A stretch of 10,907 bases of DNA, taken from Candidatus Helarchaeota archaeon. Lineage in GTDB: Archaea; Asgardarchaeota; Lokiarchaeia; Helarchaeales; RDOG01. Made by a program: the position numbers and the translations under genes. Positions 1-10,907 of this stretch are shown in pieces. Position 1 is the first letter of the stretch; every line of letters starts with the position of its first letter. The stretch covers positions 1 to 10,907 of the forward strand of contig JALGVI010000107.1 of the NCBI GenBank assembly GCA_029838215.1. Reading direction: 5' to 3'. The notes under the pieces are model-generated. The model was not told the origin of the DNA. It ran no database searches and saw only the letters and a program-made list of their open reading frames with translations.

Positions 1-2
1 GC

Positions 3-491
3 GGTAAAACTTCCATAATCTTAAGTTCACGTCGGGGTACGAATTTATTTTCCTATTTTTCACTGAAACCAACAAAAGGCATTAGAATTACCGATCTTGA
101 AGATGAAGAAAATGTCTTTGCGATTTGGGATTTCGGTGGACAAGAACAATATCGTGATGATTATTTGGAGAAAATTAACGATTATTTTGATGATGTTGAT
201 AAGCTTATTTACGTAATTGATATTCAAGACACGGAGCGGTATGGAAAAGCATTAGAATATTTAAAAAATATCATTCAATTGGCACCCGAGACCTTAAAGA
301 ATGTAGAATTTTCTATTTACTTGCATAAATTTGATCCAGGTTTAGAGGGTAACGAAAAATTTTCAAATGAAGCTATTAGAAAGCAGATCATTGATAAAAT
401 CATTGAAATTGTTCCAAAAACTTATTCATTTCGAATTTTTAGAACAACCATTTATCACACATTTCAAAGAAATTTGTTTTATCACCAATAA
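3..491 (+). CDS. Rag/Gtr1-like small GTPase, 5'-truncated by the window edge
   Basis: The frame of the 165..491 ORF is open back to position 3: GKTSII (G1), KPTKG (G2), WDFGGQ (G3), YVID, HKFD (G4; HKxD is the Rag-family form) and TTIY (G5). The TTG at 165 is internal, not the start. Confidence 0.88.
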   Translation, partial: GKTSIILSSRRGTNLFSYFSLKPTKGIRITDLEDEENVFAIWDFGGQEQYRDDYLEKINDYFDDVDKLIYVIDIQDTERYGKALEYLKNIIQLAPETLKNVEFSIYLHKFDPGLEGNEKFSNEAIRKQIIDKIIEIVPKTYSFRIFRTTIYHTFQRNLFYHQ

Positions 492-514
492 AATCCAAGT
501 ACAAAGGGAAATCA

Positions 515-958
515 ATGAAAGGCGTAAAAGCGGTTCTCATCTTGAAAAAAGATGGTGGGGTGCTGTTTAGTTACGAGATTTTTAATCAAGTATACGAACA
601 AGATGATGCTCGTCTTTTTTCGGGTTTCATTTCAGCAGTTCACTCATTCAGCCGCGAAATCGGTGAAAAGGGTATTGAATTTCTTGAACTCGGTCACTCC
701 ATGGTCTTCATATCCTTTTTTTCTAAGCTTGATCTTTTTTTCATCGTGATCAGTGATTTAAAGGCAAGTAAAAAGCAAATGATTGAGTTTCTAAATCTTA
801 TCAAGAAAAGGTTTGTCGAGAGATTTGGGAAAAAAATAGGCATTATAAGTAATGTGAATGAATTGGAAATGGCCGATTTCAAGGAGGATATTGAAAATGT
901 GTTAGAAATAGATTTGGCAAAACGGATCGAAGCAAACCTCGAAGCCTTATATTTCTAA
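515..958 (+). CDS. Stand-alone longin/roadblock-like domain protein
   Basis: 147 aa. The pattern VLILKKDGGVLFS...LFSGFISAVHSFSREI...FFIVISD...LNLIKKRFVERF fits the longin beta-beta-alpha-beta-beta-beta-alpha-alpha layout. Starts 23 bp after the GTPase stop on the same strand. Confidence 0.7.
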   Translation: MKGVKAVLILKKDGGVLFSYEIFNQVYEQDDARLFSGFISAVHSFSREIGEKGIEFLELGHSMVFISFFSKLDLFFIVISDLKASKKQMIEFLNLIKKRFVERFGKKIGIISNVNELEMADFKEDIENVLEIDLAKRIEANLEALYF

Positions 959-1533
959 GCATGGCGCTCTTCCTTCCAAGGATCTGCCGTATTGCTGTAT
1001 CCCTGTTCTTCCCAAAAGCCAAGCTCATCTTCTTCCTTAAAAATTAACTTTCTTACCCATTTGGCCGATTTATAGAAATATTTTTTTGGCACGAGCCCCC
1101 GAACAGGACCACCGTGCTTGATTTCTAATTCATTCCCATCATGTTTGAATGCAAGCATTGCATCTTCACTTAGAAGGGCTTCAATCGGTAGGCTCGTGGT
1201 GAAACGACCGCCTAGGTCCTCGCATTGAAAAATCACGAACTTCGCTTTTTTTGTTGGTTTAATGATTTCAAATAAAACCGTGAAAGGCACGCCTTCCCAG
1301 ACCGTGTCATACAAACTCCAGCTTGTCACGCAATGAATATCTACTCGAATCTGCTTTGTTGGGAGCCTATTGAACTCTTCATAGGTGAAAATTCTCGGAT
1401 TCTCAACTTCCCCTGAAATTTCTAACGTCCAATTTTCTTTAGATAAATTCGAGGGAATGCCGCCTGCTTGCAGTACTGGAAATCTGTTTATTTTTCTTTG
1501 ACCCGGTGGTAATCGCTTGCTCAAAATCGACAC
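955..1533 (-). CDS. Sulfite oxidase-like molybdopterin-dependent oxidoreductase (YuiH/MsrP-related)
   Basis: RLPPGQ N-terminus, DIHCVTSWS with the Mo-ligand Cys, WEGV, HGGPVRGLVPKKYFYKSAKW and GFWEEQGY. GTG start; the stop overlaps the longin stop convergently. Confidence 0.92.
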   Translation of the reverse strand: MSILSKRLPPGQRKINRFPVLQAGGIPSNLSKENWTLEISGEVENPRIFTYEEFNRLPTKQIRVDIHCVTSWSLYDTVWEGVPFTVLFEIIKPTKKAKFVIFQCEDLGGRFTTSLPIEALLSEDAMLAFKHDGNELEIKHGGPVRGLVPKKYFYKSAKWVRKLIFKEEDELGFWEEQGYSNTADPWKEERHA

Positions 1534-1639
1534 CTAGATATAAATTCATCATGATTTAAAATTAGAAGTAAACTAATCGGATATAAATTAATTTTACGAA
1601 AAAATGACTTTGAATTAATCAAATCATGAGTTGATATCC

Positions 1640-1708
1640 ATGACAGAATATGATTTAATTGTATTTGGTGGTGGCACGTCCGGCTTACTGATGATTAACC
1701 TGCTGTAA
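1640..1708 (+). pseudogene. N-terminal remnant of an FAD/NAD-binding (Rossmann) oxidoreductase
   Basis: ATG at 1640 reads MTEYDLIVFGGGTSGLLMINLL-stop, a typical YDxIVxGGGxxG dinucleotide-binding start preceded by SD-like GAGTTGAT. It stops after 22 codons. Confidence 0.55.
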
Positions 1709-2090
1709 TGCAAGCTGCTCTGATATCAACAAGTTCTGGAGAAATCGTGTAGTAAGGCAGGTCTTCAAGGAACACCTTTGCCCTACCTTTCCAAGAATGC
1801 ACTTTTTTGAATAACTCCCAGTGCTGTTTTCTATATAGGATGGGTAAATCTTCGCTTGGTTTTTATAAAATTGTGGAAGAGCAAGGATTCGCATTCTTAT
1901 CATAAAATTTAAGAATGAAAATGTCTTGAATTGATTACAATTGAGATCTGCATGATATTATTAAAGGAATTGATAAGATGAGAAGAAGGGACTGCGAAAT
2001 TAGTTCCCGGCCGTAATTGTTTTTTCACTACAGTAGTAGTGGATGTCAGGAGTTCGTGCAGATTTAAGCCAAGAAGGAGCGTTTTTTTTA

Positions 2091-5072
2091 ATGTCAAAGA
2101 TAAGTGAAATGCCGAAACACGTGAAAATCCAAGATATCGAAACCGAAATGTTGAAATTCTGGGACGATAACAAGGTCTTTCAAGAGATATGGAAGCGGGC
2201 TGAGAAGAAAAAATATCCTGATTGGAAATTCATCGATGGTCCTCCATACACGACAGGGAGCATACATCTCGGCACGGCTTGGAATAAGGTACTGAAAGAT
2301 TTTGTCATTCGCTACAAAGCAATGAACGGGATGCACGTGCGCATAAATCCCGGGTATGACATGCACGGATTGCCCATTGAAGTGATAGTGGAGAAGAAGC
2401 TCAATATCAAGAACAAGAAAGAAATTGAAGCCGACATCATGAAATTCACGGGAGAATGCAAGAAATTCGCATTAGATAATTTATGGATAATGAATGAGTC
2501 ATTCAAGCGCTTGGGTTGTTTTTATGATTGGGATAACCCTTACATGACGATTCATAACAAGTATATTGAAGGCATTTGGTGGGCTCTGAAAAAAGCATGG
2601 AAAAACGGCTATCTTTACAAGGGCGTTCGGCCGCTAAACACTTGTCCGAGATGTGAGACTGCTTTGGCAAAGCACGAATTCGAATATTATGAAGTTGAAG
2701 ATTATGCACTATTCGTGAAATTGAAGGTCAAAGGAAAGAAGAATGAATATCTCACGATTTTTACGACGACACCTTGGACGTTACCTGCCAATTTAGCTGT
2801 TATGGTCAATCCGGAATATGAATACATACGTGCAAAAGTCGAAAATGAAGTTTGGATAATGTCAAAAAATCTTGCCACTTCCGTGATCGGTGGACTTCTC
2901 GGAAAAGACTTTAAAGTCATCGAGGAGTTTTACGGCGAGAAGCTTGAAGGAACGAAATATACACCACCTTTGGCAAAACAGGTACCAAAGAACATGGAAT
3001 TTGAAAAGGAGTCTGAGAATACGCATACAGTGATTCTCAGCGAAGAATATGTCACTTTAGATAAAGGTGGAACCGGTCTTGTTCACGCGGCTCCAGGACA
3101 CGGACAAGAAGATTTCGTTGCTTGTGGTCCTCAGTCGAAGTATGCAATCCCTGCATTTTGTCCTGTAAATGAAAAAGGTGTTTTCACCGAAGATGGTGGG
3201 AAATATGCGGGTCTGTATATAAAAGATGCTGACCCTGTCATCATTGAAGACCTGAAGAAAAATGGAATTCTATTGTCTGATGAGAGATTGAAGCACGAGT
3301 ATGCTCACTGTTGGCGTTGCAAGAGTCCTCTCATATATCGAACCATCCCACAATGGTTCTTCAAAATGAGCGCATTAAATGACCTGATGGTTGAAGAAAA
3401 TAAAAAAATATTTTGGCAACCAGAATTTGCAGGTCGATGGTTTGAGAACTGGATCAAGAACTTATGGGATTGGTGTATTAGCCGTCAGCGGTATTGGGGA
3501 ACTCCTTTATCCATTTGGGAGTGTGATAAGTGCGACGACATTGAAGTCATAGGTTCAACAAAAGAACTCGAAGATAAAGGATTAAATGTCCCGGAAGATT
3601 TACATAGACCGCATATTGATGGCGTGACATGGAAATGCAAGTGTGGAGGAACGAAGAAAAGAATCCCTGACGTGCTTGATGTCTGGTTAGATTCTGGAAG
3701 TGGTGAATGGTCTGTCTATCCATCGGTAGGACGAGAAGAAAATTATGACAATTGGCGTATTGGCGATTTTATCTTGGAAGGAAAGGATCAAATTCGGGGC
3801 TGGTTTAATACATTGACGAGTTCAAGCATTGTCGCAACCGAGCACCGCGCGTTTAATGCGTGCTACATGCATGGATTCGTGATGGATGAACAAGGACGAC
3901 CGATGAGCAAGTCTTTAGGAAACGTCACGGCACCAGAAGAAATTATCGAGGAACATGGCTCTGAAAGTTTTCGCATGTACAGCGTTAAATCTACGGCACC
4001 CGGGGAAGATTTGAAAATCGTGCGATCAGAAATTCGTGATCAACATCGAGCACTTGACATTCTTTATAATACGTTCGTATTCGCCAGCACGTTCATGGCT
4101 CTTGACGACTTTGATCCCACGAAGATTAGTTTGAAGAAGTTGGACTTGGAAGTCATAGACAAGTGGATCCTGAGTCGCCTGAATTCGCTTACCAAAAATC
4201 TCACGGGAGCATTTGAAGTTTATAACTTACCCAAAATTCCAAAATTCACGCAGAAATTTTTCATTGATGATTTGAGTCGCTGGTATATCCGAATCATCCG
4301 ACCTCGAATTGGCAAATCTGCCAAAAAAGAAGTAAGACATGCTGCATTACGCGTGCTTTTTGAAGTCCTGTCTCGATTGACGACTCTCCTTGCTCCGCAA
4401 GTGCCTTTTCTTGCTGAGAGGTTCTATCAAGGACTCGTTCGACCTTTCTATCCAAAACTTCCAAAGAGCGTGCACATGCTCGAATGGCCAAAAGTGGAAG
4501 ATTCAAGGATCGATCCCGAACTGGAAGGTGCAATGGAACAAGTCCAAAGAATTGTAGAAGTACTTCTTTCAATTCGCCAAGAACAAGGGATCAAGACGAG
4601 GTATCCCTGTCTGAGAGCCGTTATCAAACCAAAGAAAGACGCTCCAAAAATAGAACATCTAAACGCTGTTATTGAGAATCAAGCAAACGTGAAAAAAGTT
4701 GAAATCTCCAAGAAAAAAATAGCAAAAGACATGCCCTTCAAGGAAACTGCATTCTTTGATATAGCCCTTGACACAACTGTTACTGAAGAACTTAAAGCCG
4801 AACGGTTAAGTCGGGAACTCACGCGGAGCATTCAACAAGCTCGAAAGAAAAACAAGTTTCAGATCAAGGAACAAATCGAAATAGTCGTTACTTGTAGCGA
4901 TGCCAATACTTTGGAAACACTAAAGACATTTGAAACGACGGTAGGTCCCATCATCGGGGCAACTAAGATGGAATTCATGGCGAAAAAACCGAAACGAGTT
5001 GATAAATCATTCTTTCAAGGAAAAGTAAAGTATGATGAAGTGCTCGTTGAATTCTACTTCAAGAGAGCCTAA
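2091..5072 (+). CDS. ileS: Isoleucine--tRNA ligase, archaeal/eukaryote-like type
   Basis: DGPPYTTGSIHLGTAWNK (HIGH equivalent), GYDMHGLPIE, editing-domain TTTPWTLP and GGTGLVHAAPGHG, WCISRQRYWG, EGKDQIRGWF, PMSKSLGN (KMSKS equivalent), Zn knuckles and the C-terminal RELTRSIQQARK extension. ATG 2091 (SD-like GGAG at 2076-2079) is preferred over 2043. Confidence 0.98.
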   Translation: MSKISEMPKHVKIQDIETEMLKFWDDNKVFQEIWKRAEKKKYPDWKFIDGPPYTTGSIHLGTAWNKVLKDFVIRYKAMNGMHVRINPGYDMHGLPIEVIVEKKLNIKNKKEIEADIMKFTGECKKFALDNLWIMNESFKRLGCFYDWDNPYMTIHNKYIEGIWWALKKAWKNGYLYKGVRPLNTCPRCETALAKHEFEYYEVEDYALFVKLKVKGKKNEYLTIFTTTPWTLPANLAVMVNPEYEYIRAKVENEVWIMSKNLATSVIGGLLGKDFKVIEEFYGEKLEGTKYTPPLAKQVPKNMEFEKESENTHTVILSEEYVTLDKGGTGLVHAAPGHGQEDFVACGPQSKYAIPAFCPVNEKGVFTEDGGKYAGLYIKDADPVIIEDLKKNGILLSDERLKHEYAHCWRCKSPLIYRTIPQWFFKMSALNDLMVEENKKIFWQPEFAGRWFENWIKNLWDWCISRQRYWGTPLSIWECDKCDDIEVIGSTKELEDKGLNVPEDLHRPHIDGVTWKCKCGGTKKRIPDVLDVWLDSGSGEWSVYPSVGREENYDNWRIGDFILEGKDQIRGWFNTLTSSSIVATEHRAFNACYMHGFVMDEQGRPMSKSLGNVTAPEEIIEEHGSESFRMYSVKSTAPGEDLKIVRSEIRDQHRALDILYNTFVFASTFMALDDFDPTKISLKKLDLEVIDKWILSRLNSLTKNLTGAFEVYNLPKIPKFTQKFFIDDLSRWYIRIIRPRIGKSAKKEVRHAALRVLFEVLSRLTTLLAPQVPFLAERFYQGLVRPFYPKLPKSVHMLEWPKVEDSRIDPELEGAMEQVQRIVEVLLSIRQEQGIKTRYPCLRAVIKPKKDAPKIEHLNAVIENQANVKKVEISKKKIAKDMPFKETAFFDIALDTTVTEELKAERLSRELTRSIQQARKKNKFQIKEQIEIVVTCSDANTLETLKTFETTVGPIIGATKMEFMAKKPKRVDKSFFQGKVKYDEVLVEFYFKRA

Positions 5073-5074
5073 TA

Positions 5075-5088
5075 CAAAAATTTATAAT
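5075..5088 (+). promoter_or_regulatory. Candidate BRE + TATA box for the tRNA gene
   Basis: CAAAAA followed by TTTATAAT. This would start transcription near 5110, about 25 nt before the mature tRNA 5' end. Confidence 0.5.
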
Positions 5089-5096
5089 CTCGCTCA

Positions 5097-5104
5097 TTTT
5101 TTTT
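5097..5104 (+). terminator. Candidate oligo-T terminator of ileS
   Basis: T8 run 25 bp after the ileS stop. Archaeal intrinsic termination uses U-tracts. Confidence 0.45.
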
Positions 5105-5156
5105 ATGTACGAAAAGAAGATTCGTGATAAACCGAGCTCCCGTAGCTCAGCCGGAT

Positions 5157-5175
5157 TGAGCTGAGTCTCCTGGAA
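5157..5175 (+). other. tRNA intron 1 (19 nt, D-loop, position 20a/21)
   Basis: Central helix CCGG 5151-5154 / CTGG 5170-5173, bulge AT|T, inner stem GAG/CTC, and 3' AA|A facing AG (bulge-helix-loop form). Splicing gives the normal D-loop AGCCGGAUA. Confidence 0.8.
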
Positions 5176-5192
5176 AGAGCGCTGGCCTTATA

Positions 5193-5254
5193 GGAGTGCA
5201 ATGGAGCAAGCACGTCCTGCATCTTGACCATGCTCTTTACATTCACTTGAAGAA
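5193..5254 (+). other. tRNA intron 2 (62 nt, canonical 37/38)
   Basis: Central helix CTTA 5187-5190 / GAAG 5249-5252 (3 pairs plus an A.G mismatch), bulges TA|G and AA|A, inner stem GAGTG 5194-5198 / CACTT 5244-5248. Confidence 0.85.
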
Positions 5255-5276
5255 AGCCAGAGGTCGCGGGTTCGAG

Positions 5277-5307
5277 CGATTTGGAGTAAGCACTCCAAAA
5301 ACGGAAC
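5277..5307 (+). other. tRNA intron 3 (31 nt, T-loop, position 59/60)
   Basis: Central helix TTCG 5271-5274 / CGGA 5302-5305, bulges AG|C and AC|A, and an 8-bp inner hairpin TTTGGAGT 5280-5287 / ACTCCAAA 5292-5299. Confidence 0.82.
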
Positions 5308-5403
5308 ACCCGCCGGGAGCACCTCTTTATCACTTGCTCGAATTCATTCTAATTAATGCGAAAAAATCCGTTCACGTATTTTTTATGATTCAAGAAAAAG
5401 GAT

Positions 5404-6171
5404 TTATTTAAACCAAGGAATTTCTTTTTGAATTAAAGACCGAGCCTCTTTCTCTGATTTTGCTGCAAATTTTTTATACTTGACGTGTGTCTCCAGTATT
5501 TTTTGTAGTGCTTTTCGAACCAATTCCTTGTTTTTCCATGTTTTTAAATCAGAAACGACCGTCTCTAGACATTTTTTTTTATATGAAATTTGACTCAATA
5601 CGTGAAGTAAGATGTCTTGAACCTTCTTATTTTTATCGTGCTGGACTGCTTTCAATAGAGGTAAGATATCCTCAGGATGGCTACGTCCTCGTAGTTCCAT
5701 TCCGTGTATTATTTGATGTCGTATTCTCGGATTAGGGTCTTGATAAAATCTTCGTGCAAATGCTAACATCGCTCGTGGATTTTTTTCTCCCATCTGCTTT
5801 AATGCTCCGATCACCGCATTCTTGACTAACTTATGTTCATCCTCAAGAGCACGTTCGAGCATTTCCACTATGCTCCTTGCATCGGTCTTGCCTATTTCTC
5901 CAAGAGCGTGCACGGCGGTCTGCCGGACTCTAGGATTGCTCATATCAAGCATTATTTTTAGAAATCCGATAATGCGCTTTCTAAATTCAGGATTATCTCT
6001 ATAAGCCCGTCCCAAAATTGTATAAGCATTCTTTCTTATGTAGGTATCCTCATCGCTTGCATAATCCAAAATATTGTCGAGAATTTTTTCTGATAGATCG
6101 TTTTTGATGACAAATTCCATTCCCTTGACAATTTCGTCCCGTTCTTCCTTCGGAAGGTCGTAAAATCCCAT
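5404..6171 (-). CDS. HEAT-repeat protein (DNA alkylation repair/AlkD-like or HEAT_2 type)
   Basis: Repeated HEAT-like units: DEDTYIRKNA, NPRVRQTAVHALGEIG, EHKLVKNAVIGALKQMG, PNPRIRHQI. ATG 6171 (MGFYDL) is preferred over TTG 6180. The specific function cannot be assigned. Confidence 0.8.
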   Translation of the reverse strand: MGFYDLPKEERDEIVKGMEFVIKNDLSEKILDNILDYASDEDTYIRKNAYTILGRAYRDNPEFRKRIIGFLKIMLDMSNPRVRQTAVHALGEIGKTDARSIVEMLERALEDEHKLVKNAVIGALKQMGEKNPRAMLAFARRFYQDPNPRIRHQIIHGMELRGRSHPEDILPLLKAVQHDKNKKVQDILLHVLSQISYKKKCLETVVSDLKTWKNKELVRKALQKILETHVKYKKFAAKSEKEARSLIQKEIPWFK

Positions 6172-6268
6172 GATGAACAATCCTACTGATTTTTGGACTT
6201 GTACATAACTTGACCAAATTCTTTTTTATGGTTTTTATTAAGTAAAATATTATGAGGAGTTTATAGAT

Positions 6269-6958
6269 ATGGTCGTTTTTGTCTTTCAATTGTTTCGAGA
6301 ACTAGCAATTGGTTTTACGTTTGGCTTGATTTTCATTAATTTTGCGTTTGCCGTGACTTTTTACATGTTATATGTTACAAAAGGAAAGGAAAACAGATTA
6401 TTTCAAGGGGTTTCATTATTCTTTTTCTTTGTCGGAATTTCACGAATTTTTTACATGATTTTCGACTTTTATCAAACTGAATTTAATCCTGCTCTCTTCC
6501 AATTTTACTCTCCAACATGGAAGATTGCAACGGCTTTCATCATTATTGGTTTTGGGTTCTTTTTCTTTATTGCTGACCATAATTTTTTCAATGGAAAGGA
6601 CAAATATGCATTTACCATTGCCTATATCGTCTTTGGAATCACTACTCTGTCAATACCTGATTTCTTTCTTTCAGAGCTCCTCTCATCATCTTGCATTTTT
6701 ATTACAGTCCTTTTTATTCCTGGAAGTTATTTATACATGGCATGGCATACGTCTAATGATCTTAGACGGAAATCTTTAACCGTTTTCTTTAGTTTTCTTA
6801 TCTATGGAGCAGGTTTGGTGATTTTAGGAGAGGTAGTCATAAATTTTATTTCACTCTTCAGCATTCTTGACGACACGATTCTCCGGTATTGTATTCACGT
6901 CATTTCTGCCATCATTAAAATCGCAGGTGCCTCACTCATGCTATATGGATTTAGTTAA
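6269..6958 (+). CDS. Uncharacterised polytopic membrane protein, about 7 TM helices
   Basis: 229 aa with seven hydrophobic stretches (about 12-35, 44-65, 83-101, 113-129, 133-158, 169-190, 205-228). SD-like GAGGAG at 6254-6259. Confidence 0.8.
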   Translation: MVVFVFQLFRELAIGFTFGLIFINFAFAVTFYMLYVTKGKENRLFQGVSLFFFFVGISRIFYMIFDFYQTEFNPALFQFYSPTWKIATAFIIIGFGFFFFIADHNFFNGKDKYAFTIAYIVFGITTLSIPDFFLSELLSSSCIFITVLFIPGSYLYMAWHTSNDLRRKSLTVFFSFLIYGAGLVILGEVVINFISLFSILDDTILRYCIHVISAIIKIAGASLMLYGFS

Positions 6959-8110
6959 AAATCGCTCGAGTTTGATCTGTAAAATTTGAGACTCATTTCC
7001 TAAACTTGATAAATATGTGGATGCAATTTTTGATTTGTATCGGAATCAAATTTTTTTAAGAAACCAATTTAGCTATTTTATTACGTTAGTGAGTTCACGT
7101 GGGAACAAAAATGGTAAAAATTATCATAATTGGAAGTGGGATTGGTGGCAGCGGAATCGGAGCACTAATTGCCAAGGAAACTTCGCATGAAATCACGCTT
7201 TTCGAACAAAACGAGCTTTTAGGGGGTCGATGCGCCTCCTATAAGAAAAAGGATGACCAGGGACGTACTTGGATTTTTGATATCGGTTGCCATATTTTCT
7301 CCACTTGTGATAAAGGTCCATTAGGAAACATACTCGATCGTGTTGGAAAATCTCTTCAGTGGAGCTACACGCAGAACCCCGGTCCAAGAGTCGTCGTGAT
7401 GGGAATGGATCTTTCCCGCACGACAAGGTCGAAAAAACGACGAAAAAGGGTAGAACAGAAAAGTGCAAAACCGAATTTCAACGAAATGATGAAAAATATG
7501 ACACTGGAAGATACAAAAAAGATAGATAATATTTCATTAACCGATTTTTTAGATGAGTTCTTTGGGAAAGGAAAAGCAGCAGTTAAGAAAATGATGTACG
7601 GAATGCAAGCGGGAGTGATGTTCGGAGTTGCCCCGCATGCTTGCTCAGCAGGAGAATTCGTGCGATGTTTTGGCGATAACGCAAAGCAAATGTCGATGGG
7701 CTATCCTCATGGTGGGACGGGTGCCATCCCTGAGGCATATTGTCAAGTAATTGAGGAAAATCAAGGCAAGATCATTAAGGGTCAGGAAGGGAGAGTGGAA
7801 AAAATTATTGTCGAAAATGGTGCCGTCAAAGGCGTGATAACTGGTCCTAATAAGACCTTTCATGAGGCTGATATTGTTATTGCAAACTCTGACATCAAAA
7901 CCACGGTATTAAGGTTAGTAGGTGAGTCGAACTTCAGTTCCGAGTACGTGAAGTACGTGAAAGACTTGCAATGGGGAGGACAGGTTTGCTCTCTTAAAGT
8001 TGGCGTTGATAAAGTAATTACTGATCAAAAAATGTTGACTTACGTGCCTACTTTCAGTGACGATGATATGAAAAAGCGATTTACGAGTCTGGTGGATGAA
8101 GGTTTTGAAG

Positions 8111-8202
8111 TGGATTCTGAAAACATGACAGTTCCTGAAAAAACGGTTTTGCTCGTTGGATTCTGAAAACATGACAGTTCCTGAAAAAACGGTTTTGCTC
8201 GT
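8111..8202 (+). repeat. Exact 46-bp tandem duplication
   Basis: TGGATTCTGAAAACATGACAGTTCCTGAAAAAACGGTTTTGCTCGT at 8111-8156 and 8157-8202. It shifts the frame and creates the TGA at 8164-8166. Confidence 0.97.
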
Positions 8203-8620
8203 CGTCCCTATTAGCAATCATGATCCAAATTTGGCACCTCCCGGTTGTCAAAACATACATGTTGTCAGTCCAACGGCATTTGGTTCACTCGTTCATTGGA
8301 GTCCCGAAGATGAAAAAAAATGGGAGCAAACATGCTTGAATACCATGCTCGAGTTATGGCCCGATTTGGAAGATCACATCGTGATCAAGGATTTCGTATC
8401 AAATGGATTTCTCCGGGCGCGATTTGGCAAAGAAGGTGCTGGCACGGGCATTGCACAATCAATGGATCAGGTGCAGGACAAGCGTCCGTCGGCGATATCG
8501 CCTATTAAGGGATTATACTTTAGTTCAGCCGATGCAGGAAGAAAATCTTGGGGAATCGGAACAGAACTTCCGGCTCGGGCGGCTCTCGATCTGTTTGACG
8601 TGCTTCAAAAATATGATTTT

Positions 8621-8673
8621 GATAACGATAAAATCTTCGGAACTCAGATAACGATAAAATCTTCGGAACTCAG
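8621..8673 (+). repeat. Exact 26-bp tandem duplication
   Basis: GATAACGATAAAATCTTCGGAACTCA at 8621-8646 and 8647-8672, plus one further matching G. It replaces the likely native C-terminus. Confidence 0.97.
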
Positions 8674-8773
8674 GAAGTATAAAATCATGCATTCTTTTTT
8701 TTAAGCTGAAGAAGTAGAGAAAAAGAAAAAACAAATAAATGAAAAAAAAAATGTGGAAATCAAAAAAAATCTT

Positions 8774-9089
8774 TTATTTTATTTCAACGGTCGTTTTCGG
8801 TTCTTCTTTCGGTTCCATTTTTGGGATGTTCACGGTGAGCACTCCATTTTCGACCTTTGCTTCCACTTTTTTCGTGTCCACCTTCGTGGGTAATCTAAAG
8901 CTTCGATAGAAAGACCTGTGACTTCGTTCTCTTCGGAGATAATTTCCGTCTTCGTCTTTTTCTTCAACTTCTTCCTTGCGCTCGCCCCGAATCTCGAAGT
9001 TCCTGTCATTCGTGATTTCTATCTTGATGTCTTCTTTTTTAACTATCGAGAATATTGGAGAACGGACGATATTTTATCATCGAGGTCAT
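8774..9089 (-). pseudogene. hsp20: Small heat-shock protein (Hsp20/alpha-crystallin) with apparent internal deletion and frameshift; absent from the ORF track
   Basis: The minus strand 9043->8774 reads VKKEDIKIEITNDRNFEIRGERKEEVEEKDEDGNYLRRERSHRSFYRSFRLPTKVDTKKVEAKVENGVLTVNIPKMEPKEEPKTTVEIK-stop, with no in-frame start. SD-like GGAGATGAT (9103-9095) and ATG 9089 give MTSMIKYRPFSNILDS-stop in another frame. Confidence 0.88.
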
Positions 9090-9150
9090 TTTTTATCATC
9101 TCCTTCCAATTTTTGAACGTTTCATTTTTTTTACTTGAATCACATTTTTT

Positions 9151-9169
9151 AAATCACAAGATGTGATTT
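9151..9169. promoter_or_regulatory. Palindromic operator candidate in the hsp20 5' region
   Basis: AAATCACA-AGA-TGTGATTT is a perfect 8-bp inverted repeat. A further AATCACA half-site lies at 9138-9144. Confidence 0.55.
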
Positions 9170-9197
9170 TTTACCAAGAAAAAAAATGCAATAAAAA

Positions 9198-9212
9198 TTT
9201 ATAAATGTTTCT
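9198..9212 (-). promoter_or_regulatory. Candidate BRE + TATA for hsp20
   Basis: The minus strand reads AGAAACA-TTTATAAA, implying a start near 9175. Confidence 0.55.
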
Positions 9213-9369
9213 AACAAGATGTGAGTAATTGGTCTGTAACTTGGTACCTTAATTCTCGGTGCATGATCTCGAATTTGAGCACTAAAAACACGCGTTCCAG
9301 AAGATATTGTATGACTATACAAGAAAATGTGGGGACTTTTTTGAAATATTTACTCATATTTTCCGAGTT

Positions 9370-9383
9370 AAAAACTTTATATA
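9370..9383 (+). promoter_or_regulatory. Candidate BRE + TATA for the zinc-finger gene
   Basis: AAAAAC-TTTATATA, implying a roughly 110-nt leader before ATG 9517. SD-like AGGTGA lies at 9502-9507. Confidence 0.45.
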
Positions 9384-9516
9384 CTTTCGTTAGAATTTAA
9401 ATTTGTGTTATCCCCTTTTTGTAATGAATGAAAGGGATGAAGGCAGAAATCAAAATTGCATGTAATTAATTAAAAAAATGCATTCTAATTAATGAGATAC
9501 TAGGTGAGTGATAAAT

Positions 9517-10587
9517 ATGAGTGTTAAAACTCCGAATACAGATGATGTATTTCAGCGTTTTGTTGATAAGACGCCTGCCAAGAAACTTGAGAAAAAATTT
9601 GGAAAAAAGAACGTGAAATTCGAAAAAGGTCTCATATCAGCAGCGGAATCTGTTCAAAATGTTGATAAAAGTGCTTGCTTTTTCTTCAGGAGCAAGGTCG
9701 TGCAATTCTCTGACACACCAACAAAATATAAAGAATCCAAGTTGATACAAAGTAAGAAATTACAAAAGGTCAAGTTCTATGATTTTCATGGTAAAAAGGT
9801 TGATCCGGAAAAATGGAAAGGTGATGACGAAGTTCCCATGTTTCAGAGCATAGAAGCTGTAAAGTGCACTGGAAAAGGTTGCACGCAAGGAAAGATCTTG
9901 TGCAGTAATTGTAAGGGGTCAGGGCAGGTAACGTGTGGTAAGTGTAAGGGAACCGGTAGTTATCAATGCAAGGCGTGTGCAGGCAAGGGAACCATTGGTC
10001 TAAAAGTTGATGTGGTTAATGAAAAAGGAGAAAAAACCAAAAAGACGGTAACCGTGCGTTGCAAAAACTGTTTCGGAGAAGGCAAGATTTTTTGCGTTGA
10101 TTGCGTGGGGACTGGGAGGGTCACCTGTAAAAAATGCAAGGGCGAAAAACATACCTTCTGTAAAACATGCATGGGTGAGGGATCTCTTTATAAATATCGC
10201 ATCGAACCCGTGCCATTTGCGGCATATTCCGGAGGACGCGATTACGAACCGCATACTTTTTTCAGGAAAGAGCTTGAGAAAAAAATGGGCGAAGAATTAG
10301 ATAAAGTCATCACGAAAGTGGATGGGATTTACATCCGAACCATCAAGGACATGAATGAAAAATCCCTTACAGCTCAGTTAGGATTTTGGAATTCAGATAT
10401 AAATAACAGAATGAAAGACTGCACGAAAGAATTTAAGAATCTTGAAAAATCACGTGCGCATAAACCAGAATACCCCATTTACATGTTTCCAATATTAAAG
10501 CTCGACATACAAGGTCCTTCTGGAAAGGCATTTCGAGTATTTAGTGTCGGTACCGAACGTGGATACATGGTCATTTCCGACCTGTAA
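9517..10587 (+). CDS. Protein with eight DnaJ-type CxxCxGxG zinc-finger motifs and no J-domain (SSUH2-like layout)
   Basis: CTGKGCTQG (variant), CSNCKGSG, CGKCKGTG, CKACAGKG, CKNCFGEG, CVDCVGTG, CKKCKGEK and CKTCMGEG lie between N- and C-terminal domains. There is no HPD motif. ATG 9517 fits the SD spacing better than GTG 9508. Confidence 0.85.
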   Translation: MSVKTPNTDDVFQRFVDKTPAKKLEKKFGKKNVKFEKGLISAAESVQNVDKSACFFFRSKVVQFSDTPTKYKESKLIQSKKLQKVKFYDFHGKKVDPEKWKGDDEVPMFQSIEAVKCTGKGCTQGKILCSNCKGSGQVTCGKCKGTGSYQCKACAGKGTIGLKVDVVNEKGEKTKKTVTVRCKNCFGEGKIFCVDCVGTGRVTCKKCKGEKHTFCKTCMGEGSLYKYRIEPVPFAAYSGGRDYEPHTFFRKELEKKMGEELDKVITKVDGIYIRTIKDMNEKSLTAQLGFWNSDINNRMKDCTKEFKNLEKSRAHKPEYPIYMFPILKLDIQGPSGKAFRVFSVGTERGYMVISDL

Positions 10588-10730
10588 TTCTTTTTTTATT
10601 CAATTTAGCCTTTTTCTTCAATTTTTCAAATCCTTTATTTTTATTTTAATTGATGAAAACTGAAGTTCTAAAAGAGATAGAAAAAAACTCAACAAGGAAT
10701 AAAGAAAAAGAGATGATTTGGTGCTTTCCC

Positions 10731-10907
10731 TTAGTGCTGACAAGAACCACCCACGTGAGAATGCCCACAAGAGGATTGTCCCAATGGCATTAGCATTCCG
10801 CATAAGAAGTCGCGCAATGCTTCTCGAACAGTACCAAGCCCACCTGAATATAATTCGATTCCTTGACTTCTAAGCATGTTGAATGCGCCGCCTCCAATTC
10901 CACTGAC
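10731..10907 (-). CDS. C-terminal part of a NifX/NifB-type FeMo-cofactor-binding family protein (COG1433-like), truncated by the window edge; absent from the ORF track
   Basis: The minus strand reads VSGIGGGAFNMLRSQGIELYSGGLGTVREALRDFLCGMLMPLGQSSCGHSHVGGSCQH-stop. This matches the family pattern G-I-G-x-G-A...L...GI...G-TV-x-EA...F..G-x-L with a Cys/His tail. Confidence 0.8.
   Translation of the reverse strand, partial: VSGIGGGAFNMLRSQGIELYSGGLGTVREALRDFLCGMLMPLGQSSCGHSHVGGSCQH

Follow-up and report, generated by a model that had tools for sequence, protein, structure and literature searches.

A three-intron tRNA-Ile(UAU) gene, the probable AUA decoder of an Asgard archaeon, predicted downstream of isoleucyl-tRNA synthetase

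Transfer RNA genes interrupted at several positions have been described in Asgard archaea on a large scale. In three complete Asgard genomes, 92-95% of the tRNA genes carry introns, more than half with several (Valentin-Alvarado et al. 2024, PMC11291895), and a survey of three Asgard families found 2.2 intervening sequences per gene, with up to five (Goswami et al. 2026, 10.64898/2026.10.13.758758). The same preprint reports that D-arm inserts preferentially escape tRNAscan-SE, that gains occurred repeatedly and that most genomes encode two EndA paralogues (10.64898/2026.10.13.758758). An (alpha-beta)2 EndA with the L1 loop had already been reported in Asgard genomes, and incomplete Asgard tRNA sets had been taken as a sign of undetected disrupted genes (Kaneta 2018, PMC5829648). 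An earlier reading of the present DNA, made from the letters alone (the sequence-only reading), had regarded multi-intron tRNAs as best described in Thermoproteales, a view outdated by these published Asgard cases (PMC11291895; 10.64898/2026.10.13.758758).

The gene analyzed here, at positions 5136-5321, shares with the published Asgard genes several BHB-type introns located at the D arm, at 37/38 and in the T arm, a D-arm insert of the kind missed by annotators, intron positions that vary between lineages and a two-paralogue EndA. It is a further example of this pattern and not a new kind, and it adds one case that is well supported by synteny and covariation. Comparable features are described in Thermoproteales (Pyrobaculum, Thermofilum; Sugahara et al. 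2008, as cited in later work), namely sites in the D loop, the variable loop and at 59/60, relaxed hBH and HBh' motifs, and an (alpha-beta)2 EndA with a Crenarchaea-specific loop. In contrast to these organisms, the present host belongs to a different phylum and has a mesophile-like GC content of 38.6%.

A third point of comparison is found outside the archaea. To our knowledge, the tRNA-Ile(UAU) of eukaryotes always has an intron at 37/38, and this intron is needed for the Pus1-dependent pseudouridines at positions 34 and 36 (see also PMC11912914). The archaeal gene resembles it by its UAU anticodon, by a long 37/38 intron present in the three genomes compared and by the lack of a C34-modifying (TiaS/TilS-type) route, but differs from it by two extra non-canonical introns and by BHB-dependent intron removal. 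We know of no description of the gene at 5136-5321 itself.

The window, meaning the whole stretch of 10,907 nt that was analyzed, is an entire 10.9-kb contig (C102) of a 3.62-Mb assembly made of 170 contigs (38.6% GC, 94% complete). At one end of the window, genes for a Gtr1/RagA-type GTPase and then a longin-domain protein form a eukaryote-signature pair of the kind that typifies Asgard genomes; this makes the Asgard-like host proposed by the sequence-only reading reasonable and bears it out. The tRNA gene sits in a 331-nt gap between open reading frames, is overlapped by no open reading frame of at least 80 aa, and starts 63 nt (5073-5135) after the end of the isoleucyl-tRNA synthetase (IleRS) gene, on the same strand. 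A tRNA-Ile(UAU) directly 3' of IleRS is also found in a genome from another genus of the family (G001, locus L006, minus strand), and this adjacency could reflect co-transcription or co-regulation. A search of genome contigs with IleRS yielded one 71%-identical fragment, from another metagenome-assembled genome, which is cut off before the tRNA.

Table 1. Features of the tRNA-Ile(UAU) gene and its neighbourhood, in positions of the window.
Feature	Position	Strand	Evidence
Gtr1/RagA-like small GTPase, then longin-domain protein	3-491 and 515-958		weak Pfam match (longin-domain protein)
Isoleucyl-tRNA synthetase gene	2043..5072	+	Pfam tRNA-synt_1, Anticodon_1, DUF5915; protein atlas: Ile-tRNA ligase
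Exon 1 (acceptor 5' strand, U8-A9, D-stem 5' strand, D loop to 20a)	5136..5156	+	ARAGORN; compensatory changes in orthologues
Intron 1 (19 nt, D loop 20a/21, relaxed HBh')	5157..5175	+	motif and shuffles; same site in G001
Intron 1 helices	H = 5151-5154/5170-5173; inner helix 5158-5160/5167-5169	+	
Exon 2 (A21, D-stem 3' strand, G26, anticodon-stem 5' strand, loop C32-A37)	5176..5192	+	ARAGORN; changes in orthologues
Anticodon UAU, within exon 2	5189-5191	+	
Intron 2 (62 nt, canonical site 37/38)	5193..5254	+	motif and shuffles; same-site introns in G001 and G054
Intron 2 helices	H = 5187-5189/5250-5252 plus A.G mismatch; inner helix 5194-5198/5244-5248	+	
Exon 3 (A38, anticodon-stem 3' strand, variable loop AGGUC, T-stem 5' strand, T loop U54-G59)	5255..5276	+	ARAGORN; changes in orthologues
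Intron 3 (31 nt, T loop 59/60)	5277..5307	+	motif and shuffles
Intron 3 helices	H = 5271-5274/5302-5305; outer = T stem; 8-bp hairpin 5280-5287/5292-5299	+	
Exon 4 (A60, T-stem 3' strand, acceptor 3' strand, discriminator A73; CCA unencoded)	5308..5321	+	ARAGORN
HEAT-repeat ORF	5404-6180	-	

The three introns account for 112 of the 186 nt of the gene (19+62+31) and the four exons for 74 nt (21+17+22+14); the coordinates and the arithmetic of the sequence-only reading proved exact. Its claim of an exact 74-nt cloverleaf after intron removal was confirmed by ARAGORN, which called the spliced product tRNA-Ile(tat) in the standard fold, with a 7-bp acceptor stem, a 4-bp D stem, and anticodon and T stems of 5 bp each. 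None of the 21 stem pairs is broken, and the product retains U8, A14, G18G19, A21, U33, G53, the T loop UUCGAGA, C61 and A73. The anticodon loop, CUUAUAA, has 7 nt with U33 and a purine at 37, in an elongator-type body. The junction with the best motif in this loop leads to the anticodon UAU, and the alternative junctions would give AGA, UAA or UGA. In its unspliced form, the gene was missed by ARAGORN, with or without anticodon-loop introns allowed (up to 100-200 nt), and had no Rfam match either at the gathering score or at E<=10.

Each junction was then scored against the BHB geometry, coded as two 3-nt bulges spaced 4 bp apart, each cut behind its second nucleotide. Strict, perfect hBHBh' was found at none of the three junctions, but each carries a BHB-type motif. 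Around intron 1, the central helix CCGG/CUGG is fully paired (4/4), the bulges are AU↓U and AA↓A, the 5' bulge is a clean 3-nt one and the inner helix has 3 bp. The D stem, which serves as outer helix, is shifted out of register by 2 nt; this turns the 3' "bulge" into a 2x3 internal loop, and the motif is of the relaxed HBh' class only. Intron 2 is of the hBHBh' class with one mismatch in H: three of its four central positions are paired, the fourth being an A.G mismatch, between an outer helix of 5 bp (the anticodon stem) and an inner helix of 5 bp. In intron 3, the central helix UUCG/CGGA (4/4) is contiguous with the T stem, which provides an outer helix of 5 bp, and the 8-bp inner hairpin begins beyond a 2x2 internal loop, a near-canonical hBH motif with a delayed h'. 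When the letters of each intron were shuffled, the central and inner helices were matched in 27, 31 and 0 of 20000 shuffles for introns 1, 2 and 3, respectively. With a cloverleaf and a motif at each junction, the view of the locus as one tRNA gene with three BHB-type introns is borne out.

A fold in which the three motifs are enforced reaches -61.4 kcal/mol, versus -72.2 for the unconstrained minimum free energy (MFE) structure. The motif of intron 1 is missing from the latter, which favors a competing 7-bp hairpin, GCUCAGC/GCUGAGU; the main difference between the two folds is this pairing of the D-stem 5' strand with intron 1. One may speculate that the weak D-arm motif is cut less efficiently. 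Since no nucleotide is shared between the three motifs, which lie in different arms and fit together into a single fold, no splicing order is forced, and the ordered splicing advanced by the sequence-only reading is not implied.

Two EndA paralogues are encoded in the host genome (C168:14184-14756 and C1:87093-87752). The alpha paralogue (190 aa) aligns end to end with the A. pernix chain 3P1Z_B (E = 5e-48), keeps the Y-H-K triad, shows no gap over the Crenarchaea-specific (L1/CSL) loop and has a lysine aligned to Lys44 of A. pernix, a residue whose mutation abolishes the cutting of a D-loop intron in A. pernix (Hirata et al. 2011, PMC3241643). The beta-like paralogue has a threonine at the position of the catalytic histidine of the M. 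jannaschii enzyme. The pair thus resembles the heterotetrameric EndA of A. pernix and P. aerophilum (3P1Z, 3AJV, 2ZYZ) in the loop region, the aligned lysine, the Y-H-K residues and the His-less second subunit. It differs from them in that the host beta-like protein is closer to M. jannaschii, matching the alpha4 enzyme better (1e-21) than the crenarchaeal beta chains (4e-5). The architecture, whose classification had been proposed as a check, is that of a catalytic alpha subunit with a Crenarchaea-type specificity loop combined with a beta-like subunit lacking the histidine. As for the relaxed EndA that had been invoked, a two-subunit architecture tied to relaxed specificity is indeed encoded, and the breadth of that specificity would follow from analogy with the A. 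pernix work. The relevance to the origin of eukaryotic TSEN that the sequence-only reading saw is a general remark, which does not rest on this locus. The ligase RtcB is encoded at C13:28973-30277 (E = 1.9e-173).

Orthologues of the gene were compared between the host (G000), G001 and a genome from another family of the class (G054, 4.36-Mb, single contig). In G001 the gene is split in the D loop (21 nt, with site and motif type as in the host), at 37/38 (57 nt) and in the variable loop (30 nt). No intron interrupts its T loop, and the 59/60 intron is likewise missing in G054, where the gene carries the 37/38 intron only (45 nt, central helix 4/4). When the spliced forms of the three genes are compared, 12 of 21 stem pairs have changed on both sides, with no one-sided change and no broken pair. 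This covariation among orthologues establishes the spliced molecule as the product under selection, and the orthologous intron sets establish that the intron complement changes between lineages. Sets of three introns, of three with another third site, and of one fit repeated gain or loss at places where a splicing motif can form.

The class comprises at least 150 species genomes. BLAST of the 186-nt gene against 60 relatives returned one chance match of 22 nt only, a failure explained by the shortness of the exons. Spliced alignment 3' of IleRS revealed no tRNA-Ile in 19 more distant relatives, the 12-mer of the anticodon arm pointed to no further tRNA in 100 genomes of the class, and a pattern combining the anticodon arm with a core of intron 2 had 20 matches in metagenome contigs, none of them in a tRNA.

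The codon presumed to be read by this tRNA, AUA, occurs at 20.2 per 1000 codons in the host (765 long ORFs). TiaS (PF08489, TiaS_FLD) was found in none of 61 genomes of the class (the host and 60 relatives), in all four archaeal controls and in 120 of the 201 genomes of a phylum sample. By family, most others of the phylum are positive and four or five small families negative. The absence of the agmatidine route is judged here from TiaS (0/61). The structural scan described below found no other credible UAU tRNA in the host genome; a second solution with a UAU anticodon (C161, 386 nt, four inserts) was rejected, as ARAGORN did not accept it and its motifs fell below the threshold. The members of the class in which tRNA-Ile(UAU) was found are G000, G001 and G054. 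As TiaS was not found in any of the 61 genomes, tRNA-Ile(UAU) is probably the only AUA decoder of the class, and the lineage as a whole appears to have switched from agmatidine to a UAU anticodon. Among the host tRNAs, the body of the spliced molecule shows 56/74 identity to tRNA-Thr(GGU) and 55/74 to tRNA-Ile(GAU), the second-closest. In the literature, we found no mention of TiaS loss or UAU decoding in Asgard archaea, and we consider this thread of a probable sole AUA decoder more interesting than the three-intron example itself.

The cloverleaf, the motifs, the conservation with covariation and the enzyme genes are all present. On this sequence evidence, the plus strand of 5136-5321 is very probably a functional tRNA-Ile(UAU) gene reading AUA, whose three BHB-type introns would be removed by the (alpha-beta)2 EndA and whose exons would be joined by RtcB. 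In the proposed mechanism, a precursor of ~186 nt would be transcribed, in which exon and intron together would fold a BHB-type motif in each of three arms, at 20a/21 (D), 37/38 (anticodon) and 59/60 (T). The (alpha-beta)2 EndA, through an alpha subunit with a Crenarchaea-type loop, would cleave both bulges of every motif, RtcB would ligate the exons and CCA would be added later. The mature 74-nt tRNA would then be charged by the IleRS encoded just upstream and would decode AUA. We infer the cleavage and ligation at the three junctions, the breadth of EndA specificity and the aminoacylation from the genes and motifs described above.

To test whether the gene is more than a chance structure, both strands of the genome were scanned for cloverleaves. 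The D, anticodon and T loops could each hold one insert of 11-130 nt and the variable region an insert of up to ~130 nt, the reversed, uncomplemented genome serving as control. Solutions were retained when every insert had a motif score >= 7 and ARAGORN accepted the product. The filtered scan revealed three genes with three introns, namely Pro-CGG (C1), Ile-UAU (5136-5321) and Leu-CAA (C115), and three genes with two introns, Gln-UUG, Tyr-GUA and Arg-GCG. A fourth two-intron gene, Gln-CUG, is accepted by ARAGORN and has motif scores of 6 and 10, just under the threshold. After the filter, the reversed genome contained no multi-intron gene. Without the motif filter, reversed DNA yielded a few solutions with three and four inserts, the three-insert ones being similar in length, so that a cloverleaf alone is not decisive.

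Rfam detected 28 tRNAs in the host genome and ARAGORN 33, several with odd intron calls. Seven of the 28 scan-verified genes, including 5136-5321, carry two or three introns and all seven were missed by Rfam. Four of them (Tyr, Ile-UAU, Leu-CAA and Pro-CGG) escaped both tools, and the remaining three were given a wrong identity by ARAGORN. The suggestion that other tRNAs "missing" from such genomes are hidden in the same way thus holds in this genome. The sites are shared as well: an intron at 59/60 occurs in five host tRNA genes (tRNA-Ile(UAU) and four others), and the D-loop site GGAU↓...↓AGAGC is common to tRNA-Ile(UAU) and tRNA-Arg(GCG). In the relatives G054, G032 and G053, which are 92-100% complete, Rfam found 25, 31 and 16 tRNAs, respectively, and these low numbers suggest that undetected interrupted tRNA genes are probably common in the host class. 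Standard finders overlook about a quarter of the scan-verified host tRNA genes, which makes arguments from codon usage or "missing tRNAs" unsafe for such metagenome-assembled genomes unless the search is intron-aware.

These data also bear on readings in which the locus would not be a working gene. Free choice of three deletions could in principle produce a cloverleaf by chance, as illustrated by the few three-insert solutions that loose structural criteria return from reversed DNA too. No such solution reaches the motif threshold, however, and chance fails to account for syntenic orthologues with covariation; we regard this explanation as refuted by the orthologues and give it practically no probability. 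A decaying tRNA pseudogene carrying insertions would be in keeping with the blindness of standard tools to the locus. Such decay is extremely improbable given that the 21 stem pairs are intact, that the universal nucleotides are kept, and that the three genomes differ by 12 compensatory pair changes with none broken. The locus also appears to be the sole candidate AUA decoder of an AUA-rich genome without TiaS.

Two further readings accept the gene but treat its D arm differently. The 19-nt insert could be retained, giving a two-intron tRNA with an enlarged D loop. Of the three motifs, that of the D arm is the weakest and does not appear in the MFE fold, many D-arm inserts were left in "mature" Asgard tRNAs by tRNAscan-SE, and the 2026 preprint deliberately speaks of "intervening sequences" as D-arm inserts might stay unremoved (10.64898/2026.10.13.758758). 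Against retention, the central helix, true 3-nt 5' bulge and inner helix of intron 1 together were reproduced by the 27 shuffles reported above only, the same architecture is seen again in G001 (the intron sequences being compared informally) and the same site is used in tRNA-Arg(GCG), and the D loop of G054 is a normal one of 10 nt. A D loop of 28 nt would, moreover, break the contact of G18/G19 with the T loop. Taken together, retention is very unlikely. The other reading keeps the gene and moves the D-loop intron from 5157-5175 to 5150-5168, the D loop then reading ACCUGGAAA. This is also a deletion of 19 nt, which relies on the same central helix and places the bulges at the opposite side of that helix; it scores slightly higher in the structural scan (H 4, h 1, h' 3, total 8) and its 74-nt product is accepted by ARAGORN. 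However, this split leaves part of the D stem unpaired and deletes G15, the partner of C48. The corresponding alternative in G001 gives a D loop without GG, whereas the junction of the type chosen by the sequence-only reading has H 4/4 and h' 3 there, at the same site. We therefore hold the shifted junction to be distinctly unlikely and retain intron 1 at 5157-5175.

Comparison of the orthologous 37/38 introns of G000 and G001 revealed a common core, CTTGACCAnnCTCTTTACA (window 5223-5241), in which 17 of the 19 nt are exactly conserved. By eye, no relationship is seen between the remaining parts of the two introns, nor between the flanks of the genes. Among 150 genomes of the class, the core searched with up to two mismatches matched at the rate of the reversed control, and only in G000 and G001 did it lie within a tRNA gene. 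A recurring variant of the core was discarded, as it sits inside a protein-coding gene and not in a tRNA. The core of intron 2 has no Rfam match. Many tRNAs in these genomes commonly carry canonical introns, and the presence of one at 37/38 is therefore not special in itself. It is conceivable, although unlikely, that this class without TiaS reads AUA in a eukaryote-like manner by an intron-bearing tRNA-Ile(UAU) whose precursor requires the core-bearing 37/38 intron. If such a need existed, the intron might present U34 and U36 for modification before splicing, following the logic of eukaryotic Pus1, or alternatively act as a stable excised RNA.

Inspection of intron 2 by eye revealed no convincing box C/D motifs. 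Elsewhere in the host genome, the tRNA-Trp (C75:7142-7278) and tRNA-Tyr (C88:19904-20078) genes have 37/38 introns of 63 and 69 nt, respectively, with GATGATG- and CTGA-like boxes. A box C/D guide RNA is known in the tRNA-Trp intron of Euryarchaeota, and by analogy these two introns may be box C/D guide RNAs. The tRNA-Arg CCG gene (C89:33234-33355) has a 47-nt 37/38 intron with a tandem duplication of ~15 nt, which possibly takes in part of the anticodon arm.

Follow-up and report, generated by a model that had tools for sequence, protein, structure and literature searches.

A three-intron tRNA-Ile(UAU) gene behind ileS as the probable AUA reader of an Asgard archaeal genome

Reading AUA as isoleucine without misreading AUG is one of the few points where the three domains use different chemistry, and the archaeal solution consists of TiaS and agmatidine. 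The locus studied here raises the question of whether an Asgard archaeon reads AUA with an encoded UAU anticodon. The window (the whole stretch of DNA analysed, 10,907 nucleotides) comes from a draft MAG of 170 contigs (94.3% complete, 6.2% contamination), which we call G000; the five families of its class are called f1 to f5. A preliminary description, made from the letters alone, had placed an archaeal tRNA with a UAU anticodon at 5182-5260. We found that this stretch is the anticodon arm, CTGGC-CTTATA-(62 nt)-A-GCCAG, of a tRNA gene with three introns (D-loop, 37/38, and 59/60) at window positions 5136-5321 on the forward strand. Very probably, the gene encodes a functional tRNA-Ile(UAU) precursor, whose product would be the AUA reader replacing the tRNA-Ile2(CAU)/agmatidine/TiaS route. 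The features of the locus are listed below.

2043 to 5072, + strand: ileS, isoleucyl-tRNA synthetase of 1009 aa (NCBIfam TIGR00392 equivalog and Pfam)
5076 to 5088, + strand: putative promoter in the ileS-tRNA spacer, an A-rich BRE-like run and the TATA box TTTATAA
5136 to 5156, + strand: exon 1, with the acceptor 5′ strand GCUCCCG, U8 and A9, the D-stem 5′ strand GCUC, and the D-loop AGCCGGAU
5157 to 5175, + strand: intron 1, 19 nt, in the D-loop before A21, relaxed BHB
5176 to 5192, + strand: exon 2, with A21, the D-stem 3′ strand GAGC, G26, the anticodon-stem 5′ strand CUGGC, and C32-A37
5189 to 5191, + strand: anticodon UAU, within exon 2 (C32 U33 U34 A35 U36 A37)
5193 to 5254, + strand: intron 2, 62 nt, at the canonical 37/38 site, near-strict BHB
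5255 to 5276, + strand: exon 3, with A38, the anticodon-stem 3′ strand GCCAG, the variable loop AGGUC, the T-stem 5′ strand GCGGG, and the T-loop UUCGAG
5277 to 5307, + strand: intron 3, 31 nt, at 59/60, placed by the BHB search and the intron-less relative L182
5308 to 5321, + strand: exon 4, with A60, the T-stem 3′ strand CCCGC, the acceptor 3′ strand CGGGAGC, and the discriminator A73

Exons, introns, and splice register

Once all three introns are removed, the product is a class I cloverleaf of 74 nt and of canonical form, for which the ARAGORN call is tRNA-Ile(tat). It has a 7-bp acceptor stem, a 4-bp D stem, a 5-bp anticodon stem, and a 5-bp T stem. The anticodon loop has 7 nt, the T-loop is of the UUCRA type, and U8, A14, G18G19, A21, and U33 are all present. 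GCTCCCG (5136-5142) and CGGGAGC (5314-5320) form the acceptor stem through 7 Watson-Crick pairs without a mismatch, and A73 comes next. After A73, CCA is not encoded (window 5321-5325, CCTC); most other tRNA genes of G000 encode it.

Under the BHB rule, there is a 4-bp central helix with two 3-nt bulges, each 3′ of a central-helix strand, and the cut falls after the second bulge nucleotide. Every splice pair of the anticodon arm was scored on this basis, with the 5′ exon end at 5182-5199 and the 3′ exon start at 5240-5261 (about 400 pairs). The pair 5192/5255, which corresponds to 37/38, scored 22, versus 14 for the runner-up. Scores of at least 22 were reached by 1.25e-5 of random genomic pairs, which amounts to an expectation of about 0.005 for the roughly 400 pairs. 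The outer helix of this BHB motif has 5 bp (CUGGC/GCCAG), and the inner helix also has 5 bp (GAGUG/CACUU). In the central helix, where the intron pairs with U33-U34-A35, three of four positions are paired (C32:G, U33:A, and U34:A, plus an A35.G mismatch), and both bulges have 3 nt (A-A-A38 on the 3′ side and U36-A37-G on the 5′ side). Furthermore, the outer helix, the central helix, and the 3′ bulge of 3 nt all reappear when 5182-5260 is folded for minimum free energy.

After this splicing, the loop reads CUUAUAA (C32-U33-U34-A35-U36-A37-A38), and T5189 becomes U34 of a UAU anticodon. The 36/37 register is equivalent, giving an identical mature sequence. This is the anticodon that the preliminary description had derived from either of these two registers, and both the BHB score and the ARAGORN call of tRNA-Ile(tat) bear it out. 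When only the other two introns were removed, ARAGORN in intron mode chose a 34/35 register, with UGA (‘Ser’) and a 5-nt variable loop; this mode takes no account of BHB geometry. The earlier reading had named UAA, UGA, and AGA as anticodons that do not fit a 5-nt variable loop, and the choice of ARAGORN is indeed one of these misfits.

The 37/38 intron shows the features of an archaeal BHB intron, whereas the 59/60 and D-loop introns show them in relaxed form only. For the T-loop intron, the best pair is 5276/5308 (59/60), with a fully paired central helix (UUCG/CGGA, 4/4), a strict 3′ bulge (A-C-A), a relaxed 5′ side, and an 8-bp inner hairpin (UUUGGAGU/ACUCCAAA). An alternative T-loop pairing, GUUC/GAAC, was rejected because it would leave a T-loop of 5 nt. 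For the D-loop intron (5156/5176), the central helix is CCGG/CUGG, the bulges are A-U-U and A-A-A, the inner hairpin is GAG/CUC, and splicing restores A21. One alternative register exists through the repeated GAGC, and it alters position 21 only (U for A). The two relaxed motifs score 13-15, a level that also arises by chance. Thus, their motifs alone are not significant, and these two introns are defined by the cloverleaf and by relatives.

The preliminary description had expected the three introns to hide the gene from routine annotation, and this proved to be the case. The unspliced gene gave no ARAGORN match in the window, with or without intron mode, and no Rfam tRNA match in the window at E up to 1. 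In addition, an Rfam RF00005 search over the whole G000 genome missed it. As a BLAST query, the unspliced gene brought up no relative, its exons being too short. An automated annotation would therefore score G000 as unable to read AUA, which accounts for 2% of its coding sequence.

Orthologues across five families

A survey of relatives for the same gene found UAU orthologues in all five families of the class.

L182, a metagenomic contig (f1): introns in the D-loop and at 37/38; gene 64 nt behind an ileS whose IleRS is 77% identical
G001 (f1): introns in the D-loop, at 37/38, and at 44/45; gene behind ileS
G004 (f2): introns in the D-loop and at 37/38
G005 (f3): anticodon arm with four intervening pieces; the mature anticodon arm equals that of G000 in a spliced alignment
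G032 and G007 (f4): several introns; reached only by a short pattern search
G054, G137, G038, and G280 (f5): a single 37/38 intron of 45-59 nt, with 3-4 of the 4 central pairs

All 11 orthologues, from the five families, contain CTTATA, and the 37/38 site is used in every chromosomal one. The top-scoring BHB motif of L182 and G001 again lies at 37/38. In G004 and G054, too, U34 pairs with an A in the BHB central helix. Nine mature orthologues were compared: standard pairing is kept in 187 of 189 stem cells, both partners have changed at 14 of the 21 pairs, and CUUAUAA, G26, and A73 are invariant. The loop stays constant although the introns of the orthologues vary in sequence and length. The D-stem of L182 carries a compensatory change from G10:C25 to A10:U25. 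The compensatory stem changes, together with the invariant loop, G26, and A73, indicate that the gene is under selection as a tRNA with a UAU anticodon.

The T-loop of L182 is uninterrupted, and its sequence, TTCGAGA, is exactly the predicted 59/60 splice product of G000. The predicted 59/60 junction is thus confirmed, at the level of sequence, by an intron-less allele. Meanwhile, the D-loop intron has the same site and geometry in G000, G001 (helix UUGG/CCAA), and L182.

The f4 orthologues were out of reach of BLAST with the mature sequence, an f5 gene, or an f4 Ile(GAU) gene as query, and only other tRNAs were matched. The Rfam listing of G032 contains no UAU tRNA because the f4 gene has several introns. 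The short pattern that reached the f4 genes had 41 matches in five TiaS-positive genomes, one of them being the G104 tRNA described below.

Part of the 37/38 intron is itself conserved within the family (CUUGACCA..CUCUUUACA). A block in its 3′ third (window 5223-5248) is kept in G000, L182, and G001 and consists of CTTGACCA, two variable bases, and then CTCTT-T/G-ACA; it occurs once in the G000 genome. In G001, the intron is divergent towards its 5′ side. We do not claim a guide RNA in this intron, as there are no C/D boxes and no convincing H/ACA shape (the hairpin of G001 is too small for a pocket).

Other tRNA sequences were also seen in these relatives. In G005 (contig C91, L044), the tRNA-Ile(UAU) gene is preceded, at a distance of about 70 nt, by a partial copy of the tRNA 5′ half (AACTCAGCTTGGACAGAGTGCCA...). 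In addition, L144 (619-2118) and L147, both of f4 genus g13, hold 16 intron-less tRNA genes packed in about 1.5 kb. These arrays include a tRNA-Ile(tat) with A1-U72, while the chromosomal tRNAs of the same genomes are intron-rich. The arrays look like cargo of a virus or mobile element.

The window’s ileS matches TIGR00392 with 870 bits (cut-off 621) and ends 63 nt upstream of the tRNA on the same strand; across G000, L182, and G001, the spacing between ileS and the tRNA is 63-64 nt. Among the ileS loci of 30 relatives, the tRNA stands behind ileS only in G000’s own family. The element at 5076-5088 would be an archaeal promoter, and its block, AAAATTTATAAT, is kept in the nearest relative, L182. 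In several relatives (G001 and four f4 genomes; L009, L013, L015, L016, and L020), the ileS match contains a single in-frame TAA or TAG, which could reflect recoding, an mRNA intron, or an alignment that extends beyond the start codon.

TiaS, tRNA census, and AUA usage

The TiaS_FLD profile (PF08489) had no match in G000, and tblastn with four Asgard TiaS proteins against this genome gave nothing below E = 0.8. The domain is absent from 119 of 119 genomes of the class (f1 to f5). In the phylum, it was found in 122 of 268 genomes, including nearly all members of TiaS-bearing families, and all four archaeal control genomes were positive. In addition, a TilS domain was not found in G000.

Intron-tolerant scans located 41 tRNA genes in G000 of about 46 expected, and about five were not found in the draft. 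The NAU set consists of an initiator CAU (C23:30582-30672), an elongator CAU (C75:6684-6856), an Ile GAU (C89:29558-29632), and the UAU gene. There was no third CAU tRNA among these 41 genes, and the census alone leaves room for a hidden one. The preliminary description had considered that the lineage switched to, or added, a UAU tRNA. Since TiaS was not found and no third CAU tRNA was seen, we conclude that the lineage probably switched to UAU and did not merely add it. The demand for such a tRNA is considerable: in 881 long ORFs of G000, 22% of the Ile codons are AUA, at a frequency of 20 per 1000 codons, and the ileS of the window contains 17 AUA codons.

The exclusion between TiaS and UAU tRNAs is imperfect. 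In G104, a TiaS-positive single-contig genome, ARAGORN calls a solitary intron-less tRNA-Ile(tat) at L198 1465-1537 (- strand), so TiaS and UAU tRNAs can co-occur; by manual parse, the acceptor and T stems of this tRNA are imperfect. Another TiaS-positive genome, G129, has only 14 tRNA matches in its Rfam listing.

An anticodon-loop intron is present in about half of the G000 tRNA genes, and several genes are interrupted two or three times. The genome has two genes with the EndA catalytic domain, at C168:14475-14729 and C1:87468-87725, which would fit a heteromeric endonuclease of broad specificity. The C75 CAU tRNA (- strand), the only one of elongator type, has two 29-nt D-arm introns. The loop is nearly duplicated within its anticodon-loop intron (CTCATAAAGGC and CTCATGAAGCGC); a good BHB motif is missing in every register, and each plausible one yields CUCAUAA.

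Among the tRNAs of G000, the closest to the UAU gene by sequence is Thr(GGU), not Ile(GAU). Thus, the isoleucine identity rests on the anticodon, A37/A38, A73, and the linkage to ileS. As in TiaS-less archaea with tRNA-Ile(UAU), there is an encoded UAU with A37, A38, and A73 in a genome where TiaS was not found. Isoleucine charging and AUA reading are supported indirectly, as the linkage to ileS and the AUA usage would suggest. Most likely, AUA is read by tRNA-Ile(UAU) in place of agmatidine in G000.

The proposed course of events is as follows. The TATA-type promoter behind ileS would drive transcription of the tRNA precursor. The archaeal splicing endonuclease would then excise the three introns at the BHB motifs, a ligase would join the exons, and CCA would be added post-transcriptionally. 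The neighbouring IleRS, of the eukaryote/archaeal type, would recognise the anticodon, A37/A38, and A73 and charge the 74-nt tRNA with isoleucine. The charged tRNA would decode AUA, in replacement of the tRNA-Ile2(CAU)/agmatidine/TiaS route that the class appears to have lost. U34 may be modified or unmodified, and it would have to avoid AUG.

Different readings of the locus have to be weighed against this. If the T at 5189 stood wrongly for C, through a fault in sequencing or assembly, the anticodon would be CAU and the tRNA a tRNA-Ile2 or an additional tRNA-Met. A draft MAG with the contamination given above leaves some room for such an error; however, the T is shared by every orthologue in the five families, and it pairs with A5250 in the BHB central helix, where C would mismatch and where the partner is A in G004 and G054 too. 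The base is thereby indirectly supported. Moreover, a tRNA-Ile2(CAU) could not be matured in a class where TiaS is missing throughout. A C-to-T error is very unlikely, and we give this reading practically no chance. Hardly better placed is the idea that a different register is used to cut the anticodon intron, so that the anticodon becomes UGA, UAA, or AGA and the tRNA serves an amino acid other than isoleucine. The 34/35 intron offered by ARAGORN speaks for it, but no other register has BHB support (14 at best, versus 22), and the top motif of L182 and G001 is the 37/38 one. In addition, Ser and Leu tRNAs need a long variable arm, while the variable loop here has 5 nt, and the mature loop is the same across orthologues whose introns differ.

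The gene might also be a relic, silent or in decay, or be carried by a mobile element, with AUA read by something else. This is a little less improbable than the former two, since two of the three introns have relaxed motifs, the gene lacks the CCA that most tRNAs of the genome encode, and intron-less UAU tRNAs occur in the mobile- or viral-looking 16-gene arrays of some f4 genomes. Nevertheless, all 21 stem pairs are intact, with compensatory changes across five families, and members of the family share both the promoter block and the location behind ileS. Introns are also common among the tRNA genes of G000, as described above, and we found no other decoder for a codon that amounts to 2% of all codons. 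Thus, we consider this reading very unlikely, and a functional tRNA-Ile(UAU) precursor remains by far the best explanation of the locus.

Comparison with known systems

UAU is rare among archaeal isoleucine tRNAs. The preliminary description had named a few lineages such as Nanoarchaeum and Korarchaeum, in agreement with the literature (PMC6000648, PMC8450103), and ARMAN should be added (PMC3239211). Nanoarchaeum equitans, Korarchaeum cryptofilum, and ARMAN (Micrarchaeota/Parvarchaeota) have a tRNA-Ile(UAU) (‘tRNA-Ile3’) without TiaS or tRNA-Ile2(CAU) (PMC6000648, PMC8450103, PMC3239211). The genes of Korarchaeum and ARMAN-2 bear introns, and the 37/38 intron of ARMAN-2 was spliced in vitro (PMC6000648, PMC8450103, PMC3239211). 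G000 resembles these archaea in its UAU encoded on an elongator tRNA and in a genome without TiaS, here with two CAU tRNAs among the 41 found. In contrast, G000 is an Asgard archaeon, its gene stands next to ileS and has two of its three introns at non-canonical sites, and the loss of TiaS is class-wide (0 of 119). The strategy (a UAU tRNA-Ile without TiaS) is therefore not new among archaea, having been described in these few lineages. The gene is genuine, and the first reading was correct in each part that could be checked.

In Asgard archaea and Thermoproteales, multi-intron tRNA genes have BHB introns at 37/38, at 59/60, and in the D-arm, and standard tRNA finders miss them (bioRxiv 10.64898/2026.10.13.758758). 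The gene of G000 is like these genes in its intron sites. The same 2026 preprint, on interrupted Asgard tRNA genes, makes no mention of Ile, UAU, AUA, or TiaS. Within the library searched, we found no report for Asgard archaea of a tRNA-Ile(UAU) in place of TiaS/agmatidine. The class of G000 has dropped the archaeal solution, to judge from 119 of the 119 genomes searched.

Among other systems, tRNA-Ile2(CAU) with agmatidine and TiaS has the same task of reading AUA but not AUG; however, it uses C34 plus an enzyme, whereas U34 is encoded in G000. The tRNA-Ile2(UAU) of Mycoplasma mobile is similar in that a UAU tRNA replaces a modified-C route (TilS there, TiaS here), but this organism is bacterial, its U34 is unmodified by mass spectrometry, and its bacterial-type IleRS is adapted via Arg865 (PMC3575796). 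In Haloferax, a U34 mutant of tRNA-Ile carries cnm5U, and its binding follows the order AUA > AUG > AUU (PMC3895270).

The anticodon of eukaryotic cytoplasmic tRNA-Ile(UAU) is pseudoU-A-pseudoU (PMC3575796, PMC3895270). Like the eukaryotic one, the gene of G000 has an intron immediately after position 37, a UAU that would serve AUA alone, and an IleRS of the eukaryote/archaeal type (PMC3575796). However, the major Ile tRNA of G000 is GAU and not AAU/IAU, and the D-loop and T-loop introns are without eukaryotic counterpart. Thus, the proposal that this lineage uses a eukaryote-style system for AUA can be kept in part: the UAU anticodon and its adjacent intron agree with it, and the other Ile tRNA does not. 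It is conceivable, yet unlikely in our view, that the intron-bearing tRNA-Ile(UAU) of TiaS-less Asgard archaea was the direct forerunner of the eukaryotic one and that the 37/38 intron is needed for a modification of U34/U36 that lets the tRNA read AUA but not AUG. If so, eukaryotic AUA decoding would predate eukaryogenesis. Retention of the 37/38 intron is weak evidence for an intron-dependent modification because about half of the G000 tRNA genes have such an intron. The residue at U34, and the need of the intron for its installation, could be tested in cultured relatives. The class includes single-contig genomes of 4.36, 4.3, and 6.0 Mb, which possibly stem from cultured relatives.

As for the lineage of the window itself, the nearest named IleRS homologues belong to Candidatus Helarchaeota MAGs (60-65% identity). 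Gtr1/RagA-type GTPases and longin-domain proteins are typical of Asgard archaea. At 3-491 (+ strand), the window encodes a small GTPase of the Gtr1/RagA family whose frame runs off the 5′ end, and downstream of it, at 515-958 (+ strand), a protein with a weak, sub-threshold match to the longin domain. Taken by these matches, the two would be a eukaryote-like pair.
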